Sequence record: MT533174.1
DNA length: 64,000 nucleotides
Source: Escherichia phage CJ20
Direction: 5' to 3' (one strand)
In this document: positions 1 through 64,000 of the stretch, in pieces
How positions within the stretch are numbered: the stretch's first letter is position 1
How the letters are laid out: every line of letters starts with the position of its first letter
Translations under genes and position numbers: made by a program
Notes under the pieces: model-generated
The model's database searches: none
What the model saw: the letters and a program-made list of their open reading frames with translations, nothing else
Told to the model about the DNA's origin: nothing

Positions 1-280
<280 letters not shown>

Positions 281-281
<1 letters not shown>

Positions 282-478
282 TGAATAATATCGAAAAGAT
301 TTTTCGTACAATCGAAGAAATTGAAAAACGTAAATGCTTTTTCTTCGGAGTATGGCCTTTAACTGATGGACGTATTGGCCTGGATGTTATGGACTATAAA
401 GATGAAGACAAGGTCGATGGTGGTATTTTTAAATCCGCTCCAGAACTCTTAGCCTTCTTGGAAGAACATTATGTATAA
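281..478 (+). CDS. Hypothetical small early protein
   Basis: 65-aa ORF; ATG overlaps pseT stop (TAATG); same strand as flanking early genes. Confidence 0.45.
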
Positions 479-686
479 CAAACACCATGAAGTTGAAGAA
501 GAAGCTTATAAAGAGCTTCAGAAACTGGTAGGGCAGAATATGTCTCCTGCTCTTATCAACAACCTGGCTGCACTGCGCAATGATATCAACGAACGATACA
601 AGGGCGAATATTATGTTGAATTCGTTCCGCTGACTGAAGTCATTGACCGATTTATCGTTAATGTCAAGGTGCATACCGTCCATTAA
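471..686 (+). CDS. Hypothetical small early protein
   Basis: 71-aa ORF overlapping stop of previous ORF. Confidence 0.45.
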   Translation: MYNKHHEVEEEAYKELQKLVGQNMSPALINNLAALRNDINERYKGEYYVEFVPLTEVIDRFIVNVKVHTVH

Positions 687-711
687 CGCTTTAAAAATTT
701 TATGTTATAAT
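685..711 (+). promoter_or_regulatory. Middle-promoter-like element (MotA-box-like CGCTTTA, 12-nt spacer, TATAAT) followed by GGGGTCTAGG
   Basis: Member of a repeated motif family (see findings). Confidence 0.4.
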
Positions 712-757
712 GGGGTCTAGGTCCTTTGGATACCCCAATAACTAAGCGAGAAAAGAA

Positions 758-1036
758 ATGTTTCCTACATATTCTGAAATTGTTAAAGTAGTTTTTAGTC
801 AGATTGTATCTGATTATCTATACGAAAGCGTCGACGTGTCGACTGAACTAAAGGTGCATGGTCGTTTGTCTGCTATTCTGGAAATCATGTTCCCGGATGC
901 AGTTGATGCAATCACTGTTCAACTCACGCCTGGCGCAGCATTTGCAATTGTTCCATTTAAAATTGATAACCACATTTTGGCTATTTCATGCAAAATGGAC
1001 TTCCAGAAACAAACGGTAGTTGTCGAAGCAATTTAA
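758..1036 (+). CDS. Hypothetical protein
   Basis: 92-aa ORF preceded by MotA-box/TATAAT motif at 685-711. Confidence 0.5.
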   Translation: MFPTYSEIVKVVFSQIVSDYLYESVDVSTELKVHGRLSAILEIMFPDAVDAITVQLTPGAAFAIVPFKIDNHILAISCKMDFQKQTVVVEAI

Positions 1037-1038
1037 GT

Positions 1039-1067
1039 GTTTACTTTCACCACGGATGGTGTATAAT
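1039..1067 (+). promoter_or_regulatory. T4 early-type promoter (GTTTAC -35, 17-nt spacer, TATAAT -10)
   Basis: Motif read directly upstream of ORF 1097. Confidence 0.5.
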
Positions 1068-1096
1068 GAATTTCATCAACACATGAGGAAAACAAA

Positions 1097-1639
1097 ATGA
1101 GTAATTTCTTTGAAGAAGGAAAGTTTTACAAGTTCGCATCTGAAAATGCCAAAAAACAGTTTATTGCCGGAGGCTGGGCAGCTAATTACCAAATTGCCAA
1201 ATACATCGGTATGACTCCGTTTGAAGTGAAAATTGTACCTGATACCGCGAGCGGTGGAAGAAAAGTTTGTGAGATTCGTTTGATTGATGAAAAGAATTTT
1301 GTGGATTTGGCAAAAATATCTGGTGCACAGAACAGGCATCATGGAGCAATGTTTGTTTCTGCTGGTCCATTGTCTGATGAATTTGATTATTTCATCCAAG
1401 CGGAAGTTGGTGTTAAGCCAGAAGTTGAACCTGTGCCAGTGAAACTTGCATCAGTTTGGAAATTGCTTGTGGTTAAAAATGGCAAGATTGAGATTAACTC
1501 TCGTCATGTGTCAAAAGAATATGCGGAAGGCGAAGCAGAGCGTCTGTTAAACCGTGGTACTGTTGAAGATTGCTATATTATCAAAGGCGATATCACAAAA
1601 GCTTCTATCATTAAACAAGTAAAACAGGAGACAATCTGA
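1097..1639 (+). CDS. Hypothetical protein
   Basis: 180-aa ORF; SD GAGGAA upstream; early promoter-like GTTTAC-17-TATAAT at 1039-1067. Confidence 0.55.
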   Translation: MSNFFEEGKFYKFASENAKKQFIAGGWAANYQIAKYIGMTPFEVKIVPDTASGGRKVCEIRLIDEKNFVDLAKISGAQNRHHGAMFVSAGPLSDEFDYFIQAEVGVKPEVEPVPVKLASVWKLLVVKNGKIEINSRHVSKEYAEGEAERLLNRGTVEDCYIIKGDITKASIIKQVKQETI

Positions 1640-1884
1640 TGCTTAGCGAAACCCCAATTACTGTTGAAGAGTTCCACGAAAAAGTGAAGGCATTTGCTCA
1701 AGCGATGATTAATCGCGTATCAGAGCGATTCCCTGCTGCGACTTTGCAAGTTATTCAGGAATCTGCACGCAGTTTTATGATTGTCATTAATCCGAAAATT
1801 ACTCTAAAAGGTGGTGACCAATTGACCCAACTGAAATTGGGTTCTGACGGTCTGGTTGAAGCGCAGCGAGTGTATATTCAATGA
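1639..1884 (+). CDS. Hypothetical protein
   Basis: 81-aa ORF, start overlaps stop of previous ORF. Confidence 0.5.
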   Translation: MLSETPITVEEFHEKVKAFAQAMINRVSERFPAATLQVIQESARSFMIVINPKITLKGGDQLTQLKLGSDGLVEAQRVYIQ

Positions 1885-2216
1885 TGAATTTAATGGATAT
1901 TTTCAAAGAAGCACTTAAAAATGATTTAGGTGACCATCGTAAGTTGGACCCAGAAACAACTGCATTTATCAAAGTAACGCTTGCAAATGATGCTCTGTTT
2001 AAAAGTATTCACCCAAGTAATTATGATGCGGTTGTTATTACAGAAGCTCCTGTAGAAATTGGTGAGCGAATGTTTGGGGTGATTTTTGGCGATAAGAAAA
2101 AACGCTTCAGCGACGGTGATAGTATAATTACAACACATGTTAAGAGCATTACTAAATTGCGACATGAATTATATCGTGTTGAAACTATTAAAACCAATTA
2201 TCTCGTGGTGATGTAA
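1881..2216 (+). CDS. Hypothetical protein
   Basis: 111-aa ORF, translationally coupled to neighbours. Confidence 0.5.
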   Translation: MMNLMDIFKEALKNDLGDHRKLDPETTAFIKVTLANDALFKSIHPSNYDAVVITEAPVEIGERMFGVIFGDKKKRFSDGDSIITTHVKSITKLRHELYRVETIKTNYLVVM

Positions 2217-2798
2217 ATGAAACCAACTACTGTTCTGCAAATCGCATACCTTGTATCTCAAGAATCAAAATGTTGCTCCTGGAAAGTGGGAGCTGTTATT
2301 GAAAAGAATGGCCGCATTATTTCTACAGGGTATAATGGTTCCCCTGCAGGTGGGGTTAACTGTTGCGAGCATGCGGAAGAGCAAGGTTGGTTACTGAATA
2401 AACCTAAACCTGTTCTCGTCCCTGGACATAAGCCAGAATGCGTGAGATTCGGTCAGGTTGACCGTTTTGTATTGGCGAAAGCTCATCGCGAAGAACATTC
2501 TGCATGGTCAAAGAACAACGAAATTCATGCCGAGCTTAATGCGATTCTGTTTGCAGCCAGAATGGGTTCATCAATTGAAGGCGCTACTATGTATGTGACG
2601 CTTTCTCCTTGCCCTGATTGTGCAAAGGCAATTTCTCAATCAGGAATCAAGAAATTGGTTTACTGTGAAACGTATGATAAGAATATTCCTGGTTGGGATG
2701 ATATCCTGAAGAATGCAGGAATTGAAGTGTTCAATGTGCCTAAGCGTAGTCTAGACAAATTGAACTGGGAAAACATTAACGAATTTTGTGGTGAATAA
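2217..2798 (+). CDS. cd: Deoxycytidylate (dCMP) deaminase
   Basis: 193 aa; near-identical along its length to recalled T4 Cd (MKxxTVLQIAYLVSQESKCCSWKVGAVIEKNGRIISTGYNGSPAGG...TLSPCPDCAKAI), zinc-binding CxxC/PCxxC motifs. Confidence 0.92.
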   Translation: MKPTTVLQIAYLVSQESKCCSWKVGAVIEKNGRIISTGYNGSPAGGVNCCEHAEEQGWLLNKPKPVLVPGHKPECVRFGQVDRFVLAKAHREEHSAWSKNNEIHAELNAILFAARMGSSIEGATMYVTLSPCPDCAKAISQSGIKKLVYCETYDKNIPGWDDILKNAGIEVFNVPKRSLDKLNWENINEFCGE

Positions 2799-3031
2799 TG
2801 AAATTTCGTCTAGTTAAATTTTCAGGGCTAAACTCAAAAGGCGAAAGCTTAGTAGCCTATTCAGTAGAATACAAAAAGTACTTTTTCTCTCGCTGGAAAT
2901 CGTACTATAAATCCGAGTGGGTTCGCGCCGAAACGAACTATAAAACGGTGCCTATTCTTGAAAATTGTCACCATCTATTGCGTGCTCTAAAAGAGCGTAA
3001 TGCAACCACTATTAAAACTGTTTTGGAATAA
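2798..3031 (+). CDS. Hypothetical protein (position of T4 31.2)
   Basis: 77-aa ORF between cd and gene 31. Confidence 0.5.
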   Translation: MKFRLVKFSGLNSKGESLVAYSVEYKKYFFSRWKSYYKSEWVRAETNYKTVPILENCHHLLRALKERNATTIKTVLE

Positions 3032-3033
3032 TT

Positions 3034-3333
3034 ATGATTTTAACTGAACAAGAAACAATTCGTCTTCGTGAAAAAGTCAAGACTATCTTGTCTGTTGGCT
3101 TTCATGAAGTTCTGTTTGAAAAAGCAGATGGCAGCGTTCGTCGTATGACTTGTACTCGCGACCTGGACCTGCTTCCATATAAAGAAATCCAGACCCCTGG
3201 ACCAGAAGCTCATAAAGAACCAGTTAGCTATATCCGGGTATTTGATACCAAGCTTAATGAATGGCGTTCATTCTGTTTCAATAAATTGATTTCCGTGAAT
3301 GGGCTACAGACCGAGACTCTGCTTGTCCTTTAA
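3034..3333 (+). CDS. Hypothetical protein (position of T4 31.1)
   Basis: 99-aa ORF between cd and gene 31. Confidence 0.5.
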   Translation: MILTEQETIRLREKVKTILSVGFHEVLFEKADGSVRRMTCTRDLDLLPYKEIQTPGPEAHKEPVSYIRVFDTKLNEWRSFCFNKLISVNGLQTETLLVL

Positions 3334-3358
3334 TGCTTCAAACGGTGCGTGTTATTAT
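3333..3358 (+). promoter_or_regulatory. Middle-promoter-like element upstream of gene 31 (TGCTTCA, 12 nt, TATTAT)
   Basis: MotA-box consensus at about -30 and -10 hexamer. Confidence 0.5.
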
Positions 3359-3388
3359 TAATACATGACCAAACAACATGGATTAAAT

Positions 3389-3712
3389 ATGGAATTACCA
3401 ATTAAAGCAGTAGGTGAATATATTATTTTGGTTTCTGAGCCAAAGCAAGCTGGTGATGAAGAAACTACGGCATCAGGTATCGTTATCGGAAAACTCCATC
3501 AGGGTGAAATCCCAGAGATGTGTGAAGTATTTTCGGTTGGTCCAGATGTTCCTGAAGGTTTCTGTGAAGTAGGTGATTTGACTCCTCTTCCGGTTGGCAA
3601 GATTGCAAACGTTCCACATCCTCTGGTTGCTCTGGGACTTAAGCAGGCTAAAGAAGTTAAGCAGAAATTTGTGACCTGCCATTATAAAGCTGTTCCTTGT
3701 CTTTATAAGTAA
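3389..3712 (+). CDS. 31: Co-chaperonin for GroEL (GroES analogue) needed for major capsid protein folding
   Basis: Strong similarity to recalled T4 gp31 (AVGEYxILVSEP...[14 protein letters not shown]). Start placed at second ATG because a MotA-box/-10 motif at 3333-3358 puts the transcript start near the first ATG (3365). Confidence 0.85.
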
Positions 3713-3721
3713 AATTAGCGT

Positions 3722-3729
3722 TATAAATA
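3722..3729 (+). promoter_or_regulatory. Late promoter core TATAAATA upstream of rIII
   Basis: Exact TATAAATA octamer. Confidence 0.4.
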
Positions 3730-3883
3730 ATAATATGGATTGGTTGATGTCATACAGAGCTTTGCTGGTGTATGGGGTTAGCTAATCCTAAACGGTGGAC
3801 TACAACTGAGAGACTTGCCGCAAGGAAGTGAAATTCAGAAGAACGTGTCCACCAAATATTCACCTCATATTGAGGCTTCTAAA

Positions 3884-4138
3884 ATGTCTTTAAACAAACA
3901 ATTACAACACGCTCTCGAACTGCAACGCACTGCATGGAATAACGGTCACGAAAACTACGGCGCATCTATTGATGTTGAAGCCGAAGCACTGGAAATTCTG
4001 CAGTATTTCAAACATCTTAACCCGGTTCAAACCGACCTTCGCGCAGTGCTCGAAGCAAAAGATGAACTGAAATTTGCTAAGCCGCTGGCATCTGCTGCCC
4101 GTAAAGCTGTTCGCCATTTTGTCGTAACCCTGAAGTAA
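3884..4138 (+). CDS. rIII: rIII-like lysis-inhibition accessory protein
   Basis: 84-aa frame immediately downstream of gene 31 as in T4; SD GAGG 8 nt upstream; TATAAATA at 3722-3729; sequence identity to T4 RIII only loosely recalled. Confidence 0.55.
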   Translation: MSLNKQLQHALELQRTAWNNGHENYGASIDVEAEALEILQYFKHLNPVQTDLRAVLEAKDELKFAKPLASAARKAVRHFVVTLK

Positions 4139-4200
4139 GCTGTAGGTGATTCGCTACCTTAGTGCGGCTAGAAAATCGAGGAGCCGTCGAACTGCCTGAT

Positions 4201-4220
4201 TAATGATTCGCGAATCATTA
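4201..4220. repeat. Perfect 20-bp palindrome TAATGATTCGCGAATCATTA in a ~300-bp non-coding gap
   Basis: Read directly; reverse complement identical. Confidence 0.8.
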
Positions 4221-4434
4221 TAGTTTTAAGACCCCAGCAGTTTTACGGTGTACCTCTTGAATGTATTTTGTACTATCACGCGTCAGAAAAAGGTTATCTG
4301 TCTAAGCCGTGGTTGGTATGATGACGAGGTTTATGGTTATCCTGTCGTTAAATATCCGAAACCTAATGTTCCCTTCGAGGGCTTGCGCAGGCAACGTCAA
4401 TAAGTCCTGCATTCTATTTTAAAGAGAATTTAAT

Positions 4435-4596
4435 ATGGCTAAGAAAGAAGTTAAAGTTGTTGATGGCTCCTCCAAACGCGCTGGTTACAAGCGTGCGTCC
4501 AACAAGCGAATCAATCAGGTAACTGATAAACTTCAGGCTCGTGCTCGTGCGGTATTGCGTGCCGATGCAGCTTGCTTTGGTAAGCCGAAAGCATAA
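4435..4596 (+). CDS. Small basic (Lys/Arg-rich) hypothetical protein, 53 aa
   Basis: ATG 4435, stop 4594-4596, followed directly by hairpin terminator 4601-4628; below the 60-aa cut-off of the supplied ORF track. Confidence 0.4.
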   Translation: MAKKEVKVVDGSSKRAGYKRASNKRINQVTDKLQARARAVLRADAACFGKPKA

Positions 4597-4600
4597 GTTC

Positions 4601-4628
4601 AGGGACTCTTCGGAGTCCCTTTTTTATT
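4601..4628 (+). terminator. Rho-independent terminator (AGGGACTCttcgGAGTCCCT + T-run)
   Basis: GC stem with UUCG loop followed by TTTTTT. Confidence 0.6.
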
Positions 4629-4640
4629 TTCCATAAAGGG

Positions 4641-4670
4641 GTTTACAACAGGGTTTGACCAGTGCATAAT
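4641..4670 (+). promoter_or_regulatory. Early-type promoter (GTTTACA, 18 nt, CATAAT) with leader shared with 27807-27836
   Basis: Motif; a 24-nt stretch ATAATGATTCCATACTGAGTTAC is identical at both sites. Confidence 0.5.
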
Positions 4671-4711
4671 GATTCCATACTGAGTTACACAATAAAACAC
4701 TGGAGAATAAA

Positions 4712-5080
4712 ATGAAAATCAATCTTAACTCATACATCAAAGGTAAAGACCACGACGGTTACAAAGCCATTGAAACTAAAGAAATGCAATGGCACTTGTA
4801 TAAAGAACAGTTTGAATTCGTTTCTTGTATGACTCCAGAAGGTCCTTCTGATGACTTCTCCTGGAAAATTATGGTAACAAACTTTTTTACTGGTGATACC
4901 TACGAACTGAAAACTTTGATTCTTGGCAAGATTCGTTGTAAGACCTATGAAGATGAAGAAACTGGTTATTCTGAAGATGTTACATGGTATCAAAATGGTC
5001 GCACCACTGCTGATGATTTGATTGAAAAAATGAAAGCTAAGGGTGAATTAAATTTAGATAATTGGATTAAAGTCGCATAA
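4712..5080 (+). CDS. Hypothetical early protein
   Basis: 122-aa ORF; SD CTGGAG; early promoter-like element 4641-4670. Confidence 0.55.
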   Translation: MKINLNSYIKGKDHDGYKAIETKEMQWHLYKEQFEFVSCMTPEGPSDDFSWKIMVTNFFTGDTYELKTLILGKIRCKTYEDEETGYSEDVTWYQNGRTTADDLIEKMKAKGELNLDNWIKVA

Positions 5081-5084
5081 AACA

Positions 5085-5124
5085 GTTTACTTTGGTACAG
5101 GTTATGATATTATAGACCTGTACC
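5085..5124 (+). promoter_or_regulatory. Early promoter with -10 inside a stem-loop (PeSL-like)
   Basis: GTTTAC 5085-5090, TATTAT 5108-5113, inverted repeat GGTACAGG (5094-5101) / CCTGTACC (5117-5124). Confidence 0.5.
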
Positions 5125-5151
5125 AACAAATGAAAACAACTGGAGAATAAA

Positions 5152-5517
5152 ATGAACTACATCAACTTTGAACGCAAATATGTTTCTAACTGCATCCCAG
5201 GTTCTTCTGAAGTTATTTGCCTGTGGAAACATAAAAATGGTTCAGTGTGCGAAATTGAACAGTATATGACTCCTAACTACGTTTATATGCGATTTGAAAA
5301 TGGTATCACTCTTTCAATCACTATGACCGGTTCAACCTTTAAAATTGCTTTAGATGATGATTTCCGTGAACGTGATTTAGGGACTCATCCTTGCTGGAAT
5401 GGTGTTAATCGCAAGCCGTTGGTTAAAACTTGGATTCGTCATATCCTGGGTAACAAAGCAAAACCTGAACACCTGGAAGCAATCTTTGATGTAGTTCTTA
5501 ATGAATTTGATATCTAA
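5152..5517 (+). CDS. Hypothetical early protein
   Basis: 121-aa ORF; SD CTGGAG; early promoter GTTTAC-17-TATTAT 5085-5113. Confidence 0.55.
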   Translation: MNYINFERKYVSNCIPGSSEVICLWKHKNGSVCEIEQYMTPNYVYMRFENGITLSITMTGSTFKIALDDDFRERDLGTHPCWNGVNRKPLVKTWIRHILGNKAKPEHLEAIFDVVLNEFDI

Positions 5518-5553
5518 TCTTAAACGGGGCGAAAGCCCCTTGAGGAAAATACT

Positions 5554-5841
5554 ATGTTTATGACTACTTACTTTGATACACGTAAAAATTTCTGTGAAGT
5601 TGTCTTTTCTAAAGCAAGCCCAGGCGTACCTGCTGATAAGCAACCAACTAAAGAATCCATTAAAAACTATGCGGATATAGTTTGCCCAGTTGAATTCAGG
5701 ACTGTTAATGGACGTGATACTCTGGCAATCACCAAGCTTAGCCGCGACATTGATATTGACCCAATTGCAGCACGTGAAGTCAATTCGTCTGATATTAATG
5801 GCGGTAATGTTAAATCACACGGTTTCCAGATGAGGTTCTAA
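5554..5841 (+). CDS. Hypothetical protein
   Basis: 95-aa ORF, SD GAGG upstream. Confidence 0.5.
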   Translation: MFMTTYFDTRKNFCEVVFSKASPGVPADKQPTKESIKNYADIVCPVEFRTVNGRDTLAITKLSRDIDIDPIAAREVNSSDINGGNVKSHGFQMRF

Positions 5842-6035
5842 TGAAACTATTTCTATCGCAAACCGTCCAGTTAAAAGGCGTAGGTATTCCTGGAATGATT
5901 TCTAAGGTCTTGCCTGCTTTTCAATTAGGCAATATTTCCATTAAAGAAGCATATGCAGTCCTGTGGGTTGACGGAACAGAAGACGTTCGCATGGGTGGTG
6001 AGTTGTCTGTAATCAAATGTTTAAAGCGAGGATAA
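5841..6035 (+). CDS. Hypothetical protein
   Basis: 64-aa ORF overlapping stop of previous ORF. Confidence 0.4.
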   Translation: MKLFLSQTVQLKGVGIPGMISKVLPAFQLGNISIKEAYAVLWVDGTEDVRMGGELSVIKCLKRG

Positions 6036-6036
6036 T

Positions 6037-6249
6037 ATGTTTAAGAAACTGATTCAGAAAATTTTGGGAACAGAAATGGTTGAAGTTACTTATCGCGTAA
6101 CTGACGTGAGTCCATGGGCCCGAAATATTGAACCATATACTAAAACAATTAAAATGCTGAAATCTGACGGTGGATTATCTATTAAAGACCGTCTACCTGG
6201 TTATGGTCATTGGGCTGATGTAGATATTATCAGCGTCAAAGATATTTAA
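6037..6249 (+). CDS. Hypothetical small protein, paralog A
   Basis: 70 aa; clearly paralogous to the adjacent 6259-6471 ORF (shared motifs EMVEVTYRV, IISVKD). Confidence 0.5.
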   Translation: MFKKLIQKILGTEMVEVTYRVTDVSPWARNIEPYTKTIKMLKSDGGLSIKDRLPGYGHWADVDIISVKDI

Positions 6250-6258
6250 GGAACCTTC

Positions 6259-6471
6259 ATGATTAAGAAATTATTTAAAAAGCTGTTTGGCTTGGAAATG
6301 GTTGAAGTTACTTATCGTGTTATTGATTTATCACCTCCATATGCTTGTGATGAAGATGCTATTAAGACTGTTGTAATGCGAAAAACATATCGCGGGCGGT
6401 CAATTAAATCCAGATTACCGGACCACGGTATGTGGTATGCAACCAAGATTATCAGTGTCAAAGATGTCTGA
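6259..6471 (+). CDS. Hypothetical small protein, paralog B
   Basis: 70 aa; tandem paralog of 6037-6249. Confidence 0.5.
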   Translation: MIKKLFKKLFGLEMVEVTYRVIDLSPPYACDEDAIKTVVMRKTYRGRSIKSRLPDHGMWYATKIISVKDV

Positions 6472-6922
6472 GTTAGAAATCAGAAGCAATTTCCCATGGC
6501 CGTCATGTGCATTAAGTAACTTTGCTAAACGGCCTTTTGTTATGGAGGGCATCCAGTTTGGGGGTCTTGAAGGCTTCCTTCAAGGGTGTAAGGTGAAAAA
6601 TCATGAACAACAAAAACGTATATTTGGGATGTCCGGCTTGGCCGCCCAGCAAAGTGGAAGAGCTTATGCAAGAGCTGCGGACCGTGGGACGCTTTTCTGG
6701 CTTGGAATTCCCTTTTCAAGATACTCTGCAGCATGGAAAGAGTTGTATACAAATGCATATTTTGAAGCAGCGCTCCAAAACAGAGGGTTTCGCGATGCGT
6801 TACAATCCACAAAAGGCAAAGTTTTAAAGCATTCGATGGCGAGCCACCTTACTGTTCATGATACAATATTGACTGAACAAGAATTTATTGACATACTTAA
6901 CCAATTGAGAGATGCATTATGA
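6464..6922 (+). CDS. Hypothetical protein (in the 30.x region)
   Basis: ORF 6437-6922 in track; internal ATG at 6464 (MSELEIR...) is the likely start because it overlaps the stop of the previous gene. Confidence 0.45.
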   Translation: MSELEIRSNFPWPSCALSNFAKRPFVMEGIQFGGLEGFLQGCKVKNHEQQKRIFGMSGLAAQQSGRAYARAADRGTLFWLGIPFSRYSAAWKELYTNAYFEAALQNRGFRDALQSTKGKVLKHSMASHLTVHDTILTEQEFIDILNQLRDAL

Positions 6923-7743
6923 AACCCGTTATTTTAACAGATATTGATGGCGTATGTTTGTCATGGCAGTCAGGCTTGCCTTATTTCGCCCAAAAATACA
7001 ATTTACCCCTGGAACATATCCTTAAGATGATTCAGGATGAAAAATTTGTGACCCCTGGTAAACTGTTCAATTGTGATGAAGAGTTGGGAGCACAGTTGAT
7101 TGAGAAATATAACTGTTCAGATTTTATTCGCTATTTGTCTCCTTACGCAGATGCGTTAAGGGTTATTAATAACCTCAAAGAGCAATATGATTTTGTGGCT
7201 GTTACTGCCCTAGGTGATTCCATTGACGCCCGTCTGAATCGTCAATTCAACCTGAATGCTTTGTTCCCTGGTGCATTTAAAGAAGTGATGATGTGTGGCC
7301 ATACAGCCTCTAAAGAAGAGTTATTCCAGAAAGCGAAGACCAAATATAATGTCGTTTGTTATATTGATGACCTTGCACACCATTGCGACCATGCGAGTGA
7401 AATCCTTGAAGTCCCGGTTTATTGGATGGCCCGTGGCGAACGTGATGCTATTCCTAAAACAGCTTCCAAAGTTTTTAATTGGGACGATATTGCTGGACAG
7501 CTTAAACTGAAACACAAAGATGAACCAGTCAAACCAGAATTCACCCCTGATGAACTCCGTAAACTGGAAGAGTTGTTTCGTGAAACTCGCCGTCTTCAAC
7601 AACAAATGCAACAAGGCTGGCAGCCAGGTCAACCATGGACCCCTGGATATAATCCAGCATATCCATATCAATATGGCCCACGCGTAGGTACTGGCATTGA
7701 ATATTGGTACAATCAACCGACTGGTGGCCAAGGGGGTAATTGA
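6919..7743 (+). CDS. HAD-superfamily hydrolase-like protein (putative nucleotidase) with Q/P/Y/G-rich C-terminal tail
   Basis: N-terminal motif ILTDIDGV fits HAD motif I (DxDx[T/V]); C-terminal ~50 aa are low-complexity. Confidence 0.55.
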   Translation: MKPVILTDIDGVCLSWQSGLPYFAQKYNLPLEHILKMIQDEKFVTPGKLFNCDEELGAQLIEKYNCSDFIRYLSPYADALRVINNLKEQYDFVAVTALGDSIDARLNRQFNLNALFPGAFKEVMMCGHTASKEELFQKAKTKYNVVCYIDDLAHHCDHASEILEVPVYWMARGERDAIPKTASKVFNWDDIAGQLKLKHKDEPVKPEFTPDELRKLEELFRETRRLQQQMQQGWQPGQPWTPGYNPAYPYQYGPRVGTGIEYWYNQPTGGQGGN

Positions 7744-8021
7744 TGTTTGTCGTTCATACTATTTCTGATTACGGTCCTACTACTACCATGGATTATGGCC
7801 ATGTTAATCAGTTTATTCGTCATGTGAATCATGATTACTCGTTTGATATTAACCCAGCCAAAGACCATCCGGTTTGGCGTGAATGTGTTGAGCAAGGGTT
7901 TATCTATGTTCACTTTATGTCTAAGTTTAAACCAGATGGGCGAATGAGATTTGTGTTCACTTATCACAAACGCCTGGATTTGCTTTTGGAAGATGTGGCA
8001 TATAATAGAGCCAACGACTAA
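7740..8021 (+). CDS. Hypothetical protein (position of T4 30.1)
   Basis: 93-aa ORF immediately upstream of DNA ligase. Confidence 0.45.
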   Translation: MMFVVHTISDYGPTTTMDYGHVNQFIRHVNHDYSFDINPAKDHPVWRECVEQGFIYVHFMSKFKPDGRMRFVFTYHKRLDLLLEDVAYNRAND

Positions 8022-8030
8022 GAGGTGATT

Positions 8031-9563
8031 ATGATTTTAGATATTTTAAATGAAATTGCTGCAACCGATTCCACTAAAGAGAAACAAGCTATCCTGGAAT
8101 CATATTCTGACAATGAAACCCTTAAACGCGTGTATCGTTTGACATATTCCAAAGGCATCCAGTTCTATATTAAGAAATGGCCAAAACCTGGGACAACGAC
8201 TCAAAGCTTTGGTATGCTGAATATCGATGATATGCTTGACTTTATCGAATTCACATTAGCCTCTCGTAAATTAACAGGTAATGCTGCAATCGAGGAATTA
8301 TCTGGCTATATTGCTGATGGTAAAAAGGCTGATGTTGAAGTCCTGCGGCGTGTTATGATGCGTGACCTGGAATGTGGGGCATCCGTATCAATTGCAAATA
8401 AGGTTTGGAAAGGTTTAATTCCTGAACAACCGCAGATGCTCGCTTCTTCCTATGATGAAGCCGGTATTGCCAAGAACATTAAGTTCCCGGCCTTTGCGCA
8501 ATTGAAAGCCGACGGCGCTCGGTGTTTTGCAGAAGTTCGTGGCGATGAGTTGGATGATGTTCGATTGTTATCCCGAGCTGGCAACGAATACCTCAAGCTT
8601 GACCTTCTTAAAAAGGAATTGATTGAAGCTACCCGTGAAGCGCGTGAGAGACATCCTGAGGGCGTTTTGATTGACGGTGAGTTAGTATATCATGAACAGA
8701 AAATAGCTCCCCAGAATGACGGTTTGGGCTTCCTTTTTGACGATTCAGATGAGATTGCCCCTGCACAAGAAACTGCGGAATCAAGAACCTTTTCAAATGG
8801 TCTGGCAAACAAATCATTGAAAGGAACTATTTCGGCAGCAGAAGCTTCTTGCATGAAATTCCAGGTTTGGGATTATGTTCCGCTGATTGAAGTCTATTCT
8901 GATGTTAAGATTCTCAATCCGTTGAAATACGATGTGCGTTTTGCTGTTCTGGAAAAAATGATTGCAGATAACGTGGTGCTGCATGGTTTTGACCGCATGA
9001 TTCTGATTGAAAACCATGTTGTTAACAATCTCGATGAAGCGAAGGTTATCTATAAGAAATATGTGGATGAAGGTCTTGAAGGTATTATCCTTAAGAACAT
9101 GGCATCGATTTGGGAAAACAAGCGCTCAAAGAACTTGTACAAGTTCAAAGAAGTAATTGACATTGCAATGGAAATCATTGGATATTACGAGCACGATAAA
9201 GACCCGGATAAGATTGGCGGTGTTGTGCTTCGTTCTTCTTGTGGTAAGATTACAAATAACTGTGGTTCTGGGTTTAAAGACACAACTCAAGTTAAAGATA
9301 AGAAAACCAAAAAATGGGTTACTATTCCGATTGAGGAGCGTCATGAAATGGACCGTGAAGCCTTGATGGTTAAAGCTCGTAAAGGTGAATTGGTTGGAAT
9401 GATTGCTGACTGTGAATGTAATGGTTGGTTGACTTCCGAAACTCGTAAAGATAATACGGTTGCATTGTTCCTGCCGATTATCAAAGGGTTCCGTTTCGAT
9501 AAAGACCATGCAGACACATTCGAAGATGTATTTGGCGACTGGGCAAAGACCGGGTTAAAATAA
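8031..9563 (+). CDS. 30: ATP-dependent DNA ligase
   Basis: High similarity to recalled T4 DNA ligase (MILxILNEIA...KFPAFAQLKADGARCFAEVRGDELDDVRLLSRAGNEY...LEGIILKN); track start 8025 is GTG, ATG at 8031 matches the T4 N-terminus; SD AGAGG. Confidence 0.93.
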   Translation: MILDILNEIAATDSTKEKQAILESYSDNETLKRVYRLTYSKGIQFYIKKWPKPGTTTQSFGMLNIDDMLDFIEFTLASRKLTGNAAIEELSGYIADGKKADVEVLRRVMMRDLECGASVSIANKVWKGLIPEQPQMLASSYDEAGIAKNIKFPAFAQLKADGARCFAEVRGDELDDVRLLSRAGNEYLKLDLLKKELIEATREARERHPEGVLIDGELVYHEQKIAPQNDGLGFLFDDSDEIAPAQETAESRTFSNGLANKSLKGTISAAEASCMKFQVWDYVPLIEVYSDVKILNPLKYDVRFAVLEKMIADNVVLHGFDRMILIENHVVNNLDEAKVIYKKYVDEGLEGIILKNMASIWENKRSKNLYKFKEVIDIAMEIIGYYEHDKDPDKIGGVVLRSSCGKITNNCGSGFKDTTQVKDKKTKKWVTIPIEERHEMDREALMVKARKGELVGMIADCECNGWLTSETRKDNTVALFLPIIKGFRFDKDHADTFEDVFGDWAKTGLK

Positions 9564-9566
9564 CAA

Positions 9567-9586
9567 AGGGCTTCGGCCCTTTTTAG
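9567..9586 (+). terminator. Rho-independent terminator after DNA ligase (GGGCttcgGCCC + T-run)
   Basis: Hairpin then TTTTT. Confidence 0.6.
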
Positions 9587-9587
9587 T

Positions 9588-9595
9588 ATAAATAC
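9588..9595 (+). promoter_or_regulatory. Late promoter core TATAAATA upstream of alt
   Basis: Exact octamer 25 nt upstream of alt ATG, right after ligase terminator. Confidence 0.5.
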
Positions 9596-9619
9596 ATCAT
9601 ATTTTATAAGGAACCTATT

Positions 9620-11680
9620 ATGTCTGAACAATTAAATGAACTCTTTGACAAATATATCGAAGCCTTCGGTTATCCTGTCATTAATATGAACCCAAAATAC
9701 AAGGTCCCACAGGTTTGGCAATTCGGTGTTCCTGGGACCAATTCTCTTATGGCTCGTTTGATGCAATTCACGGGCAAAGAAACAGTTAAACAGTATAAAC
9801 GCGGTGATGCAATTGCCGAGGTATTCCTGCTCTCCGGGACTTCACATGGCCATGCTGTTCCTCTGAAGGGTGGTCTAGGTGAAAAACCTCTTGATGCAAT
9901 TAACCTGATTTTTGTTACAGTGTGGGAAAGCATTAAACTGGGCAAACCTGATGTAGTCTTGTTCCGTTTCCCATCCAAAAAGATGAAAGGACAAGACCAA
10001 GCTGTTATTCGTATTATGAATCGACTGATTCAAATGAAAACCAGCGGGCGTTATCATGTTCTTCCGAATGCTTCTGGCCTCGGTAAAAAGAACGCTTATG
10101 TAATTATGTACAAAAAGGGTGTTGACCTGCTTTCGGTTGATGGTATGCCACCAGTCCCTGAGAAATATCAAAAAGTTGAAACTAAAGTTGGCGATGTATT
10201 CACCAATAAAGATACAGGTGCTCAAGTCTCCAAACAAGAAATCGCAGCCGAAGTTCTGATTGACGCAGCAAACAAAAAGACCGACGCTGCTGTTGCCCAG
10301 AAAACTAAAATCAGTCGCCGAGCTATTGCACAAGCCCAGTACGCACCAAGTGATTCCGTGCCAGAAGGTTGGGACGAAATTGATGCAGAAGCTGCTAAGT
10401 TTAGTCGACCGGCTACGGCAGAACTTATCGATGATTATGAAGAACTGGAAATTTTTGTTCGACCTTCCGAAACGAATACTATGGCTCGTATGCGCGCAGC
10501 AGATGAGGCTATGCGAGCAAATGGTGTTTGGAAAGAAGAAATTCGTGTTGAAGACTCTGACCCAATTTTTAACCGTATGCATCGTGAACTTAAACGTGCC
10601 CCTGTTGGCAGTATGAAGCAGATGCAGATTTTTGCCGAATCATGTGCCGAGATTCTTAACCTTCGCAAAGCTGCATTTATCGAAAGAAAAATGAATGATG
10701 CTCCTCCTAACCTGGATGCAGCCACTTATGCAGCCTCGCTCTGGGAAAAAGAATACACAAGCGCCATTCGTGTTGCAGTTAAAGACTTTGCCGAAGAAGC
10801 ATCAGAAAACACTCTTAATTTCACAGCAGGGTATACTGACAACCGTTTCCATTATGGCCAGCGAGAAGCAATTGCAGATTATTGTGGAGCAAACTATGCT
10901 GATATTAATAATTATTTGATGGGCAAATATTATGAAGAAGAAGCTGAATTCCTAAATCTAGACAGAGTTGTCGAAACAATTAAGGAATTGGATTCGGCCT
11001 TTGAAATTGGACATAAGTTGCCGCCTAATACAACTCTTTGGCGTGGTCAATATTTAAATGTTCCTACATTTGATAAAATTAAGCAATCGAAATTATTTTA
11101 TTTCAGGAACTATGTATCAACGTCGTTTAAACCGATTATCTTTGGTGGTTGGGTGGCGAACGTTGCTATGGCTGCAGTTCATCAGGACTATCGTGATGGG
11201 ACATCTTTCCAGGCTGATGACGAAATTGTTTTACCAGATATGCCGGATGCACGCCGCGACCACGTAATGATGCATGTTGGTTGGAAAATTTCTGGGGCGG
11301 ACTTAATTAACGTAATTGTTCCTGGGGAATTGTCAGGCAACCCATCCGAGCAGGAAGTTATTCTTCCGCGTGGAACTGTAGTTAAGATTACCAAAATTAC
11401 TGATGCTTCGTATCAAGGAAACGCGAACGTCAAAATGCTGGAAGCTGATATCCAGACTACGGACCAACTGGATGAAAATGCAGTTATCTATGATGGTGAT
11501 GTGTTGATGGAAACTGGTGAGCTTGTCGTTTATCAGGGCAAGGAAACAGAAGAGCCAGCAGAATCTGTTGACTTTGCATCGTTTGCATCCTCTGGGGTAA
11601 CGAAGAAAGTCAATCAAGGTCTTGGTATTCTTGCTAGTTGTATTAATTTGGAAGCTATTCCTCCTAAATTCCTTTCGTAG
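9620..11680 (+). CDS. alt: Alt-like ADP-ribosyltransferase (virion-packaged)
   Basis: 686 aa; blocks recalled from T4 Alt (KVGDVxxNKDTGAQV, KISRRAIAQ, FYFRNxVSTS, EVILPRG, YDGDxLMETGELV, VDFASF); TATAAATA late promoter at 9588-9595. Confidence 0.88.
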   Translation: MSEQLNELFDKYIEAFGYPVINMNPKYKVPQVWQFGVPGTNSLMARLMQFTGKETVKQYKRGDAIAEVFLLSGTSHGHAVPLKGGLGEKPLDAINLIFVTVWESIKLGKPDVVLFRFPSKKMKGQDQAVIRIMNRLIQMKTSGRYHVLPNASGLGKKNAYVIMYKKGVDLLSVDGMPPVPEKYQKVETKVGDVFTNKDTGAQVSKQEIAAEVLIDAANKKTDAAVAQKTKISRRAIAQAQYAPSDSVPEGWDEIDAEAAKFSRPATAELIDDYEELEIFVRPSETNTMARMRAADEAMRANGVWKEEIRVEDSDPIFNRMHRELKRAPVGSMKQMQIFAESCAEILNLRKAAFIERKMNDAPPNLDAATYAASLWEKEYTSAIRVAVKDFAEEASENTLNFTAGYTDNRFHYGQREAIADYCGANYADINNYLMGKYYEEEAEFLNLDRVVETIKELDSAFEIGHKLPPNTTLWRGQYLNVPTFDKIKQSKLFYFRNYVSTSFKPIIFGGWVANVAMAAVHQDYRDGTSFQADDEIVLPDMPDARRDHVMMHVGWKISGADLINVIVPGELSGNPSEQEVILPRGTVVKITKITDASYQGNANVKMLEADIQTTDQLDENAVIYDGDVLMETGELVVYQGKETEEPAESVDFASFASSGVTKKVNQGLGILASCINLEAIPPKFLS

Positions 11681-11683
11681 GGG

Positions 11684-11711
11684 TTTACAAGCACAAGGAA
11701 GTGCGATACAA
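11684..11711 (+). promoter_or_regulatory. Early-type promoter (GTTTACA ... TACAAT)
   Basis: Motif upstream of ORF 11744. Confidence 0.4.
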
Positions 11712-11743
11712 TGTTCATATCAATTGCACATGAGGAAAATAAA

Positions 11744-12034
11744 ATGAAATCATCTTTTCGCTTTAATGGTCAGGAACTGGTAGTTGAGAATGTTATCCCG
11801 GCTTCAGAAGAGTTTGACAGCGCGGTGGGTAATGAACTGCGGCGCGTGTTTGGCGAAGATAAGAAGTTTGACCTTCGCCCTGTTGAAAACTTTGTAAATT
11901 CTGAACAAACAGAAAATATTTTTAATGGTGTAGTAACTGGGCAACTTGAATCTGAAGCACCAATTGCAATTACAGTATTTGTTAAGAAAGAAGCTGTCAT
12001 GACTGCAACAGGTTTCATTTCATTCCGCAAATAA
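11744..12034 (+). CDS. Hypothetical protein (alt-adjacent)
   Basis: ATG 11744 with SD GAGGA; early promoter-like GTTTACA at 11684; terminator follows. Confidence 0.5.
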   Translation: MKSSFRFNGQELVVENVIPASEEFDSAVGNELRRVFGEDKKFDLRPVENFVNSEQTENIFNGVVTGQLESEAPIAITVFVKKEAVMTATGFISFRK

Positions 12035-12065
12035 AAAAGGGACCTTCGGGTCCCTTTCTTTTTAT
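12034..12065. terminator. Bidirectional terminator between convergent ORF 11744 (+) and gp54 (-)
   Basis: AAAAAAGGGACCttcgGGTCCCTTTCTTTTT; A-run and T-run flank the stem. Confidence 0.65.
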
Positions 12066-12073
12066 AATATACG

Positions 12074-13006
12074 TTAACTTCTCCCAGAACCAGTAAACGT
12101 ATTGTATAGACTTGTTAATCCAGATTGAGCACCAGACAAGCGACTCAATTTGGCAACTTCTGCGTTCAAGTTGTTATCTGAACTAATACCAGATACACCT
12201 TTAATAACCTTATCTTCCAACCATTCCAATGCAGCAGCTCTTCCCACCGCACCAGTTGACATAACGCGATAAGCAAAAGTTACATCAAATGTAGCTATCT
12301 GATTATCCCCTTCATAGCTCAATTCAGGCGCTGATACACTTACAGGAACACAACCGGTTAACATAACAACCGTATGTGGTAACCCATTACGCGAATGAAG
12401 GTTAACCTGAATATCAGCTTCAACGTCTTCAGGCAAAGCCCTTAGTTGGGTAACTGGGTCCTGTACAGAGTTAACCCAATCGTTAAATGCTCTGAAGTTC
12501 CCCGCCTCTGAATCCATTCTAAAGCTCAATACCAACGGAGAATATTCTCTCCCTGTTATCTTGATATTTGGCGCATTATGGTTAAGGTCCATTTCGTAGT
12601 TCAATGTGTTATCCGGAAGCTTAACAGAGTGAACTAATAGACCAGCCGTTGGATAAGCCATATTAAAGAAATCAAGCAGGTAAGTACCAACCTCAAATTC
12701 CCCTAATAATGATTGCACAACACGGTTACTCATTGCACCGATAAGATATTTGCTTATCCCTGATTTACGAATAAGCTTTTGTGTTCCGGCAGTAACAAGA
12801 GTTGTTATCCCTTGAGTTAAGTCACCTTGTGTTAATCCGAACCAATCTGAGTTAACAGGAAGGTTGCTGAATAATGCGCCACCAAACTGGTCCAGAAGAT
12901 TCTGAGATTTAGAGGAAGGTGCGGTCGCGAAGACCACACTAAAAAGGTTATTCCTTTGCAAGTCGATATTAATCGCTTGTGTTTGAAATTCTTGTAAAGT
13001 AAACAT
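12074..13006 (-). CDS. 54: Baseplate tail-tube initiator
   Basis: 310 aa, size and position match T4 gp54; ATG overlaps gp48 stop. Confidence 0.8.
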   Translation of the reverse strand: MFTLQEFQTQAINIDLQRNNLFSVVFATAPSSKSQNLLDQFGGALFSNLPVNSDWFGLTQGDLTQGITTLVTAGTQKLIRKSGISKYLIGAMSNRVVQSLLGEFEVGTYLLDFFNMAYPTAGLLVHSVKLPDNTLNYEMDLNHNAPNIKITGREYSPLVLSFRMDSEAGNFRAFNDWVNSVQDPVTQLRALPEDVEADIQVNLHSRNGLPHTVVMLTGCVPVSVSAPELSYEGDNQIATFDVTFAYRVMSTGAVGRAAALEWLEDKVIKGVSGISSDNNLNAEVAKLSRLSGAQSGLTSLYNTFTGSGRS

Positions 13007-14100
13007 TAGAAACCTTCCGCATATAATGAGCCACGGTTAAGCGTAATGATTTCACGGAAAGTGATTTCAAGTACAAAAGTCGATGGCAGGTTAGGAGCAA
13101 TAGCCAATCCACCGAAATGACCATCTGGGGATTTATCGAATCTTATGCTCTGAATCTGACACGGCCCAAATAGCTCCCCGCGACCATCATACGAGCTTGT
13201 ATCGCCAAAGTTGCGGATATACCAAATGGTAGGGTTAGAGACCACCAGAACGTTCGTTAGGAAGCTTGTTATCTCTTCACCGAGCAACTTGCCGTCAAAG
13301 TTATCGATTGCTTCCTTTTTGAAGGTGGATTTATACCATGTATCGATTTTTTCTTTCAGCTCGGAAGCAAACGAACTTTTACCAGTTTCCCCATAGGAGT
13401 AATAGTTAAAAATCTCGTATATCTTCACTATCTGGATTAAGTCCTGGGCTGAACGTGGTGTCATTTCCCATGTGTAAACTTTTGTCCTGTTATCCGGGCC
13501 AGCGTACATGCTTCTTGCCGTTGTGTAAATCTGTTCACCGTGGTCGGCCATTACACCGTTTGTAACTGATTCGAGTGCGCCGAAAACTGCAGTCGATGCA
13601 ATGTTACTAAGAATGCCAGTAGCTGAGCCACCACCTTTCGTAATAAGAGACTCACCAACATCGTTGAATCGATGCGATACGGATTCTACATCAGACTTCG
13701 AACGAGGCAACAGGATATTTGCAACAGCGTTCGAATCAAAACTTTTACCTGTTGAACCGGCTCCGGTTAATTTTGATTTAGCAAAAGATGTTAAACTTTT
13801 AACCGGGTTAAATGAAGCACCGTTGGAAACTTTCTTTAATGAAGTCAATTGGCTTGACCTGTCTGAGCGTAATTCCGGAGATGTTCTTGAACTGAAATTG
13901 TATGCCGTGAATAACAGACCATTTTTATAAAGGTCATTAACTCGCATATCATCTGAAGAATCATTACCGGAAGCTCGTTCTGCTGGATATTGCGCCACAA
14001 TAGTAGCTTGAGTCTGGGCAGCTTTTGACTGCCCAGCGGAGGTCTTAGAACCTCCGTTAAATAAACCCGCAATATCAATATCGAGTTCTTTTACTTTCAT
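13006..14100 (-). CDS. 48: Baseplate tail-tube cap protein
   Basis: 364 aa (same length as T4 gp48), conserved synteny 29-48-54. Confidence 0.8.
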   Translation of the reverse strand: MKVKELDIDIAGLFNGGSKTSAGQSKAAQTQATIVAQYPAERASGNDSSDDMRVNDLYKNGLLFTAYNFSSRTSPELRSDRSSQLTSLKKVSNGASFNPVKSLTSFAKSKLTGAGSTGKSFDSNAVANILLPRSKSDVESVSHRFNDVGESLITKGGGSATGILSNIASTAVFGALESVTNGVMADHGEQIYTTARSMYAGPDNRTKVYTWEMTPRSAQDLIQIVKIYEIFNYYSYGETGKSSFASELKEKIDTWYKSTFKKEAIDNFDGKLLGEEITSFLTNVLVVSNPTIWYIRNFGDTSSYDGRGELFGPCQIQSIRFDKSPDGHFGGLAIAPNLPSTFVLEITFREIITLNRGSLYAEGF

Positions 14101-14108
14101 GTTATTCC

Positions 14109-15854
14109 TTAGTTAATTCTCGTGGCCTGTCTCATGCCAGGGGCAGGGGTTGAACTTTGAGGAGGCATATTGTATTGCGTCCTGGAAGTCTTCTGAATAT
14201 TATTGACCGTGTTAATTTGTGCCTGAGCCGGTGCATCCTTGTATTTATTTTCTTTGGCCTTCATGCCTTCGTCAACCTTCGCAGCTTGTTGTGCATCCGG
14301 AGAAGTCTTAACATCCGGCGGTTTAACTTTCGGTTCGTCTTTGAACTTCTCAAGAGACTTATCAAGTTTTTCCAACAGGGCGCGCATATTCAGGTCTTTC
14401 GGAGCTCCACCTTTTGCCATAGCAGGGTCAGCTAATTGTTTTTCAATGTTAGCTCTCATTTCCAGCGCATTCTTTTTATCGGTTGCGTCTGGCTTCATTA
14501 GATTGTCGGCAGTTTGGGTCAAACGAATAATATCAGCCTGTGCTTTGTCACGCTTCTTGAAATAGTCCAGACGTTCTTCTTCCGGAAGGTCTCTGAAGCT
14601 TGTGTCAATACCGCCTGCGCGAAGTTGGTCAGCTTGTTCCTTGGTAAGATTACCATATTTTTCGGCTTGATTAATTAGTTCAGGTTTATCCTTATACTTC
14701 TTATTCATCTTCTCTGCAGCTTCCATTGCTTCAGCCGAACGTTTGTCATGATATTTTGCTATCTTGGTTTGGTCTTCATCATCCAGAGTTGCCCCTGTAT
14801 TTTGCTGATAAGACATCAAAGCCGAGGCTTCCACATTATCGGCTAAATCGCCCATCCCAGGGATTTTGCTTAAGATAGCTGAAATCAGTTTCGAAATCCC
14901 AAGCATAAGAAGTTGAGCCATGTTCTTCGTTAAGTTGACCATCCCACGGATAATAGCTTCAGCTAATCCCAACCAATTCTTTTGACTAAACATCGCTTCG
15001 GCGTTCTTAGCCCAGGTCATTAGTCCTTCGAGCAACGGGCCCCATTCTTTGAACTTATTATTAAATTCAACCCATCCTTTTTCGAATTGCTTCATGAAAT
15101 ATTGGAAGTAAACTCGTATCGCATCGATACCGAATACCAACAACAATAATCCACCAATAAGCTTGGCTGCTTCGGCTGCTGCCGTAATTGTATATTTGAA
15201 CAGCATCCCGGAGATTCGGTCAGCTACAGAAATCGATGCCTTAAATCCTTTTTCGGTTATCTTCGAAAGGGTATCAAGCTTATCGCCGAGAGACCAAGTG
15301 TTAGTCTCTTTACCTTCTGCATCATTCTTTGGCTGCTCCGGTTCCGGTATGAAGTCTGCCTCTGGCTTTTGTTCTTCAGGCGGTATGAGCGCCGGAACGC
15401 TCGCTGTGGGCTTATTCTCTTCAGGCTCTGGTAATGCATCCTCAACGGGTTTAAGGCTTTCAGAACCAGCCACAGGAGACGTGACGCCTATTTTACCGCT
15501 TATCATTGCGCTGAGTTTGTCGAGCTTATCTGAGAGAATATCCGTAAGGTTTTTAATCCCTTGTTGAGTCTTCTCGGTGGCTTCGGCCGTCAGTTCGACC
15601 CCAGCACTGATATCCTGGAGAACTCCATTATTGGTTTGGATATTCTCTATAATCTGATTACCCTTATCCTCAATAGCTTCCGATACAAGTTCGGTCGCAG
15701 CCTGAGTATTTGTAAGAGTCGTATTCAGATTCGATAGTTCATCATTCTGTTCAGCAGAGAGGGCTTCCGCCCTCCTTTGTGGTGCTAATTCTTCGATAAG
15801 CTTTTTATTCGGTCCACCACGTCTGAAGCTCGTTTGTTCGGAGTTCTTATTCAT
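14109..15854 (-). CDS. 29: Baseplate hub / tail length tape-measure protein
   Basis: 581 aa, coiled-coil-rich, position between 28 and 48. Confidence 0.78.
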   Translation of the reverse strand: MNKNSEQTSFRRGGPNKKLIEELAPQRRAEALSAEQNDELSNLNTTLTNTQAATELVSEAIEDKGNQIIENIQTNNGVLQDISAGVELTAEATEKTQQGIKNLTDILSDKLDKLSAMISGKIGVTSPVAGSESLKPVEDALPEPEENKPTASVPALIPPEEQKPEADFIPEPEQPKNDAEGKETNTWSLGDKLDTLSKITEKGFKASISVADRISGMLFKYTITAAAEAAKLIGGLLLLVFGIDAIRVYFQYFMKQFEKGWVEFNNKFKEWGPLLEGLMTWAKNAEAMFSQKNWLGLAEAIIRGMVNLTKNMAQLLMLGISKLISAILSKIPGMGDLADNVEASALMSYQQNTGATLDDEDQTKIAKYHDKRSAEAMEAAEKMNKKYKDKPELINQAEKYGNLTKEQADQLRAGGIDTSFRDLPEEERLDYFKKRDKAQADIIRLTQTADNLMKPDATDKKNALEMRANIEKQLADPAMAKGGAPKDLNMRALLEKLDKSLEKFKDEPKVKPPDVKTSPDAQQAAKVDEGMKAKENKYKDAPAQAQINTVNNIQKTSRTQYNMPPQSSTPAPGMRQATRIN

Positions 15855-16407
15855 TTAGGAGTTCCATTATTTTCAGTAACCCCTTAACAGGACCATTCGG
15901 GCCCGGGATTGCTAATGTGCTTGTGATATCGTCTGCCCACTTAGCAACAAAAGCAGGCATATCCAGAAAGTCTGGAACATCTTCCCCGAGATAAAGGGTC
16001 TCCAGGAGATTGTCAACTGGTCCGAATTCTTCATACGGTTTATTGGAGCGGAATTTAAATGTCTTTCCTTGATAAGAGAATTCAAGGCGCTGACAGATAT
16101 AAACATCATCCAGCTTATATGTAAATCCATTAATCTCGCGTTTGTCTTTTAGCTTACCATTGAATTCCAGAAGATGTAAAGATACAAAGTCGGATTCGGC
16201 TGCTGTAAGATTAGGGAATATCGATTGCATAATCTTTCTTAATGCAACATAAGGATTAGGTTCGTTTTTAATCAGATTGTGATGCTTGAGTCCAAGCTTG
16301 GGCACATGAATCTCTTTATCACCCAGCTGTATTTTCTTCGTCGGCAGAATCAGTTTTAAGTTCATTTTTAACCTTCGGTGGTTCTTCAACTTCGATAGGC
16401 TTACCAT
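15847..16407 (-). CDS. 28: Baseplate hub distal subunit
   Basis: 186-aa ORF between gp27 and gp29; true start may be an internal ATG. Confidence 0.65.
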
Positions 16408-17488
16408 TGGTAAACATATAGAGGTTTGTAATTGATGTATTGTTACTCACTTCATGAATAACTTCGTCTACGTAAAAATCATATTTGAATTGGTTCTTCG
16501 GGTCATAGAAATTTATCTTATCACCCGGGGTTAATTCAAAGTTCCCGTATGTTTTGCAGTGCGCGTAACCATCATATTGAGACATGGTTATTAATCGTTG
16601 TGCTTCCTCGAAACCATTTCGGTATGTGTAATCTGCATAGCCCCCGGAACGAGATACCAGAATGCTGTTTTGTCCTTCCCCAAAAGTTATTCTGGTTGCG
16701 TTCTTATCAAGGAATGAATGCGCGTACACGGTTGCGTTTTCATATGGTTTTCTTGTATGTTGGTTTGCTTTTGTTAACCATTCAAAATCGAAGGCTAACG
16801 GAGTCTCGAGGTTTTGTACAAACTGACCAACCAATCGAGGTTCACCCACCACAAAATTAATCGGCTCTTGTGTGGTTAACCATTCATAATCCTGAATACT
16901 TATGCCATCGATATCTTCCCATACAAATACAAATTTATCAGACTCAACCGCAAGACCTACTTCCCTTATGAATTCCATATATTGGTTCATCGAATCACAC
17001 CATGGAACATTAGGAGCATAAACGTTTATGCCGTTTATCGGAGGAGCAAGTAATGGTCGGTCCTGATAAATTACCCCGGTCATTTCTACTAATGTTTCTT
17101 GTACACTCGGGTAAAACATACGACTAAATTTCAGGTCTTCAATTTCGTGAATAGGCGCCAGTTGAATTGTAATTATGTTATCACCCTTTGAATCCACAGA
17201 AACTGCAAAGTGTTTGCTTCCATATATTCTGGATTGAGTTCGGTCAGAGTTGGCATTCTTAACGGAGACCTGAATAATTTGTTCACCGTTCATTTTTGTA
17301 TGTAAGTTCTTTGTGTCGTAGAATTGCAACAGACCTTCATTTCTTCCGTAAAGAGAATCACGCATGGTCATAGTTGTAAATGTCGCAGCCAGTTCTACAA
17401 AACGGTGTTCGAGCCAGGCATCATAATCTTCGTAAAGGCGTATGCTGATATTAGGAAAGCCTTCACGCTGCATAGATTTAGCTGTCAT
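16319..17488 (-). CDS. 27: Baseplate hub subunit
   Basis: 389 aa; similarity to recalled T4 gp27 ([24 protein letters not shown], [13 protein letters not shown]). Confidence 0.88.
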
Positions 17489-18237
17489 TTCTTCAAGTCC
17501 TTCTCAACTAACGATAAAGCAATACCTCGTTCGATGGGAATCATATGCATGATGCTATCGAGCGTATATTGGTTCTTTACCAGCAAGTGGTTAATTTGAT
17601 AAAATACAAAGACTTCATCCGGGTTAAGGATAAGCTTAAAGACATCAATCAAGTCTGTATATTCGGTTTTGTGTTTTTCGCAGCAACCATATGTAAATGG
17701 AATATAAACTGAATGCATTTTCTTAAGGAGCTCTTCGAGACTCTCTATATCAATTGCATCAATAACCTGCATCTTCGTTTCTTCAGGAAGGTCTTCCCAA
17801 TTGTACTTTTGTTCTGAGTCTTCGACAGTCTGGATGGTGTTTAGAACAAGCTCCGACTTATCTTTATATTCCACTTCAGGGAACTTAAATTGTATTTTTA
17901 TCCCTGCAGTTTCCATTGTCGGATTTATCAATGGACCTTGACTCATATTAAACAAAGTCTGCTTTGTCTTTTTACATTTTTGACATTCGAACGCTACCGG
18001 GACTTTTGTCTTACCGATAGAGGAAGTGAATACCTTCAGGAATATATAAGGTCTCCATGCTTTCGGATACTCTCCAAAATAATCTTCCAACAGTTCGTCT
18101 AATAATTGTTTTTGTTCTTCGACGGATTTGTTGTTCATGTCGTTCCGCACAAGCAGTAAATCACGGTAATCAGCGACTGTAAACGGTTTGAAACGATGAA
18201 CTCCGTCTGGCATTTCACATCTTACGATATTGGCCAT
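17485..18237 (-). CDS. 51: Baseplate hub assembly catalyst
   Basis: 250 aa, position and size as T4 gp51; TATAAATA on - strand at 18262-18269. Confidence 0.72.
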
Positions 18238-18261
18238 AGAATCCCCTTTTATCTTTATTGA

Positions 18262-18273
18262 TATTTATAAATA
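18262..18273. promoter_or_regulatory. Overlapping divergent late promoters (TATTTATAAATA) for gp51 (-) and gp26 (+)
   Basis: TATAAATA reads on + at 18266-18273 and on - at 18262-18269. Confidence 0.5.
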
Positions 18274-18290
18274 CAGTAAAGGAGCAAATT

Positions 18291-18914
18291 ATGACTTATG
18301 AATTTATTGTCCAAATTAAAAATAAAACTATAAATTGTAGGGCTTTTACCTTGCGCGAATACAAAGATTTGCTTCAGGCAAAATTAGAAAAGCGTATGGA
18401 ACCTGCAATAATTGAACTGCTTAATAAATGCACTGATGCTAAAGGGTTAAACAAACAGGAAGCTGAACTGCTTCTTATTAATCTCTGGGCAAATAGTCTC
18501 GGAGCTGTTAATGTCGAGCATACATGGGTATGCGAGTGTGGAAAGGAACAAGATATTCCTGTGACTATAAGTCGCGCAAGCATCGTGGATGAGTCTGAAG
18601 TTATTCGTGATTTCGGGGCGTTTAAAATTAAATTCCGTTATCCTGGACTGTTTGAAGATGGCGATAAAGGAAAAATGATTGCTTGTTGTATCGAATATAT
18701 TATCACGGAAGGCGGCGAGCGCATCGTTGTTGATGACTTAAATGAAGCCGAAATCGAGGACCTGTACAATGCAATTACCCTCGATGATATAAATGCACTA
18801 ACGGAAGAACTTCTCAAGCCACAGGTCCAAATGGCTATTCCTATCTCTTGCGAGTGTGGAGCGCATTCTGTCCATGTAATTAAGGGGCTTAAAGAATTCT
18901 TTAAGTTTATGTAA
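18291..18914 (+). CDS. 26: Baseplate hub subunit
   Basis: 207 aa from ATG 18291 (SD AAGGAG); late promoter TATAAATA 18266-18273; divergent from gp51 as in T4. Confidence 0.72.
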   Translation: MTYEFIVQIKNKTINCRAFTLREYKDLLQAKLEKRMEPAIIELLNKCTDAKGLNKQEAELLLINLWANSLGAVNVEHTWVCECGKEQDIPVTISRASIVDESEVIRDFGAFKIKFRYPGLFEDGDKGKMIACCIEYIITEGGERIVVDDLNEAEIEDLYNAITLDDINALTEELLKPQVQMAIPISCECGAHSVHVIKGLKEFFKFM

Positions 18915-19304
18915 ATGAATATAAACAAAATGTATAGCGATGTATCTCCTGACTTGTCAATGAGTTGGGATAAAGACGTTGCTAAAGTAACTGGCGCAAG
19001 GTCCGTTAAGAACAGCCTTCTGGGAATAATCACCACAAGAAAAGGGTCAAGGCCTTTTATGCCTGAATTTGGATGTGATATAAGTAATCAGCTTTTTGAG
19101 AATATCACTCCATTAATCACAGATACCATTAAACGCAACATCGTCTCCGCGGTGCGGAACTTCGAACCGAGGATAAGCAATCTACAGGTTGCAGTTGTCC
19201 CTATGTATGATGATAACTCCATTATCGTAACGGTTCAGTTCAGCATTGTTGATGACCCTGATACCCTCGAACAAATCAGGATTCAGCTAAGTCAAAACGG
19301 TTAA
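18915..19304 (+). CDS. 25: Baseplate wedge subunit (gp25, lysozyme-fold)
   Basis: 129 aa; strong similarity to recalled T4 gp25 (SLLGIITTRKGSRPFxPEFGCD, VRNxEPRI). Confidence 0.9.
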   Translation: MNINKMYSDVSPDLSMSWDKDVAKVTGARSVKNSLLGIITTRKGSRPFMPEFGCDISNQLFENITPLITDTIKRNIVSAVRNFEPRISNLQVAVVPMYDDNSIIVTVQFSIVDDPDTLEQIRIQLSQNG

Positions 19305-19340
19305 TGCTTTAATTTTATGGCTGTATAATGGTTCTAGACC
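19303..19340 (+). promoter_or_regulatory. Middle promoter (MotA box ATGCTTTA, 12 nt, TATAAT) plus conserved GGTTCTAGACC, upstream of uvsY
   Basis: Motif. Confidence 0.55.
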
Positions 19341-19357
19341 CTTACATTGGATACATT

Positions 19358-19792
19358 ATGAAAACAGAGATTGAATATAAGTTGGAAGTATTTCAGGACG
19401 AGTTAGATGCAGATTTAAAAATTGATGGTACACAACTTCAATATGAAACACAAAACAACGTTTTGTTGCATAGCAAATGGTTGAGATTGTATACTAACTG
19501 CAAGAAAGAAATAATGCGTCTTGAGATTCAGAAGAAAACTGCACTGAAAAAACGACTAGACCATTATACAGGAAGGGGTGACCCAGGGGAAGAAGTATGC
19601 ATGGATGTATACGAGAAGTCAGAATTGAAAACAGTCATGGCCGCGGATTCAAGCGTGCTGAAGATTGATACTTCAATTCAATATTGGGCACTACTCCAGG
19701 ACTTCTGTAGCGCTGCATTAGATGGTGTTAAGTCACGAAGTTTCGCACTTAAACATATGTTAGAAATAAGACAATTCGAGGCAGGTAAATGA
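19358..19792 (+). CDS. uvsY: Recombination mediator protein UvsY
   Basis: Similarity to recalled T4 UvsY (TQLQYExxNNVxLHSKWL, KIDTSxQYWxxLxDFCSxALDxxKSRxFAxKH); middle promoter motif 19303-19329; track start 19328 lies upstream of the predicted transcript start. Confidence 0.9.
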   Translation: MKTEIEYKLEVFQDELDADLKIDGTQLQYETQNNVLLHSKWLRLYTNCKKEIMRLEIQKKTALKKRLDHYTGRGDPGEEVCMDVYEKSELKTVMAADSSVLKIDTSIQYWALLQDFCSAALDGVKSRSFALKHMLEIRQFEAGK

Positions 19793-19933
19793 TGAAACAG
19801 AATATTAGTAAGATTCTCGACGAGATGGTTATCTCTGCAAACTGAATAACTGAAATTGTTAATGAGATGAAAGCTCGTGCTGCTATTATGAAGAGTACTA
19901 AATAGATATGTAAGTTTAACTGAGGAGACAATC

Positions 19934-20101
19934 ATGTCAGATAAGATTTGTGTTGTCTGTAAAACTCCAATCGATTCTGCGTTGGTTGTGGATACAGACC
20001 AAGGTCCGGTGCATCCGGGCGCTTGTTATAATTATGTTCAGAGTTTGCCAGTTACGGAAAATACAGAAGAGCAACTGAACGAGACCCAACTTTTAATTTA
20101 G
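19934..20101 (+). CDS. Small Cys-containing protein (possible zinc ribbon), 55 aa
   Basis: ATG 19934 with SD GAGGAG; CVVC...HPGAC; in the position of T4 uvsY.-1/-2; not in ORF track (<60 aa). Confidence 0.4.
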   Translation: MSDKICVVCKTPIDSALVVDTDQGPVHPGACYNYVQSLPVTENTEEQLNETQLLI

Positions 20102-20126
20102 CTAGTGTTGTTAACCATTTTGGTTT

Positions 20127-20156
20127 TGCCCCTTCCTTTTGGTTGGGGCCTTTTTA
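20127..20156. terminator. Probable bidirectional terminator between uvsY-side ORF and uvsW.1
   Basis: GCCCC...GGGGC stem followed by TTTTT. Confidence 0.45.
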
Positions 20157-20157
20157 T

Positions 20158-20385
20158 TTAGAAATCTTCGTCTTCTTCATCGTCCATATCCTCAAGCTCG
20201 GCACGTTTACCGGCAAGAGCGTCACGAACACTGATATCATCGGAATCTTTCAATTCAGCTTCTTTGCTGCGCTTTTTATAATAACCTTCCAGCTCCTTCA
20301 GACCGTCCATGGTCTGACAAGAACCTATCTTAGACATGAAGCTTTCAATTGCCGCTTCATACATAATTTCTTCAAATGACTTCAT
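20158..20385 (-). CDS. uvsW.1: UvsW.1 small acidic protein
   Basis: 75 aa, near-identical to recalled T4 UvsW.1 (MKSFEEIMYEAAIExFMSKIGSCQTMDGLKELEGYYKKR). Confidence 0.85.
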   Translation of the reverse strand: MKSFEEIMYEAAIESFMSKIGSCQTMDGLKELEGYYKKRSKEAELKDSDDISVRDALAGKRAELEDMDDEEDEDF

Positions 20386-21884
20386 TATATTTCCACCTGT
20401 TTAATGATATAATTGAATTTTTCGTCTGCATACCGCTGAATACGTTCTAATGCGTGTTTCAGTGCAAAGTTAATATGAACATATTTCTTTTTAGCGTTTG
20501 CTGATTTGGGTTTGACCCCCATATCATCCACGATGTCCCACACGTTTGCGGTCGATTTGGATTCATGTTTTCGAAGTACACGACCAATTGTCTGGAGTAC
20601 AATTACCTTTGACTTGACCGGGTGAGCGAAAATAATATGATGGAGGTTTTTAACGGAAATCCCCGTTGAGAATACACCGTATGAAGCTACAACAATAATT
20701 CCCTTTCCATTCTCTGCCATGACCTTCAGAGCATTACGGGTTTCGGTATCAACTTCCCCGGAAACATAATACACATTCTCATGACCGGCTTCCTTAAGCA
20801 TTTCAAACATCGATTTACCGTGCTCGATATTCTTAAACATCAAAAAGACGTTTTCATCTTTTTTAGCAAGCTTAAGTGCAAGGTTTGTTACCCATTTATT
20901 TCTACGCGTAGCTTTCGTAATTACCTTGATTTCATCCTGATAAGTTTTACCTTTCATTTTAACGGTGAATTCATCAGGATATCGAAGGAAAATACTATTT
21001 ATCTTAAGGTCAGTAACTTGTCCTTCATCCATTAATTGGGATGTGGATACTGGTTTAAAGATATCACCAAACAGACCCATATATTGCATAAGGTTTGCTT
21101 TGCCGTCACGGAGAGAACCAGAGAGACCAAATTTAAACATACAATTAGTCAGGCCTTCGATAACGGTCGAAATGGATTTACCAGTAGCCATATGGCATTC
21201 ATCATTCATAAACTGACCGAACTGTGAAAACCATTCTTTAGGTTGTTTTACTGCCGTCTGATAAGTAGACACATAAATCATTGCATCCGAATCACGTTTA
21301 GTTCCGGAACGGATACCGAGACAAGCTTCTCGAGGGAACAATCTATAATCAACAAAGTCATTAATCATCTGGTCAACGAGCGCAGTTGTAGGTACAAGGA
21401 TAAGAACCTTGCCTTCATAGTTCTCGAGATAATATCGCGCCAGAAGCGCCTGGATGAGGCTTTTACCTGCAGATGTAGGTAAGTTCAATATTTTTCTTCT
21501 GTTGACCAGACCGTCGTATACGGCGTCTGTTTGGTACCAATGGGGAGTAATCTTGGTATGGCCTGAATAGATTTCTTTTGACTCGACCCATTTGTCGAAT
21601 TCTTCGCGAGAGATTTCTTCTTTCTCGGTGATTTGCGGGTCAATCCAAAATGAATAACCAAACTGGTCAGCGAATTTTTTAATCTGGTTAACTAAGCCGT
21701 ACGGTAATTTACGGTTATAATCCAGGAGACGGATACGTCCGTCCCAAACTCCCGCTTTGAATTTAGGGTTAAACCGATAGTTTTCGGCTTCAAAACTGAA
21801 ATAGTCACGGAGTTCATAGAAGATGCTATCTTCACATTCAACATGTACATGACTAAAATTTAAAAAGTTGATTTTGATATCCAT
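20385..21884 (-). CDS. uvsW: UvsW DNA/RNA helicase (SF2)
   Basis: Similarity to recalled T4 UvsW (MDIKxxF, LNLPTSAGKSLIQALLARYYLENYEGK, DECH box, VASYGVFSTGISVKNLHH); start at MDIK; TATAAATA on - strand at 21913-21920. Confidence 0.92.
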   Translation of the reverse strand: MDIKINFLNFSHVHVECEDSIFYELRDYFSFEAENYRFNPKFKAGVWDGRIRLLDYNRKLPYGLVNQIKKFADQFGYSFWIDPQITEKEEISREEFDKWVESKEIYSGHTKITPHWYQTDAVYDGLVNRRKILNLPTSAGKSLIQALLARYYLENYEGKVLILVPTTALVDQMINDFVDYRLFPREACLGIRSGTKRDSDAMIYVSTYQTAVKQPKEWFSQFGQFMNDECHMATGKSISTVIEGLTNCMFKFGLSGSLRDGKANLMQYMGLFGDIFKPVSTSQLMDEGQVTDLKINSIFLRYPDEFTVKMKGKTYQDEIKVITKATRRNKWVTNLALKLAKKDENVFLMFKNIEHGKSMFEMLKEAGHENVYYVSGEVDTETRNALKVMAENGKGIIVVASYGVFSTGISVKNLHHIIFAHPVKSKVIVLQTIGRVLRKHESKSTANVWDIVDDMGVKPKSANAKKKYVHINFALKHALERIQRYADEKFNYIIKQVEI

Positions 21885-21912
21885 GATGATTCCAAGGTAA
21901 TAAATATATCTA

Positions 21913-21920
21913 TATTTATA
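21913..21920 (-). promoter_or_regulatory. Late promoter core TATAAATA upstream of uvsW
   Basis: Octamer on - strand about 29 nt upstream of uvsW ATG. Confidence 0.45.
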
Positions 21921-21938
21921 CAATAACCGAGGTTCATT

Positions 21939-22607
21939 ATGATTGATAAGAACTATATTGAGGAAATTCGTGTCCTCGAGAAAAAAGAAGCCAAAGAAAA
22001 ATTAGCCAAATATGCAGCATCACTTGGTGTTGATGTTAAGAAAACAAAAACCTTTGATAATATGTTGACTGACCTGGAAGCAGGACTTAAAGCATTTGCT
22101 GACATGCCTATGCCTGATGATAATGAAGGCCTGAGCATCACTGACCTTATCGATGCCGATGATGAATTGTCAGGTGCTAAATTTGATGGCGATGAGTCAG
22201 CTAAAGAAGAAGCTAAACTCTTATTTGATGCTCCAACCGAAGCAAAGGTTGAAGTTGTTGAAATCGAAGAACCAACAGTTGTTGTGGTTGAAGAAGACGT
22301 TCCTTTTGTCGAAGAAAAGTTCGAAGCTGCTGTTGCTAAGGTTATCGAATCTGAAAAACCTGTATTTGCTCTGCCAAAAAACTTTAGTCCAAATCTTATG
22401 CTTATTGGCAAGAACCCTGGATTCTGTACTGTTCCATGGTGGATTTATCAGTGGATTGCCGAGACTCCAGATTGGAAAGAACGTCCAACTGCTTTCCCAC
22501 ATCCCACCGCGCACCAAACTCTATTTAGTTTGATTTATTACATCAATCGTAATGGGTCTGTTCTAGTACGAGAAACTCGTAACTCATCTTTTGTCACTTT
22601 AAAATAA
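21939..22607 (+). CDS. inh: Inh-like inhibitor of prohead protease
   Basis: 222 aa; size and position between uvsW and hoc as in T4; sequence identity not verified. Confidence 0.6.
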   Translation: MIDKNYIEEIRVLEKKEAKEKLAKYAASLGVDVKKTKTFDNMLTDLEAGLKAFADMPMPDDNEGLSITDLIDADDELSGAKFDGDESAKEEAKLLFDAPTEAKVEVVEIEEPTVVVVEEDVPFVEEKFEAAVAKVIESEKPVFALPKNFSPNLMLIGKNPGFCTVPWWIYQWIAETPDWKERPTAFPHPTAHQTLFSLIYYINRNGSVLVRETRNSSFVTLK

Positions 22608-22616
22608 GGGTTTATT

Positions 22617-23465
22617 ATGGCTTATACCGTAACTATTGCTCCTTTGGCGGCTACGGCCGTTATTGGAGCAACAACCAATTTCACTGCGACCGGTTCCGGT
22701 GCTGCAGCTGAAGGTACCGAATCATTTGTCTGGACCGTTGATGGCGTTCCTCAATCTTCTGTGACTGCTGCAATGGATTATGTTGCTGTTGGTCCAGCAG
22801 GCAGTAAGACTATTAAAGTTGTTGCAACAACTACACCAGCGGACGGCGGACCAGAAACAGCTGAAGCCGAAACAACTTTAACTATCCAGAATAAAACAAT
22901 GTCTGGTGTTTCTGTGACATTAACCCCAGCTTCGATTAATGTTCCGGAAGACACCATAGCTTCATTTAAAGCAGATGTAGTTGGCGCACCGAGTGGAGCT
23001 ACTTTTGCCTATTCTTGGAAGAAAGACGGTTCTCCTGTAGTTGGCACCACGGATACTTTAGCAATCGATACAAGCGCCGAAGGTTCCCAGTTAATTGAAG
23101 TTTCTGTTGTTGTATCTGCTACAGATTATAATCCTGTTACAGTTACCAAAACCGGTAATGTAACTATCACAGCCAAAGTCGCGCCAGTTCCAGAGGGTGA
23201 ACTACCTTACGTTCATCCGCTGCCAGTTCGTAATTCAGCTTATATCTGGTGTGGTTGGTGGGTTATGGACGAAATTCAGAAAATGACTCTTGCTGGGCAA
23301 GACTGGAAAACTGATGCTCCAGATAGCCCGTATTATTTGCACCGATATACCCTTCAAAAAATGATTACCGACTATCCAGAGGTTGATGTACAGGAATCTC
23401 GTAATGGTCGAATTATTCATCGCACCGCTTTAGAAGCTGGTATTATATACGATTACGTTTATTAA
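22617..23465 (+). CDS. hoc: Hoc-like outer capsid decoration protein (Ig-like repeats)
   Basis: 282 aa; T/A/V-rich repeated beta-type segments; position as in T4; shorter than T4 Hoc. Confidence 0.7.
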   Translation: MAYTVTIAPLAATAVIGATTNFTATGSGAAAEGTESFVWTVDGVPQSSVTAAMDYVAVGPAGSKTIKVVATTTPADGGPETAEAETTLTIQNKTMSGVSVTLTPASINVPEDTIASFKADVVGAPSGATFAYSWKKDGSPVVGTTDTLAIDTSAEGSQLIEVSVVVSATDYNPVTVTKTGNVTITAKVAPVPEGELPYVHPLPVRNSAYIWCGWWVMDEIQKMTLAGQDWKTDAPDSPYYLHRYTLQKMITDYPEVDVQESRNGRIIHRTALEAGIIYDYVY

Positions 23466-23467
23466 TT

Positions 23468-23497
23468 AAAAAGGGACCTTCGGGTCCCTTTGTTTTT
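23468..23497 (+). terminator. Rho-independent terminator after hoc
   Basis: AAAAAGGGACCttcgGGTCCCTTTGTTTTT; stem identical to the 12036-12060 hairpin. Confidence 0.65.
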
Positions 23498-23534
23498 ATG
23501 GTACTGTACAAACGTTGCCTGGCATAAAAACCCT

Positions 23535-23564
23535 GTTTACAAGTTAAAAATTCCATGTTAAGAT
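23535..23564 (+). promoter_or_regulatory. Early-type promoter (GTTTACA, 17 nt, TAAGAT)
   Basis: Motif upstream of ORF 23582. Confidence 0.45.
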
Positions 23565-23581
23565 AGCTTCACTAACTCAAC

Positions 23582-23785
23582 ATGAGAATCATTATGGATA
23601 AGGTTAAAGTACATTTTCTGCATGAATCTGGTATGACATTTATTGAAATCGCCAAGGTATTAGGCGGGACTGCTAAAGAGATGGCAAAAGCCTGGGTTGA
23701 TGTAGAACAAGCTAAAGCTAAATTTAAAGCGAAAGAAAAGATTGTTTATCGTAAACGTTTGAATAACAAAAAGGTGAAGAAATGA
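23582..23785 (+). CDS. Hypothetical small basic protein
   Basis: 67 aa; early promoter-like GTTTACA-17-TAAGAT at 23535-23564. Confidence 0.45.
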   Translation: MRIIMDKVKVHFLHESGMTFIEIAKVLGGTAKEMAKAWVDVEQAKAKFKAKEKIVYRKRLNNKKVKK

Positions 23786-24045
23786 CATTTGCAGAAGAAC
23801 TACGCCAAATAGCCAAAGAGTCACAAGATAAAGTTGCAAATGACTTTATTGCTATATTTCGCAAAGTGGCTATTGCCGCTGCCGAGAATGGCAAAGATGC
23901 TGTTAATATGGCAGTTTCTGAAAAAGAGTATGAAGAAGGAAACCGTGCAAAGATATCTGAATTTCTGCGGGCAGAAAAATTTACATCATTTACCTGGAAT
24001 TATGACTGGCAAGAAGCCAAGCCCATGCTGTATGTAAAATTCTGA
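23782..24045 (+). CDS. Hypothetical protein
   Basis: 87-aa ORF overlapping previous stop. Confidence 0.45.
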   Translation: MTFAEELRQIAKESQDKVANDFIAIFRKVAIAAAENGKDAVNMAVSEKEYEEGNRAKISEFLRAEKFTSFTWNYDWQEAKPMLYVKF

Positions 24046-24050
24046 CCCTT

Positions 24051-24090
24051 TTTGCTTCAAATAAAAATGCGGTATAATGGTTCTAGACCC
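24051..24090 (+). promoter_or_regulatory. Middle promoter (TTTGCTTCA, 13 nt, TATAAT) plus GGTTCTAGACC, upstream of rnlB
   Basis: Motif. Confidence 0.55.
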
Positions 24091-24174
24091 TTTGTGACTA
24101 TTAATTCCTTTCAGAGAAAGAAAGTATAGTGGGTCTAATTTATAATGATATTTATAACATCAAAGTGAGAGATT

Positions 24175-25182
24175 ATGTTTAAAAAATACAACAGCCTTGA
24201 AAATCACTATAACAACAAGTTCATTGAAAAGATTCGTCTACAAGGCTTCACCAGCGGTGAATGGGTAGCTCGTGAAAAGATTCATGGTACCAATTTTTCA
24301 TTAATTATTGAACAAGACAATGTGACATGCGCGAAACGCACTGGACCTATCCTACCCGCAGAAGATTTCTATGGTTATGAAATTGTATTAAAGAACTACG
24401 CAGATTCTATTAAATCTGTGCAGAAACTTTTGCAGGATATTAATTACCAGGCTTACCAGATTTATGGCGAGTTTGCCGGGGCAGGTATCCAGAAGAATGT
24501 GGATTACGGTGATAAAGATTTCTATGTGTTTGATATCCGCGTTACTAAGGAAGATGGCTCTGAATCCGTCCTGACTGACACACTTATGGAAGCCTTCTGC
24601 ATTATTCATAAGTTTAAAGTTGCTCCGCGCCTGGCTACCGGAAGCTTTGAAGACCTTATTAAACTCCCTAATGACCTGGATTCTGTGGTCCCTGATTACA
24701 ATTTTACAGTGGATAACGCAGGATTGACTACAGCAAATACCACTGATTTTGATGCAAAGGTGGAAGGTAAAGTATTCACTGCTGAAGGATTTGTATTAAA
24801 ACCTGATGTTCCTGCCTGGTTACCTAACGGCGAGCGTGTAGCGATTAAATGTAAGAACTCTAAATTCAGTGAAAAGAAAAAGTCTGATAAACCTATTAAG
24901 GCTGCTGTTGTGTTGTCCCAGGAAGACCTGGATATTTTATGGAAGTTCACTGATTATGTGACTGTTAACCGTATTAATAATGTTATCAGTAAGATTGGTG
25001 AAGTATCTCCGAAAGACTTTGGAAAGGTAATGGGTTTGACTGTCCAGGATATCCTGGAAGAAGCTGGTCGTGAAGGCCTTGAATTGACCCAGTCAGAAAA
25101 TCCTGTTGAAGTTAAAAAGCAACTTATCACAAATGTAAGAGAAACATTAAGACATGTTTGGATTGCATTAATTAGTGAATAA
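24175..25182 (+). CDS. rnlB: RNA ligase 2
   Basis: 335 aa; near-collinear with recalled T4 Rnl2 (MFKKYxSLENHYNxKFIEK...[17 protein letters not shown]...[19 protein letters not shown]); middle promoter motif 24051-24078. Confidence 0.92.
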
Positions 25183-25212
25183 AAAAAGGGCCGCAAGGCC
25201 CTTATTCTTTTT
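25183..25212. terminator. Bidirectional terminator between rnlB (+) and gp24 paralog (-)
   Basis: AAAAAAAGGGCCgcaaGGCCCTTATTCTTTTT. Confidence 0.6.
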
Positions 25213-26485
25213 CCAGTGGTGGAAGTTTAACACCAAGATAAGAACTCAATTGGCTTTGGTTAGCCATCTTATCCATATCAGCCCCATCAATAAGGCGGGC
25301 TTCTTTATCATCTTTAGCAACGGTGTAGGGGTTAGCTGTCAAAGCATAACGAGCTAACAGTGCAACCGTAGGCTGTAAGCTTTCAGGGTCAACAATAACC
25401 TTGAATTCCCCAACCGATGTATCACCCTCATCATCAACTTCGCTAAGCCCTTCCGTATAAGGCGCATAATACAAAGATGCGACCGTCTGACCCTCGCCCA
25501 TATCCGCATTTACGCCAACAATAACATAATCGCATGGACTATTCATATCTGCATAAAGAGGCAAACCGTTCTTCAGAACACCATAGGCCAATTCATCCTG
25601 GTCTTCCTTTTTCTCAACCCAGCCAGAAGCGGCTAAAATAGCTGCACAACGGGAAGAAGCAACCGCATATGTACCAGCAAACGAAGTCTGACGTTGAACT
25701 GCAGAATTCATTTCACACATATAATAATACAGGGTTCGTGCGCGGTCCTGTGCGTTATCATATTTCGGGTCAGTGAGATTCAACACACCTTTTTCAGAAA
25801 CACCTTGTACCTTGAAGCGAGAACTAACAGTAATAAGGGATTGCAATACATCCTTATTAATTTCCTCTGCCATTTGAATGCCGAGAATATTATCGATGAA
25901 GTCTGTTGCATCGAAACCGTTTGCTTCCAGGTCCTGAGCAAGCTCGACAGTTAAAGAAGTTTTCAACTTTCTGGATTTAACTTCAGTCTGCCATTTATCG
26001 ATACGGAAACCAGCTTCAGCAATTTCAGGATGCCCCTTTTCAAATTTATCAGTGAAAGCAGCATCTGACATCATTCTTATATGTCCAGCAGCAATGGCTT
26101 CAGAAATAACTTCACCTAAATCAGTTTCGAGTGTCCCGGCAAAGGGGGAAGCTTCCAGAACTTTGAATACAACGCTTTCAAACTGAAACATATCGCCGAC
26201 TGCATAAGCTTCGTCTTTGTTCGTAAATTCTGGGATATTCTTACGCTCGAACATACCAATCTGGCCCGCGAATGTCGCTCCACCAAGATATGTCATTTTA
26301 TCATCTGGGGTCAGAACACGAACACCATACAACGCTGCAACAGGCTGGGTAGTTTTCTGTTCGGCAACGAGTGCTTTAAAAATTCGTTTATTCGTGGCCT
26401 GGGTATAAGAAAGCAAATTAGGACGGGCGACCTGGTTGGCCGCCGTTAATGTTGATTCGTGAATTAGTGCGTTAATCTTTTGCAT
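25202..26485 (-). CDS. Capsid vertex protein gp24, divergent paralog
   Basis: 427 aa; roughly half the residues align with the adjacent gp24 ORF and with T4 gp24/gp23-fold motifs (QPVAALYGV, SRKLKT, TVELAQDLEANGF, EINKDVLQSLITVS, YAPYTEG, ANPYTVAKDDKEAR); ATG directly follows stop of upstream gp24 (TAAATG). Confidence 0.85.
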   Translation of the reverse strand: MQKINALIHESTLTAANQVARPNLLSYTQATNKRIFKALVAEQKTTQPVAALYGVRVLTPDDKMTYLGGATFAGQIGMFERKNIPEFTNKDEAYAVGDMFQFESVVFKVLEASPFAGTLETDLGEVISEAIAAGHIRMMSDAAFTDKFEKGHPEIAEAGFRIDKWQTEVKSRKLKTSLTVELAQDLEANGFDATDFIDNILGIQMAEEINKDVLQSLITVSSRFKVQGVSEKGVLNLTDPKYDNAQDRARTLYYYMCEMNSAVQRQTSFAGTYAVASSRCAAILAASGWVEKKEDQDELAYGVLKNGLPLYADMNSPCDYVIVGVNADMGEGQTVASLYYAPYTEGLSEVDDEGDTSVGEFKVIVDPESLQPTVALLARYALTANPYTVAKDDKEARLIDGADMDKMANQSQLSSYLGVKLPPLEKE

Positions 26486-27766
26486 TTACGCCTCATAAAT
26501 GATTGGCGGAAGTTTAACACCGAGCAGATAAGACATATTGCTCTGGCCGGCCATTAAATCCATATTAGTTGCATCGATAATACGAGCTTCTTTGTCGTCT
26601 TTAGCAACGGTGTAAGGGTTAGCTGAAAGTGCATATCGAACCATCAGGGAGATAGATGGCTGCAAACTGTCTGGGTCCACAATGACCTTAAACGCACCTA
26701 CGTGTTCTTCATCATCTAAGTCCAGGCCTTCGGTATAAGGAGCATAGAAGATTGAGCCTACGACTTCGTTTCCACCGTAATTTTCTTTAACGCCAACGGT
26801 TACATAATCCAATGGACTGTTAACATCACAGAATACAGGAAGACCATTAATCAAATAACCGTACGCTGTTTCAGGAAGCCATTGCTCGTCTTCAGGTTTA
26901 TGCTTCAGCCAGCCAGAACCAGCCAACATAGCAGCAACACGGCTAGAGGCAACAACAAAGGTACCGGAATAAGATGTAGTTTTCTGAATTTCGGAGTTCA
27001 TTTCGCAAACCAGTTCGTACAGTTTACGTGCACCTTCTGGAGCTGCATCATATGTTAAATCGATGGTGCCATTGTCAGAAACGCCAGTTACTTTATAACG
27101 CTTGGAAACGGTAATAAGAGACTGAAGAACATCTTTGTTAATTTCATCTGCCATAATAGTGGCAAGCAGGTCTTCCAAGAAAGCAGGAGCGTTAAACCCA
27201 TTTGCTTCCATATCCTGAGCAAGTTCAACAGTTAGTGCAGTTTTCAATTTACGTGTTTTAACCGGAGCATTCCATTTATTAACCTGGAATACAGCATTAC
27301 TAATCTCAACATCACCGGCTTCAAATTTCTCGGTGTGTGCCGCATCAGGAACCAAACGAATGGTTAATGCAATAAGACCTTCTTGCAGAACATCAGATAA
27401 CACTGTTTCTTTGGTCGATGCAAATGGATTATCAACCAGAGCTTTATAAACGGTATTTTGATATTTTACATATTCACCTTTAGCTACAGGCTGAGTGGCT
27501 GTAGTTAATTCTGGAATAGTTGTACGGTCTTTAGAACCGACTTCGCCACCATAAGTAGCACCAGTCTGGAAACTGAATTCATTATCAGGAGTAAGATATT
27601 TAACACCGTACAGAGCCGCAACTGGCTGGTTAGTACGTTGTTCAGCGATAATATCGCGGTAAATCAATTTGGTTGTAGCACGGGTCAAAGCAACAAGATT
27701 CGGGCGGCCCAAGGAGTTGCTGGTAGTGGTAGTTGACTCGCGCAGTAATTTGTTAATCTTTGCCAT
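26486..27766 (-). CDS. 24: Capsid vertex protein gp24 (T4-like ortholog)
   Basis: 426 aa; high similarity to recalled T4 gp24 (MAKINxLLRESTTTxSNSxGRPNLVALTRATTKLIY...); TATAAATA on - strand at 27793-27800. Confidence 0.92.
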   Translation of the reverse strand: MAKINKLLRESTTTTSNSLGRPNLVALTRATTKLIYRDIIAEQRTNQPVAALYGVKYLTPDNEFSFQTGATYGGEVGSKDRTTIPELTTATQPVAKGEYVKYQNTVYKALVDNPFASTKETVLSDVLQEGLIALTIRLVPDAAHTEKFEAGDVEISNAVFQVNKWNAPVKTRKLKTALTVELAQDMEANGFNAPAFLEDLLATIMADEINKDVLQSLITVSKRYKVTGVSDNGTIDLTYDAAPEGARKLYELVCEMNSEIQKTTSYSGTFVVASSRVAAMLAGSGWLKHKPEDEQWLPETAYGYLINGLPVFCDVNSPLDYVTVGVKENYGGNEVVGSIFYAPYTEGLDLDDEEHVGAFKVIVDPDSLQPSISLMVRYALSANPYTVAKDDKEARIIDATNMDLMAGQSNMSYLLGVKLPPIIYEA

Positions 27767-27792
27767 TTGCGCTTTCCTTTTGTGATATACTT

Positions 27793-27800
27793 TATTTATA
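27793..27800 (-). promoter_or_regulatory. Late promoter core TATAAATA upstream of gene 24
   Basis: Octamer on - strand about 27 nt upstream of gp24 ATG. Confidence 0.5.
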
Positions 27801-27806
27801 AAAGTT

Positions 27807-27836
27807 GTTTACAACCCGATTAAGATAAGACATAAT
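27807..27836 (+). promoter_or_regulatory. Early-type promoter (GTTTACA, 17 nt, CATAAT), duplicate of the 4641 element
   Basis: Motif and 24-nt identity with 4665-4688. Confidence 0.5.
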
Positions 27837-27872
27837 GATTTCATACTGAGTTACCAAACAATGGAGTCTAAA

Positions 27873-28154
27873 ATGAACAAAGTATCTTTCCTTCGGAATA
27901 CCTTTAAAAATCTGGAAATTGAAGTTGTTGCATTGGTCAACAAATACCCAAATGGTGTTAATGGTAATGCTCTGAACAAACTAGTTAAAAAATATGAAAA
28001 CTTAGCATATGATACTGATTTTTGGTGGAATGGTAATTATTCTACTCACACCAAAGACAAATCAGGTAACTGGTTGAAACTTCAAGAGAACAGTGTTAAT
28101 TTCAGAGACCTCATCAAGCGCCGGGTAGAAGTTCATTTAAATGGTATGGTATGA
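27873..28154 (+). CDS. Hypothetical early protein on the opposite strand between genes 23 and 24
   Basis: 93 aa from ATG 27873 (SD GGAG inside the track's 27861 start); early promoter-like GTTTACA-17-CATAAT at 27807-27836; terminator 28161-28190. Confidence 0.5.
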   Translation: MNKVSFLRNTFKNLEIEVVALVNKYPNGVNGNALNKLVKKYENLAYDTDFWWNGNYSTHTKDKSGNWLKLQENSVNFRDLIKRRVEVHLNGMV

Positions 28155-28160
28155 AAACAA

Positions 28161-28190
28161 GAAAGGGACCTCAAGGGTCCCTTTTTATTT
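28161..28190. terminator. Bidirectional terminator between ORF 27873 (+) and gene 23 (-)
   Basis: GAAAGGGACCtcaaGGGTCCCTTTTTATTT with A-rich 5' flank. Confidence 0.6.
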
Positions 28191-28204
28191 AACTTAATCT
28201 AAGA

Positions 28205-29764
28205 TTAAATTCCCTTAACATATACACGTCTAAAGTAACCGTTCAAGCCGAGGCTGTTAACGATGTCCGGCATACCGTTTTGAATACGCTTGGTCGGAGC
28301 CTGAGCTGCCGGGTCAGCGAACGGGTTAATACCGATACCGTAACGGGTTTTGAAGCCCATAACCGGCTGGAAGTTTTTCGGGTCAGAGCCACGCAGCGGG
28401 GTCAGTGCAACATATGGTGCGTAGTAGATACCAGCATCCATTTCGTTAGCGCCTTTGTAACCGATGGTGAAGTAATCTGCGCGAGCATACTGGTCGATGT
28501 AGACACGGTATTTGCCACCCAGAACACCAGCGAACACAGCTTTAGTGGTGTCAACGTTGAAACCTTTACCCAGACCCTGAGCAGCATAAGATACGGAGGT
28601 ATCAACTGCAGCCAGTACGTTAACTACGTTACGGGAAGCGATGATGAAGTTACCTGCACCACGACCGGTCTGACGAGCGATTTCAGCGGCTTCTTTATCA
28701 ATCTGGAACAGTAAAGCTTTGAAGCTTTCACCAGCCCAACGAGCACCACGGATATCAATCGGGTCCTGGAAGTCAAACACACCAGCTTTAGCGCCAACGG
28801 TGTTGGTCATACCAGATTTACCAACCTGAGCGGAGTAGTTAATCCAATCGATAACTTCACGGTTGATTTCCAGCATAATTTCGGTAGCCAGAATACCACT
28901 CAATTCGGCATCAGCATCCATACCATGAACAGCGCGCAGGTCCTGTGCCAGTTCGATGGAGTAGCTTGCTTTCAGCTGACGGGATTTAGCTTCGATAACT
29001 TGTTTATCGATACGGAAGCCCATTTCGTTCCACGGGTTATCAGTAGAACCGTTAAAGCCTTCCTGCAATTCGGCGATAGAAGTAGCCATACCTTCAGCGA
29101 TTTCTGCCAACTTACCAGCTTCGAGCAGTTTGGTAACTTCAGCGTCAAGTTTAGCAGCATCAGTAGCACCAGCATCAACGGTTACAGCTTCAACAGCCTG
29201 GTAGTGTGCAGAACCGGTTGCTTCGAAGAAGTGAGAATAAATTTTACCAACAGTAAGCAGTTTGCCTGCAGCCAGTGCTTCGAAAGTTTTAGCAGCGCCC
29301 TGACCAGAGAACATAGCGTTCGGAGCATACATCGGGTGGAAAGCTTCTTTAGCACCAGATGCAACAGGGTCTTTACCGTAAACTGCACGCAGGGCAAATA
29401 CCTGGCCAGTTGGGTTGTTCAGAGGCTGTACGCCACAAATATCAAACGCAATCAGATGCGGGATAGCACGACGAACCATACCCATAACTGCCGGCCCAAT
29501 CTGAGTTACTGCACCAGAGGTCTGGCCAGCAGCGATATTGGTAGCATCATAACCATGGTCACCACCGATTTCAGCTTCAGTCAGGAAAGAACCAAATGCT
29601 TCGGAGATTTTTTCGTCACGGTATTCAGGAGCGGTCAGGATATCTTGTTCCTGGTTTTCAAAGATTTTAGCGATGATAGCTTGTTTAGAAGCACCAACGA
29701 TTTCAGGAAGAGCTTCGTTTTCCAGCAGAGCGGACCATTTTTGAACTAATGCATTCTTTTTCAT
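28205..29764 (-). CDS. 23: Major capsid protein
   Basis: 519 aa; very high similarity to recalled T4 gp23 over most of its length (SKQAIIAKIFENQE, GQTSGAVTQIGPAVMGMVRRAIP, NPWNEMGFRIDKQVIEAKSRQLKA, YFRRVYVKGI). Confidence 0.96.
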   Translation of the reverse strand: MKKNALVQKWSALLENEALPEIVGASKQAIIAKIFENQEQDILTAPEYRDEKISEAFGSFLTEAEIGGDHGYDATNIAAGQTSGAVTQIGPAVMGMVRRAIPHLIAFDICGVQPLNNPTGQVFALRAVYGKDPVASGAKEAFHPMYAPNAMFSGQGAAKTFEALAAGKLLTVGKIYSHFFEATGSAHYQAVEAVTVDAGATDAAKLDAEVTKLLEAGKLAEIAEGMATSIAELQEGFNGSTDNPWNEMGFRIDKQVIEAKSRQLKASYSIELAQDLRAVHGMDADAELSGILATEIMLEINREVIDWINYSAQVGKSGMTNTVGAKAGVFDFQDPIDIRGARWAGESFKALLFQIDKEAAEIARQTGRGAGNFIIASRNVVNVLAAVDTSVSYAAQGLGKGFNVDTTKAVFAGVLGGKYRVYIDQYARADYFTIGYKGANEMDAGIYYAPYVALTPLRGSDPKNFQPVMGFKTRYGIGINPFADPAAQAPTKRIQNGMPDIVNSLGLNGYFRRVYVKGI

Positions 29765-29785
29765 GTGTTGTATAACCTTATTAAA

Positions 29786-30604
29786 TTAAGAAATTCGTGA
29801 TGCTGCGAGAGCAGACAAGTCCGCGAAGGACAGGGTAGGCTTGGCGCCTTTTTCTTCAACTGCTTCTGAGATGTAATTCAGTGCCGCAGCATCGTCTACA
29901 GAATTATTTATAGCTGCTTCGGTGATAGGTTTTTCGGCGGTGTCTACCTGACCTTTAACCATTTCAACGATAGCGCCAATTTTGGTACCGAACGCATCGG
30001 AATAATCCATACCTTCTACCAGAGAACCAACTTTTTCTTTCTGAGATTCGGTCAGGTCTTTGGTCGCTTCAGTCAACGCAACTTCACGTTGGACATAATT
30101 GATATAAGCATCACGCTTAGCAACTTCTTCGAACAGATTAGCGGTTTCTTCTTTCTGTTCAGCCAGTTCTTCCTGCATTTCTGCAACAACATCAACAGAT
30201 TCTTCTGGAACAACAACGTTGTGCTCAACGAACAGTTCTTTCATGCCAGTAAACATGGATTCGAACAGGTCAGCTTTAATGCCACGGTCGACAGCCAGTT
30301 TGTTTTCAGCAAGCCATTCTTTAGCAACGTGGTCCAGGAATTTAGCTGCAGATTCTTTCAGTTTTTTCTCTGCTTTTTCGTCGGATTCTTCTTTATTCTT
30401 TTCGACTTCTTCTTCAGCTTTTTCAGCAATTTTCTGAATGTGAGATTCTGCCAGTTTGATGGCGTGTTGCTTGACGGTAGCTTCGAATACAGTGCCGAAG
30501 GTAGCTTTCGCTTCCGGGGACAAATTAACTGATTCGAAAATACTATCGAGAGCAACGGAAGCATCGATGTTTTGAGCTTCAGAAATGAGTTGTTCTTTAA
30601 GCAT
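29786..30604 (-). CDS. 22: Prohead core scaffold protein
   Basis: 272 aa, acidic coiled-coil protein between 21 and 23; TATAAATA on - strand at 30634-30641. Confidence 0.85.
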   Translation of the reverse strand: MLKEQLISEAQNIDASVALDSIFESVNLSPEAKATFGTVFEATVKQHAIKLAESHIQKIAEKAEEEVEKNKEESDEKAEKKLKESAAKFLDHVAKEWLAENKLAVDRGIKADLFESMFTGMKELFVEHNVVVPEESVDVVAEMQEELAEQKEETANLFEEVAKRDAYINYVQREVALTEATKDLTESQKEKVGSLVEGMDYSDAFGTKIGAIVEMVKGQVDTAEKPITEAAINNSVDDAAALNYISEAVEEKGAKPTLSFADLSALAASRIS

Positions 30605-30633
30605 TTTGTAGTCCTGTTGTTAAGATATACATT

Positions 30634-30641
30634 TATTTATA
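30634..30641 (-). promoter_or_regulatory. Late promoter core TATAAATA upstream of gene 22
   Basis: Octamer on - strand. Confidence 0.45.
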
Positions 30642-31275
30642 ACGTCTTTAAAGCCTCTGCGAGAGCCATAAAGGCGTCATCGGCACTGGTATCGGCTTCC
30701 GCCGTTTGTGATTCTGTAATCTGCTTTGGTTTGACCCAAGCGTCCGGAGCACTTGGCCCCCATACTGCGTCTACTCCAACCGTCAATTTAAAACCTTCAT
30801 TAACGATGCTATAACCTTTTGCTGATTTAGTCAGGGAACCAAGTCCACGACTAGATACGCCAGGAATCCAACCTGCTCTTATATTCGCAGCAAGTTTATC
30901 ACCTGGACCATGGTCGCCTTCGATAATACGCGCGCGGCCATATACATCATTCCCTTTCCACCACATTTCCTCGATAATAATTGCTGCCTGCATAGGGTCA
31001 ACGTTTGCGCGAGGTGGATGGTTTAATTCTCCAAGAGACTGCTTGGTTTCAACCTGTTCGGCGATATAGTCCGCAACGGCTTTTTCCAAAATATGTTTAG
31101 GATAAAGTCGTTTATTACGGTTAACAACTTCAGCTTGTAGGAAAATACCTTCAATATAAAGTCCTGGCTTTAAACCGCTGCTGGAACCATCATGAGATTC
31201 CAACATCGGTACACCATCTTTAATTTCGCCCGGTTGACCCCAGTGTTCGATTAGTAACTCTGGTTTCTGTTCCAT
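30637..31275 (-). CDS. 21: Prohead core protease
   Basis: 212 aa (same length as T4 gp21); conserved position. Confidence 0.88.
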   Translation of the reverse strand: MEQKPELLIEHWGQPGEIKDGVPMLESHDGSSSGLKPGLYIEGIFLQAEVVNRNKRLYPKHILEKAVADYIAEQVETKQSLGELNHPPRANVDPMQAAIIIEEMWWKGNDVYGRARIIEGDHGPGDKLAANIRAGWIPGVSSRGLGSLTKSAKGYSIVNEGFKLTVGVDAVWGPSAPDAWVKPKQITESQTAEADTSADDAFMALAEALKTL

Positions 31276-31703
31276 TAATCAAGTCCGAATGCTTTACGCT
31301 TAGCTCGAGCTTTTTTGCGCTTGCGCTCTGCTCTGATTTGCGTAGATGGGTTTGCTCTTTTCGTTTTAGTAGCCAGACGGGCAATTTGACGACGTTTAGC
31401 TTTAGAAAGACCAGTTGTTTGGAAAGCATTACGCTTACGAGTAGCTCGGTCTTTTGTGCGGGTTAACTCACCGCGAGACGATACATGTTTAACGATAAAT
31501 TCGTTAAGCTGAACACCTTCATTCAGAGCGCCGATAACCGTTGCTTTTTCGTATTCACCGGCTGCAAACATGTTTTCTACAATAATATTTATATCGTCTT
31601 TTTCTAAGGCTTCAGATAATGAATCAAATTGTCCCTGAGCTTCTTCGGAAACACTTTCGATGTTTTCAAGAGTTAATTCGTAATCATCAGGGATAATAAA
31701 CAT
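31275..31703 (-). CDS. 68: Prohead core protein
   Basis: 142 aa, basic C-terminus, position between 67 and 21. Confidence 0.7.
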
Positions 31704-31963
31704 TATTCATCGTCCTCATCATCATCATCGTCGCCTTCGTCAGCGTCATCAGATTCTTTTTTGTCTTTCTTTTCTGCTTTACCGTCGTCCTTGCCTTCAT
31801 CTTCATCTTCTTTAGGCTCTTCGCCTTCAATCATGATGGAACGTGCAATTTCAATCTTACGTTCTTCAATCAAACTACCGCATACTGGGCCAATGTTTTC
31901 AGCAAAATATTTGCGAACGGCTACGAGGTCGTTTGATTTAATGGCTTCAAATAAATCATCCAT
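31703..31963 (-). CDS. 67: Prohead core protein
   Basis: 86 aa with highly acidic C-terminus, position between 20 and 68. Confidence 0.65.
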
Positions 31964-33537
31964 TAGAAATCCTCTTCTTCTTCTTCAGGGTTTTGGAAAC
32001 GAGCCTCTTTGGACTCCAATTCAATTTGCTTAGCTTCTTGATTAATTTCTTCATCAGACATCTGGAGGAAATCCTTCATAGCCGTTTGATGCGAAATATA
32101 TTTACCGATAAACGGTTCAGCCATCGTTAGCATATTGATTCTGCGTTCCATGATTTCTGCATCTTTCATTTCGGTGAAATAGCTATCACGGTTGAACGTA
32201 ACTTTAATATTATTTAGTTCCTTGTCCCATTCCTCTTCTGAAATAACTTTTTTCAGGATAAGGTTTGTTTTAAGCGGGTCGAGGAAAACTTCTTCAAATT
32301 TATTCTGTAGCTGCCTAATCCATTTAGCGAAATTCAATTCATCACGAGTAATTGTCGCGCCTGCATCAAACATAACGCCACTGTTTTGGTCATTAGGGAT
32401 ACGAGATAATGGAATTCGGAGAGCCTGATATAGGTTGTTCTTAAACCAACGAACATCGTCCATATCCGACATGCCTTGTGCACCCGGGAGTGTATCAACT
32501 TCAGTGACTGCTTTACCATCACGACGTTGCAACCAATAGTCTTCTGTCATTGACATGTTGTGCTGTTGGTTTTTGATTTTACCCGTGGTTGCATCATATA
32601 CGACACGGTTTTTCATCGTGTTCATAATATGTTGCATATGTGCTGCTGCTTTACGAGACGGCATATTCCCGGTATCGATATAAAAGACTCGGCGGTCTGG
32701 AGCACGAGTTATACGATAAATGACTAAAGCATCTTCTAATAGTTTTAATTGGTTTGCAGGTTTAATTGCTCGTTGCAAGTATCCGATGATATTCTTGCCA
32801 CAACAATCGAGTAATCCAGAATGCGCATATACAATCGCCGCGCGAGGAATTTTTATTTTAGTACCTGCTTCATATATACGACCATCGGCACAATAACTTT
32901 CATGGCCAGTATCGTATACAAAATATTCTCTGTAACCGTCGACAATTTTTGTACCATTTTCCATGCGTGTAACGATTTCACGGATGAACTGGATTTGTCT
33001 TGGGTCAAGGCGACGAAGTTCTTGAACTCCATCTTTAAGTTTTGATGGGTTGATAATTTTGTGGAAGAAAATTCGAGAATCCACATACCAACGTTTAAAA
33101 TGGTCAGAACCTTTACGCTCGAAATTAAGGAGGTTATTGACTTCCAAAAATTCTTCGAGGATTCGGTCTTTAATTTTCTGACTAAATTCGGTAGCATCAA
33201 GGTTAAGAGATACAACATCTTTACCGTCTTCAAAAACGATAGCATCAGACACAATTTCTTGCACCGCGTTATCAACTTCATAATTATTTAGTAGGTTGCG
33301 GTAAGTGTCAATTAATTCCCTGGTATTTTTTACTTCAGGTTCATTGCTCCCGAACATCTGTTGCATCAATGCATTATACGGGACGTTTTGTTCTTGTGAC
33401 TCAATTTCGCGAGCCCCATCATCAAACTTCGGCCCGGTCATTGACTCTAAATTATTTTTTTCTTGTTGCTTATATTCTTGTTCATCTTCTTTAGCCCAAG
33501 GCTTAAGAAAATTTAGTATTGTGTTAAAACCTGCCAT
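31963..33537 (-). CDS. 20: Portal vertex protein
   Basis: 524 aa (same length as T4 gp20); synteny; TATAAATA on - strand at 33586-33593. Confidence 0.92.
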
Positions 33538-33585
33538 TAGAGTCTCCGAAGTTTGGGAAATGAGGCCGAAGCCTCATAATAACTT

Positions 33586-33593
33586 TATTTATA
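33586..33593 (-). promoter_or_regulatory. Late promoter core TATAAATA upstream of gene 20
   Basis: Octamer on - strand between gp19 stop and gp20 start; hairpin GAGGCcgaaGCCTC at 33562-33575 lies in the leader. Confidence 0.45.
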
Positions 33594-33594
33594 C

Positions 33595-34086
33595 TTATTC
33601 CCACCAGTCAATTGCGAACGTTGCTTCGAACGTTTCAATTTCGTTGTTCGAATCCCAATCCATCTGGACTTCCCCAACGTTGGTTGGCCACATGCCGGTA
33701 ATAACAACTTCTTTCGTAACAGTTTTGCCATCACGATGGAACTGGCGGACAGTAGCAGTTTTCTTATAATCAGCAGGAGCTGCACCGGTAATTTCGTTAG
33801 TCATACCGTGACACAGATTTTGCCAATCAACAATTGCTTGACGAACTTTATGAGCATCGTCGTTATAAATCGTAATAGTCCAGTCATCAAATGTACGGTC
33901 ACCCGCTACGTTGATTTTACGGTTCATGTAACCGACCGGAACTTTTTCTACAATGCCTGCTGGCATCGGGGCTGCTTTACAATGGAAAGCAAAGTTTTTA
34001 CCCAGGAATGGGATTTCGACTTCGAACAGGTTAGGGCGAGCAAAGTCGCCGGATTCGAAAGCGCGTGTGATATCGGTCAACTCCAT
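33595..34086 (-). CDS. 19: Tail tube protein
   Basis: 163 aa from internal ATG 34086 (SD AAGAGGA); matches recalled T4 gp19 start (TRAFESGDFARPNLFxVEI...TFEATFAIDWWE); track start 34137 gives an unsupported extension. Confidence 0.9.
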   Translation of the reverse strand: MELTDITRAFESGDFARPNLFEVEIPFLGKNFAFHCKAAPMPAGIVEKVPVGYMNRKINVAGDRTFDDWTITIYNDDAHKVRQAIVDWQNLCHGMTNEITGAAPADYKKTATVRQFHRDGKTVTKEVVITGMWPTNVGEVQMDWDSNNEIETFEATFAIDWWE

Positions 34087-34138
34087 TAAGGAATCCTCTT
34101 TATAGACACAGGTCGCGCGAACGCGTCCCTGATGCATG

Positions 34139-34146
34139 TATTTATA
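34139..34146 (-). promoter_or_regulatory. Late promoter core TATAAATA upstream of gene 19
   Basis: Octamer on - strand about 53 nt upstream of the homology-supported gp19 ATG. Confidence 0.45.
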
Positions 34147-34204
34147 CTAGGTAATATGATTCATCATCTCAAGATAATGGCTTCCCAGAATCAACCACAG
34201 GAGT

Positions 34205-34255
34205 CCGTAGAACCGATTATGCTTTTATTTATAACACTGTATAATGGTTCTACGG
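34205..34255. promoter_or_regulatory. Palindromic element: MotA-box/TATAAT motif on + strand, TATAAATA on - strand (34226-34233), enclosed by 10-bp inverted repeat
   Basis: CCGTAGAACC (34205-34214) / GGTTCTACGG (34246-34255); TGCTTTTA 34220-34227 and TATAAT 34240-34245 on +. Confidence 0.4.
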
Positions 34256-34290
34256 TTTCTAACTGATTAATTCATTCTAAGCGATGATAA

Positions 34291-36270
34291 TTATTGTGGT
34301 CCAATCAACTCATCGAAATCAGCACCCGTGCTTGTTGCCACGAAGTTAAGAGTGATGTAGTTGATGCTGCGCGCAGGTTTGAAATAAATGCTAGCAACAA
34401 ACTCATTTCGGTCTATGACCGACGGGGTGTTGTTAGTAGTATCACAAACCACACGACCTTCATAAATGCCACCGAGCGCACGAATACCATCTAAGTATTG
34501 AGAAGTTTCCATACGGAATGATGCGCGAGTAAAGTTATCGTTAAGCTCAAACAGTTTATATTTGGATGCGTCACCGATATTTTTCTTCAGCATATTCGTA
34601 AGACGGCGAACGTTGATATGGTCCATCGGAGATGGAACTTTAGTTGCAGTCTTATCACCATACAGAACAAAACCATCACCACCTGCGAAACCAACAACCG
34701 GGTTGATAGCTTCCTGATACATGCGGTCACGTTGGGTCTGACGTGGTTCAACAGCCAATTTCAGAACATTCAGAATCTGACCACGGTTATAGCCGGCCGG
34801 AGACATCCAAGGCTGAGAAACATCATCAGTACGAGCACACAGACCAGCCATATCAGCTGCCAGAGGAACCCAACGGTTAACGTCGTTATATTTATCATAC
34901 TGATATTTATAGTTGCCATCAATCGCTGCATAAGTCGTGCTGATATTCATGTTATCAGTATCAAATGCACCACTACCTGTACGCCAGTCAATCAGGTTAT
35001 CCACTGCACGGGTCAGAGGAACGTTAACCAACAGACCTTTCGGCGGAGAGATAAATGCCAAGCAATCCTGACGTTCGTCAGCGATAGAAACTACGTGCTT
35101 CTGAACAGTGGAAGCGGTTGCATCACCTTCACCAGCACAAGCACCAGCGATAAGCAGGTTAATATGTAGTGCTTCACGGTCAGCAAACAGGTCCCAACCT
35201 TGCATCAAATCACCAGCGGTAACTTGGTCGTTTGCAGAAATACCGCCCATCAGATTGATGATGCCTGCAAAACCTTTTGGCCAGTTCAGAGAAGTTGCAT
35301 AGATGTAATTGGAAGTACCTTTTGCAAAGTAGTCATCCAGATAAATGTTGTTGCCGTAAACGTCTTTATCGCCTTCTTTAGTTGACAGAACAACGTTTTC
35401 AACGATAGCACCATCACGGCGAACGATGATTGCATACTGGTCATCAGACTGTGGACCATAGTTAAACACCGCACGAGCTACAGAAGCACGGGAACCACCA
35501 TTTGGATAGATGTCAAGCATCTTCGAAGCGCCAGCATCATAAGCAGCTTTGGAAACGATTTCAACTTCGAGAGTCGAGCCGATTTCACCAGGATAAAGAG
35601 CAACAACACCTGGCATTGCATATTTCTGCAGGGAAGCCTGGAATTCCAGAGAGGTAATAGCTTCTTCACTATTTTCCGCTTCAGTCAACAGGATACCAGA
35701 ATCGGTAACAATTTTCCCGATGGTAATCGTACCAGACACACCTGAAGAAGTGGTCAGGATTTCAGCAGTCCAAGCCGGGCCTAAAGCAGGATACTGGTTT
35801 ACAGATTTTGCAAAGGCAATAATTTTGTCAGACGGAATGAAGACCGCAAGGATTTTCCCGTCAACGTCTACCTTGGTGATACGGCCGGCGGTTTCAACAA
35901 CAGTCTGGTTGTGTTTAACCTGGATAACGTCACCGACTGCATAGTTAGAACCAGCTGTAGCGATTGTACTTTCGATGTTCCCTGCTACCGGGGATGCGTT
36001 TTTAGCGTGGTCGCGGTTAACTACACGAACAGTACGCAGGTCATTACCATATTGAAGGAAGTTCATTCCACTCATAAAGTAGTCAGCCGTGATATTGTTC
36101 GGGCCACCAAACAAATCAACAAGTTCTACTTCGTTTGTAATCTGAGTTACCTGGAAAGCTGGGCCCCACTGGAATTTACCAACCAGCGCCGCACGACCCG
36201 TCGCGTTACGAACAACAGTGCTTTGGACCGTTGTTTCTTTGAGCTCAATGCCCGGGGATAATAAAGCCAT
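34291..36270 (-). CDS. 18: Tail sheath protein
   Basis: 659 aa (same length as T4 gp18); TATAAATA on - strand at 36300-36307. Confidence 0.93.
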   Translation of the reverse strand: MALLSPGIELKETTVQSTVVRNATGRAALVGKFQWGPAFQVTQITNEVELVDLFGGPNNITADYFMSGMNFLQYGNDLRTVRVVNRDHAKNASPVAGNIESTIATAGSNYAVGDVIQVKHNQTVVETAGRITKVDVDGKILAVFIPSDKIIAFAKSVNQYPALGPAWTAEILTTSSGVSGTITIGKIVTDSGILLTEAENSEEAITSLEFQASLQKYAMPGVVALYPGEIGSTLEVEIVSKAAYDAGASKMLDIYPNGGSRASVARAVFNYGPQSDDQYAIIVRRDGAIVENVVLSTKEGDKDVYGNNIYLDDYFAKGTSNYIYATSLNWPKGFAGIINLMGGISANDQVTAGDLMQGWDLFADREALHINLLIAGACAGEGDATASTVQKHVVSIADERQDCLAFISPPKGLLVNVPLTRAVDNLIDWRTGSGAFDTDNMNISTTYAAIDGNYKYQYDKYNDVNRWVPLAADMAGLCARTDDVSQPWMSPAGYNRGQILNVLKLAVEPRQTQRDRMYQEAINPVVGFAGGDGFVLYGDKTATKVPSPMDHINVRRLTNMLKKNIGDASKYKLFELNDNFTRASFRMETSQYLDGIRALGGIYEGRVVCDTTNNTPSVIDRNEFVASIYFKPARSINYITLNFVATSTGADFDELIGPQ

Positions 36271-36299
36271 TTTGAGTCCTCTAATAGTTTGCTTTACTT

Positions 36300-38606
<2,307 letters not shown>

Positions 38607-38610
<4 letters not shown>

Positions 38611-39482
38611 AATGATACCCTATTTTTTCTTGGCGCTGGAGGTGCTGGGTCAACCGGTACAGGAATATCCTGCGAGTATGTTTGAACGGATTCACCTTGC
38701 CAGTCTTCTTGGTCGACATCTCGCGGAACGGCTTCCGAGTCAACAGATTCGAAATTACCTTCCGGCGCAAGCTCTCTGGAATTTGCAAAGAAGTCAAGAT
38801 AGATAGTACGGATTTCTCCGGCCACTTCTTTAACCGGTGGATATAGCCAACCGTTGACTTCGAACATAATGGACCATTCAAGTCTACGACGGGTCATTGC
38901 ATCACCTTCAATTTGCTCATCCATAGCAATGGACTGAAGCACGATTCTTATATCACGTTCGAATGTAATTTCATTCGTGTAGAGTTCGGTGATAGTTGTA
39001 TTAAAATGTGGCTGGAAGTAAGGCATGATTTGTTCGATAATCTGGAACATATCATCTTGATGCCTTGTATATATTCCAAGCTCAAAAATCATTTTGACCG
39101 GCACCGGAGAATATTGAGATATCTGCTTGCGAGGGTCGTTATTAGCAAATCGCGCCTGTGTGTGATTCTGGAGAGCCGTTTTATATTGCCCGTTATACAT
39201 CAAGTCAACAAGATGTAAGTTCATACGGGGCAGTACGGTCTCGATTTTAGCCTTCTGAGCAGCACGTTCTTGTGGTGACATGTCAGGAGTCGGTGTATTC
39301 TGAATTGCGGTCCATTTTCCAAGCTGCATCATGAATTTTTCTTTTGATGCGTAGGAAATAGGGACCTTAATATATTTAAGTCCAGTGTCTTCTCTGGTTC
39401 TGGCCACTTGTACATGGGAAAATAAATCGCCCATTAAAACGATATAGCGACGCAGAGACGAATTATAAAAATGCCCAAACAA
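38607..39482 (-). CDS. 15: Tail sheath stabiliser / tail completion protein
   Basis: 291 aa between gp14 and gp16. Confidence 0.8.
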
Positions 39483-39525
39483 AGTAACCTCCGGGCGCCC
39501 AGTTCGGGCGCATTAATAAATGTAT

Positions 39526-40311
39526 TTATTCATCAAAGAAACTATCGTCAAAGCTATCCTGTTTTGCCTTAGGCGGTGACTCAAGCCCACGACCATTCTG
39601 CACAAAATATGGTTTAACATATTCAGCTGCTTCTGCGTTAATCTCATCAGATTCTGCATAAGGAATATCACTGATATCTGTAAGGCCATCGATATTGTGG
39701 ATTGGTTGCAAATCGAGCTCACTGAATTCTGGAATATTAATACCTTCATTTCGTTGCAATTCGGGTTTAAGCTCTTCTCCGGAGTAAATGTATTTGCTCG
39801 CGGTGATTTTACGGATGGCGTTTTGACCTACCTGATAGAACGGGTCATAAGGCTGTACCCAGGTTATTTCGAACAGACTGTTATCGAGAGGGAAATAAAT
39901 CAAATCCCCTGCAATAGGTTCGGTGCCGTTGCATTGATGTTTAAACAGATTAGGGTTAATCGACACTGTGATTTCATCATTCACAGTCATACCAAATTTA
40001 CTGAAGATGGAACCATCACCCTGATAAGCATCGAACGTATCCAGATAACCAGCAAATTTCCATGCTTTATCAAATTTACTCTGGAGGTCTTCACCGAATA
40101 ACAAATCTGGTTTAACGAATTGTCTTGGGATGTAATAGAGAGACATCCCGCGCATCTGAATACTTTCAGCAACAATAGCATCGGCTAAAGTCTGGGTATT
40201 TTCATGATGCATAAAGTTTACATAAGGGTTCAATATCTCTGTAGCATTGGTATTGTCATACCCGGTCCCGTCTTCGAGCCGAGCGAATAAGTTCGCGTCA
40301 TATGTAGCCAT
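39526..40311 (-). CDS. 14: Neck protein
   Basis: 261 aa between gp13 and gp15. Confidence 0.8.
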
Positions 40312-41249
40312 TAGCCCACCAATATAGGAGTCGGTGCATCCAGCAGGTCAAGTTCTTCGCGAAGACGTTCTTTTTCCATACGAGCTTCTTCAATTAAACG
40401 AACACCATCAACCGTGGTACCACCCGGCATCATCATTCCCTGGTGCTTTGCCAATACGTTGCCGTTAACTTCCTTAACAAGCGCCGTGGCATAGTCTTTC
40501 ACCCAACGGTTGTTGTATGCACCATCTTGAAGTCCAAGGTCCTCACCAGCTCTCATGCCGCTTATTCTGCGTGCAGGGTTATCCCACTGCGCACCAGTGT
40601 TCCACGGATTATCACAATCACCAGAAGCATAACCATAACCCGCCGTATTGCTGGCCATTGCATCAACACCATTAAAGGATTTGGTGTAAACTTCAATTAC
40701 AATCACATCTCCCTGGCGGAAGTTGCCCATAATTTTAAGTTGTTCAGTATCGTCATTATACCAGTAATCTGGAAGCGGAACCATCAGGTCTTGCATCATC
40801 GAACGATATTGCATAAGCTGTGTAAAATAACCAAGGTCTGCACCAAAGGCATTTGGGCCAAAGCTATTACAAGAACTCCCCATTCCACCGTTAATCCCGG
40901 CAAGCCCCAGAACGAAATCTGTGAACCATGGGTATGTTGCCTGACCATCCATCGAAGTTAATGAACCGACGTTGGTACGAATAATCTGTGTTACTGCAAA
41001 AATATTACGACCTTTTAAATCGAAAACACCATCACGGAATTTCTGTTGTGAAACTTCATCATGGCCAATATAAAAAGCCTGATAGCCTTTGTTGTAACCA
41101 TTATAATGATATTCACCATATAATTCTAATGCGCGCTGGATACAATCATAAACCTGTTCGGTCGTGACTTCGATATTCGTGATTGGGGCGCCAAGACGAC
41201 GAAGGATTGCATCTTTTAATTGTTTCGGGTTGTATGATTCAGTTGCCAT
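40311..41249 (-). CDS. 13: Neck protein
   Basis: 312 aa; TATAAATA on - strand at 41268-41275. Confidence 0.8.
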
Positions 41250-41267
41250 ATGTTTTCCTCTTTACTG

Positions 41268-41275
41268 TATTTATA
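41268..41275 (-). promoter_or_regulatory. Late promoter core TATAAATA upstream of gene 13
   Basis: Octamer on - strand between wac terminator and gp13 ATG. Confidence 0.5.
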
Positions 41276-41298
41276 CGAAAAAAGGGCCGAAGCCCTTT
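41276..41298 (-). terminator. Terminator after wac
   Basis: GGGCCgaaGCCC hairpin; T-run on - strand (AAAAA on + at 41276-41283). Confidence 0.55.
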
Positions 41299-41301
41299 TG
41301 T

Positions 41302-42879
41302 TTATGGTCCAACAGTCACGAATGTCGACAAAAGAACCCATGCATTATCAACAAGCACGTAAGGGAGTCCGTCAGCCGCAGGAGCGACAGGAGGCCTTTT
41401 GGCGAGCTCTGTTTCTAAGGCTGATACTTTACCTTCAAGTTCAGTTATCTTCGTCTCGGCTCCACTGGTGCGCGATTCGATACCATCCACACGTGATACT
41501 AGAGCAGGAATATCACCACCTACGATTTCGGCCCAAGCACCGTCCTGGCGCCCGTAAATCTTCGTATCAGATGGAGCGTCACTAAGCTTAGTCGGCATTT
41601 CATTTACCAGGCCTTCAACAGTCGGGAGAATACCTTTTTCAGCAACAGTCGAACCGTTTGGGTTAGTCCCTTCGATTTGTGATTTAATCGTCAGGATAGA
41701 ACCTTTAAGACCAGATTGGTTGTTACCAATTTCTGCCTGAATATCCTGAATAGCCGCGGCATTTGCGCGACTAGAAGTTTCGACTTCACGCATACGCGGA
41801 ATCAAGGAAGTTGGTGCCGGACTATCACTAATACCCACTGCAACGTTAAGGGCTACAACTTGTCCCTGTAAACCACTGCTTGTATTTTCTCCGATAACAA
41901 CATGAACACCTGTCATGTCATCACGCAACGTTTTTAGACGACCATTAATGGAAGTCGGTTTGGCATCAGTACCAATATCTGTTTCAACTTTCGACAATCT
42001 TGTATTCATACCAGAAGTGGTATTTTCTAAATTTGTTGCCTTGGTTTCCAGAGTCCCGACACGGTTTGCGATACTTTGACCTTGGCCAAAACCAATTGCG
42101 GTTTTGATATTCCCTATATCAGTTTCATTAGTTCCGGCTTTAGCTTCGACTGCAGTTAAACGAGTATAAACAGGAGATTTACCAATACCTTCAGTGCGAG
42201 GACCAAGTTCTTCGCGCATCTCATTTAATTTAATCGCGAGGCCACCAACATCCGAATCATTATAATTATCTTCGAGAATAGTAAGACGACGTTGCGTGGT
42301 TGCAATTGCCGTACTATTATCGATGATAATACGTTTCATCCCGGTGGCATCATTGGTTTCGCCTTCAGGCAACGGGTCGCCATTGATATCTTGGTTTGCA
42401 TAATGACCCATTTCACGCTTAATACGGTTAATATTGGCACGAACGGTCAAATATGGTCCATCTTCCAGTGGGTTATAATAACCAACATCTTCCTGTAATT
42501 CACCGAGATTTGTGCTGGTATCAAGTAAAGCAATATCAGTTTCGGCTAAACCAGTCTGGAGGCTTACAATATTAATACGGTTAGTTTCAATCTGTTGAAT
42601 AACGCTTGCATCTGTAGAAATATCCAGAGCTTCTTTAATCTGGTTAACGCTATCGACAATTTCGTTTACTTTGTCTTTAGTGGTCGCGTCATTCTTTTCC
42701 AGAGTTTCAACGTTGGTCTGTACACCCAAAGCTGCAGCATTAAGGGCACCATCGTGCCCATATTTGGTAGTGGCTGCAGTTAAGCAATCACCATTGCGAA
42801 TCCATTCAATTCGTTTTTGGTTAGCTTCTGGCACACCATCGACAAACGGAAGATTCACTAATTCTAATTTGTTAATCAT
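41302..42879 (-). CDS. wac: Fibritin (whisker/collar protein)
   Basis: 525 aa; N-terminus LPFVDGVPEANQxRIEWI and C-terminal foldon-like YVLVDNAWVLLSTF match recalled T4 fibritin. Confidence 0.88.
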   Translation of the reverse strand: MINKLELVNLPFVDGVPEANQKRIEWIRNGDCLTAATTKYGHDGALNAAALGVQTNVETLEKNDATTKDKVNEIVDSVNQIKEALDISTDASVIQQIETNRINIVSLQTGLAETDIALLDTSTNLGELQEDVGYYNPLEDGPYLTVRANINRIKREMGHYANQDINGDPLPEGETNDATGMKRIIIDNSTAIATTQRRLTILEDNYNDSDVGGLAIKLNEMREELGPRTEGIGKSPVYTRLTAVEAKAGTNETDIGNIKTAIGFGQGQSIANRVGTLETKATNLENTTSGMNTRLSKVETDIGTDAKPTSINGRLKTLRDDMTGVHVVIGENTSSGLQGQVVALNVAVGISDSPAPTSLIPRMREVETSSRANAAAIQDIQAEIGNNQSGLKGSILTIKSQIEGTNPNGSTVAEKGILPTVEGLVNEMPTKLSDAPSDTKIYGRQDGAWAEIVGGDIPALVSRVDGIESRTSGAETKITELEGKVSALETELAKRPPVAPAADGLPYVLVDNAWVLLSTFVTVGP

Positions 42880-42888
42880 TTTTATTCC

Positions 42889-44424
42889 TTATCTGACCTT
42901 AATAATAAAAAGAATAGACATGGACCATGGGCGGCTTTCATTACCTATCAGACCTTCGCTGTTTAATGTAGTTCGAGAATCACGACTGCCATCGCCATCG
43001 ACTTCATAACCTTCGTTCGTAAAATAAGAACGGTTATCCCAGTCCAAACCTTTACGAGTGCCTGCATAGTTTGAACGAGCTGTGTTACCAAATGCACCAG
43101 CATTATCATGTTCACCAAAACCACCGGCGTGCTTGTGGAAACGGAGTTGTTGTGCCTGTACTGTACCGTGACCATATGAACCAACACCTTGACCCAATTT
43201 AGGTTTTTGTTTGGAATCATTTCCTTTGGCGTTTCTTATATTAATGTTTGTTTCCCATTCCTTCATAGCACCATCGTTAGAGCTGTTGGAACCACGAGGA
43301 AACAATCCACGAAAATCTGGCTTATTACCAGTTGCGCCCCATTTACCACCAACGACATTTCGGAAACCAGCATCACCGACATTACCGCCGTCACAAATTT
43401 CCCAACCAGAAGGAATATTACCAGTTTGACCGCCCCACATAATAATAGTTCCGATTGGCACACTATCTTTTAGTTCGTTACGGGTTACAACATCCTGACC
43501 ATTTCTGCGTAAAGTTCCATTAACGTTAAGAGTTCCATTAATTGTACCGCCCCCAGTCGAAATGACGTTTGCATTATATGCAAGAGCTGTATTACCATCA
43601 CCTGAGCCAACGGTAGTTGTTAATTTAACAACACCAAGGCGACCAGTTGTGCCAGTTCTGGATAAAAGAGTGGACGGAGATAATGCAATATTCGAGTTAC
43701 TTCCCGCAGCTGCCTCGGACGGAGTTGCCAGACGAATAAGACCATTTTGGCTTTGCGTAGAAACGAGTTGTTTCAAGCCAAGCGGAGAAACTGCAACGCC
43801 ATCATTCATTGTCCCCTGCTGAACTTCCGCCGGAGTTGCAATTTTAACAATCCCTTGAACAGTGGTTGTTGCGGTGCTATAAGTTGGAAGTGCAGCCGTG
43901 GCTTTACCGATTGCTAATGAAACCTTCAGAGGAGTCATAGCTGTTGTATCATCAGTTCCGGCTAGCGCAGCCGGTTGGGTTGAAATCTTAATTACACCAT
44001 TGCGGTCTTCAGTAGAAGTGCGAGTATTAAATGTATTATCAATGGATGCTTTAAGACTTGACGGGACAATAGCTGCATCGGTTACTGTACCATCAATAGC
44101 TTCTGCATTGGTTGCGTAACGGGTAATACCAACATATGTTTCGGTAGCTTGTGTCGGGATAGTCAGTCGAGCTTTAAGAGTTTCTGGAGTTACTGCTGTA
44201 TTATTACCGAGACCATCAATAACTTCTTGTTCAGTTGCCAGTCGAATAATACCTGGGACTGCAACAGTTGCTTCTGGGATAAATCCATCAATAGCAATAG
44301 GAGCCAAAGCCCCTAATGCATCTTGAACGTTTGTTACTGTCGGCGAGAATGAAGTTCCCGCCGGGTCAAATGTTTTATATTCGGATTTATCGCTAATATG
44401 TTTTAGCGTGTTAGTCGTTGTCAT
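42889..44424 (-). CDS. 12: Short tail fibre protein
   Basis: 511 aa; repeat-rich, position between gp11 and wac. Confidence 0.85.
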   Translation of the reverse strand: MTTTNTLKHISDKSEYKTFDPAGTSFSPTVTNVQDALGALAPIAIDGFIPEATVAVPGIIRLATEQEVIDGLGNNTAVTPETLKARLTIPTQATETYVGITRYATNAEAIDGTVTDAAIVPSSLKASIDNTFNTRTSTEDRNGVIKISTQPAALAGTDDTTAMTPLKVSLAIGKATAALPTYSTATTTVQGIVKIATPAEVQQGTMNDGVAVSPLGLKQLVSTQSQNGLIRLATPSEAAAGSNSNIALSPSTLLSRTGTTGRLGVVKLTTTVGSGDGNTALAYNANVISTGGGTINGTLNVNGTLRRNGQDVVTRNELKDSVPIGTIIMWGGQTGNIPSGWEICDGGNVGDAGFRNVVGGKWGATGNKPDFRGLFPRGSNSSNDGAMKEWETNINIRNAKGNDSKQKPKLGQGVGSYGHGTVQAQQLRFHKHAGGFGEHDNAGAFGNTARSNYAGTRKGLDWDNRSYFTNEGYEVDGDGSRDSRTTLNSEGLIGNESRPWSMSILFIIKVR

Positions 44425-45089
44425 TAGTAGACTCGCTTATAGTGATAAAGAGATGTTGGACCATTAACCGAACCACCTTGCAATACTACATCTTGTGCGC
44501 CAAGATATTCCCATTGGCCATAACCAGAGCGGGGTTGCTGAACAATAGTCTGTTCCATAACACATCCATATTGGGTCGTAGGAGCAAAGATGTGATTCTG
44601 ATAGTCGTTATATGTAATATTTAATATAGACTGGTCCAGTGCATCGATAGCAGTCGCAGAAATAATCATTCCCTGGGAAATTGCAGTCAAAAGAACGTCA
44701 TTGACTTTCGATGCAACCAGCACGCTCGAGTCGCCGACAATAACTTCTACCGGGAAACCGAATACTTTAATAAGAACCGTTTCGCCAAGGTTTTCGCCAG
44801 AAATAGACCCAGTGAACTTAATTTTATCAGACTGACTAATAAATCCAGGGGCGGTATTCTCATGACGAGTAATTATCGAACCAACAGGAAGTTCTGCACG
44901 AAATGCAATATCATCAATTGCACTTTGGACTGTTGGATAGAATACACCATCATTTGTCTGGTTAGCAGACGGGCCACCGATATAGCGGTTACCCGCTACA
45001 GCAGTGGAATCAGTAGTTGTATAATCAAACTGGAGGTAACCAGCATGGCGGGATATTACACCCGCCTTTTTATTTGTCAACGTAGTCAT
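44424..45089 (-). CDS. 11: Baseplate wedge subunit / short-tail-fibre attachment
   Basis: ORF between gp10 and gp12; start taken as ATG overlapping gp10 stop (MTTLTNKKAGVISR resembles T4 gp11 N-terminus NNKAGVISRL); rest appears diverged. Confidence 0.7.
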   Translation of the reverse strand: MTTLTNKKAGVISRHAGYLQFDYTTTDSTAVAGNRYIGGPSANQTNDGVFYPTVQSAIDDIAFRAELPVGSIITRHENTAPGFISQSDKIKFTGSISGENLGETVLIKVFGFPVEVIVGDSSVLVASKVNDVLLTAISQGMIISATAIDALDQSILNITYNDYQNHIFAPTTQYGCVMEQTIVQQPRSGYGQWEYLGAQDVVLQGGSVNGPTSLYHYKRVY

Positions 45090-46900
45090 TATGCAATCCT
45101 TACCCAACGGTAAACAATCAAATATGGAGGAAGCGTATCTATTGGCTGTGCCAGCGGGTCAAGAGCTTCGTTAATAGTCGCATAATCTTCACGATAGTTT
45201 GTATAAGCAGGACCTTGCGCATCTGGGTCAACCTGGCAACCACCAACAATAATTGGACCAGTTGCATCAGCTACCAATACTTTTTCATCGGTCTGAATTT
45301 TAGGAATATTGTTTGATTTAATATGAATCTGTACATTACCACCAGTTCCGCCCGCAGTTGCCTGAGGAGCACCAGAAGAATCAAGGTCGTTATTGTTCGT
45401 ATGGAAGTTCGAGGCTGGGTCAGCAGACCAACCAATCAAAACACGTTCTTCAAGGCGCTTCCATGTTCCCATACCCATATATGTTGCAGGGTTATTCGGG
45501 TTAGTCGTGTTCTCGTAAATTGTGCCAATTGGATGGAACATATTAAAGAGAATCGAAACAGCAGATGGTTTAATTTCGCTTGGGTCAACCGGTTCCAGGT
45601 TAGGAGCAAACGGATTATCGTAATCCGTAATTCTTATATCGCCGGTGATTGAAACTTCTGGACCCTGGGAAACATAGATGTTATTTGTTTCATCTGTAAT
45701 TTCATCAAGAGTCATTGTGGTGCCGATATCGTTATTATACCAAACGATAGACAGAATATCGCCATCTTCAAATGTGCGAGCAAACTCAAAAGATTCAATA
45801 CGGTTGTCTTCATCAAAGGTTGTTATATAGTCTTCTTTTGATTTAGCCCATTGACCACCATTATCTGTACACTCTTCTGCAGTGTCACCATCAGCACCTT
45901 CGCATGTATAAGCTGGATAGTTTGCAGTTCCTGCTTCGTGTTGTAATATGCTGTTGATATAAACTTCACATGCGTTCGGGTTAATTGGACTGCTAGGAGA
46001 TACCGCTAGTTCAGTAACCATAAATGTGTGTTTAGTAGATAAATCAGCTACAACCAAAGAGCCTTCGACAGGGGTTTCAAGAGTAAATTTCGAATCACGG
46101 ATTTGAACATCTCGACGGTTATAAGAACTACGATACTGAGCAATACCATCGTTGAATGTTCTGACAATAACTGTGTCACCAGCTGCACAAGGCATACGTA
46201 AACGAATATTGCGACCGTCAAGGGTTACAATTTCACCAGGCGCAGCACCAGGCGAACCGAATTCAGCATTAACCGGGTCGAAAATATCATCTTTGCCATA
46301 AAACAGGTCGTTACCACGATGTTTAACTTCGAGGCTTGCAATGTTATAAGGACGACCATTAAACACATCCAGGAAGTCCGTTTGACCTTCTGTTGCGATG
46401 AATTGCTGGGTCTCAACAGTTGCCACGTCGTTATTTGAAATCTTGTCAATCTGTTTGTTGTCAATGTATTCCCAACGACCTGGAGAGCAATAAACCAGTT
46501 CGATATCTGCCAGGTTACGACGGATAACAACAGGGTCAGGAGAGCCTTTCATTGTGTCACCGACAGCCGGAACAATCGTCACCGGGGAGACTTGCCATGT
46601 TGCAAACACATCACGCAAACGAATAACGTAATTATATTCGGCTGGTGTCCCTTTAGGTAGTTTAACAGTAATCATACCATTTGAAGTATTCACTGCATAG
46701 CTACGACCCATAACGGCTTCCAGAGTTGTACCGTCGGCTACTGACCATGTTTTCCATGCACCAGCAGCATGAGGATTTTCTCCATCGCCGAGCTGGTAGT
46801 AAAGGTCATCAAAGTTATTATTAATTTTTTGGCCGCCGAGACGAAGATAATCGCCGGTACCATCATCGACCATCACGCCTATTTTTAAATTTTGTTTCAT
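45089..46900 (-). CDS. 10: Baseplate wedge subunit
   Basis: 603 aa (T4 gp10 about 602). Confidence 0.82.
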   Translation of the reverse strand: MKQNLKIGVMVDDGTGDYLRLGGQKINNNFDDLYYQLGDGENPHAAGAWKTWSVADGTTLEAVMGRSYAVNTSNGMITVKLPKGTPAEYNYVIRLRDVFATWQVSPVTIVPAVGDTMKGSPDPVVIRRNLADIELVYCSPGRWEYIDNKQIDKISNNDVATVETQQFIATEGQTDFLDVFNGRPYNIASLEVKHRGNDLFYGKDDIFDPVNAEFGSPGAAPGEIVTLDGRNIRLRMPCAAGDTVIVRTFNDGIAQYRSSYNRRDVQIRDSKFTLETPVEGSLVVADLSTKHTFMVTELAVSPSSPINPNACEVYINSILQHEAGTANYPAYTCEGADGDTAEECTDNGGQWAKSKEDYITTFDEDNRIESFEFARTFEDGDILSIVWYNNDIGTTMTLDEITDETNNIYVSQGPEVSITGDIRITDYDNPFAPNLEPVDPSEIKPSAVSILFNMFHPIGTIYENTTNPNNPATYMGMGTWKRLEERVLIGWSADPASNFHTNNNDLDSSGAPQATAGGTGGNVQIHIKSNNIPKIQTDEKVLVADATGPIIVGGCQVDPDAQGPAYTNYREDYATINEALDPLAQPIDTLPPYLIVYRWVRIA

Positions 46901-47769
46901 TAGATTGCTACCCCAATGGTTTGTGTCTCGGCTACCTTAATGGCGAGCTTCATGGAGACTGGTGCGCTTACGGTCGCCGTAACGAAGTTGTCAGCGCCTA
47001 TTTTAAAGTTAATGGTATATAACTCATCATCGTCATCCACGTGACCACGACGCAATACACCGTATTCTGTGCTATACACTTGGTTAGCTTGAGTGTCTAC
47101 AAAGAGCATGACCTCTGATGCTTTGTATTTAGTTTCATCAGTAGATATAGCGGTTAACAAAAGTTTCATTGTTTTGAAATCACTGCGCAATGCAATCGGA
47201 ATATCTCTTGCGTTCAGGCCAATATTATAAGTTCGGTCCAAAGGAATGTGTTTTACACCAAACATATTTTCGATTGAATAATCCCAGGTACCGACGCCGT
47301 TTGCATCATCGATACACCAAAGAGTAATCTTTGTATAAGGGCTGGTGAAGCGAATTTTGTTAGTCGGTGCCGAAACGAAAGTATCTGTGCCTTGTAGTTC
47401 GATTTCCAGAGATTGAGTCGGTGATAAAGTCCCGTTAGAGTTAATGAAGATAATACCTTCACCCATTTTACCGCGGGCAATCCTGGCAGTAACAACACCC
47501 TTGGAGGTATCAACGTCACGGAGAGAACCGAGCGCAACAGGAGTGTTCCATTCGATTATGTTTGTTGCTTTTTGATAATAACCAGTAGCATGCAAGACTT
47601 GGGATTTCTGACCGTTATCGATTGAATAAAGACGTTGGTCACCGAAGGTATTATAGACGTTATCAAAATCTTCGTTAATTTTACGACCACCATCATATAA
47701 GATATCGCCGGTGCTGGCGTTACCAATTTCGCCGACATCTATTAGAAGTTTTGGGGTTTGATTAATCAT
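46900..47769 (-). CDS. 9: Baseplate wedge subunit / long-tail-fibre socket
   Basis: 289 aa; TATAAATA on - strand at 47797-47804. Confidence 0.82.
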   Translation of the reverse strand: MINQTPKLLIDVGEIGNASTGDILYDGGRKINEDFDNVYNTFGDQRLYSIDNGQKSQVLHATGYYQKATNIIEWNTPVALGSLRDVDTSKGVVTARIARGKMGEGIIFINSNGTLSPTQSLEIELQGTDTFVSAPTNKIRFTSPYTKITLWCIDDANGVGTWDYSIENMFGVKHIPLDRTYNIGLNARDIPIALRSDFKTMKLLLTAISTDETKYKASEVMLFVDTQANQVYSTEYGVLRRGHVDDDDELYTINFKIGADNFVTATVSAPVSMKLAIKVAETQTIGVAI

Positions 47770-47796
47770 AGGTAAGCCTCATTATTGATATAGCTA

Positions 47797-47804
47797 TATT
47801 TATA
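47797..47804 (-). promoter_or_regulatory. Late promoter core TATAAATA upstream of gene 9
   Basis: Octamer on - strand between gp8 terminator and gp9 ATG. Confidence 0.5.
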
Positions 47805-47832
47805 AAATAAAAAAGGGACCCGAAGGTCCCTA
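47804..47832 (-). terminator. Terminator after gene 8
   Basis: GGGACCcgaaGGTCCC hairpin; T-run on - strand. Confidence 0.55.
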
Positions 47833-47833
47833 G

Positions 47834-48838
47834 TTAGAATTCAAAAATAATATTTACTTCTTCGGTTTGGTCCATTGCACGATAAACAGGTGGCCTGTTT
47901 TCCATGTAAATCATTTCACCAGAATGTCGACTCAAATCAATAGCATCATAATATTCCTTTGTTGCTTTGATGTTTGGGTCATTAGGAGCAGCTTTAATTT
48001 CCAGAGGGTTAGCGACAATTGAAATCTGTCTAAAACCTTTGTTACCTGGAAGACTGAACTGAGGAAAATAAATCGAATCCATGAAAGCCTTGAAACGAAT
48101 TGTATTACCCTTGATACGATAGATTAAACCATAATCATTTTGCTGCCATGTCAGGTTATCTTTGTACCCCCAACGTTCTGGGTCTTCTGCAATTTCTTCT
48201 GGCCATGGAACAACGATATATTCGTTTGTGCAGCGGTTAATGGATACGTCAGGTGGAATCTCATAGAGATATTCCCAGAGATAGCCATCACCCATATCAA
48301 CACGTCCTTCAGTATCGCCAGTCCCTGATGGAGCCCGGCTGGAAGCATAGTCTGAAGTCCATTTACCACCAAGCTTAAGACATTCTTGCTTATTAGTGAT
48401 GGAATAAATCGAACAAGTACCAGATTCAGGAACATCCACACAACGATAAACCATCCAACCTTTACCAACATCAGTTCGGTTATATGGTGCGGTATTACTT
48501 ACGACAATTTCGCCAATCTGGAAGTTCAGCGGGTTAGGATAACGAACATCACCCCAATCCTTACGAGGAACCACGCAGTCAAGCATGGATTTATACACCT
48601 TGACTGCTCCCATCATATTAGTCCAAACATCTTCAACACCTTGAGCATCATCAACCGGATAAGGTGGAGCAAACCCCGGGTCGTTCTCGTTTGCAGCCCA
48701 TGGTTCTGCACGACCGAACGTGACATACATTGTATTTTCAGTGGCGCTATCCCCGATAGCGCCGTAAAAGTTATACATTTTTTCCGTTCTGAATTTTGAT
48801 GTAACAATCGAACGGTAAACTACGGTAGAGTTATTCAT
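47834..48838 (-). CDS. 8: Baseplate wedge subunit
   Basis: 334 aa (same as T4 gp8). Confidence 0.82.
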   Translation of the reverse strand: MNNSTVVYRSIVTSKFRTEKMYNFYGAIGDSATENTMYVTFGRAEPWAANENDPGFAPPYPVDDAQGVEDVWTNMMGAVKVYKSMLDCVVPRKDWGDVRYPNPLNFQIGEIVVSNTAPYNRTDVGKGWMVYRCVDVPESGTCSIYSITNKQECLKLGGKWTSDYASSRAPSGTGDTEGRVDMGDGYLWEYLYEIPPDVSINRCTNEYIVVPWPEEIAEDPERWGYKDNLTWQQNDYGLIYRIKGNTIRFKAFMDSIYFPQFSLPGNKGFRQISIVANPLEIKAAPNDPNIKATKEYYDAIDLSRHSGEMIYMENRPPVYRAMDQTEEVNIIFEF

Positions 48839-51800
48839 TTACATTTACCTGTGTAGGATTAACCGGGTCTCTTGGATTACCAATATCATCTTTAAGACGT
48901 TGGTCAACTAATGCTCTCCAATTCGAGAATGTAACAGCAGACTGGTCAAACAGTGGACTATATTTTCCACGACGTTGTGACGGTAACAACCCATAGAACA
49001 TAGAGAAATCATTCTCGGCATCATAATCCGCAGGTAACGGGAAAGGTTGACCAGCATTAGGAGCGATGTTATATATTGCTTCGCCTGTGGTAGGGTTTTT
49101 CTCAATAGCACCATCAACACCAATCACCGCAACTCGGTCATTCCATTCGGACGGAATACCAGAAGACCATCTATAGTTACTTAATTTATTAATGATTGTC
49201 TCGGTGTGTTTAAGAGTCAAACCAACGTTAACAAACATTGTCAGCAACGTAATACCGATGAATCCAAATCCAACCGGGTGAACGAATCTTAAAACGTCAT
49301 TACGATAACGGGAGGTCGGAAGGTTTGACTTAATTGTCATTACGTAATAAGAGCGATTACGGTTAATATAATCGATGTTGTTACTCAACAACTCTTTACC
49401 ACGAACACCTTGTACAATCATCCCCTCGAATGAGGTTCTTTCTGATTTAATTTCTTGTCCAGCAATAAAACGACCCAGGAGATTATGAATCGTGATGCGC
49501 CATCTTAATTTACCATCTTTATAATCGCGCTCCATATAAGTCACATTACTGCGCCCGGTAGCGGTATAAATGGTTTGGCCTACAATGTCTTCACTGATAT
49601 TATCAGATTCAACTACGATATCATACTCGGTTCCGTTCTTGGATTCGATGTCAATTTCAACATCTTCATTATATAACAATTTGAACAGGAATTTATAAGA
49701 TGCTTCTGTGCCTTTTGTTGCCCAAAAATCAGACTGTCTGGCTTGGAAGAATCGAACAGCTTCGTCACGTTTTTCCTTGGAAAGATAAATGTTGCGTTTG
49801 TACATTTCGCTCCAGAGATATTCCCATGCATCTTCCTCTCGCGGATATTGGTTGCGAATAAGATTCAAAAGGTTATTATAGTATGTACCGGAACCATCAC
49901 TGATGAACTGCAAATAGTATTCACAGAATTTTTCAAATTTGCTATCCTGTAAAAGATAACTATCCGGGACCATTTTCGTTAACAGTGGCTGCAAGTCAGG
50001 GTCTTTTTCCTTGTTCTCATTTTCCGGAGTCCATGGAATATCGTGTTCCTGGTTTTGCAGTTCAGCCATAAGCATAATTTCTTTTGGCTTCCAGATGATG
50101 CGCACTTCATCACGCACGCGATAGTCAAACTCAAAATAGCCAATTAATTCCCCGGTATTTTTATGAAGCATAATCCCGGAGGCATATTTTTTAAAGCTAT
50201 TGAATTCGATGTTAGGTGCAGTAATCGTTACTTGACCTTTGTTCCAATATTCATGCACGATACGTTCCGGGGAAGTTCCACCAAATGTATCGATGATATA
50301 TTGATAAAGAACATCATTATAGACGACCATTGCTCGGTCTGAAGTCGTAATCCAACAACGAGTATCGTCACGTCTTGACCAGTTAAAGAACGGCTCTGCA
50401 TAGTAAGTCATACGACCTGGTTTGAACTCTTCGAAATCAGAATCTTCACCAGCTCTGAAGCTCATCATCAGGTAATGCTTATCATGTATCCATTGCTCAT
50501 CGTAAACGTATTTGACTGCTTCATTAACTTCATCAGGATATTTAAGAGGTAGTTCAGTATCAGGCTCAACCGAATATTTGAAGTTACTGGAGCTAAAGAA
50601 CACTTCGATGCCATCAGTTGACATGCTCGCATAACCGTGTTCGATTCGACGACGTTCTTCTTCTGTATTACCAAAAACTCTCGTCCATGTATCAGTAGCG
50701 GGGTCTAATTTATAAACACCTTTATCCAGAGAGTCAACAACGTTTTCAGGTTTAGTTGGGTCTTGTCTTTCTTCTTTAACTTCACCCGTAATTAATGCAA
50801 ATGTATGACCTTGAACCGAATCCATTTTATAGCAAACTGCTTTAGGGTTCGCCGTAATTGTACTGTAACCAGTTTCAAATAGTTTTTCACCGAAGGTTGG
50901 AGACCCTGGAGTTGTATCAATCGGGGCATCGGAGGTTTTTGCTTTATACACACGACCGCGCGCCGCAACATAAATGAACTCATCCGAAACCGTAATAGCT
51001 TCTGCTATTTGCGAAATATAGGCCGGAAGTCTTGCATAGTTACCGAAGATTTCAATATCAAATCCAAGGTTAATATCCGAACCGACTTTAGCAAATGTAA
51101 TATCTTCAGAACTGAATCGAACATCATCTGCAGACCATCTTATGTCACTTGACTGACGACCATAGAATATGCGGTCATACCCAAGAACATAAGTTGTGGT
51201 ATCAGTCTGGTAATACACAGTTCTTGACACAGGGTTACCGATACGCTCATTAAAGAGTCTTATGTAATACCAGTTCTGACCTTTGTCATTGGAGACTTTA
51301 ACCATCGGCTGAAAGCGTTCGAACAGATAAAGCACGCCACCAAGTTCAGCAAGCATCGTACGGTTTTGGTCAACACAAACTGCTTGAATCGGTCCCTGGA
51401 TTTCGTGATATTGGTCTTCTTGTAAAACATAGTTCGAGATTGAAGACAAATGAGAATATGCAGAGGTCCATGTAAAGTCTTCGGACATCAATGAGGCCAT
51501 AATAGCATCATTGTTAAAGTTGATATATCTCTGATTGTTATTGGTGAATTTTTCTTCAATGAACTTATTGGCCAAGCTAAATTCGCGCATATGTTCAAAA
51601 GTATATGCGTTCGTGGCGAAGGTTTCAAATTCCTCGGTGTATTCCCAATCAGACCGTTCGAAGCCCATTGCCGCAACAGACACGCGCATCTGATAACTTG
51701 TTAACGGACGAATATATTCCTGCTCAAACCATTCATTGTCTGCGGTATAACCAAGGTCACGCCAAATTAAATCTCTAGTTGGGATGTGTACTCCATTTTC

Positions 51801-51926
51801 TGTGATTTGTGCAATCTCCACAAAATAGTAAAAGTTGGAGCCTACATCATCCCATTTAATACTAACCTGGTTGGCAGATAGTTTATCAATCCGCAAGCTA
51901 GTAACAGAAGGGGCTTTAACAGTCAT
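48831..51926 (-). CDS. 7: Baseplate wedge initiator
   Basis: 1031 aa (T4 gp7 about 1032). Confidence 0.85.
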   Translation of the reverse strand: MTVKAPSVTSLRIDKLSANQVSIKWDDVGSNFYYFVEIAQITENGVHIPTRDLIWRDLGYTADNEWFEQEYIRPLTSYQMRVSVAAMGFERSDWEYTEEFETFATNAYTFEHMREFSLANKFIEEKFTNNNQRYINFNNDAIMASLMSEDFTWTSAYSHLSSISNYVLQEDQYHEIQGPIQAVCVDQNRTMLAELGGVLYLFERFQPMVKVSNDKGQNWYYIRLFNERIGNPVSRTVYYQTDTTTYVLGYDRIFYGRQSSDIRWSADDVRFSSEDITFAKVGSDINLGFDIEIFGNYARLPAYISQIAEAITVSDEFIYVAARGRVYKAKTSDAPIDTTPGSPTFGEKLFETGYSTITANPKAVCYKMDSVQGHTFALITGEVKEERQDPTKPENVVDSLDKGVYKLDPATDTWTRVFGNTEEERRRIEHGYASMSTDGIEVFFSSSNFKYSVEPDTELPLKYPDEVNEAVKYVYDEQWIHDKHYLMMSFRAGEDSDFEEFKPGRMTYYAEPFFNWSRRDDTRCWITTSDRAMVVYNDVLYQYIIDTFGGTSPERIVHEYWNKGQVTITAPNIEFNSFKKYASGIMLHKNTGELIGYFEFDYRVRDEVRIIWKPKEIMLMAELQNQEHDIPWTPENENKEKDPDLQPLLTKMVPDSYLLQDSKFEKFCEYYLQFISDGSGTYYNNLLNLIRNQYPREEDAWEYLWSEMYKRNIYLSKEKRDEAVRFFQARQSDFWATKGTEASYKFLFKLLYNEDVEIDIESKNGTEYDIVVESDNISEDIVGQTIYTATGRSNVTYMERDYKDGKLRWRITIHNLLGRFIAGQEIKSERTSFEGMIVQGVRGKELLSNNIDYINRNRSYYVMTIKSNLPTSRYRNDVLRFVHPVGFGFIGITLLTMFVNVGLTLKHTETIINKLSNYRWSSGIPSEWNDRVAVIGVDGAIEKNPTTGEAIYNIAPNAGQPFPLPADYDAENDFSMFYGLLPSQRRGKYSPLFDQSAVTFSNWRALVDQRLKDDIGNPRDPVNPTQVNVNE

Positions 51927-51954
51927 TAAGATTCCTTAAAGCCTCCGAAGAGGC

Positions 51955-53913
51955 TTATAATGTAATTGGTTCTAAATTAATAGTCGTATAATGTGGACGA
52001 AGGTCATTTTCGAATACGATAAGCGAACCGTCTTTTGTGTAGATGTTGTCCTGGTCTGGACCCGCATACAGTTCGATTGATTGCACTTCAAAACGGTCCG
52101 AAGTCAAACCAATCGCGGCAATGTCCCAGAAGATATAATCAGACCAATAATCGATTTCACCGATTACAAAGTATTGAGTCTGGTCAGCTGGTGCAACCAT
52201 CTTATTAAAGTCATTACCTGTATAAGGTTGAATATTCGCATTAAGCTGAACATCACCTGGACGGAACGGACCAATGACCATTTTACCATCGCCAGAAGAG
52301 TTGCGGTCAGTCGCTACAATACGGACGTTATATGAGGTAATGGTATCGCTTTGGTTTGTTGGAACGAATTCGAATTCGCTTGATTCCACCGACCTATTAG
52401 TATATTGATTATAATATTTAATGCCGGATTCTGGAGTCTTAAAGAAGTTCAAGACCTCGCGAACCATTGTCACCGTTGCAGACGAACCCAAAATACTATG
52501 GTCAGTATTATCCACATAAGTGAGCATTTTCGATTTAGCAAAACTGTGGTTAAACAATTCAACTTCATCAATATAATAGCGGTCAATCTGGTTAATGATT
52601 TGTGCTTGCAACCACTGTTCAGATTCCTGTAATTTATTCAGCGCATAAGACACTTTGATATTGTGTTTAAGGAACAAATAATCAGGAGAAATAACTGATG
52701 GTGTAATTGTCGATACGTTGAACTCACTAAGGTAGTTTTTGATGTCCTCACGCTGCACTGCGGTGAGATACAAGCCCGATTTAGGTTTAACTGATATAAA
52801 CGCATACCCAGGTTTATTTGCGTCCGTAAACGTCTGTACGGCTTGTACGATTGAGCCGAATCTTTCTGATACGAAGGTATCATAATCGGTCCCGGTGACA
52901 GCACGCATCTGCGCTTCACGTTTAACTACAGCCAGTTCACGGATTCGTTCAATATCTTCCGGGTCACCGCCACCATCAGCTCCAACGTAATCTTTATCGT
53001 TATTGTAGTTTTCGGTAATCTTGTCAACAGTGATATAAGTCAAGGAGTCTGCATAGCTGAAATCAACTGCACCATTTGCATCAGCCCCTGATGTGCGAAG
53101 ATATTCGATAACAATTGTCGAATCCTGCACAGGTTTCAATCCACCAATATAGTTGGCTTCCAATACGCCACCGGCAACCGATTTGGTCGATTCCCCTTCA
53201 CCAAAGAAGAATTCAGTATTACCATCAACAGTTTCACGCATATAGAAAATGGTGGATGTTGAGCCAGCATGAACCATTGATTTGTTTGTCCAGTCAGTCC
53301 ACTCGATACCGTTCACAAAAAGCTTAACTTCTTTTCGGTCAATATCCGGGTCACGAATAAGAATAGGTTGTTTCGGGTCATACAAAAGTTCGGTACGAAT
53401 AATGCGGCCTTGTGCAAGGGATACAATCGGCAGATATTGGTTGTTAATGTCTTTTACCGCGATTACATTATCCGTTGTGACAAACATATAAGGGTCAGCT
53501 GATGTATCACGAGCATAAGCCAGGAACTTAGTCCCGCGCGGGATTTCAATATTCGATGGTTGGAGAGCGTGAGAACATGTCAGCATAACCGAAGTCTTTG
53601 CGGCTGAACGTGAAGATGGAAGATAACCATTATCCTGTGCAGCTTGAACAACCGAAGACCTTAGGTTTGCAGTTCCGATAAATGATTCATAAACTGCCGT
53701 ATTAGCAAACTGCTGCATATACAATGTATTATATGCAAGCATATCAATCAGGATATTCATTCGCGAACCTACGAAATCATAATCCTTAAATTCATCCTGG
53801 CTTGATAACCAGTCAATGATGTTCTTTTTAATTTCTTCAAACGTAGCTCCCACAAATACTTTTGGGATAGCGTTAACGGTTCTTGTTAATTGGTAATTCG
53901 TAGGAGTAGCCAT
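51955..53913 (-). CDS. 6: Baseplate wedge subunit
   Basis: 652 aa; strong similarity to recalled T4 gp6 (NYQLTRTxNAIP, YESFxxTANLRSSVVQAAQDNGYLP, KSMVHAGSTSTIxYMRETxDGNTEF). Confidence 0.9.
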   Translation of the reverse strand: MATPTNYQLTRTVNAIPKVFVGATFEEIKKNIIDWLSSQDEFKDYDFVGSRMNILIDMLAYNTLYMQQFANTAVYESFIGTANLRSSVVQAAQDNGYLPSSRSAAKTSVMLTCSHALQPSNIEIPRGTKFLAYARDTSADPYMFVTTDNVIAVKDINNQYLPIVSLAQGRIIRTELLYDPKQPILIRDPDIDRKEVKLFVNGIEWTDWTNKSMVHAGSTSTIFYMRETVDGNTEFFFGEGESTKSVAGGVLEANYIGGLKPVQDSTIVIEYLRTSGADANGAVDFSYADSLTYITVDKITENYNNDKDYVGADGGGDPEDIERIRELAVVKREAQMRAVTGTDYDTFVSERFGSIVQAVQTFTDANKPGYAFISVKPKSGLYLTAVQREDIKNYLSEFNVSTITPSVISPDYLFLKHNIKVSYALNKLQESEQWLQAQIINQIDRYYIDEVELFNHSFAKSKMLTYVDNTDHSILGSSATVTMVREVLNFFKTPESGIKYYNQYTNRSVESSEFEFVPTNQSDTITSYNVRIVATDRNSSGDGKMVIGPFRPGDVQLNANIQPYTGNDFNKMVAPADQTQYFVIGEIDYWSDYIFWDIAAIGLTSDRFEVQSIELYAGPDQDNIYTKDGSLIVFENDLRPHYTTINLEPITL

Positions 53914-53914
53914 T

Positions 53915-55978
53915 TTATTTCCTAGTAGGAGATTCTAAACAAGGTATGCAAATGGAAAGGGATGGAAATGCAATCGTTAAACCGAATATTCCCAGCATCT
54001 TATTAATCCATTGTACCACCTTACTTAATGATAATGTTGATATTTGGTTATACATTGATTTGCACAAGTCTTTCATTGACCTGGAACCATCAGTAAATTC
54101 GTGATATAAAGATTTTGCTTTAGTTACTGAGTTCTCGTATATAACCATGATATCATCTACAGTAGCTCCGAGCATACCGAGAAGTTCTTCCATTTGAGTC
54201 ACAATAGGAAGCTTTTTGAATTCTTCTAAAGCCATATCTAATACATCAGAAACGGAGGTTTGACTTTCGGTAATAGAGTTCTTAATCTGATTATATTTAT
54301 TCTTTAAAAGTTCAAGTGCAGCTTCAGCTTGTGCTAATGCGGCTTCCTTCTGAGCAGTTAGCTCGTCTGTAACTTTTTCGTACATTCCTGAAAGATATTG
54401 TTTAAATTCAATAGCTTGTTTTTGTACTTCTTGCTTTTTGAGCTTAATCTCATTCCACAGATTGAGTGCCTGGGTTTTAAGAGCCTCAATCATTGCATAA
54501 GCTTCGTCTATTTTCTGGTCTACCTTTTCCATAACCATTTGATAAACATCTGATGCTGTGAATCCTGGAAAGTTACCGCTCATTATCATGTCCAGTGGTT
54601 TAACTTGCTTCATCATTTCCTTGACCGCAGTAATAACGCTCCAAACTGGGTTCGGAACTATAGGAGGCATACTCCATATTTGAGCGAGGTCTACACACAG
54701 TTTTGATAATGCAACACCAGCCATAAGCAATTGAGACCAGGCCCAGTCATACAAGTCTGTAATTGCATCAATAAGGTCACGCGAATACATCTTGACGCGT
54801 TCAACCGAATAATCGTATGCCGACCCAATGGCAGAATAAATCGATTGGATGGTTTCTTCTAAATTAAAGTTTTTCCATGCTTCTTTTAATTTCTGTACAC
54901 CATCACCTGAAGTGCAGAGGTCTTCCAGGTCAATAGTCATGCCCATAATAGTAATCGAGGGTAAAAAGCTTTTAAGTAAGTCCCACCCACCGCCAACAAT
55001 ATTCAAGACCTGTGATATGGCATCTTTAAATGCAAGAAAAGCCATTTGCTGAACATATTGACACATAGCAACAGCTGAGTTGCCTAGCTCTTCCATTGCG
55101 ACCGATAGCTTACTATAACCAGAATCGAAGAATTTTTCCCAATCGGTTCCACCAGATGATGGCCATCCAGGGAGCATATCCCAATATAATTTGAATGAAT
55201 TCCTAGATGTATTCCATGAAGCCATAATCGCATTGGTCAATCCGTTGTAAGGGAATTCCGCTGTAAAAGGAACACAGCTTATTGCCCTGGCTCGCCCGGT
55301 TATTTCTGGCGGTAAAGACCCGATGGATACCGGTCCCGGAATCGGAGTTCCTGGGATACTCATATCAACATCTAGATTTAATATCAGTCCAACATAAGTA
55401 CAAGGTTTTGTCTCATAGTACTTCAAATAAGCCCTGCGGGAGTCACCAAGGCCGTTAAAGTTGACATACATATGATAATCAGCCGTAACTGCAATCATCG
55501 TCCTGGGGTCCATTCTGGGGCCTTGTGACGTCCATACACCGCCACAGTTTTCGATGCGATACATATCATATTCAATAGATGTTTTATACAATACAGATTT
55601 TGATAAATCGGCGCCGTACCAATCATTACCGGACAAAAGAGTTGCACCAATCGATTCTACATAATTTTCTAAATCCAATTGCGTAATAAAGAATATTCCG
55701 AGTTTAGCACACCAGATACCTTGACTTGTTCCATCTTCCGGCGGGGGAGGTGCAGGAAAAGTTTCGGACTTATTACCAAATGGATTTTGTGTGTATAAAT
55801 GTGTAGCTAGTGGAATAATCTCGGTATCCCATTCAACGCCATTCCCAGGTTGAATAAAAGCACCTGTTGGGTTATATAATTCCCATTTAACCCGGCGATA
55901 TTCACCGGGTCCTACTGCGTCATCACAGGGACTTGTTACAGTCCCTACCACTTCATCAACTTTATTGTAGTAATTCAT
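53915..55978 (-). CDS. Hypothetical protein of unknown function (~687 aa) inserted between genes 5 and 6
   Basis: Long uninterrupted frame; ATG at 55978 lies 1 nt after gp5 stop (TAAtATG) and its stop lies 1 nt before gp6 ATG; track's 56002 start is GTG. Predicted: Pro/Gly/aromatic-rich N-terminal half, helical C-terminal half with heptad-like segment, C-terminal hydrophobic stretch. Confidence 0.7.
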   Translation of the reverse strand: MNYYNKVDEVVGTVTSPCDDAVGPGEYRRVKWELYNPTGAFIQPGNGVEWDTEIIPLATHLYTQNPFGNKSETFPAPPPPEDGTSQGIWCAKLGIFFITQLDLENYVESIGATLLSGNDWYGADLSKSVLYKTSIEYDMYRIENCGGVWTSQGPRMDPRTMIAVTADYHMYVNFNGLGDSRRAYLKYYETKPCTYVGLILNLDVDMSIPGTPIPGPVSIGSLPPEITGRARAISCVPFTAEFPYNGLTNAIMASWNTSRNSFKLYWDMLPGWPSSGGTDWEKFFDSGYSKLSVAMEELGNSAVAMCQYVQQMAFLAFKDAISQVLNIVGGGWDLLKSFLPSITIMGMTIDLEDLCTSGDGVQKLKEAWKNFNLEETIQSIYSAIGSAYDYSVERVKMYSRDLIDAITDLYDWAWSQLLMAGVALSKLCVDLAQIWSMPPIVPNPVWSVITAVKEMMKQVKPLDMIMSGNFPGFTASDVYQMVMEKVDQKIDEAYAMIEALKTQALNLWNEIKLKKQEVQKQAIEFKQYLSGMYEKVTDELTAQKEAALAQAEAALELLKNKYNQIKNSITESQTSVSDVLDMALEEFKKLPIVTQMEELLGMLGATVDDIMVIYENSVTKAKSLYHEFTDGSRSMKDLCKSMYNQISTLSLSKVVQWINKMLGIFGLTIAFPSLSICIPCLESPTRK

Positions 55979-55979
55979 A

Positions 55980-57767
55980 TTAACCGACCTGTACGTTGCC
56001 ACCAGATACTTTAGCTAATGAACCGCCATCCATATGCACAGTATTTGATGCGTTTAAATTAATGTTCGTCGCTGCAAAATTTAAATCTTGTTCGACATTT
56101 ACATCCATATTTTGAGCATTGATTGTGGCCTTTTGTTTAACGCTTATATCTGCATTCTGGTTGACATTAACTGTTGTATCTTTTTCAACCGTAATATATG
56201 CTTCTTGTTCAACAGTTATATCAGCAGTACCCATAATAACTATTTTAACATTTCCTTTAACAAGCAGAGTTCCATTACCTTCTACAGTTTTGGTTTCATT
56301 CCCTCTGATATGAATACTTTCGTTTCCATCGGTCTGACGACGAACGTTAGCCATATTATAATAGGTTTCATCACCACCAACGTTGACTTTATTATTACCG
56401 CCAACGTAAGTACTCGAATCGCCCTGGGTCATATAATAACCATCAGCCACTGTCTTCGAAGTCTTACGACCATCTGGCGCAACTTCCTCATAGGAACCGG
56501 TCGGATGAATCAGTCGATAACGTTCTTGACCTGGGGTGTTATCGAATTCCTGTACATGCCCGCCTTCGGTTTGCATTGTCTGCACATAAGGATATTCGCC
56601 CTTGTAACTTGATTCTGGCTCTTTAAATAGAATCCTTGTATCTTCTGGAGTCCACGGGTCGGCTGGGTCAGAATTTGTAGGGGCCACAAAGGTTTGAATC
56701 ATCCTATACGAACGCCCTTTAAATTCTATTTCTTTTGGGGCCATAATACCGTATGATTCCATATTACCTGTAAGGATAATCATTGATACCCTTGATGCAC
56801 GCCCTTTAGTTTGGTTAAACCATACTGAATTACGAGCTTCCTCAAATGCCTTTTTATAATCACCTACTAACATTGCGCTAAGCATTCCACGGAATTTAGT
56901 TAATCCGCCTAATCCCATTTGGAAAGCCATGTTTTCAAGAGCCATTTGTCTCGAACGGTTTTCTTTATTATAAACCGGACCAACAACACTGTGTTTGCCT
57001 ATATCATTTTGAACTTTTTTAAGGTCTTCTTGGAATAACTTAGAAGCCTCGTCCATTGATATTGCACCAGGGTTACCTTTAACTTCACGGCCTATTTGAT
57101 TAGATAATATTTTGTTTATCTGATTCATATCTCTAATAGGTTGTGGTGCAATTAAGTGGCCTATACCTATAGTTGGATATCCTTCGGTGTCCCAATATAC
57201 CTTCAGTCGAAGACCTTCATCACGGTGAAGCATATTTTCAATTGTGAAATTAGGGTTATCATCTGGTTTAACCTGACTCAAATCAAGACCATCAGGGTTA
57301 ATACCAAGGTCAAGGTTTGCATCCTGAATTACGTTCGAAGTTGCATCATAACCGACTTCACCGCCACGGTTAAGCGCCGCCGCATCATTACCAACATAAA
57401 GTGGGTATTGCCCTGTGGGGTCAGAGAAACCTTCGTTAGGATTTGCTTTTTGTCTTGAGGCTGAACCATACGTACCAATAACAAGACCGTTGAGCTTCCA
57501 CTTGTCTAAAAAGTGACCATATACTTGAGTACCTGGGACCATACCAGTCATGGCAGTTTGAATCCCAGAAACTGATGCAGATGATGTTGGCATCAATACA
57601 GACATCCAAGGAAGGTCTTCGGTTCTGATACCTTTAACAGGCCCTTGTGCTTTCTCATATGGATGCATACCCCATACACGAACACGAACACGACCTTGCT
57701 GAAGTGGGTCCATTCGGTCTTCGACAACCCCGACGAACCAACTTACATTATCTGACATGTTAATCAT
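55980..57767 (-). CDS. 5: Baseplate hub subunit and tail lysozyme (cell-puncturing spike)
   Basis: 595 aa; lysozyme-domain motif YWDTEGYPTIGIGHLI and repetitive C-terminal beta-helix (VNVxQxxxISV repeats) as in T4 gp5. Confidence 0.93.
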   Translation of the reverse strand: MINMSDNVSWFVGVVEDRMDPLQQGRVRVRVWGMHPYEKAQGPVKGIRTEDLPWMSVLMPTSSASVSGIQTAMTGMVPGTQVYGHFLDKWKLNGLVIGTYGSASRQKANPNEGFSDPTGQYPLYVGNDAAALNRGGEVGYDATSNVIQDANLDLGINPDGLDLSQVKPDDNPNFTIENMLHRDEGLRLKVYWDTEGYPTIGIGHLIAPQPIRDMNQINKILSNQIGREVKGNPGAISMDEASKLFQEDLKKVQNDIGKHSVVGPVYNKENRSRQMALENMAFQMGLGGLTKFRGMLSAMLVGDYKKAFEEARNSVWFNQTKGRASRVSMIILTGNMESYGIMAPKEIEFKGRSYRMIQTFVAPTNSDPADPWTPEDTRILFKEPESSYKGEYPYVQTMQTEGGHVQEFDNTPGQERYRLIHPTGSYEEVAPDGRKTSKTVADGYYMTQGDSSTYVGGNNKVNVGGDETYYNMANVRRQTDGNESIHIRGNETKTVEGNGTLLVKGNVKIVIMGTADITVEQEAYITVEKDTTVNVNQNADISVKQKATINAQNMDVNVEQDLNFAATNINLNASNTVHMDGGSLAKVSGGNVQVG

Positions 57768-58366
57768 AGAGCCTTCTCCATTTCACGGATAAGCGCAGAA
57801 ATAAATGACTCAATATCTTCTGGGTCAATTATTTTTATTTCGCGTTTGTATTCATTTTTACGAATAGCATCTTCATAGATATCCACTGCAGCCAATGGGC
57901 CTTCGTATTGTGGATATAATTTGTTCTTATCACCTTTATCGTACCAGGTGTATGGATTATCAGGATAAGAAACAAGATTCCAGAATTTTTCACCATCTTC
58001 ATTCACATGATAAAGGACCTGGTTACCACCTATATTCGAATAGCGTTGAATTGATGCCTGATACGATGATTCTTGTGAACATATCCAACCATAATAAGGG
58101 TCATAGATATTATTAAGCATAAGGAGAACCCAATAGAGTTGCGTGTTTCCATAGAGCTGGTATGCAAGTTCTTCAGGTCTCGGAGCTCCGGCGATGTAAT
58201 ATGTTTTTGGTGTATAATTAACCGCAACCTTATCAAAATAGGCACGATAGTTTCTGAAGATGTCAGTCATTGGGATGCTTAAGACATCTTCTTTCGTTAA
58301 TGATGCCGAGTTTTTTCTGATTGTTTTAGCATCATAATCAATTGGGTTAAAAAATGAAAAAAGCAT
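57764..58366 (-). CDS. 53: Baseplate wedge subunit
   Basis: Start at internal ATG 58366 (SD GGAGG) matches recalled T4 gp53 N-terminus MLFxFFxPIEYxAKT...IPMTDIFRNY. Confidence 0.85.
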   Translation of the reverse strand: MLFSFFNPIDYDAKTIRKNSASLTKEDVLSIPMTDIFRNYRAYFDKVAVNYTPKTYYIAGAPRPEELAYQLYGNTQLYWVLLMLNNIYDPYYGWICSQESSYQASIQRYSNIGGNQVLYHVNEDGEKFWNLVSYPDNPYTWYDKGDKNKLYPQYEGPLAAVDIYEDAIRKNEYKREIKIIDPEDIESFISALIREMEKAL

Positions 58367-58378
58367 AAAGCCTCCATT

Positions 58379-58386
58379 TATAAATA
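58379..58386 (+). promoter_or_regulatory. Late promoter core TATAAATA upstream of gene 4
   Basis: Octamer about 28 nt upstream of gp4 ATG, in the divergent 53/4 intergenic region. Confidence 0.5.
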
Positions 58387-58414
58387 AGTATATCAATATT
58401 TATTAGGAGGCTAT

Positions 58415-58864
58415 ATGGCATACTCCGGGAAATTTAAGCCCACCAATATAGAAAAATATAAGGGCGACTGGAAGAAAATACAATACCGGTCAAGCTGGGA
58501 GGCGTGGTTGATGAGATGGCTCGACAACCATCCGAACGTTGTTCAATGGGGCTCTGAGACTGTCATTATCCCCTACTTTAGCAATGCCGATGGTAAAAAG
58601 CGCAGATATTATATGGATTTCTGGGTTAAGTTTGATACGGGACAACAGTTCTTTTTCGAAGTTAAGCCATTAAAAGAAACAAGACCTCCAACCAAACCGG
58701 CCAATAATACCACTGCGAGTAAAAAGAGATTTATTAATGAGATGTACACCTGGAGCGTTAACTCTGACAAATGGAAAGCTGCGCAAGCTACCGCTGATAA
58801 GATGGGTATAACGTTCAGGATAATCACTGAAAACTCACTGAAAAAATTAGGATGGAAAGGATGA
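58415..58864 (+). CDS. 4: Head completion protein
   Basis: 149 aa; position divergent from gp53 as in T4; late promoter TATAAATA at 58379-58386. Confidence 0.8.
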
Positions 58865-59685
58865 GTATTTTTACATTTATCAATGAATCTGCAGATAAAC
58901 CAGGTCCGAAACCCAGTAAATCCGAACAACAATGGGTTGAAATAGGGGTTGAATTTTATACAGCAAAAGAAAAGGGAATGACCTCGAAGAAGTTTGCTGA
59001 AGAGAAAGGAATCAATTATTCGACCTTTACCAAAAGCATGTCAAGATACCATTCGAGAATTCAGACTGCTTATAAAGTATCCAAGCTCAAAAAGAAACCT
59101 GCTGGTAAACTTACGAAGGCTGAACGCCAGCTGATAATGGTGAATAGTTTTAGGAAGAGCATAAGAGATAAGATTGCTAACGAAGGTGCAGCAAGCAACA
59201 CCAAATCTGCCAGATGGTTTGCTGAGACAATTAAGAAATCAGTTCGCGGTCACGTAACGGCTAAACCTCAACCAGGTAAGATTTATGCTTATATCTATGA
59301 TGCAAAGCATAAGGATACTCTTCCGTACTGGGACAAATACCCGTTAATCATTTATCTTGGGCTAGGTAAGCATAATTTGATGTATGGTTTGAACTTGCAC
59401 TATATTCCACCGAAGGCACGCCAAGAGTTCCTTGAGGAACTTCTTAAGCAATATGCTAATACTCCTACGATTACGAACAAGACTCATCTGAAGATTGATT
59501 GGTCAAAGGTGAAGGGATTTAAAGGGGCTGACCAGATGATTAAAGCATATATACCTGGCAATATAAAAGGTACTATCACTGAAATCAAGCCCAGCGACTG
59601 GGCAAACGTTGTTATGCTTCCGTTGCAAGCTTTTTACAGCAAAGGCAAAAAATTCTCTGCACAAAAAGTTTGGAGAAATTCATAA
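58861..59685 (+). CDS. 2: DNA end protector protein
   Basis: 274 aa from ATG overlapping gp4 stop (ATGA); same length as T4 gp2. Confidence 0.8.
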
Positions 59686-59720
59686 TCTATTATCGGTCAG
59701 TGTTATTGGTAAGGACAAAA

Positions 59721-59759
59721 GGTCTAGAACCATTATAACACTGATTGGTTTAAAGCAAA
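59721..59759 (-). promoter_or_regulatory. Middle-promoter-like repeat on - strand (TTTGCTTTA, 12 nt, TATAAT, GGTTCTAGACC) pointing antisense into gene 2
   Basis: Reverse complement of + 59721-59759 matches the motif at 19303 and 24051. Confidence 0.4.
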
Positions 59760-59770
59760 CAAGGTGCACT

Positions 59771-60370
59771 ATGTCAGGTTTATATAATCAAACTAACACG
59801 ACTAACTTTATATTAGAGGTAAGCGATTCAAACCTCACACAGACTTTTAAACTCAACGTTCAAGACGTTACCCTCCCAGGGGTTCACATTCCTGTGACGG
59901 ATGTCCCCGGCGGAACGCAAGGTATAAATCGCTCCAGTCTTCCTGGTAGTACAATAGAATTCGACCCGCTGATTGTTAACTTTCTGTGTGACAAAGACCT
60001 AAGAGCATGGCTTGACATCTATAAATGGATGCTCTCGCTCAACAACTACATCACACACGAATCAAAAGCATGGCATCCAAAGGGTCGTCCTGAAGCGGTC
60101 ACGCTTCATATCTTAGATAACAACAAGGACAAAATTGTCATGTCAATCCATTACTATGGAGCATGGCCGTCCGACCTGTCAGAGATTCAGTATTCATATA
60201 AAGAAGATTCTGACCCGGCTATCAACGCAACAGCAACTTTTAACTTTAAGTCTTTTGCTGTAGAAATTGATGGTATAATAATAGAAGGTAGACCACAGAT
60301 TGATAGTAATGCAGCAATGCAACAGGAAATCAGGTCTAAGTCAATGCATCCATCTATGAGAAACGTATGA
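59771..60370 (+). CDS. 3: Tail completion / sheath stabiliser protein
   Basis: ORF between gp2 and gp1 (T4 order 4-2-3-1); start set to internal ATG 59771 because the track's upstream extension runs through a promoter-like repeat. Confidence 0.65.
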   Translation: MSGLYNQTNTTNFILEVSDSNLTQTFKLNVQDVTLPGVHIPVTDVPGGTQGINRSSLPGSTIEFDPLIVNFLCDKDLRAWLDIYKWMLSLNNYITHESKAWHPKGRPEAVTLHILDNNKDKIVMSIHYYGAWPSDLSEIQYSYKEDSDPAINATATFNFKSFAVEIDGIIIEGRPQIDSNAAMQQEIRSKSMHPSMRNV

Positions 60371-61043
60371 AATTAATTGCGATTGTGGGTAAAAAACGCA
60401 GTGGTAAAGATACGACTGCTGATTATGTTATTAGTCAAAACGGAACAAAGTGGCAGCTTGCAGGTCCGATTAAAGAAGCGCTTTATAAAGCGTGGATTCG
60501 TCAAGACCTGCCACACAATTTGACCCTGGAAAATTTTGATGGGCAAGGTTATGACCGTGAAAAAACCTTGATAATGAACAACACCGAAGCTTATATTCTT
60601 CTGGTTGATGCTCTTGAATGGTTAAAACAACAATATAATCTTGACCTTCCGAATCCAGATATGGTTCGTAAAATTATTGAATTTCACACACTAAATAATG
60701 TTGAGCCCTGGACGGTTAGACGTTTCATGCAGACCCTTGGAACTGACATCGTTTGTACAGAGTTCGACAGCATGTTTTGGATTAAAACTTTTGCATGCGA
60801 TTATCTTGACAACCTCTATTCTGGATATAAATATTACGTTGTCCCGGATGTTCGCCAAAAGAACGAACTTGATTCGCTTCGGGCGATGGGTGCTACAATA
60901 ATCTTTGTAGAACGCGATGAAGCAAATCATTCTACTGATACACACATTACGGAAGCTGGACTTCCACCACTAGCTAGTGACATTGTTATTAAAAACGATG
61001 GCACACTCGATGAACTTTTTGATAAAATTAATAAGGTAATATA

Positions 61044-61044
<1 letters not shown>
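60367..61044 (+). CDS. 1: Deoxynucleoside monophosphate kinase
   Basis: 225 aa; P-loop GKKRSGKDT; position upstream of 57A. Confidence 0.85.
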
Positions 61045-61728
<684 letters not shown>

Positions 61729-61729
<1 letters not shown>

Positions 61730-61768
61730 TGTACAAATGAGTGTAGGTGCAGTATTATGCTCCTACAC
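61729..61768 (+). promoter_or_regulatory. Promoter/stem-loop cassette (GTGTAC, 18 nt, TATTAT in hairpin loop) upstream of first IP-like gene
   Basis: Inverted repeat GTGTAGG (61741-61747) / CCTACAC (61762-61768). Confidence 0.45.
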
Positions 61769-61789
61769 CAACGAACAAACGGAGTTAAA

Positions 61790-62122
61790 ATGAACATAAA
61801 GACTTACAACGAGTTTTTAGCCGAATCCGCCATCAATGAGACCAAATCAATTGATGATAGTGAAGGCTCTCTGAAATTTGGTTTAACCAAAAATGCAGAT
61901 GGTGTTTTCTTTCAGATTGGTAATGAACGTTTTCAAACGTCCAAATATTCCAAAGCTGCAGTTGAAGCTGTCCTGAAATCTGGTGGCAAGTGGAAAGGCA
62001 AAGAAGGTACTAAAGAAATTGGCATCGCTGTTGACGGTGGTATGGCTTATTTTAAAATTGGCGATGAACAATTTATTATGTCTGCTCGCGGACGTAAAGA
62101 ACTGGCAAAACTTTATAAATAA
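61790..62122 (+). CDS. Internal-protein-like (IP) protein with N-terminal capsid-targeting sequence
   Basis: N-terminus MNIKTYNEFLAE resembles T4 IP capsid-targeting sequence MKTYQEFIAE; SD GGAG at 61781; start chosen inside track ORF 61757. Confidence 0.6.
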   Translation: MNIKTYNEFLAESAINETKSIDDSEGSLKFGLTKNADGVFFQIGNERFQTSKYSKAAVEAVLKSGGKWKGKEGTKEIGIAVDGGMAYFKIGDEQFIMSARGRKELAKLYK

Positions 62123-62130
62123 GGTTTCTT

Positions 62131-62403
62131 ATGAAAACTTTCAATGAATTTTTCAACGAGTCCCAACTGAATGAAGAAGTAAAAATTAGTAAAGCAGTCA
62201 AAGCTATGATTGACAATATCAATCACCTGTACAGCATTGACTTGACTGACCATATAACAATTGGTAACAAACGCAACTTTTTCGCGTTTGACATCTCTGA
62301 ACTTGACCAGAACCAAATTAATAACATTGAGCGTTTTGCCAATGACAAGGGTCTCCGCCATGAGACAGCTGGTTATAAAAAATATGCAATTTATCTAAAA
62401 TAG
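62131..62403 (+). CDS. Internal-protein-like (IP) protein with capsid-targeting sequence
   Basis: N-terminus MKTFNEFFNE. Confidence 0.6.
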   Translation: MKTFNEFFNESQLNEEVKISKAVKAMIDNINHLYSIDLTDHITIGNKRNFFAFDISELDQNQINNIERFANDKGLRHETAGYKKYAIYLK

Positions 62404-62411
62404 GATTTCAA

Positions 62412-62711
62412 ATGCAAACTTTTCATGAATTTTTGGTAGAAAACAATTACCTGGCGGAAGCAAAAACCTGGCCTCTGGGTCTTCAGAAGAAAAACACCTA
62501 TAAATGGGTTGACTTCAAAGGTAAAGGCGACGCTGAAGACTTTGACCAGCTGCGTAAAAATGGTTATACCTTCCTTGACTCTAACTATAACAAAATTACC
62601 TCTTTTAGTCAGAAGTCAAGCATTGCCTTCATTGAAACTGGTAAGAACTCTCCTAAAGATATTTCTGACGACTTCGCCGCTTATGGTGTAATTCGTGGTT
62701 CAAAAATGTAA
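62412..62711 (+). CDS. Internal-protein-like (IP) protein with capsid-targeting sequence
   Basis: N-terminus MQTFHEFLVE. Confidence 0.6.
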   Translation: MQTFHEFLVENNYLAEAKTWPLGLQKKNTYKWVDFKGKGDAEDFDQLRKNGYTFLDSNYNKITSFSQKSSIAFIETGKNSPKDISDDFAAYGVIRGSKM

Positions 62712-62749
62712 TGTACATGATGGGATAGTTGCAGTATAATTATCCCATC
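62711..62749 (+). promoter_or_regulatory. Promoter/stem-loop cassette (ATGTAC, 18 nt, TATAAT in hairpin loop)
   Basis: Inverted repeat GATGGGATA (62719-62727) / TATCCCATC (62741-62749). Confidence 0.45.
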
Positions 62750-62766
62750 AACTACTGGAGCTACTA

Positions 62767-63045
62767 ATGAAAACTTATCAAGAATTTATTAACGAATCAA
62801 TTAGTCACCCGGATATGCTGGAAGACCTGAAAGGACATCTGATGGTTAAGGCCAAACCGGTTGATGGTGGCGCATTTGAGTTGTTTCTTGTTAAAGGCGA
62901 AAACGGTCCTGATAACAAGAAAGTTTCAGCAATGATGTTGACTAAAGGTTACAAAGTCAGTTCTTCCTGGAATGCTCCATTCACTTACGCGGTAAGCCCT
63001 CGTGAACTGAAAAAAGTTAAAGCTGGACAATATACAAAAATTTAG
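62767..63045 (+). CDS. Internal-protein-like (IP) protein with capsid-targeting sequence
   Basis: N-terminus MKTYQEFINE, nearly identical to the T4 IP targeting sequence. Confidence 0.65.
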   Translation: MKTYQEFINESISHPDMLEDLKGHLMVKAKPVDGGAFELFLVKGENGPDNKKVSAMMLTKGYKVSSSWNAPFTYAVSPRELKKVKAGQYTKI

Positions 63046-63083
63046 TGTACGTGATGGGATAGTTGTAGTATGATTATCTCATC
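63045..63083 (+). promoter_or_regulatory. Promoter/stem-loop cassette (GTGTAC, 18 nt, TATGAT in hairpin loop)
   Basis: Inverted repeat GATGGGATA (63053-63061) / TATCTCATC (63075-63083), one mismatch. Confidence 0.45.
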
Positions 63084-63102
63084 AACTACTGAGGAGAATA
63101 AA

Positions 63103-63288
63103 ATGAAACGTTGCGAATTAATTAGAAATGTTACTGCCCTTGTTGCTGTTACCACTTTTGGTTTTAGCATGTTTGCTGGCTTTATGTTGAATATGCTTTC
63201 AACTTCTGAGAATATAATCTCTTTAGTAGTTGCATTTTTAATTGGTTCAATCTCTTTCGTTATGGATAAAATCTCTAAAGGTGAGTAA
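63103..63288 (+). CDS. Small hydrophobic (two predicted TM helices) protein
   Basis: 61 aa from ATG 63103 with SD GAGGAG; hydrophobic stretches LVAVTTFGFSMFAGFML and IISLVVAFLIGSISFV. Confidence 0.4.
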   Translation: MKRCELIRNVTALVAVTTFGFSMFAGFMLNMLSTSENIISLVVAFLIGSISFVMDKISKGE

Positions 63289-63289
63289 A

Positions 63290-63670
63290 ATGTATAAAGT
63301 GTATGCGGATTATCAGGCAAATCCATCTGAAAAACCAGATTGCCAAATTGGGTGGGCGCATGACACCCTGCTTGAAGCGGTAGATGAAGCTCAAAAATTA
63401 GGGTATAGTTATGTGGATATTGTTCAACCTGGTGGAACAGTTATTACTCTTGAAGAATTCAAGAATATCAAAACAAACTTTTTACTCTTTGCTGGCGATA
63501 ACTATTATCCTCGTGGCGGTTATGCTGACTTAATTGCAAAAGCGGCGACTGAAGATGAACTGCGTGATATCATTAAAGAAAACGAGAAGAAGCCTTGTTA
63601 TGGTTCCAACCGTTTTGACTGGTGGCAGATTGTTAATGCCAATACACATACTATTGTTGATGAGGGCTGA
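63290..63670 (+). CDS. Hypothetical protein
   Basis: 126 aa from ATG 63290 (SD AAGGTGAG); track start 63242 is TTG. Confidence 0.5.
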   Translation: MYKVYADYQANPSEKPDCQIGWAHDTLLEAVDEAQKLGYSYVDIVQPGGTVITLEEFKNIKTNFLLFAGDNYYPRGGYADLIAKAATEDELRDIIKENEKKPCYGSNRFDWWQIVNANTHTIVDEG

Positions 63671-63672
63671 TT

Positions 63673-64000
63673 ATGAATATTAAATTTGGTCAGACCATCC
63701 CTAAAGGTTATGTGATTGAAATTGAAACCTGGGAAAATGATGGTGACAACTATAAAACCCAAACGGTATTTGGCGTAGAAGAACAAGAAATCCAACAGTA
63801 CAAATATATCCTGGAACTTTTCCATGGTTCACATTGTAACAACCGCAATAAATGTGGTAATTCAGAATGGGATGTGGTTAAACACTTGGTTATCGCCCAC
63901 ATTGCATCTGGTGTAAAATCTGGGCAGTTGACTTATGAATTTTTGGATAAAGTTCTTGGTATTGCAGATTTGGAAGCCTTGTTGAATGACGATGATGAAG
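63673..64000 (+). CDS. Hypothetical protein, 5' fragment (continues beyond window)
   Basis: ATG 63673 right after previous stop; open to window end; Cys/His cluster HGSHCNNRNKCGNSEW. Confidence 0.45.
   Translation, partial: MNIKFGQTIPKGYVIEIETWENDGDNYKTQTVFGVEEQEIQQYKYILELFHGSHCNNRNKCGNSEWDVVKHLVIAHIASGVKSGQLTYEFLDKVLGIADLEALLNDDDE

Follow-up and report, generated by a model that had tools for sequence, protein, structure and literature searches.

The stretch of Escherichia phage CJ20 DNA analyzed here (64,000 nucleotides of sequence record MT533174.1, hereafter the window) carries rIII on the plus strand (3884-4138, 84 aa from its ATG), followed by a second plus-strand gene of 53 aa that encodes a very basic protein (4435-4596), both as given in the ORF list. 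An initial annotation had described a non-coding gap of about 300 bp after rIII, and 296 non-coding bases (4139-4434) indeed lie between the rIII stop codon TAA (4136-4138) and the downstream start at 4435. rIII, the upstream gene of the transcription unit, is so annotated in VR7, SP18, T4 and RB69, with 63–87% identity in protein alignments. The basic protein belongs to PHROG 1427 (E = 3e-26, function unknown) and its gene is the homologue of T4 gene 30.9. Among T-even phages the source phage is VR7-like, and the 296 bases correspond to its rIII-30.9 intercistronic region. The gap had also been called relatively GC-rich, which is not the case: its G+C content is 42.2% compared to a window mean of 41.2% (sd 3.6%), 40% of 296-nt windows have at least this value, and the genes on either side are higher, at 45.5% and 48.1%. 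An ARAGORN scan of the gap returned no tRNA, in agreement with the earlier statement that tRNA-like features are absent.

The gap is present in 775 of 50,697 phage records, including T4, where its counterpart spans 244 nt (130541-130784) and carries no annotation in the T4 records. Over aligned columns the window and T4 are 89.6% identical in the gap, compared to 85% in rIII, 77% in gene 31 and 80% in 30.9, with only 62–69% identity at third codon positions. The gap therefore appears to be under stronger constraint at the nucleotide level than the adjoining genes. The gap had no match in Rfam 15 at E ≤ 10, and the T4, SP18, S16 and PM2 loci had none at E ≤ 1 other than terminator-like matches outside the gap. 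The folding energy of the gap as a whole is no better than that of shuffled sequences (z = -0.14). A search of the rest of the window for repeats of gap sequence found none but the terminator and promoter that follow 30.9, and pattern scans of the window found the modules described below in single copy. A scan of viral contigs with the 14-mer GTCGTTAAATATCC was discarded, as its 120 loci (L011-L130) were mostly chance matches. Our literature search found no described T4 ncRNA and no usable study of the rIII-30.9 intergenic region; the expression of rIII and 30.9 is the subject of Driukas & Nivinskas 2003, as cited in PMC9409239.

Scanning 4139-4434 for transcription signals revealed no sigma-70-type promoter, no TATAAATA late promoter and no intrinsic terminator. 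The only intrinsic terminator of the rIII-30.9 unit is found after 30.9, at 4601-4620, and an early-type promoter for 30.8 is located at 4642-4670. For T4, early, middle and late promoters have all been reported to drive rIII (PMC9409239).

The initial annotation also pointed to a perfect 20-bp palindrome and other dyads within the gap. The palindrome TAATGATTCGCGAATCATTA is located exactly at 4201-4220 (10+10), and there are additional dyads, for example 4184-4195 with 4237-4248, the two arms of which flank it. A search for other copies in the 64-kb window returned this one alone, even with three mismatches allowed (0.01 matches expected by chance). The consensus structure from RNAalifold places the palindrome within a long irregular RNA hairpin of 80 nt on the plus strand, module MA (4178-4256). 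The lower stem of MA consists of GAGG/CCUC plus GCCGUCGAACUGC/GCAGUUUUACGGU; above it are an asymmetric internal loop with a conserved UAGUUUUAAGACCCC on its 3' side and an apical stem-loop. The apical stem corresponds to the palindrome, which forms 8 bp (UAAUGAUU/AAUCAUUA) closed by the 4-nt loop CGCG. Of the 25 consensus pairs, seven are backed by compensatory double substitutions. The paired fraction is 98.9% of cells, and none of 500 shuffles reached this value or the covariation score. The cells comprise 327 Watson-Crick, 44 G.U and 4 A.C combinations, and the excess of G.U over A.C indicates that the sense strand is the folding strand. Folded alone, MA has an energy of -24.4 kcal/mol (z = -3.6). 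The single-stranded linker UUGAAUGU (4257-4264, plus strand), 3' of MA, is invariant in all MA-bearing sequences.

Comparison of homologues revealed that the tetraloop, CGCG in the window, is UGCG, UGUG, UGAG or UACG in relatives. The center of the palindrome reads TTTGCGAA, TTTGTGAA, TTTGAGAA or TTTACGAA in 14 of 15 distinct homologous sequences, making the DNA dyad imperfect. In L151/IME341 the apical stem carries U-A to C-G and A-U to U.G changes. The apical part is missing altogether in Ozark, S16 and 348Ecol098PP, where a 5-nt loop closes the lower stem. The palindrome core occurs in 13 T4-like viral contigs, one copy each, and in no bacterial genome in an exact-pattern scan of 185,579 species genomes. 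Perfection of the palindrome is peculiar to CJ20, with a single loop substitution accounting for the perfect DNA symmetry, and the comparison indicates that the palindrome is the tip of an RNA hairpin and not an operator. Of the three suggestions made initially, a structured small RNA is the one that finds support, given the covariation in MA and its G.U/A.C asymmetry, although about seven modules in a row, and not a single RNA, make up the structure.

Downstream of MA are further plus-strand modules. MB (4270-4319) is a two-tier hairpin with an outer stem, an inner CAGA/UCUG stem and a conserved UCUAAG in the internal loop; 5 of its 16 consensus pairs show compensatory changes, and in L148 a wholly different outer stem (GCUCUA/UAGAGC) encloses the same core. 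MB is optional. It is missing in T4, and in SP18-type phages a module of ~140 nt, MX, is found instead; MX of SP18 and the Klebsiella-type phages is 140 nt long and doubly pseudoknotted. MC (4321-4363) is an H-type pseudoknot and the most widely conserved module, present in 33 of 34 distinct gaps from the viral-contig set and in 10 of 10 GenBank gaps, and missing only in the gapless L166. Stem S1 pairs 4321-4329 with 4341-4348, stem S2 pairs GGUU (4335-4338) with AACC (4360-4363), and loop 3 is A-rich (UAAAUAUCCGA). The arms of both stems differ completely among lineages while complementarity is maintained; versions of S2 include GGUU/AACC, UUGUGAG/CUCACAA, CAAGGUU/AAUCUUG and GAUGG/CCAUC. In a MAFFT alignment of MC, 82.7% of cells are paired compared to 72.0% in shuffles, and there are 30 compensatory cells; neither value was reached by any of 500 shuffles, and slid controls gave at most 50%.

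The next module, ML (4368-4385), is a single-copy short hairpin, CCCU-UCG-AGGG (4371-4381), inside a conserved GUUCCC...GGGCUUG context. Its stem is CCCU/AGGG, CCUC/GAGG or CCC/GGG depending on the relative. In L146, L148, L154 and L168 ML directly follows the rIII stop codon, and hence moves as a unit. A likeness to GCTT, the core of a MotA box, was seen by eye in the GGGCUUG of ML; with no TAnnnT at the required spacing, this candidate was rejected. MT (4387-4410) is a GCAGG/CCUGC hairpin with a conserved 14-nt loop, CAACGUCAAUAAGU (-6.6 kcal/mol, z = -2.75); in S16 and L152 the stem is ACUGG/CCAGU, extended to 7 bp, around the same loop. RNAalifold also proposed an alternative pairing between ML and MT, AGGGCUUG/UAAGUCCU, which is possible but unsupported by covariation, and S16 and L152 do not preserve it. 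Finally, a weak AUUCU...AGAAU hairpin (4411-4429, plus strand) overlaps the Shine-Dalgarno region (AAAGAG) of 30.9. Such an anti-SD/SD pairing occurs 5–9 nt before the 30.9 start in all lineages with altered sequence (T4 has AUUUUC/GAGAAU, S16 and the Klebsiella-type phages UCUCC/GGAAGA) and is weak throughout (-0.7 to -5 kcal/mol).

A related module lies outside the gap. MR (3794-3853, plus strand), a three-tier hairpin in the gap between gene 31 and rIII, occurs once in the window, has a folding energy of -18.9 kcal/mol (z = -3.0) and is located directly upstream of a hairpin that sequesters the Shine-Dalgarno sequence of rIII (3861-3875). In Klebsiella-type relatives (L145, L149, L156, L159) MR precedes 30.9 and not rIII, and it is a member of the same shuffling set as the gap modules. 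Across related phages, the gap modules come, go and change their order as whole units. Modules other than M0 (described below) had no match when the CJ20 and L159 gaps were searched against plasmids by blastn. A blastn search of 5,426 E. coli genomes gave no match even at E ≤ 10, and the exact-pattern scan of the 185,579 species genomes did not find the MX core.

The first module of the gap, M0 (4144-4177, plus strand), stands 24 nt upstream of the palindrome. ToxI is a 36-nt pseudoknotted RNA antitoxin that keeps ToxN, the endoribonuclease of ToxIN abortive-infection systems, inactive. M0 (AGGTGATTCGCTACCTTAGTGCGGCTAGAAAATC) matches one full-length ToxI repeat, the unit of a type III antitoxin RNA, and can be described as a pseudo-ToxI. 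It is the most informative feature of the gap and was absent from the initial annotation. When the gap was searched against 72,556 plasmids by blastn, M0 alone matched, with 85–87% identity to 7 records that are all tandem ToxI-type arrays. The same is true of the L159 gap, in which M0 alone matched 66 ToxIN plasmids with 93.5% identity. M0 is identical to the ToxI repeat of pPA21A at 29 of 34 positions, and the pPA21A array is upstream of a ToxN/AbiQ toxin gene. In pECA1039, as we verified, the ToxI repeat AGGTGATTTGCTACCTTTAAGTGCAGCTAGAAATTC is present in 5.6 tandem copies ahead of toxN.

A covariance model built from plasmid ToxI repeats only (R2) matched M0 with 32.5 bits (E = 4.7e-5, model positions 1-37, sense strand). 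The annotated pseudo-ToxI of phage phiTE, used as a positive control, scored 47.6 bits with the same model. Over 180,757 bases the model found the ToxI-like units of rIII-30.9 gaps and nothing else. All matches are full length, on the sense strand and directly after rIII, except in L159, L160, L161, L168 and L154, where the unit is found one or two modules deeper within the gap. Both stems of the ToxI pseudoknot, stem 1 (GGUG/UACC) and stem 2 (YRC/GYR), are retained in M0. Across 22 plasmid and phage sequences 93.5% of cells in these stems are paired, with 3 compensatory pairs, and 0 of 500 shuffles reached the paired fraction or the covariation score. By these measures M0 is a complete, single ToxI-like unit.

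M0 variants differ in the ToxI family they resemble. Those of the window, VR7 and L154 are of the pPA21A/pECA1039 type (85–91%), those of Ozark and T4 of the Pantoea type (86% and 69%), that of 348Ecol098PP of the E. coli pRHB30 type (86%) and that of L155 of the Enterobacter type (86%). The T4 unit has only 63–69% identity to any sampled ToxI repeat. The window and each of 21 related loci contain one copy, and a few other phages of the collection contain ~1.7–2 units. At its 3' end M0 carries AAAU (4173), a ToxN cleavage motif (AA^AU) that does not occur between the rIII stop codon and M0 and is missing at the 3' end of M0 in some relatives; the 5' tail (AUUC in ToxI) and the upstream cleavage site are absent. 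With rIII and 30.9 as its neighbors, M0 is an orphan antitoxin-like unit and not a toxin-antitoxin locus. It is unannotated in the records inspected, and among the matches listed only that of phiTE is labelled pseudo-ToxI. Given its sense-strand position in the rIII-30.9 unit and the lack of a terminator before 4601, M0 is presumably transcribed during infection. RB69, Bp7 and LF82-3 retain most of the gap but lack M0, which suggests that the other modules have a role independent of it.

The closest described counterpart of M0 is the pseudo-ToxI of phiTE (Blower et al. 2012, PMC3475682), likewise an intergenic repeat in a lytic phage, resembling plasmid ToxI without matching it exactly, and likewise found by the plasmid-derived covariance model. 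The VR7-type and phiTE units differ mainly in 4–5 bases near the 3' end. While the phiTE locus is a stand-alone ncRNA locus of 1.5 tandem repeats beside tRNA sequences, M0 is exactly one unit within the rIII-30.9 mRNA, is followed by conserved structured modules, and exists in several variants that match different ToxI families. The phages also belong to different groups, Straboviridae here and Vequintavirinae for phiTE. Infected cells express the phiTE RNA, and experiments with expanded repeats showed inhibition of ToxN (PMC3475682, PMC3594212), an activity that is predicted for M0. The wild-type 1.5 repeats of phiTE are not protective because the active pseudoknot spans the repeat boundary (PMC3594212). 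That M0 is a single unit was, by comparison with wild-type phiTE, counted against decoy activity, as were the missing 5' tail and upstream cleavage site.

M0 and the ToxI repeats of pECA1039 and its relatives can be aligned end to end over 33–36 nt with 83–91% identity, and share the GG/CC and YRC/GYR stems and an A-rich 3' tail with AAAU. Unlike ToxI, M0 is not part of a tandem array (1.9–5.6 repeats in ToxI, from which active units are cut out) or of a promoter-array-terminator-toxN operon, and has no toxN nearby; it also has a CCUUUAAG loop shortened by 1–2 nt and no 5' AUUC tail. RNA anti-CRISPRs, which are solitary CRISPR-repeat mimics in phages, offer a parallel in that a single phage copy of the RNA partner of a defense protein serves as a decoy, although the defense system and the RNA are different and there is no sequence relation. 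Other modules of the gap have likenesses of shape. Phage T7 early mRNA contains intercistronic RNase III processing hairpins that, like MA, are long and irregular, have an internal loop and are positioned between two cistrons. MA has no sequence relation to them, and its overall shape would be compatible with RNase III cleavage; we know of no dependence of T4-type phages on RNase III for the rIII-30.9 transcript. MC, for its part, fits the description of the type III antitoxins TenpI (mean repeat 51 nt) and CptI, whose pseudoknot architecture has been reported (PMC12283969, PMC3401426), as an H-type pseudoknot of 40–57 nt with an A-rich stretch; MC and these RNAs share a length of ~45–50 nt, two stems and an A-rich second half. 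The likeness is one of architecture, by description, and MC had no blastn match among the plasmids and E. coli genomes searched. NCBIfam and Pfam recognized no TenpN on the K. pneumoniae plasmid that PMC12283969 names.

Taken together, we consider it probable that the gap is a transcribed array of structured RNAs carrying a predicted decoy against ToxIN, the decoy activity and the role of the hairpins being our inference. The gap would then be not a spacer but the intercistronic part of the rIII-30.9 mRNA, with independently folding sense-strand modules arranged in a chain. Shut-off of host transcription by the phage would lead to decay of host ToxI and release of ToxN. The ToxI look-alike that the phage provides on an abundant message would bind ToxN and keep it inactive, as has been found experimentally for the pseudo-ToxI of phiTE. 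As M0 variants seem to be matched to different plasmid ToxI families across the T-even phages, the ToxIN variants that a given phage can ignore would depend on this element. T4 is blocked by E. coli toxIN of the pECA1039 type, implying that the T4 M0 does not neutralize that variant. With lower confidence, we propose that MA and the later modules are structural elements of the untranslated RNA. They could act as a barrier to exonucleases and Rho that spares both the decoy and the 30.9 cistron, offer a site for processing and tune 30.9 translation; they might also be decoys of other kinds.

Several other explanations were weighed against an RNA decoy. A DNA-level function for the palindrome, whether as the operator of a dimeric protein, as a cruciform or as part of a replication or packaging signal, is very unlikely. 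While a perfect 20-bp dyad is improbable by chance and folding energy is equal on both strands in CJ20, the dyad is unique in 64 kb, variable at its center and imperfect in all but one of the distinct homologues, located within a longer covarying hairpin and, in its apical part, dispensable in several phages. One relative alters the arms via a U.G intermediate, and three G.U pairs that would be A.C mismatches on the other strand are invariant or nearly so in 15 distinct sequences. On this evidence the operator proposed in the initial annotation can be set aside; its other proposal, a replication or packaging site, found no support in a region that is inside a transcription unit and lacks any promoter or terminator match. 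Equally remote is the prospect of small protein genes, whether unannotated or decaying. The gap contains ORFs of 51 aa (4248-4403) and 37 aa (4309-4422), two CDS are annotated in the gap of Yersinia phage P8, and an ATGATG is frequent at the start of MC, with its frame kept in T4 via two compensating indels. However, the longest gap ORFs lose their frame or stop early in relatives, in which modules of 52 nt are lost and stop positions vary; the ORF from the MC ATG runs for anything from 0 to 34 codons depending on the phage, and the ATG is missing in several. The gap ORFs have no Pfam or PHROG match and substitutions follow paired stems, not codons. The ORFs called in the gap in several GenBank records are almost certainly spurious. 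Somewhat less improbable, but still unlikely, are one or more independent small RNA genes with their own promoter, ending before 30.9 and acting in trans on host or phage mRNAs. This would fit the strong conservation and structure of the gap, and the U-rich stretch after the MT hairpin (AUUCUAUUUU) could be a weak terminator; against it, the scans found neither a sigma-70-type or late promoter nor a terminator-like site, the search for a MotA box by eye gave no convincing -10 element at the right spacing, and no Rfam family matched.

The most serious competitor, which we regard as possible but doubtful, is a purely cis-acting leader or processing region. The modules would process, stabilize and translationally tune the rIII-30.9 mRNA, for example by RNase III or RegB cleavage at the GAGGAG-based hairpin or by occlusion of the Shine-Dalgarno sequence before 30.9, and the ToxI-like unit would be a remnant, without function, of a past recombination with a toxIN plasmid. 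Consistent with such a leader, the modules are part of an mRNA and lack promoters and terminators themselves, a hairpin followed by the anti-SD/SD pairing always precedes the 30.9 start, MR takes a position ahead of rIII here that is equivalent to its position ahead of 30.9 in other phages, and the GGAG at the base of MA is a RegB motif (RegB specificity, PMC9409239). RB69, Bp7 and LF82-3 dispense with M0 and keep the rest, and a single ToxI unit may be inactive, as in wild-type phiTE (PMC3594212). A relic would be expected to decay, yet M0 keeps both pseudoknot stems with compensatory changes, and its several versions, each 85–91% identical to a different living plasmid ToxI family, point to repeated acquisition or tracking. 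In addition, 30.9 follows rIII after a spacer of 9 nt in L166-like phages, which indicates that expression of 30.9 does not in itself require the modules, and the shuffled module order is difficult to reconcile with a single integrated leader. An RNA array that includes a ToxIN decoy thus remains our preferred reading. We also entertain, more tentatively than the cis-acting leader, a broader possibility, namely that the rIII-30.9 region and the MR-type module before rIII form a modular, recombining anti-defense RNA cassette of which M0 is the only recognizable member, with MC, MA, MB, MR and MX each a decoy or inhibitor of another RNA-dependent host defense (TenpIN, CptIN, AbiF, AvcID, host RNases). 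If so, the set of modules carried would help to define the host range of a phage.

Mimicry of an antitoxin RNA has, as far as we found, one experimentally characterized case, phiTE, which a 2017 study of T4-family phages escaping ToxIN still named as the only phage with an understood escape route (PMC5449768). The paper on TifA (PMC10853763) makes no mention of rIII, 30.9 or a ToxI-like RNA. Here, hundreds of genomes of T-even phages, that of T4 among them, carry a ToxI-like unit in a constant position directly behind rIII, and its family-matched versions have the appearance of an arms-race signature. The locus also yields covariation-supported RNA motifs that have no Rfam family, namely MC, which is present in nearly all of these phages, the palindrome hairpin, MB, MR and MX, and the conservation of these motifs exceeds that of the proteins around them. 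E. coli, Salmonella and Klebsiella commonly carry small ToxIN plasmids (75 plasmid records), and for this reason M0, if active, would be a determinant of host range that matters for phage therapy based on T4-like phages.

The region between rIII and 30.9 is a conserved, multi-module structured RNA region on the sense strand, and its most informative content is an orphan unit resembling ToxI, the RNA antitoxin of the ToxIN abortive infection system, that adjoins a palindrome. Megablast groups the window with VR7/VR25-like T-even phages of the genus Gaprivervirus (95–98% identity). Its + strand holds cd (2217–2798), 31.2, 31.1, gene 31 (3365–3712), rIII (3884–4138), a 53-aa basic ORF homologous to T4 gene 30.9 (4435–4596), a terminator after 30.9 (4601–4620), and an early-type promoter in the region before 30.8 (4642–4670). 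The non-coding gap of about 300 bp after rIII that the initial annotation had described was confirmed (4139–4434, 296 nt), and, in line with its statement on tRNA-like features, ARAGORN detected no tRNA. The description of the gap as GC-rich did not hold: its content is 42.2%, the window averages 41.2%, and 40% of windows of this size are at least as rich. The mechanical rIII ORF (3815–4138, 107 aa) begins at a TTG, and rIII is annotated with 129 aa in some records; the conserved protein begins at the ATG at 3884 and has 84 aa (82 aa in T4). Near-copies of 4601–4688, which spans the 30.9 terminator and the early promoter before 30.8, occur at 27831–27854 and 47799–47831 (24 nt at 96%, 37 nt at 89%). 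Repeated regulatory cassettes of this sort are standard in T4-type phages.

Sensitive blastn found the gap in 775 of 50,697 phage records, in Tequatrovirus, Mosigvirus, Dhakavirus, Gaprivervirus, Gelderlandvirus and other genera. The T4 gap is 244 nt long and without annotation in both T4 records. Identity between the window and T4 is 89.6% in the aligned part of the gap, compared to 85% for rIII, 80% for 30.9, 77% for gene 31, 67% for 30.8, and 53–69% at third codon positions. ORFs within the gap have no match in Pfam or PHROG and are broken or frame-shifted in relatives. A CDS is annotated inside the gap in Yersinia phage P8 (L002, 1995–2209), ON210139, MZ502379, OR539218, and PQ341120, with GenBank labels that range from 'hypothetical protein' to '1,4-alpha-glucan branching enzyme'; since the region is structured RNA, such calls are almost certainly spurious. 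Scanning the gap for promoter-like and terminator-like sites returned none, which suggests that it is part of a transcript ending after 30.9. Early, middle, and late promoters are all reported to drive rIII expression in T4 (PMC9409239).

We gathered the rIII–30.9 gaps of the window, 13 GenBank phages, and 42 viral contigs found through RIII. They range from 9 to 416 nt and have a mosaic build, in which discrete blocks are gained, lost, or change order among relatives. In the window, the + strand carries modules M0 (4144–4177) and MA (4178–4256), a linker (4257–4264), MB (4270–4319), MC (4321–4363), ML (4368–4385), MT (4387–4410), and an SD hairpin (4411–4429). The T4 gap lacks MB, those of RB69 and Bp7 lack M0, and that of LF82-3 lacks both M0 and MA, while MA is without its apical part in Ozark, S16, and 348Ecol098PP. 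In SP18 and many phages of the Klebsiella type, a ~140-nt module, MX, takes the place of MB, and in several phages the first module is MC or ML. In some distant T4-like phages (L166, 1425–1569) only 9 nt and zero modules lie between rIII and 30.9; in L154 (1449–1700) the modules are retained and 30.9 is either truncated or joined to a different gene. Array and gene can therefore occur independently of each other.

The perfect palindrome TAATGATTCGCGAATCATTA is exact at 4201–4220 and unique in the 64 kb searched for further copies (0.01 matches expected by chance). It forms the apical 8-bp stem and tetraloop of MA, an 80-nt hairpin. Using an unambiguous alignment of 15 distinct sequences, RNAalifold returned 25 pairs, 7 of them with compensatory double changes, such as CCGU/ACGG to CCAU/AUGG to CCAC/GUGG and CUG/CAG to UUA/UAA. 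Pairing is found in 98.9% of cells (327 Watson-Crick, 44 G·U, and 4 A·C), compared to 25–63% in slid controls, and none of 500 shuffles reached the observed pairing, compensatory-pair count, or covariation score. Three G·U pairs are invariant or nearly so; as these would be mismatches on the opposite strand, it is the sense strand that folds. Folded alone, MA has an energy of -24.4 kcal/mol (z = -3.6). The tetraloop is CGCG in the window phage only and UGCG, UGUG, UGAG, or UACG elsewhere, and in the apical stem of L151/IME341 a U-A pair is replaced by C-G and an A-U by U·G. The hairpin core sequence occurs once in each of 13 T4-like viral contigs and is absent from the bacterial species genomes searched. 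The palindrome is thus the tip of an RNA hairpin. Of the roles initially proposed for the gap, a structured RNA was right in kind given this folding and covariation. An operator for a dimeric DNA-binding protein is not supported, and one conserved at the DNA level is excluded, as the loop varies, the G·U pairs are strand-asymmetric, and the dyad lies inside a covarying hairpin; nor is a replication origin.

The sequence of M0, AGGTGATTCGCTACCTTAGTGCGGCTAGAAAATC, resembles the ToxI repeat, and ToxI identity was therefore tested. The initial 21 nt of that repeat are contained in a published primer (PMC5772629), and the full repeat, AGGTGATTTGCTACCTTTAAGTGCAGCTAGAAATTC, is present in tandem at 100% identity in pECA1039 and 51 other plasmids; in pECA1039 it forms an array of 5.6 copies directly upstream of a ToxN/AbiQ toxin gene. 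A blastn search of the whole gap against 72,556 plasmids returned seven records, all matching query positions 5–43 only, which correspond to M0. These records hold tandem arrays matched in up to 13 places at 85–87% identity, and the array of pPA21A precedes a gene for a ToxN homologue. The L159 gap likewise matched plasmids via M0 only (66 ToxIN plasmids, 93.5% identity). When ToxI arrays were retrieved from six ToxN lineages (34–100% protein identity), phage and plasmid units could be aligned end to end; both pseudoknot stems are retained (93.5% of cells are paired), with covariation in stem 2 (UGC/GCA, CGC/GCG, CAC/GUG). A covariance model, R2, built from ten plasmid repeats alone, was searched against both strands of the window and 48 related loci (180,757 bases). 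All 22 matches at E ≤ 1 were sense-strand M0 elements covering the full model length, mostly just downstream of rIII and, in L154, L159, L160, L161, and L168, one or two modules deeper in the gap. Scores were 32.5 bits for the single copy in the window (E = 4.7e-5), 42.5 for VR7, 48.1 for L155, and 21.7 for T4 (E = 0.018); as a positive control, the annotated pseudo-ToxI ncRNA of Pectobacterium phage phiTE scored 47.6 and its half repeat 22.1 bits. Together these comparisons show that M0 is a ToxI homologue. No report of a ToxI-like unit in T-even phages was found in the literature searched, including PMC5449768 and PMC10853763.

The best plasmid ToxI match varies from phage to phage. It is pPA21A for M0 of VR7 (91%), L154 (88%), and the window (85%); pECA1039 for L159 (86%); an Enterobacter unit for L155 (86%) and L161 (77%); E. 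coli pRHB30 for 348Ecol098PP (86%) and L168 (80%); and a Pantoea unit for Ozark (86%), S16 (74%), and T4 (69%). ToxI-like units of the subtype seen in the window are present in 125 phage records, among them those of the unrelated phages Salmonella 7-11, E. coli XT32 and FH3, Klebsiella pzk-kv7, Serratia 92A1, and Erwinia IT22; among the matches listed, only that of phiTE is annotated as pseudo-ToxI. Example positions are HM997019.1 37665–37705, OR231916.1 47584–47650, OR088902.1 135589–135648, and OP586623.1 66808–66844. The T5-like pzk-kv7 has ~2 units and 92A1 ~1.7. In two listed phage records the units overlap a tRNA-Ser gene, and in phiTE pseudo-ToxI (L194, 852–915) is directly followed by an apparent 3' part of a tRNA (GGTTCGAACCC...CCACCA), a hint that in phiTE ToxI-like units are linked to regions of tRNA genes.

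M0 lies within an array of new RNA motifs supported by covariation. Of the 16 pairs in MB, 5 are compensatory, and in L148 its outer stem is wholly different while the inner hairpin and UCUAAG loop are unchanged. MC is present in 33 of 34 distinct viral-contig gaps and 10 of 10 GenBank gaps, missing only in the gapless L166. It consists of two crossing helices: S1 pairs AUGNNN..NN with NN..NNCGU, and S2 connects the S1 loop with the 3' tail through co-varying arms (GGUU/AACC, UUGUGAG/CUCACAA, CAAGGUU/AAUCUUG, GAUGG/CCAUC, UUGUUGGUU/AACCAACGG). The MAFFT alignment is imperfect, yet 82.7% of its cells are paired, compared to 72.0% in shuffles, with 30 compensatory cells; 0 of 500 shuffles reach either value. 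MC is an H-type pseudoknot whose loop 3 is A-rich. The TenpI and CptI antitoxins have been described as 40–57-nt H-type pseudoknots with an A-stretch (PMC12283969, PMC3401426); judged from these family descriptions, they resemble MC in architecture only. The short hairpins ML and MT show some covariation; the stem of MT, CAGG/CCUG in the majority of phages, is ACUGG/CCAGU in S16. Every lineage has a weak anti-SD/SD pairing ahead of the 30.9 start. MB, MC, ML, MT, and the SD hairpin have no match in Rfam, plasmids, E. coli genomes, or GTDB genomes.

Across 4378–4410, RNAalifold favours an 8-bp helix between AGGGCUUG, from the 3' half of ML, and UAAGUCCU, from the loop and 3' arm of MT; this helix shows no covariation and has two pairs broken in S16 and L152. 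As this pairing and the ML and MT hairpins are mutually exclusive, the RNA immediately before the 30.9 ribosome-binding site could conceivably act as a switch. The MX module (ACGGCAAGUGCAUGC...GCUAACGGUGUGCAACAGAUAAGAG) lies between rIII and 30.9 in SP18 (L003, 1990–2240) and in L132, L137, L144, L145, L147, L149, and L155–L162. A hairpin with a GNRA cap can be made out by eye. The module also has a covarying loop-to-upstream pairing (CGAUGG/CCAUCG, UGAUGG/CCAUCA, CUAUGG/CCAUAG, CAAUGA/UCAUUG) and a covarying closing helix (UCUUAUC/GAUAAGA, UCUAUC/GAUAGA). MX has no Rfam match, and its 20-nt core occurs in 0 of 185,579 species genomes. The gap between gene 31 and rIII also holds a conserved structured module, MR (3794–3853), with a GGUGGAC/GUCCACC stem around two more tiers (-18.9 kcal/mol, z = -3.0), and an anti-SD/SD hairpin, CCUC...GAGG (3861–3875), lies between MR and the rIII start. 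The longer rIII annotations extend across MR, which in Klebsiella-type relatives stands ahead of 30.9, not rIII.

The expanded pseudo-ToxI of phiTE is expressed and inhibits ToxN (PMC3475682). Wild-type phiTE, with 1.5 repeats, gains no protection because the active unit spans the repeat junction (PMC3594212). M0 in the window, by comparison, is a single unit, without a 5' tail or an upstream cleavage site, and several phages retain other modules without M0. T4 is sensitive to pECA1039-type toxIN, consistent with T4 M0 belonging to another ToxI family. MA and MB–MT may plausibly serve in processing or stabilisation and in controlling the ribosome-binding site of 30.9. ToxIN-type systems fire once labile ToxI goes unreplenished, a mechanism described for T4 and toxIN. 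By analogy with phiTE, we infer that M0 may be an antitoxin decoy against ToxN, and a ToxI decoy carried by a message produced throughout infection would fit this firing logic.

Follow-up and report, generated by a model that had tools for sequence, protein, structure and literature searches.

Two kinds of promoter element described in T4-type phages come closest to the sites considered here. PeSLs have been defined as an AT-rich region, a sigma-70-like early promoter, an adjacent or overlapping stem-loop terminator and, at the 3′ end, a Shine-Dalgarno sequence with an ATG, the promoter consensus in T4/PST being TTTACW-N17-TAYWAT (PMC2839356, PMC4122927). They are multi-copy elements of hyperplastic regions beside ORFans, their crossovers have been mapped between the -10 and the ATG, and for the PeSLs of RB49 and phi1 mini-circle formation and promoter/terminator activity have been shown experimentally (PMC2839356, PMC4122927). 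The early promoters (Pe) of T4 are strong promoters of the UP/-35/TGn/-10 kind (PMC2988021, PMC1524935), with extra consensus regions to which no role has been assigned, a stimulation by Alt that -35, TGn, and -10 do not explain, and a shut-off whose mechanism is unknown (PMC2988021).

We examined two promoter/leader regions in the window, i.e. the whole 64,000-nucleotide stretch of Escherichia phage CJ20 (MT533174.1) that was analyzed, which a preliminary description had taken for one early promoter and leader duplicated at two distant loci. The window is 95–97% identical to VR7, P896, VR20, VR25, and SP18 of the genus Gaprivervirus, and by this identity its source is a T4-like coliphage of that genus; the gene map was taken over from the VR7 annotation, and in the window the + strand corresponds to the T4 “early” strand. 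Genes 30.9 (4435–4596) and 30.8 flank locus 1. Locus 2 is bounded by the beginning of late gene 24, encoded on the minus strand (26486–27766), and by the + strand ORF at 27873–28154. Two related copies are indeed present, but they are a small sample of a genome-wide family, since a search for further copies found 11 in VR7. We consider it likely that both sites are members of a genome-wide, PeSL-like family of T4-type immediate-early promoter/leader cassettes in which the shared block is a homology patch. Locus 1 is a complete cassette with hairpin, promoter, and Shine-Dalgarno sequence, while locus 2 is a hairpin-less copy in a self-contained promoter-ORF-terminator unit lying antisense between late genes 24 and 23 (Table 1).

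Table 1. Parts of the two cassettes and the genes behind them, with positions in the window.
Locus	Feature	Position	Strand	Basis
1	Gene 30.9 intrinsic terminator; supplies the stem-loop of the cassette	4601..4630	+	terminator scan, RNA fold
1	AT-rich, UP-element-like stretch TTTTTATTTTCCATAAAGGG 5′ of the -35	4621..4640	+	direct reading
1	-35, GTTTAC (4641-4646, T4-type) or, read as sigma-70, TTTACA (4642-4647)	4641..4647	+	
1	Promoter spacer, unconserved between copies except the common AC at 4648-4649	4648..4664	+	
1	-10, CATAAT	4665..4670	+	
1	Near-invariant 18-mer GATTCCATACTGAGTTAC, discriminator and initially transcribed region	4671..4688	+	
1	Rest of leader ACAATAAAACACT; Shine-Dalgarno GGAG 4702-4705; ATG of gene 30.8 4712-4714	4689..4714	+	
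1	Gene 30.8, 122 aa, behind the cassette	4712..5080	+	PF06019 E=7e-44; VR7 annotation
2	AT-rich stretch TATACTTTATTTATAAAAGTT directly 5′ of the -35	27786..27806	+	direct reading
2	-35, GTTTAC or TTTACA (27808-27813)	27807..27813	+	
2	Promoter spacer, unrelated to that of locus 1 except the common AC at 27814-27815	27814..27830	+	
2	-10, CATAAT	27831..27836	+	
2	18-mer GATTTCATACTGAGTTAC, one difference from locus 1 (27841)	27837..27854	+	
2	Rest of leader CAAACAAT; Shine-Dalgarno GGAG 27863-27866; ATG 27873-27875	27855..27875	+	
2	Small ORF, 93 aa, equivalent of VR7ORF190c, behind the cassette	27873..28154	+	
2	Bidirectional terminator hairpin, closing the locus-2 unit and ending gene 23	28160..28186	.	

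In order, locus 1 reads GTTTAC-aacagggtttgaccagtg-CATAAT-GATTCCATACTGAGTTAC-acaataaaacactGGAGaataaaATG (4712) and locus 2 GTTTAC-aacccgattaagataaga-CATAAT-GATTTCATACTGAGTTAC-caaacaatGGAGtctaaaATG (27873), and both fit sigma-70 as TTTACA-N17-CATAAT, with 10 of 12 bases matching TTGACA-N17-TATAAT. The common GTTTACAAC reported for both sites is exact, at 4641–4649 and 27807–27815, with equal distance to the -10; the bare 9-mer, allowing at most one mismatch, occurs in the window at chance level (19 found, 18.6 expected). The stretch that had been described as 24 identical nucleotides is common to both loci, but the match is 23 of 24 (4665–4688 vs. 27831–27854): it reads CATAATGATT[C/T]CATACTGAGTTAC with the mismatch at C4675 vs. 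T27841, the longest exact runs in the pair being 10 nt (CATAATGATT) and 13 nt (CATACTGAGTTAC), and the T variant of the locus-2 18-mer also occurs in VR7. The string quoted for it, ATAATGATTCCATACTGAGTTAC, is 23 nt long and lies at 4666–4688, its second copy at 27832–27854 carrying one mismatch. Among 100 dinucleotide-preserving shuffles of the window none contained a match at three mismatches or fewer, and a repeat search of the window returned the pair as a 31-nt repeat of 87% identity. GTTTAC and CATAAT are 18 nt apart at both loci with spacers identical at 4 of 15 positions, and the window contains four copies of the SD/ATG block. As had been stated, the two proteins encoded downstream show no relationship to each other (BLASTP E=3.7); they comprise gp30.8 (PF06019) at locus 1 and, at locus 2, a 93-aa phrog_6003 protein to which no function is assigned.

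Both loci carry the features of a T4-type Pe: the -35 (at about -36 to -31) is GTTTAC-like, the sequence 5′ of it is A-rich and UP-like, and A-11 and T-7 are present in the -10. It is plausible that the two genes are co-regulated as immediate-early genes via one promoter type. A MotA/AsiA-dependent middle promoter, for which the box (a/t)(a/t)(a/t)TGCTTtA centred near -30 would replace the -35, was rejected, TGCTT being absent in both spacers; MotA-box promoters proper are found elsewhere in the window. At -12 the -10 (CATAAT) has C and not the T of TAYWAT, the PeSL consensus for T4/PST; RB49 early promoters are known to tolerate C at this position (PMC1524935). The predicted transcription start is A4677 at locus 1, 7 nt past the -10, and A27843 at locus 2. 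A four-codon mini-ORF at locus 1, ATG ATT CCA TAC TGA (4669–4683), was also considered and rejected: it begins 5′ of the predicted start, is without Shine-Dalgarno sequence, and is lost in class I promoters (see below).

Beyond the window, a 36-nt query around locus 1 (BLAST) found 9–14 places per Gaprivervirus genome, and none of the 38 records matched by it was a T4 record. All 11 copies of (C/T)ATAAT-GATTCCATACTGAGTTAC in VR7 are on the early strand. At the standard distance every one has a GT(G/T)TAC -35, and downstream come an A-rich leader, GGAG, and ATG. Eight of the 11 precede VR7ORFxxx genes, i.e. genes without a T4 name, an enrichment that is a rough estimate; near-identical terminators (GGACCCTTCGGGGTCCTTTTTTATTTTAAAAAGTA or a variant) lie 5′ of four copies, and class II cassettes form a tandem array at 64.7–65.6 kb. 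Altogether VR7 has 35 early-promoter candidates that fall into two leader classes, the majority with the class I leader ...GATyCCATCAACTACTGa(t)GAGGA...ATG and 11 with the class II leader ...GATTCCATACTGAGTTAC(C/A)AA(T)AAAAC...TGGAGAATAAAATG. Outside these genomes, one class II copy was present in the Tequatrovirus ESH35, the unclassified phage fDHCT2 has the class II copy downstream of denB, and Morganella phage MP1 (Gualtarvirus) has a full cassette consisting of hairpin, AT-rich stretch, GTGTAC, 18-nt spacer, CATAAT, GATCCCATACTGAGTTAA, GGAG, and ATG, which is annotated in its record as a MEME-derived promoter. The spacer of MP1 matches at 15 of 18 positions a non-orthologous VR7 copy, the one before ORF045c, while the gene behind it has an N-terminus resembling VR7ORF145c; because spacer and downstream gene resemble different VR7 copies, this suggests that upstream and downstream halves of the cassette may be shuffled independently. 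An IMG/VR scan with a degenerate 22-mer matched only the isolates VR20, VR25, VR26, and MP1 and no metagenomic contigs.

Conservation within the family is very uneven along the cassette. In 43 class II copies from VR7, VR20, VR25, VR26, MP1, and the window, the 18-mer GATTCCATACTGAGTTAC is identical or nearly so and has the highest information content of the cassette, values being near 2 bits per position from -10 to +12, dropping at the -35, and almost nil in the spacer. When orthologues were compared group by group, 0 of 66 columns of the -10 were variable, as against 5 of 198 for the 18-mer and 18 of 198 for the spacer; these fractions are approximate because grouping by spacer merged some non-orthologous copies (a pair of VR7 ATCAGTATGG... 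promoters; MP1 and the ORF045c group). Locus 1 illustrates the same pattern, its spacer differing among orthologues (..gggtttgacc.. in the window, ..gggttggtcc.. in VR7, ..gggttgggcc.. in SP18) with the 24-mer unchanged.

Such excess conservation could alternatively mean that the invariant 18-mer is a specific regulatory signal marking a sub-regulon of early genes, whether as a determinant of Alt-dependent stimulation, a site for an early shut-off factor, a sigma-70-dependent promoter-proximal pause, or a stability signal at the mRNA 5′ end; taken jointly, we regard these roles as unlikely, if the best of the alternatives. Consistent with such a signal, conservation from -10 to +12 exceeds that of the -35 and greatly exceeds that of the spacer in 13 promoter groups, the block is retained in three genera despite diverged downstream proteins, the early promoters fall into two discrete leader classes, CATACT within the 18-mer resembles a -10 and would be a candidate for a pause, and the extra consensus regions, the Alt effect, and shut-off are all unexplained in T4 (PMC2988021). 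However, a binding factor or pause is conjecture, and selection for promoter escape and an open leader together with recombination could give the same pattern. Moreover, a strict gene-specific regulon is made less likely by the switching of close relatives between class I and class II leaders at a single promoter in front of one gene. The bolder version, in which the GATTCCATACTGAGTTAC block would be a dedicated signal (an Alt/ModA response, a sigma-70 pause, or a shut-off-factor site) defining a class II immediate-early regulon of mostly accessory genes and exchangeable between T4-like genera, appears less probable still.

It could also be argued that the two sites share nothing but a generic early-promoter consensus and are not specially related, which is very unlikely. 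The shared stretch consists of three parts, the -10 (6 nt), the genus-wide start-site consensus GATTCCAT (8 nt), and the class-specific leader ACTGAGTTAC (10 nt). Over its first 14 nt (CATAAT GATTCCAT) it nearly agrees with the early consensus of the genus, (C/T)ATAAT-GATTCCAT or TATCCCAT is found in class I promoters too, and the bare 9-mer GTTTACAAC is not over-represented. Similarity limited to the promoter consensus, which would have undone the duplication as first described, is thus what was found for the -10 part but not for the class-specific leader: ACTGAGTTAC(C/A)AA occurs in 11 of the 35 VR7 early promoters and is missing from the rest. Pairwise identity over the 24-nt -10..+12 block of the 35 promoters is bimodal, with the bulk at 8–16 and a second mode at 18–24. 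The similarity of the pair exceeds the generic promoter consensus, because 23 of 24 falls in the upper mode, and no shuffle of the window matched. The VR7 promoter census and pairwise identity thus largely refute this explanation.

Equally improbable is that the whole promoter reached both sites with a discrete mobile element or through a recent segmental duplication. The near-identical blocks 23 kb apart before unrelated genes could be read in this way, as could the whole cassette with similar spacer that is common to the distant MP1 in a non-orthologous place, but the spacers of the two loci are unrelated, transposase, integrase, and target duplication are all absent, and the -35 with its upstream context is positionally conserved at both loci in T4, Mosigvirus, and Dhakavirus, so that the promoters pre-date the shared block. 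Before gene 30.8, T4, IME08 (Dhakavirus), p000v (Mosigvirus), and Marfa (Marfavirus) have in the same place a hairpin, a GT(T/G)TAC -35, and a -10; the locus-1 hairpin, an 8-bp stem-loop at 4601–4620 (AGGGACTCTTCGGAGTCCCT) followed by a T-run (TTTTTATTTT), is homologous to theirs, and other copies of the cassette have TTTTTTATTTTAAAAAGTA where locus 1 has its AT-rich stretch. In the gap between genes 24 and 23, the -35 of locus 2 recurs in a promoter of T4, of JS09 (Mosigvirus), and of the two Dhakavirus phages VR5 and MX01, and the AT-rich stretch 5′ of it is strongly conserved in all four. This stretch includes TATTTATA (27793–27800), whose minus-strand reading, TATAAATA, corresponds to the T4 late-promoter consensus and would serve the divergent gene 24. 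A terminator scan found no stem-loop upstream of locus 2, the region being common to the divergent gene-24 promoter. In all these outgroups the segment from -10 to leader is unlike that of the window, reading for example TACTATAGAC... at both loci in Dhakavirus and Mosigvirus. On this comparison the promoters at both loci are old and the shared -10/leader block is derived within the Gaprivervirus lineage, and since outgroup promoters at the same positions have another -10/leader, the block was replaced or homogenised in the lineage as opposed to being inserted as a whole cassette. Other genera appear to have homogenised their own version of -10 and leader. The cargo varies as well, the orthologous locus-2 promoter being followed by the homing endonuclease gene segD in T4 and by the small ORF in Gaprivervirus, Dhakavirus, and Mosigvirus. 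The idea of a mobile regulatory cassette captured at both sites is therefore borne out in part, by the multi-copy family, the match to PeSLs, and junctions inside the block, but capture of a whole cassette is contradicted by the positions conserved in outgroups.

Evidence that the block takes part in rearrangement comes from a handful of cases found by comparing five genomes. VR26 is without VR7ORF146c and has a hybrid cassette, which upstream corresponds to VR7 cassette A (TATAAT-TATCCC) and downstream to cassette B (CAAATAAACAAACGGGATAATAAAATG-MKTSKL...). The crossover falls in the 18-mer region, inside a 22-nt identity, CCATACTGAGTTACCAAATAAA. In the same phage, the promoter downstream of denB has a class II leader that is followed directly by an inserted extra ORF (MFTTAELKR...), and VR20, VR25, and VR26 have an additional cassette with its gene (MKFIINLAL...) that is missing from VR7. 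The frd.2 promoters of VR7 and VR26 are orthologous, with identical terminator and -35 and similar spacers, but the leader is class I in VR7 and class II in VR26. The gene downstream is also markedly diverged between the two over the 50 aa compared, so that a mosaic boundary lies at the -10/start region. At locus 1, an insertion carrying gene 30.6A separates the 30.9 hairpin from the promoter in SP18 and joins directly to the hairpin; because the insert ends in a second, T4-type hairpin (GACTCCTTCGGGAGTC and a T-run), its junctions lie within hairpin/T-run repeats. In these alignments the junctions of natural recombinants fall inside the block or its hairpin.

Under the preferred reading, that of a family of immediate-early cassettes with a homology patch, each cassette begins with an optional terminator hairpin with T-run, an AT-rich stretch, the -35 GT(T/G)TAC, an 18-nt variable spacer, and the -10 (C/T)ATAAT. 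The near-invariant GATTCCATACTGAGTTAC then covers the start and the initial ~12 transcribed bases, and is followed by a leader that is short, A-rich, and unstructured and by GGAG and ATG. Host sigma-70 RNA polymerase, unmodified or Alt-modified, would fire at about A4677 and A27843 immediately after infection, to judge by the consensus, and the leader may have been selected for lack of structure, so that an open leader and a strong Shine-Dalgarno sequence (GGAG-N6-ATG) would give efficient translation. GGAG is also the motif cleaved by T4 RegB, and a RegB homologue is annotated in VR7. Because the ~45–50 nt from -10 to ATG are nearly the same at many loci, they serve the phage recombination system as a homology patch, and the genome comparison shows the outcomes, concerted evolution of the block within a lineage and deletion, insertion, or replacement of small downstream genes. 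Gene conversion alone is insufficient, since the spacer between the conserved blocks stays unrelated, and some direct selection on -10, start, and leader must also act. That the shared leader is instead a common RNA fold (riboregulator or thermosensor) co-regulating translation, the second idea of the preliminary description, is the least probable reading of all and was dropped because both leaders fold without structure: although the leader sequence is conserved, minimum free energies were 0 and -2.1 kcal/mol (z +1.5 and +1.2, weaker than shuffled), Rfam gave zero matches over the whole window at gathering thresholds, and leader length varies by indels among copies.

The cassette family leaves current understanding unchanged. 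It is the form taken in Gaprivervirus by the promoter-terminator cassettes to which gene shuffling among T4-like phages has been attributed, with clean natural recombinants that place the crossover at the flagged motif itself. In coliphages relevant to therapy, annotation could use the cassette as a marker of immediate-early genes and of mosaic boundaries; engineering would gain a compact, strong early promoter/leader module, and evolutionary work has in it a tidy case of regulatory DNA evolving in concert. As for T4 early promoters, the excess conservation of the ~12 bases transcribed first may give a handle on what beyond -35, -10, and UP makes them special, and on their shut-off.

Among described systems other than the T4 elements, phage “morons” are reportedly autonomous promoter-gene-terminator units between genes of lambdoid late operons, a concept attributed to Hendrix and colleagues. 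Locus 2 is similar in being a promoter-ORF-terminator unit between late structural genes 24 and 23 that is predicted to be transcribed independently, but unlike morons it is antisense to the late operon (27873–28154) in a strictly lytic T4-like phage, its promoter position is ancient with varying cargo (segD in T4), and its promoter belongs to a repeated family. A second comparison is with T5 PN25, since sequence from +1 to +20 is said, after Kammerer et al. 1986, to affect the strength of such phage promoters. PN25 is likewise a strong phage sigma-70 promoter with TATAAT followed by (A)GATTC-A(+1)T..., and by this analogy, which is one of mechanism only, effects of the initially transcribed sequence are a plausible reason for selection on the 18-mer.

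With T4 Pe both loci have in common the GTTTAC-type -35, the A-rich upstream region, the TATAAT-like -10 with A-11 and T-7, C at -3 to -1, predicted use of the host sigma-70 polymerase, and placement 5′ of both T4 orthologues and novel ORFs. They differ from T4 Pe in having no TGn extended -10 and in the C at -12, which is also found in RB49, and about one third of promoters have an extended conserved leader that T4 is without at both orthologous promoters.

The likeness to PeSLs is closest. An AT-rich region lies directly 5′ of the -35 at both loci (4621–4640 and 27786–27806), and SD and ATG stand at the 3′ end of both. In sequence the -35 and the N17 spacing fit the PeSL promoter, but the -10 begins with C where the consensus has T. 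The stem-loop is present at locus 1 and absent at locus 2, which can thus at most be counted among the “half” PeSLs of Comeau et al. (PMC4122927). Inverted repeats around the -10 or -35, as in the PeSL papers, were seen at other early promoters, in the window at 5094–5102/5116–5124 and in VR7 as GGGGGTGTACACCCCC. As with PeSLs, there are many copies per genome, mostly before small non-core ORFs (VR7), and indels and replacements between close relatives have junctions in the element, on the evidence of individual cases. Unlike PeSLs as published, the cassettes have a genus-specific sequence, GT(G/T)TAC-N18-CATAAT with an invariant GATTCCATACTGAGTTAC, of which no description was found in the papers cited here, nor was any paper on VR7 promoters found, and their conservation peak is the start-site and initially transcribed region and not the hexamers.

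At locus 2, the early promoter and leader before ORF 27873-28154, a T4 late-promoter consensus in front of gene 24 shares sequence with the AT-rich upstream portion of the early promoter, so that the early and late promoters stand back to back. This overlap is probably the reason that the stretch at 27793-27800 is invariant from T4 to Gaprivervirus. Repeats elsewhere in the window have the look of middle promoters: a MotA box, an extended -10 and a start region, GGTTCTA, that is conserved. From this conserved region it follows that middle promoters may have a homogenised downstream block too. Genes behind cassettes of class II, the type with a near-invariant -10/leader block, in Morganella phage MP1 (L023 / L015) and at VR7ORF145c (VR7 64477-64683) have in common the N-terminal motif K(Y)xxLALNNSSExEA; judged by this motif, phages belonging to two different genera have a homologous small gene behind a class II cassette.

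At locus 1, the corresponding cassette before gene 30.8, RNA folding showed that the 30.9 terminator tail UUUUAUUUUCC (4622-4632) could form 11 bp with the 30.8 Shine-Dalgarno region GGAGAAUAAAA (4702-4712). This pairing concerns read-through RNA coming from gene 30.9, and RNA initiated at the cassette's own promoter would be without the upstream strand. Both strands are retained in T4 and not clearly in IME08 or p000v. The pairing may be a side effect of T-runs opposite A-rich ribosome-binding sites. Between 30.9 and 30.8, Shigella phage SP18 has gene 30.6A, with its own Shine-Dalgarno sequence and without a promoter of its own, and this gene is absent from the window, VR7 and VR20. It is probably present in several further Gaprivervirus genomes, in which the match is broken into 2-3 pieces. 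The SP18 insertion suggests that GC-rich hairpin terminators, of which there is a near-identical family in the window, serve as recombination substrates as well.

Features of the window and of SP18
Feature	Coordinates	Strand	Description
T4 late-promoter consensus	27793-27800	minus	TATAAATA (TATTTATA on +); in front of gene 24
Gene 30.6A	L008 (SP18) 1041-1391		116 aa
...TGCTT...N...TGTATAATGGTTCTA repeats	19295-19336, 24045-24085, 34211-34252	+	repeat search
Hairpin terminators	12030-12065, 23464-23499, 28156-28191, 47806-47841		AAAAAGGGACC(TTCG)GGTCCCTTT; repeat search
Capsid vertex gene 24, tandem paralogues	25202-26485, 26486-27766	minus	427 and 426 aa
30.4-like tandem paralogues	6037-6249, 6259-6471	+	70 aa each; repeat search
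Class I early promoters, inverted repeats flanking/overlapping -10	62701-62757, 63035-63091	+
Same	5085-5124, 61729-61775

The gene 24 copies, named 24(1) and 24(2) in the VR7 annotation, had 72% identity along a 198-nt stretch in the repeat search, and the 30.4-like pair had 75% nucleotide identity across 68 nt. A single 30.4 is annotated at the latter position in VR7, and the window phage therefore seems to carry an additional tandem copy.

Inverted repeats accompany some promoters of class I, the majority leader type, examples being GGGATAGTTG...TATCCCATCAACT and GGTACAGGT (5094-5102) with ACCTGTACC (5116-5124). Two of these promoters, in the internal-protein gene region, are 89% identical across 57 nt (62701-62757 vs 63035-63091). 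The placement of inverted repeats at the -10 is the same arrangement as in the PeSLs, the promoter-early stem-loop cassettes, of RB49.

Follow-up and report, generated by a model that had tools for sequence, protein, structure and literature searches.

Sequence conserved from the -10 element to +8 in a positionally conserved subset of MotA-type middle promoters of T4-like coliphages

The MotA/AsiA-dependent middle promoters of phage T4 follow the consensus (a/t)(a/t)(a/t)TGCTTtA - 12 +/- 1 bp - TAtaaT (Hinton 2010, PMC2988021), and they are the textbook case of sigma appropriation, with a consensus taken to end at the -10 element. The sequence between gene 25 and uvsY of Escherichia phage CJ20 raises the question of whether the promoter does end there, and of what any further conserved sequence is for. 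In the 64,000-nt stretch of this genome that was analysed (record MT533174.1; hereafter the window), an initial annotation had described at this position, and at four others, a MotA box, a spacer of 12-13 nt and TATAAT followed immediately by a conserved, palindromic tail, and had suggested that the tail might be a transcript 5' hairpin, a processing site or a binding site for a lineage-specific factor. The window phage belongs to the T-even genus Gaprivervirus, with 96-97% identity to vB_EcoM_VR26, VR25 and TH15 (to VR26 over 4 kb). Its orientation is reversed relative to the VR26 numbering, so that the normal early/middle direction of transcription is the plus strand of the window. The five sites, S1 to S5, and their parts are as follows.

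684..727 (+): S1, tailed middle promoter 5' of a cd.3-like ORF (ATG 758; PHROG matches), with transcription into the ORF
684-693 (+): S1 MotA box TAACGCTTTA, then a 12-nt spacer
706-711 (+): S1 TATAAT, then the discriminator GGGGTCT at 712-718
719 (+): S1 predicted +1 A, then the initial transcribed sequence GGTCCTTT at 720-727 (GGGGTCT-A-GGTCC)
19302..19343 (+): S2, the flagged site, between gene 25 (stop 19304) and uvsY (ATG 19358), with transcription into uvsY
19302-19311 (+): S2 MotA box TAATGCTTTA, then a 12-nt spacer
19324-19329 (+): S2 TATAAT, then GGTTCT at 19330-19335
19336 (+): S2 predicted +1 A, then GACCCTT at 19337-19343
24050..24092 (+): S3, tailed middle promoter after a 24.2-like ORF and 5' of rnlB (ATG 24175), with transcription into rnlB
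24050-24059 (+): S3 MotA box TTTTGCTTCA, then a 13-nt spacer
24073-24078 (+): S3 TATAAT, then GGTTCT, the predicted +1 A at 24085 and GACCCTTT (GGTTCT-A-GACCC)
34217..34259 (+): S4, orphan tailed promoter in the 153-nt gap between gene 19 (tail tube, -) and gene 18 (sheath, -)
34217-34226 (+): S4 MotA box TTATGCTTTT, then a 13-nt spacer
34240-34245 (+): S4 TATAAT, then GGTTCT, the predicted +1 A at 34252 and CGGTTTC
59718..59760 (-): S5, orphan tailed promoter in the gap between gene 2 (DNA end protector, +) and gene 3 (+)
59760-59751 (-): S5 MotA box GTTTGCTTTA, then a 13-nt spacer
59737-59732 (-): S5 TATAAT, then GGTTCT, the predicted +1 A at 59725 and GACCTTT

All five sites lie where they had first been placed, and the T4 middle-promoter anatomy ascribed to them was borne out: each combines a MotA box with a GCTT core, a spacer of 12 nt (S1 and S2) or 13 nt (S3, S4 and S5), a perfect TATAAT and, directly after it, GG(K)TCTA, and S2 is the positional ortholog of T4 PuvsY. 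The MotA box deviates at S1, with C for T before GCTT, and at S4, with T for the final A, both within the tolerated variation described for such boxes (PMC2988021). The genes motA and asiA are absent from the 64-kb window; both are encoded by VR26, the closest complete relative, and by JS98. In the tail, S1 has an extra G and GGTCC replacing GACC, and S4 (GGTTCTACGGTT) misses the last two positions of the consensus first proposed. Transcription from S4 would enter gene 18 in antisense and that from S5 would enter gene 2, also in antisense and against the normal early/middle direction, and there is no conserved ORF 3' of either site; a 23-codon ORF downstream of S5 was considered as a conserved small ORF and set aside, as it is kept in neither VR26 nor VR25.

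The repetition is far above what chance would give. The exact 17-mer TATAATGGTTCTAGACC is common to S2, S3 and S5 (three copies) and, with up to three mismatches, was observed four times in the window against a shuffle mean of 0.12, a count that none of 100 shuffles reached. The degenerate pattern TATAATGGKYCYA gave four matches where 0.03 were expected, and GCTT-N15-TATAATGG gave three where 0.01 were expected. The 11-mer alone, with up to two mismatches, was not enriched in the window (15 found, 10 expected); the signal is the tail joined to a -10 element. No further copy of MotA box plus tail was found within the window beyond the five. Candidate MotA-box/-10 combinations near 2123, 8001 and 63213 have no tail, nor has an early-type promoter at 1062, so that within the window the tail marks a subset of promoters. 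A degenerate TATAGTGGGTCTA was also seen at 24125-24139 (+) (TATAGT-GGGTCT-A-AT), 40 nt 3' of S3. This copy has no MotA box and is not kept in VR26, and pairing is possible between its GGGTCT and AGACCC, the predicted 5' end of the S3 transcript (fold z = -1.7). TATAATGGTCTAG at 19568-19556 (-), inside uvsY in antisense, lacks a MotA box upstream and probably arose by chance.

The tail had been described as palindromic, and where transcription begins bears directly on that description. When the 58 mapped T4 middle promoters (Table 1, PMC2988021) were aligned at their starts, those of PuvsY (115371), PnrdC.7 (53325) and P34i (153011) fell on an A after TATAAT plus 6 nt, in the contexts TATAAT-GAATCT-A, TATAAT-GGTTCT-A and TATAAT-GGTCCC-A, respectively. 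By analogy, transcription from the window sites is predicted to begin 7 nt past the -10 element, on the A of TCT-A. This predicted +1 is the centre of the palindrome, so that just one half of it would be transcribed. The palindrome GGTTCTAGACC is itself imperfect: its symmetry is real in TCTAGA and the outer G/C pairs and is limited to them, and the second halves of S1 and S4 diverge and are not palindromic. The proposal of a 5' hairpin in the transcript can be discarded, because the start splits the palindrome and because the hairpin that it could form, of 4 bp and about -2 kcal/mol, is no better than those of shuffled sequences. The five predicted leaders (+1 to +60) likewise gave fold z-scores of -1.7 to +1.7, i.e. 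no structure beyond chance, and there was no Rfam match at the gathering score on either strand of the whole window. Across 36 family members the mean score for direct repetition was 3.67/6, as against 2.87 +/- 0.14 in shuffles, the mean inverted score was 2.25/6, and a 5-of-6 palindrome was confined to the uvsY and rnlB sites of Gaprivervirus. As judged from these alignments, the palindromy is incidental and the near-palindrome is only the Gaprivervirus version of what is usually a direct repeat. We therefore rejected a palindromic operator for a dimeric DNA-binding protein, the dyad symmetry not being conserved among family members.

How widely the tail is distributed was examined by a looser scan of the T4, VR26 and JS98 genomes for the full pattern, which was found at 5-8 promoters per genome among approximately 35-55 MotA-type candidates. 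Tailed promoters are present in T4, VR26 and JS98 alike in the srd/modA and gene 2/3 gaps (both clockwise, and antisense to modA and to gene 2, respectively), at nrdC.7, at nrdD, at uvsY and within gene 34 (the internal promoter of oriG); in the 18/19 gap and upstream of rnlB they are present in VR26 and JS98 and absent from T4, and upstream of cd.3 they are present in VR26 and absent from T4 and JS98. Tails that match exactly or nearly so were found in the complete VR26 genome only beside TATAAT, the exact copies all abutting it. The ortholog of S1 is at VR26 135054 (-), and this copy is Gaprivervirus-specific because JS98 and T4 have no intergenic gap at that place. At the uvsY promoter a related tail was present in 26 of the 27 loci sampled, from several genera, the exception being a locus with no MotA box; a metagenome scan with gene 25 as anchor yielded a single contig. 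S3 has orthologs at VR26 108860 (-) and JS98 109893 (-; GGGTCT-A-GGTCC), and the T4 promoters at this position, PrnlB and P24.3, are without the full tail. Those of S4 are at VR26 98028 (-; GGGTCT-A-AGCTA) and JS98 99757 (-; GGTTTT-A-GGTTCT), and the T4 18/19 gap has no tailed promoter. S5 is conserved in VR20, VR25 and VR26 (VR26 71891 (+)), in JS98-like phages (JS98 74902 (+)), in two other lineages and in T4-like phages (T4 -10 at 75988+); the only sampled lineages without the 2/3-gap promoter are those in which genes 2 and 3 leave no gap. Beside S4, comparison of VR26 97952-98844 with window 34138-34290 revealed in VR26 an extra ORF of 684 bp, gp19.1, which separates gene 19 from the 18/19-gap promoter; the window lacks it, and the indel borders the S4 MotA box.

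In T4 itself the tailed promoters are PuvsY (oriF), PnrdC.7, P34i (oriG) and PnrdD, together with two uncatalogued clockwise candidates, which are predictions, with a MotA box, a -10 element and a tail (NC_000866; -10 at 11885-11890 (+) and 75988-75993 (+)). The first of these candidates, in the srd/modA gap, is antisense to modA and back-to-back with the srd early promoter, and has orthologs at VR26 11690 (+) and JS98 11207 (+); the second, antisense to gene 2, is the counterpart of S5. The two transcripts would begin almost alike, with AAGTCC(C)TTCCATT. Both are absent from the published list of 58 promoters, and the RefSeq and GenBank T4 records carry no promoter features. About 6 of the 58-60 T4 middle promoters are tailed, and approximately 90% of the mapped ones are without a tail, which rules out the tail as a generic feature of all middle promoters. 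Nor is it specific to the lineage of the window phage, since the motif occurs at several T4 promoters, in JS98 and in other genera at orthologous positions. What did stand was the claim that the tail lies outside the T4 consensus: it is a real and conserved extension of a promoter whose published consensus does not contain it.

Alignment of 35 non-redundant family members defined the extent of the tail. Conservation takes in the MotA box, a G-G at -14/-13, the -10 element and the discriminator and runs on to +8, beyond which it falls to background. G was found at -6 in 34 of the 35 sites and at -5 in 29, T at -3 in 30, C at -2 in 26, T at -1 in 29, A at +1 in 29, G at +3 in 24, C at +5 in 19, C or T at +6 in 29, T at +7 in 26 and T at +8 in 23, of which only the values from +2 onward are independent, as family membership was defined by the -10 element and the first half of the tail. 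Written in general terms, the element reads TATAAT-RRNYYY-A-RRNYYY-TT, the second half being mostly a direct repeat of the discriminator, as in GGTTCT-A-GGTTCT and GGTTCC-ATAA-GGTTCC of JS98 and GGGTCC-AT-GGGTC of other lineages.

Part of this sequence is not peculiar to middle promoters. Early-type promoters of VR26 and JS98 also have G-R-N-Y-Y-Y-A after the -10 element, and so the untranscribed half of the tail is something that strong promoters of these phages have in general; the tailed middle class is set apart by the G at -5 and a transcribed segment of its own. The early-type promoters have the form GTTTAC/GTGTAC - 17 nt - TATAAT, with an example in the window at 1040-1080 (+). Their start regions are lineage-specific (TATAAT-GAYCCY-A-TCAACTA in VR26, A-YGGATTA in JS98), and it seems that, in each lineage, homogenisation of the sequence next to the promoter affects more than a single class. 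In the tailed class, the transcribed half (+2 to +8) is 56% identical between sites within a genome, as against 39% between different sites of different genomes (exact permutation P 0.014-0.026), a difference that comes from three genomes and is suggestive, not decisive.

Lineage-specific versions of the transcribed half that are common to unlinked sites of one genome would be expected if the segment from -6 to +8 were the operator of a phage DNA-binding protein that switched the subclass on or off in time and co-evolved with it in each lineage. Conservation of about 14 bp centred on +1 would suit such a site, as would the internal repeat symmetry, direct in most lineages and inverted in Gaprivervirus. 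The change from direct to inverted between related phages would, however, be unusual for the site of one conserved oligomeric protein; moreover, the upstream half is found in early promoters as well, the tail is never found away from a -10 element in the VR26 genome, and no candidate protein was identified. We regard such an operator as unlikely.

Homogenisation could also have come about with no function at all, if the copies descended from one promoter cassette and were kept alike by short-patch gene conversion in a recombinogenic phage. The transcribed half is no more alike between orthologs than between paralogs (0.43 vs 0.43), as conversion would have it; the lineage-specific starts of the early promoters suggest that promoter-proximal homogenisation may be general; and S4 borders the indel in which gp19.1 is present in VR26 and absent from the window. 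Against this, the spacers between MotA box and -10 element are wholly different among the copies, so that the shared tail is no leftover of a recent duplication and a conversion tract would have to be restricted to some 20 nt, flanked by very short stretches of homology. T4, JS98 and VR26 have promoters at the same positions although their proteins are 50-85% identical, and the pattern of conserved and free positions resembles selection. Of the explanations considered, conversion of a functionless tail appears to us the least probable.

The transcribed half might instead act in the RNA. The first 8-30 nt could be a signal at the 5' end that affects stability or processing or that contacts purine-rich sequences, of the form A-R-G-N-Y-C-Y-U-U followed by a G-poor, C-rich stretch. 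Conservation does reach +8, the stretch from +8 to +30 is G-poor and C-rich in comparison with other T4 middle-promoter leaders (P 0.003-0.007), and leaders share the short motifs CCAATAAC, ATTAATTC and AAGTCC(C)TTCCATT. But the most strongly conserved part of the tail, -6 to -1, is untranscribed, the leaders have no more structure than chance provides, with no Rfam match in the window, and no common RNA-level task is evident, given that four of the positions have no downstream ORF and the others yield ordinary mRNAs. A role of this kind, and with it the signal as written, seems to us quite unlikely. As to where the short motifs lie, CCAATAAC occurs 15-25 nt into several tailed leaders (window 733-740 (+) and 59709-59702 (-); T4 PuvsY twice) and as CAATAAC in the JS98 2/3-gap leader, and ATTAATTC is common to the leaders of S3, S4 and the VR26 site upstream of rnlB, the VR26 srd/modA site having TTAATTC.

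Several further features of the gaps were noted. A conserved box, GATAATAGAT(T)A, lies some 32-43 nt into orphan transcripts (window 59694-59683 (-), the 2/3 gaps of T4 and JS98 and the 18/19 gap of JS98); on the opposite strand it directly follows a late-gene stop codon, as TAA-TCTATTATC, and contains -10-like hexamers. A terminator-like hairpin, GCCCAG-TCG-CTGGGC with a T-rich run, is situated at 59603-59589 (-), inside gene 2 in antisense and approximately 125-135 nt 3' of the predicted S5 start; it has no equivalent at that position in T4 or JS98 and is therefore probably due to chance, and the idea that a small antisense RNA starts in the 2/3 gap and ends at a terminator of its own was rejected on the same ground. 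Inverted repeats of 6-8 bp bracket the -10 element and tail in the 2/3 gap (window 59744-59738 and 59701-59695 (-)), differing by lineage (Gaprivervirus TCAGTGT/ACACTGA, JS98 AGCCAGT/ACTGGCT, T4 CTGTTG/CAACAG); repeats of such size are not rare by chance, and these may be chance too. On the sense strand of the 2/3 gap no consensus RNA pairs were predicted.

The company that the tail keeps is a separate matter. T4 oriF (uvsY) and oriG (gene 34) each consist of a middle promoter and a downstream unwinding element and are primed through R-loops (Kreuzer and Brister 2010, PMC3016281), and the oriF primer RNA is the uvsY transcript according to the T4 annotation. Both of these promoter-dependent R-loop origins (oriF = PuvsY, oriG = P34i) are in the tailed subclass, as are all four orphan or antisense MotA promoters (srd/modA, 2/3, 18/19 and 34i), and with them every antisense middle promoter. 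This association suggests a function beyond promoter strength. One form of it would be a mark of promoters for replication primers and non-coding RNAs (R-loop origins, anti-late RNAs), with the tail keeping the nascent RNA on its template. The membership of oriF and oriG, the contrast between four of four orphan or antisense promoters with a tail and approximately 90% of sense promoters without one, and the fact that the T4 clockwise candidates at 11.9 and 76.0 kb face oriA and oriE, 3-5 kb downstream, are all in keeping with it. However, A+T content downstream of the tailed promoters equals that downstream of 54 untailed mapped T4 promoters (0.68 vs 0.68) and is high in both sets, so that there is no distinctive unwinding element, and an A+T-rich element as the mark of the class was rejected. 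A pyrimidine-rich, G-poor early transcript would disfavour stable RNA-DNA hybrids, PnrdC.7 points away from oriC, and the tail of P34i is constrained by the gene 34 coding sequence on the opposite strand. Furthermore, R-loop formation at oriF needs no specific sequence, no motif is common to the origins and oriE depends on an early promoter (PMC3016281). We thus consider it very unlikely that the tail serves to hold primer RNA on its template. A wider version, in which -6 to +8 would be the recognition signal for those MotA promoters that make primer and antisense RNAs, read by a co-evolving phage factor, seems improbable as well, if slightly less so. It would cover oriF, oriG and RNAs antisense to modA and to the late genes 2, 18 and 34, and it would assign the T4 candidates at 11.9 and 76.0 kb to oriA and oriE as the primer promoters that these origins lack.

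The reading that we favour lies at the level of the promoter itself. In E. coli, a G-rich discriminator is preferred and read by region 1.2 of sigma-70, and the start has a pyrimidine at -1 and a purine at +1. Our working hypothesis, to which we give a probability of roughly 55%, is that the five sites are MotA/AsiA-dependent middle promoters and that the tail is the extended core promoter of a subclass conserved in position across T4-like coliphages; the activity of the window promoters is inferred from orthology. The conservation from the MotA box to +8 fits the part of a promoter that RNA polymerase holds during initiation, in support of an extended core promoter. The subclass would have the form MotA box - 12/13 nt - (T)GG - TATAAT - GGKYCY - A - nGnCYTT, with a tail made up of the discriminator (-6 to -1), the start A and the first eight or so transcribed bases, and would act in cis on the host RNA polymerase. 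Non-template G at -6/-5 may stabilize the open complex via sigma-70 region 1.2, the start point may be fixed by the run of pyrimidines ahead of the A, and the conserved initial transcribed sequence may tune the step from initiation to promoter escape; these kinetic effects are proposals. Several points tell against an extended core promoter: the lineage differences in the transcribed half are not predicted by contacts with an unchanging E. coli polymerase, a direct repeat of the discriminator beyond the start site is not known to serve initiation, and the link of the tail to orphan, antisense and R-loop origin promoters points to more than promoter strength. Should the tail do no more than set that strength, its value would be that of a useful refinement of promoter prediction in T4-like genomes and little else. 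For T4 itself, a further outcome of this study is the prediction of two MotA-type antisense promoters, both clockwise and unannotated.

In the literature searched, which took in few of the subscription-journal papers on T4 promoters and VR phages, we found no description of the tail extension, nor any relevant analysis of VR7 or JS98 promoters. The extension adds modestly to a known system, at sites that are ordinary in kind. Among known systems, the PeSL cassettes of RB49-type phages (early promoter plus stem-loop), which Arbiol and co-workers reportedly presented in 2010 as mobile regulatory modules, resemble the tailed promoters in that a short promoter-bearing sequence is repeated at several intergenic places, at least one of which, S4, borders an indel. 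The window sites differ from them in being of MotA type, in having no stem-loop or terminator and in occupying orthologous positions rather than hyperplastic regions; a mobile cassette of PeSL type was accordingly rejected, on account of the MotA box in place of a -35 element and the absence of any conserved terminator or stem-loop downstream. With the discriminator and start elements of E. coli sigma-70 promoters the tail has in common the G at -6/-5, the pyrimidines from -3 to -1, the A at +1 and a start 7 nt after the -10 element, but those elements end at about +2, and neither the lineage-specific +3 to +8 segment nor the direct repeat is part of them. S2 lies at the position of T4 oriF, both origin promoters, oriF and oriG, carry the RRNYYY-A tail, and P34i, like S4 and S5, is antisense with no ORF to express; the tailed promoters differ from these origins in having no distinctive A+T-rich element 3' of them. 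The tailed promoters also resemble the T4 middle promoters at large, with their GCTT-core MotA box, 12-13 bp spacer and sigma-70 -10 element, preceded in many members by TGn/GG, from whose published consensus, ending at the -10 element, the tailed subclass departs by a further stretch of about 14 bp (-6 to +8) that is conserved in approximately 10% of them.

Follow-up and report, generated by a model that had tools for sequence, protein, structure and literature searches.

Organization of the gene 24 locus

The sequence analyzed here (the window) comprises 64,000 nucleotides of Escherichia phage CJ20 (MT533174.1), in which the head genes follow the order 20-21-22-23-(small ORF)-24a-24b and converge with rnlB. 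Gene 23 (28,205–29,764, minus strand), which encodes the 519-aa major capsid protein and has a terminator-like hairpin at 28,162–28,184, lies just upstream of gene 24a, or 24(1) (26,486–27,766, minus strand). The product of the latter, hereafter copy A, is a T4-type capsid vertex protein of 426 aa, the ortholog of T4 gp24. Gene 24b, or 24(2) (25,202–26,485, minus strand), hereafter copy B, encodes a second gp24-family protein of 427 aa, a member of a clade of B-type paralogs described below. The neighboring rnlB gene (24,175–25,182, plus strand), encoding RNA ligase 2, is convergent with copy B.

An exact match to the T4-type late promoter motif TATAAATA was found at 27,793–27,800 (minus strand), 27 nt 5' of the start codon of copy A. 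This motif occurs 21 times in the whole window, against 4.4 matches expected, and a scan of the window detected no match within or between 24a and 24b. A Shine-Dalgarno-like AGGAAA (27,773–27,778, minus strand; read as ...AAAAGGAAAGCGCAAATG) is placed 6 nt 5' of the copy A ATG. At the junction of the two genes, which reads GAGGCGTAAATG on the minus strand, the TAA stop codon of copy A directly abuts the ATG of copy B (gap 0), and a GAGG ribosome-binding site for copy B (26,491–26,494, minus strand) is embedded in the final codons of copy A, an arrangement of translational coupling. The same junction sequence is present in phages VR7 and JS98, and the S16 version is GAGGCGCCTTAATG. Directly after the stop codon of copy B, a bidirectional hairpin terminator, AAGGGCC-GCAA-GGCCCTT (25,186–25,203), with a 7-bp stem containing five GC pairs and T-runs on either strand, serves both this transcription unit and the convergent rnlB. 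Copy B lies in the late head cluster, downstream of gene 23 and of a late promoter, lacks a separate promoter and is translationally coupled to copy A. These results indicate that A and B constitute a single late operon consisting of the TATAAATA promoter, A, the internal GAGG, B and the hairpin terminator. Codon bias was slightly lower in B than in A in all six genomes compared; the difference is small, a hint that B is perhaps made in smaller amounts.

Both copies are gp24-type proteins

A and B align with 56% identity and 75% positives, with 10 gap positions in 428 aligned columns (E=4e-173), a similarity that far exceeds chance. Matches to T4 gp24 (PDB 1yue) extended along the entire length of both copies and scored 653 bits for A and 494 bits for B; in a trimmed alignment, identity to T4 gp24 was 70% for A and 56% for B. 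By contrast, gp23 chains scored 45–50 bits against A and B, far under the gp24 scores, and gp23 of the window matched A with only 28% identity over 247 residues. Both copies matched Pfam PF07068 (Gp23 superfamily; cut-off, 24.4 bits) at about 327 bits, and both matched PHROG 138. On these scores, A and B are assigned to the gp24 branch and not to the gp23 type. The ORF coordinates and the alignment bear out what a sequence-only reading of this DNA had described: two full-length, adjacent and coupled gp24-like ORFs, the upstream one T4-like (as also judged from a clade with T4 gp24 at 99% bootstrap) and the downstream one more distant yet alignable throughout.

Inspection of the ORFs revealed no internal stop codon in either A or B. 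The N-termini, MAKINKLLRE|S in A and MQKINALIHE|S in B, both keep the gp21 cleavage motif, and the gp21 protease motif L/I-x-E|S was present in all 20 N-termini examined (10 from A and 10 from B). Judging from this motif, the gp21 prohead protease most likely removes a 10-residue N-terminal peptide from both proteins. In addition, 119 conserved positions are common to A and B.

In a Foldseek search with an AF2 model of copy B, the top matches were 5vf3_a, 7vrt and 1yue (E=5e-40 to 5e-33, TM about 0.53), with gp23 at 1e-16. The model is moderate (pLDDT 60), enough to assign a fold and too weak for interface analysis; for this reason, the fold assignment of B leans mainly on sequence. Like 1YUE, B is predicted to adopt an HK97-type fold that includes an insertion domain, and the same architecture is predicted for A from its sequence.

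A and B separated long ago and are both under purifying selection

In a neighbor-joining tree with bootstrap, which is the sole basis for the deep placement of B, the B-type proteins formed a monophyletic clade with 100% bootstrap support, and copy B of the window fell inside it. A, T4 gp24 and the A-partner of phage FBB1 formed a clade without B at 99% bootstrap. The position of B relative to the gp24 proteins of Jiaodavirus and of Acinetobacter phages received 16–52% support. Tajima relative-rate tests gave 47 versus 41 (p=0.52) and 40 versus 42 (p=0.83) unique changes, indicating that A and B have changed at equal rates after splitting. Third-position identity between A and B was 42%, synonymous sites are saturated, and comparison of A with B detected no gene-conversion tract.

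In close comparisons, dN/dS was 0.04–0.06 for A and 0.017–0.06 for B; thus, purifying selection is strong on A and B alike. Between the window and JS98, B is the more conserved copy (95% identical, against 90% for A). Across nine genomes, A-A and B-B identities were correlated (r=0.89), and within-pair A-B identity remained steady at 52–57%. By these measures, B is placed as an old paralog lineage that split from A no later than the time when the Tevenvirinae genera radiated. Because dN/dS is low, the 119 positions are conserved in both proteins and the L/I-x-E|S motif persists, both genes are clearly to be regarded as intact and functional.

The pair is inherited as a unit in at least four genera

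Loci carrying B were found in Gaprivervirus, Dhakavirus, Gelderlandvirus and Roskildevirus, in a Klebsiella phage and in metagenomic contigs. The order gp23-A-B was conserved in every B-carrying locus examined, with an A-B junction of −4 to +1 nt (loci compared: the window, VR7, JS98, S16, Cronus, four metagenomic contigs and the Klebsiella phage). Similarly, A was followed by B with a coupled junction in 17 of 17 IMG/VR loci. At 80% or more, 91 records match A and 91 match B. Roughly 900 phage records have A alone. No case of B without A was encountered among the B-carrying loci and phage records examined. That A is found alone and B never is suggests that B may be an accessory partner of A, one that since the split has been inherited alongside it, always directly downstream and translationally coupled.

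The gene pair itself is already known, as it carries annotations in dozens of genome records from several genera: 24a/24b in JS98, 24(1)/24(2) in VR7, 'capsid vertex protein I/II' in VR5, VR20, VR25 and VR26, and 'head vertex protein I/II' in CGG4-1, with further pairs in S16, STML-198, Cronus and FBB1. All these pairs have the same genes, order and coupled junction as the window, with no substantive difference; the VR7 proteins are 97% (A) and 98% (B) identical to those of the window. Phage UPEC01 is about 96% identical to the window at the nucleotide level in this region, and the window represents another Gaprivervirus-like genome. A 'gene 24 duplication in JS98' is reportedly noted in a 2004 abstract on that phage. 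Our literature search retrieved no discussion of the gene 24 pair and no virion proteomics, mutant or structure for two-copy phages.

T4 itself (gp24 structure, PDB 1YUE; in situ, 5VF3, 7VRT and 7VS5) resembles the window in that A and B are both full-length homologs of its gp24, and in the location downstream of gene 23 and next to rnlB, the late promoter and the L-x-E|S cleavage motif. In T4, rnlB directly follows the single gene 24, and in the window it is likewise convergent with copy B. The two differ in that T4 has one gene 24, whose product occupies all 11 pentameric vertices, whereas the window has two genes, and copy B bears 12 fixed substitutions.

B-type proteins carry fixed substitutions near an intra-pentamer contact described in T4

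The 12 fixed substitutions of the B type are seen in almost no other gp24. Copy B of the window has the B-state residue at T4 positions 26, 32, 34, 36, 56, 57, 68, 204, 267, 328, 335 and 415, and with these substitutions and its abutting downstream position it belongs to the B-type clade. Seven of the 12 (A26S, T32N, L34R, Y36F, K56R, Y57V and T68G) lie within residues 26–68. In T4 gp24, residues 26–29 form a beta-strand pairing with the I-domain linker of an adjacent subunit of that pentamer, and linker 1 runs from about residue 60 to residue 81 (PMC9546572). Since these seven substitutions cluster at the intra-pentamer contact region of T4, as located by T4 numbering and the published description of contacts rather than by measured contacts, we infer that B may form homopentamers.

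Small indels near T4 residues 239, 291–299 and 350 also set copy B of the window apart from A. The 291–299 loop varies in length among all gp24 proteins, and the A/B loop indels differ within the B clade. A distinctive 'AP loop' was considered as a signature of B and rejected, given that the indels are non-uniform in the B clade and that 291–299 is variable in all gp24s. Comparison of the A partners of two-copy phages with single-copy gp24s revealed no residue that consistently separates them; by sequence, the A partners resemble the usual gp24 of single-copy phages.

Possible roles of the second vertex protein

We consider it probable that, of the two ancient gp24 paralogs encoded by this late operon, A builds the standard vertices and B forms specialized pentamers at some vertices. 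Vertex heterogeneity and a specialized vertex, which the sequence-only reading had put forward, are both plausible. Both would be functional head proteins produced late in infection. A would act as an ordinary T4 gp24 ortholog, building standard pentameric vertices as in T4, and B as an accessory, specialized vertex subunit whose own pentamers would take up some of the prolate head's 11 non-portal vertices. The presence of B in the virion, its homopentamers and the vertices that it would occupy are what we infer from the comparisons above. A precedent for such a division is the paralogy of gp23 and gp24, likewise a duplicated capsid gene with a copy specialized for some lattice positions (PMC9958956); there, however, the proteins are about 20–28% identical and their roles, in hexamers and pentamers, respectively, are proven to be distinct, whereas A and B are 56% identical and their division of labor is proposed from sequence. 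Some points weigh against specialization of B. The 55 copies of gp24 in T4 do not differ significantly in conformation from one vertex to another (PMC9546572), so that a second vertex protein answers no evident structural requirement. In addition, the head appears to be of ordinary size, because the genomes of these phages are 158–176 kb, as in T4.

A bolder and distinctly more tentative version of this proposal is that the head has two chemically distinct kinds of five-fold vertex, with B pentamers in one symmetry class of the prolate head and A elsewhere. Candidate classes for B include the lone apical vertex opposite the portal and one of the two rings of five.

Alternatively, A and B might co-assemble into mixed pentamers, both being present in every vertex, with the coupling fixing their ratio. 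Translational coupling is kept in every locus, as is typical of subunits of one complex, the 119 core positions are retained by both proteins, and the lack of B without A would be expected if B could not assemble by itself. Nevertheless, we regard this arrangement as rather unlikely: two subunit types cannot be accommodated in a symmetric fixed ratio within a five-fold ring, the changes in B flank the intra-pentamer strand/linker contact (residues 26 and 68) and look more like a matched B-B interface, and the A partners lack compensating changes relative to single-copy gp24, although a fit to B would predict them.

Somewhat less probable still is redundancy, in which the second gene would serve for dosage or as a back-up, with either gene able to build all vertices. 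The sequence-only reading had allowed for a standard, documented feature with redundant function; the first half holds, as the annotations in JS98, VR7, VR5 and others show, and the evidence goes against the second. Although both proteins are full-length and of the gp24 type, with the same processing motif and expression signals, and many relatives, including T4, have one gene, the pair is older than the split of at least four genera with dN/dS of 0.06 or less in both copies, and redundant copies rarely last so long. Moreover, the equal counts of 91 and 91 records do not point to loss of A or of B in the nearest relatives, B has its 12 lineage-specific fixed substitutions and is more conserved than A, and B is never the sole copy, whereas random loss would be predicted to affect either one.

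A role in evading immunity, in which B would be a decoy or an unrecognized alternative vertex protein against host sensing of the capsid vertex, seems improbable. This idea, the decoy form of which was raised by the sequence-only reading, draws on the finding that T6 gp24 is required for type IV Thoeris to be activated (PMC13243611), by which gp24 is needed to trigger at least one defense system. However, B evolves slowly (dN/dS 0.017–0.06), unlike an arms-race protein; both A and B retain Ala380 together with the RYAL motif around it, with Ala in 23 of 24 B-type sequences; A is encoded in the same operon and would therefore remain sensed despite B; and the fixed position and coupling indicate a structural partnership.

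Finally, a recent tandem duplication in this lineage followed by rapid divergence of a relaxed or decaying downstream copy, akin to the 'tandem duplication with one divergent copy' that had initially been proposed, might be suggested by two adjacent genes of 426 and 427 aa that are collinear over their whole length, but it is refuted by the tree, dN/dS, co-divergence and relative rates and is very improbable: A is nearer to T4 gp24 (70%) than to B (56%), B lies outside the A and T4 clade at 99% with equal rates in A and B, distant genera also have B orthologs, whose B-B divergence matches that of A-A, and B is under strong purifying selection with A-B synonymous sites saturated. The disabling mutations in the second copy that had been envisaged as a refutation of its role were likewise not borne out, as B is an intact gene and the better conserved of the two.

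Implications for prolate head assembly

A second vertex protein, coupled to the first, has been retained under strong selection in at least four genera, and the model phage T4 is without one. Were B the mark of a specialized vertex class, this would bear on how prolate heads tell their vertices apart during assembly, on the activation of the prohead protease by vertex attachment and on the tuning of capsid stability. It would also be relevant to phage engineering, as JS98, S16 and the VR/UPEC phages are candidates for therapy or biocontrol. The existence of a defense system that depends on the vertex protein is a second, less likely, reason for interest in the pair. Should B pentamers indeed occupy one symmetry class of the head, the pair would provide a natural example of paralog-encoded vertex specialization in a tailed phage, and the B-type gene would count as an ancestral gene for much of Tevenvirinae that T4 and its close relatives lost secondarily.

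Two gene 24 homologs in one operon

The window carries two adjacent gp24-like genes, as a reading from the sequence alone (the sequence-only reading) had claimed; both lie on the minus strand. Copy A (24a or 24(1); 26486..27766, 426 aa) is the upstream gene, with the major capsid protein gene gp23 (28205..29764) just upstream of it, and copy B (24b or 24(2); 25202..26485, 427 aa) is the downstream gene. Both matched Pfam PF07068 and PHROG 138, with full-length homology to T4 gp24, the capsid vertex protein (PDB 1yue). Copy A is indeed T4-like (70% identity to T4 gp24 in a trimmed alignment; 653 bits to 1yue), and copy B is more distant (56%; 494 bits) but alignable throughout, being 56% identical to A over its full length (E=4e-173). 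Identity between gp23 and A was only 28%, over 247 residues. In a Foldseek search with a B model of moderate quality (AF2, pLDDT 60), T4 gp24 chains ranked best (E=5e-40 to 5e-33), far above gp23.

At the nucleotide level the region shares 96.4% identity with Escherichia phage UPEC01 and 92-95% with the VR7/VR20/VR25/VR26 group of Gaprivervirus. The sequence-only reading had named a standard documented feature of the lineage, redundant in function, as one outcome that would refute it, and as to documentation this holds: the public record of VR7 calls the genes 24(1) and 24(2), that of JS98 (Dhakavirus) 24a and 24b, those of VR5/VR20/VR25/VR26 'capsid vertex protein I/II', and that of Salmonella phage CGG4-1 'head vertex protein I/II'. 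B-type genes (orthologs of copy B) are also found in Gelderlandvirus (S16, STML-198, STP4-a and Melville), in Erwinia phages Cronus (filed under Roskildevirus), IT22 and FBB1; further examples come from Proteus phage ABTNLPp2, Klebsiella phage CP-p-KP-21072 and numerous metagenomic contigs. The gene pair is a documented property of several genera and not novel as a finding; no discussion of it was found in the literature searched, whose reach did not extend to the original JS98 papers.

At the A-B junction, GAGGCGTAAATG on the minus strand, a GAGG ribosome-binding site lies within the final codons of A, and the TAA stop is directly followed by the ATG of B without a spacer, in agreement with the coupling first noticed. 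A T4-type late promoter motif, TATAAATA (27793-27800, minus strand), lies 27 nt upstream of the A ATG, and an AGGAAA ribosome-binding site precedes A. The window holds 21 copies of this motif where 4.4 would be expected, and a scan of the window found none inside or between the two gp24 genes. A bidirectional hairpin terminator (25186-25203) follows the B stop and is common to the convergent rnlB. Together, promoter motif, junction and terminator define A and B as a translationally coupled, bicistronic operon, its late timing being predicted from the promoter motif. Codon adaptation to gp23 usage put B a little below A in six of six genomes (0.37 versus 0.44 in the window).

An ORF of 97 aa, opposite in strand to genes 23 and 24a and sited between them (27861-28154, plus), is accompanied by a sigma-70-like promoter match (10/12; 27808-27836, plus) and followed by a hairpin terminator (28160-28186). 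It corresponds to hypothetical protein ORF190c in VR7 and orf173 in JS98, whereas T4 has the segD homing endonuclease at this spot. Downstream of rnlB, two ORFs of 222 and 282 aa (21939-23465, plus) are the size of JS98 inh (672 nt) and hoc (849 nt), whereas in VR7 the annotation there shows one ORF with collagen repeats and one that is Hoc-like (its locus 1-1450), suggesting local mosaicism downstream of rnlB among otherwise close relatives. In S16 (4803-5366), the Klebsiella two-copy phage (5562-6107), Jiaodavirus (5311-5859) and one metagenomic contig (2612-3148), the last gp24 gene is separated from rnlB by a DprA-like gene, which is absent from the window, VR7, JS98 and T4. In Erwinia-type phages carrying both copies, B is followed not by convergent rnlB but by a same-strand gene of ~335-346 aa (in Cronus labelled 'tail fiber protein') and then a short Hoc-like one (Cronus 4827-6342; two further loci, 4890-6427 and 2634-4140), so lineages differ in what bounds the late operon downstream.

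Phylogeny and co-inheritance of the two copies

Pairwise alignment and phylogeny, proposed in the sequence-only reading, set B apart from the A and T4 gp24 clades. In a neighbour-joining tree of 87 representative gp24 sequences (200 bootstraps), rooted on Krischvirus and Slopekvirus gp24, B-type proteins formed a single clade with 100% bootstrap support. Copy A of the window fell in a 12-member clade (100%) nested in a 40-member clade with T4 gp24 (97%), itself nested in a 45-member clade that adds the A-type partner from Erwinia phage FBB1 (99%), and none of the three contained a B sequence. This nesting indicates that A is the T4 gp24 ortholog and that B branched earlier. Attachment of B relative to the Jiaodavirus and Acinetobacter phage gp24s had support of just 16-52%. 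The single Jiaodavirus gp24 (Klebsiella phage 15882-6-4, 4001-5281), the closest single-copy relative of B, is 64% identical to both window A and window B; weakly supported in its placement, it appears to be slowly evolving, near the tree base and not B-type. Tajima relative-rate tests counted 47 versus 41 unique changes in A and B (p=0.52), and 40 versus 42 with a second outgroup (p=0.83); these equal rates ruled out a long-branch artefact of a fast copy in the placement of B. Third-codon-position identity between A and B was 42%, the longest identical nucleotide run was 17 nt, and their nucleotide comparison revealed no gene conversion tract.

In close comparisons with dS below saturation, dN/dS lay at 0.04-0.06 in A, 0.017-0.06 in B and 0.05-0.15 in gp23. 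The window copies were 90% (A) and 95% (B) identical to those of JS98, 85% and 84% to those of S16, and 64% and 67% to those of Cronus. Across nine pair-carrying genomes, A-A and B-B identities correlated (r=0.89) with similar magnitudes, and within-pair identity was 52-57% throughout. Paralogy, as first proposed, stands; a recent duplication with a fast-diverging downstream copy is refuted by the tree, the equal rates, the low dN/dS of B, which reflects purifying selection, and the co-variation of A-A and B-B identities. On these comparisons, A and B are ancient conserved paralogs. The original observation is confirmed and its evolutionary interpretation corrected.

Gene order was gp23, A, B in all B-carrying loci examined (ten from isolates or metagenomes including the window, plus 17/17 from IMG/VR, some genomes being in both sets), and A stop to B start ranged from a 4 nt overlap to 1 nt spacing. 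In the phage collection, A and B each reached 80% identity or more in 91 records, counted as totals rather than record by record. Roughly 900 records there carried an A-type gene only; B without A was never found in the collection or the B-carrying loci examined. T4 and other single-copy lineages are scattered among the A partners: window A is 70% identical to the T4 protein versus 64% to Cronus A, and any two gp23 proteins from T4, the window, S16, Cronus and Jiaodavirus were 82-89% identical. Two histories fit: B may predate the radiation of these genera, with several later losses, or an A-B cassette may have moved between lineages. In Klebsiella phage CPRSA (OM971648.1 40349-41425), the gp24 match is in three pieces with two 'capsid vertex protein' features, and in Enterobacter phage EBPL a homing endonuclease is annotated beneath the match; gene 24 may be interrupted there by a mobile element, a phenomenon distinct from the A/B pair.

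Residues that set copy B apart

While 119 positions are conserved in both groups, 12 carry B-fixed residues almost absent from other gp24s (T4 numbering: A26S, T32N, L34R, Y36F, K56R, Y57V, T68G, T204I, Y267F, K328N, E335Q and L415Y), seven of them within residues 26-68. In T4 heads, a parallel beta-interaction links gp24 residues 26-29 to an I-domain linker of the adjacent same-pentamer subunit, linker 1 comprises about residues 60-81, and residues 11-20 and linker 2 (143-154) touch neighbouring gp23 hexamers (PMC9546572). The prohead protease gp21 cuts after an L/I-x-E|S-type motif, taking ten residues off T4 gp24 (PMC9546572); the motif is kept in 20/20 A and B N-termini examined. A partners differed from single-copy gp24s at one conservative site, and at none under a stricter test. 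Small loop indels were rejected as a mark of B, those between window A and B being inconsistent across the B clade.

A possible accessory vertex protein

Both copies are very probably functional head proteins. The intact coupled operon, long maintenance of both copies by purifying selection, constant association of B with A, and unchanged A argue for a B that is specialised rather than spare. We somewhat favour a picture in which A would do the standard T4 gp24 job and B would work beside it as an accessory, specialised vertex subunit. B-fixed changes fall on both partners of the intra-pentamer contact (the 26-29 strand and linker 1), with none matching in A, which makes self-pairing likelier: B would pair with B, in B5 pentamers, instead of mixing with A. 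Mixed A/B pentamers, which agree with translational coupling and the dependence of B on A, are less likely, fitting poorly with five-fold symmetry and an unchanged A.

A defence-related role for B has one real hook, since the vertex-protein mutation A380V lets T6 escape type IV Thoeris, with immunity restored by the wild-type version (PMC13243611). However, Ala380 is kept in A and B inside an invariant RYAL motif, B evolves very slowly, and A is still there for sensing. Val occupies T4 position 380 (window B residue 381) in one of 24 B-type sequences, the other 23 having Ala, as do 101 of 104 other ingroup gp24s (A-type partners and single-copy). Plain redundancy, the other half of the 'standard feature' objection, is contradicted on several counts: the pair is old, B has fixed differences, close relatives give no sign of having lost either copy, and B is never the sole copy.

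For the accessory subunit, a role in the timing of maturation is conceivable but entirely speculative, by analogy with the T4 prohead, where activation of the gp21 protease is believed to be set off by gp24 joining the vertices (PMC9958956). Separate B-only vertices are a tentative proposal, which we consider less likely than not. The non-portal vertices of a prolate head fall into three non-equivalent classes, a single one at the apex and two five-membered rings. If B5 pentamers do form, these phages would build heads with two kinds of vertex.
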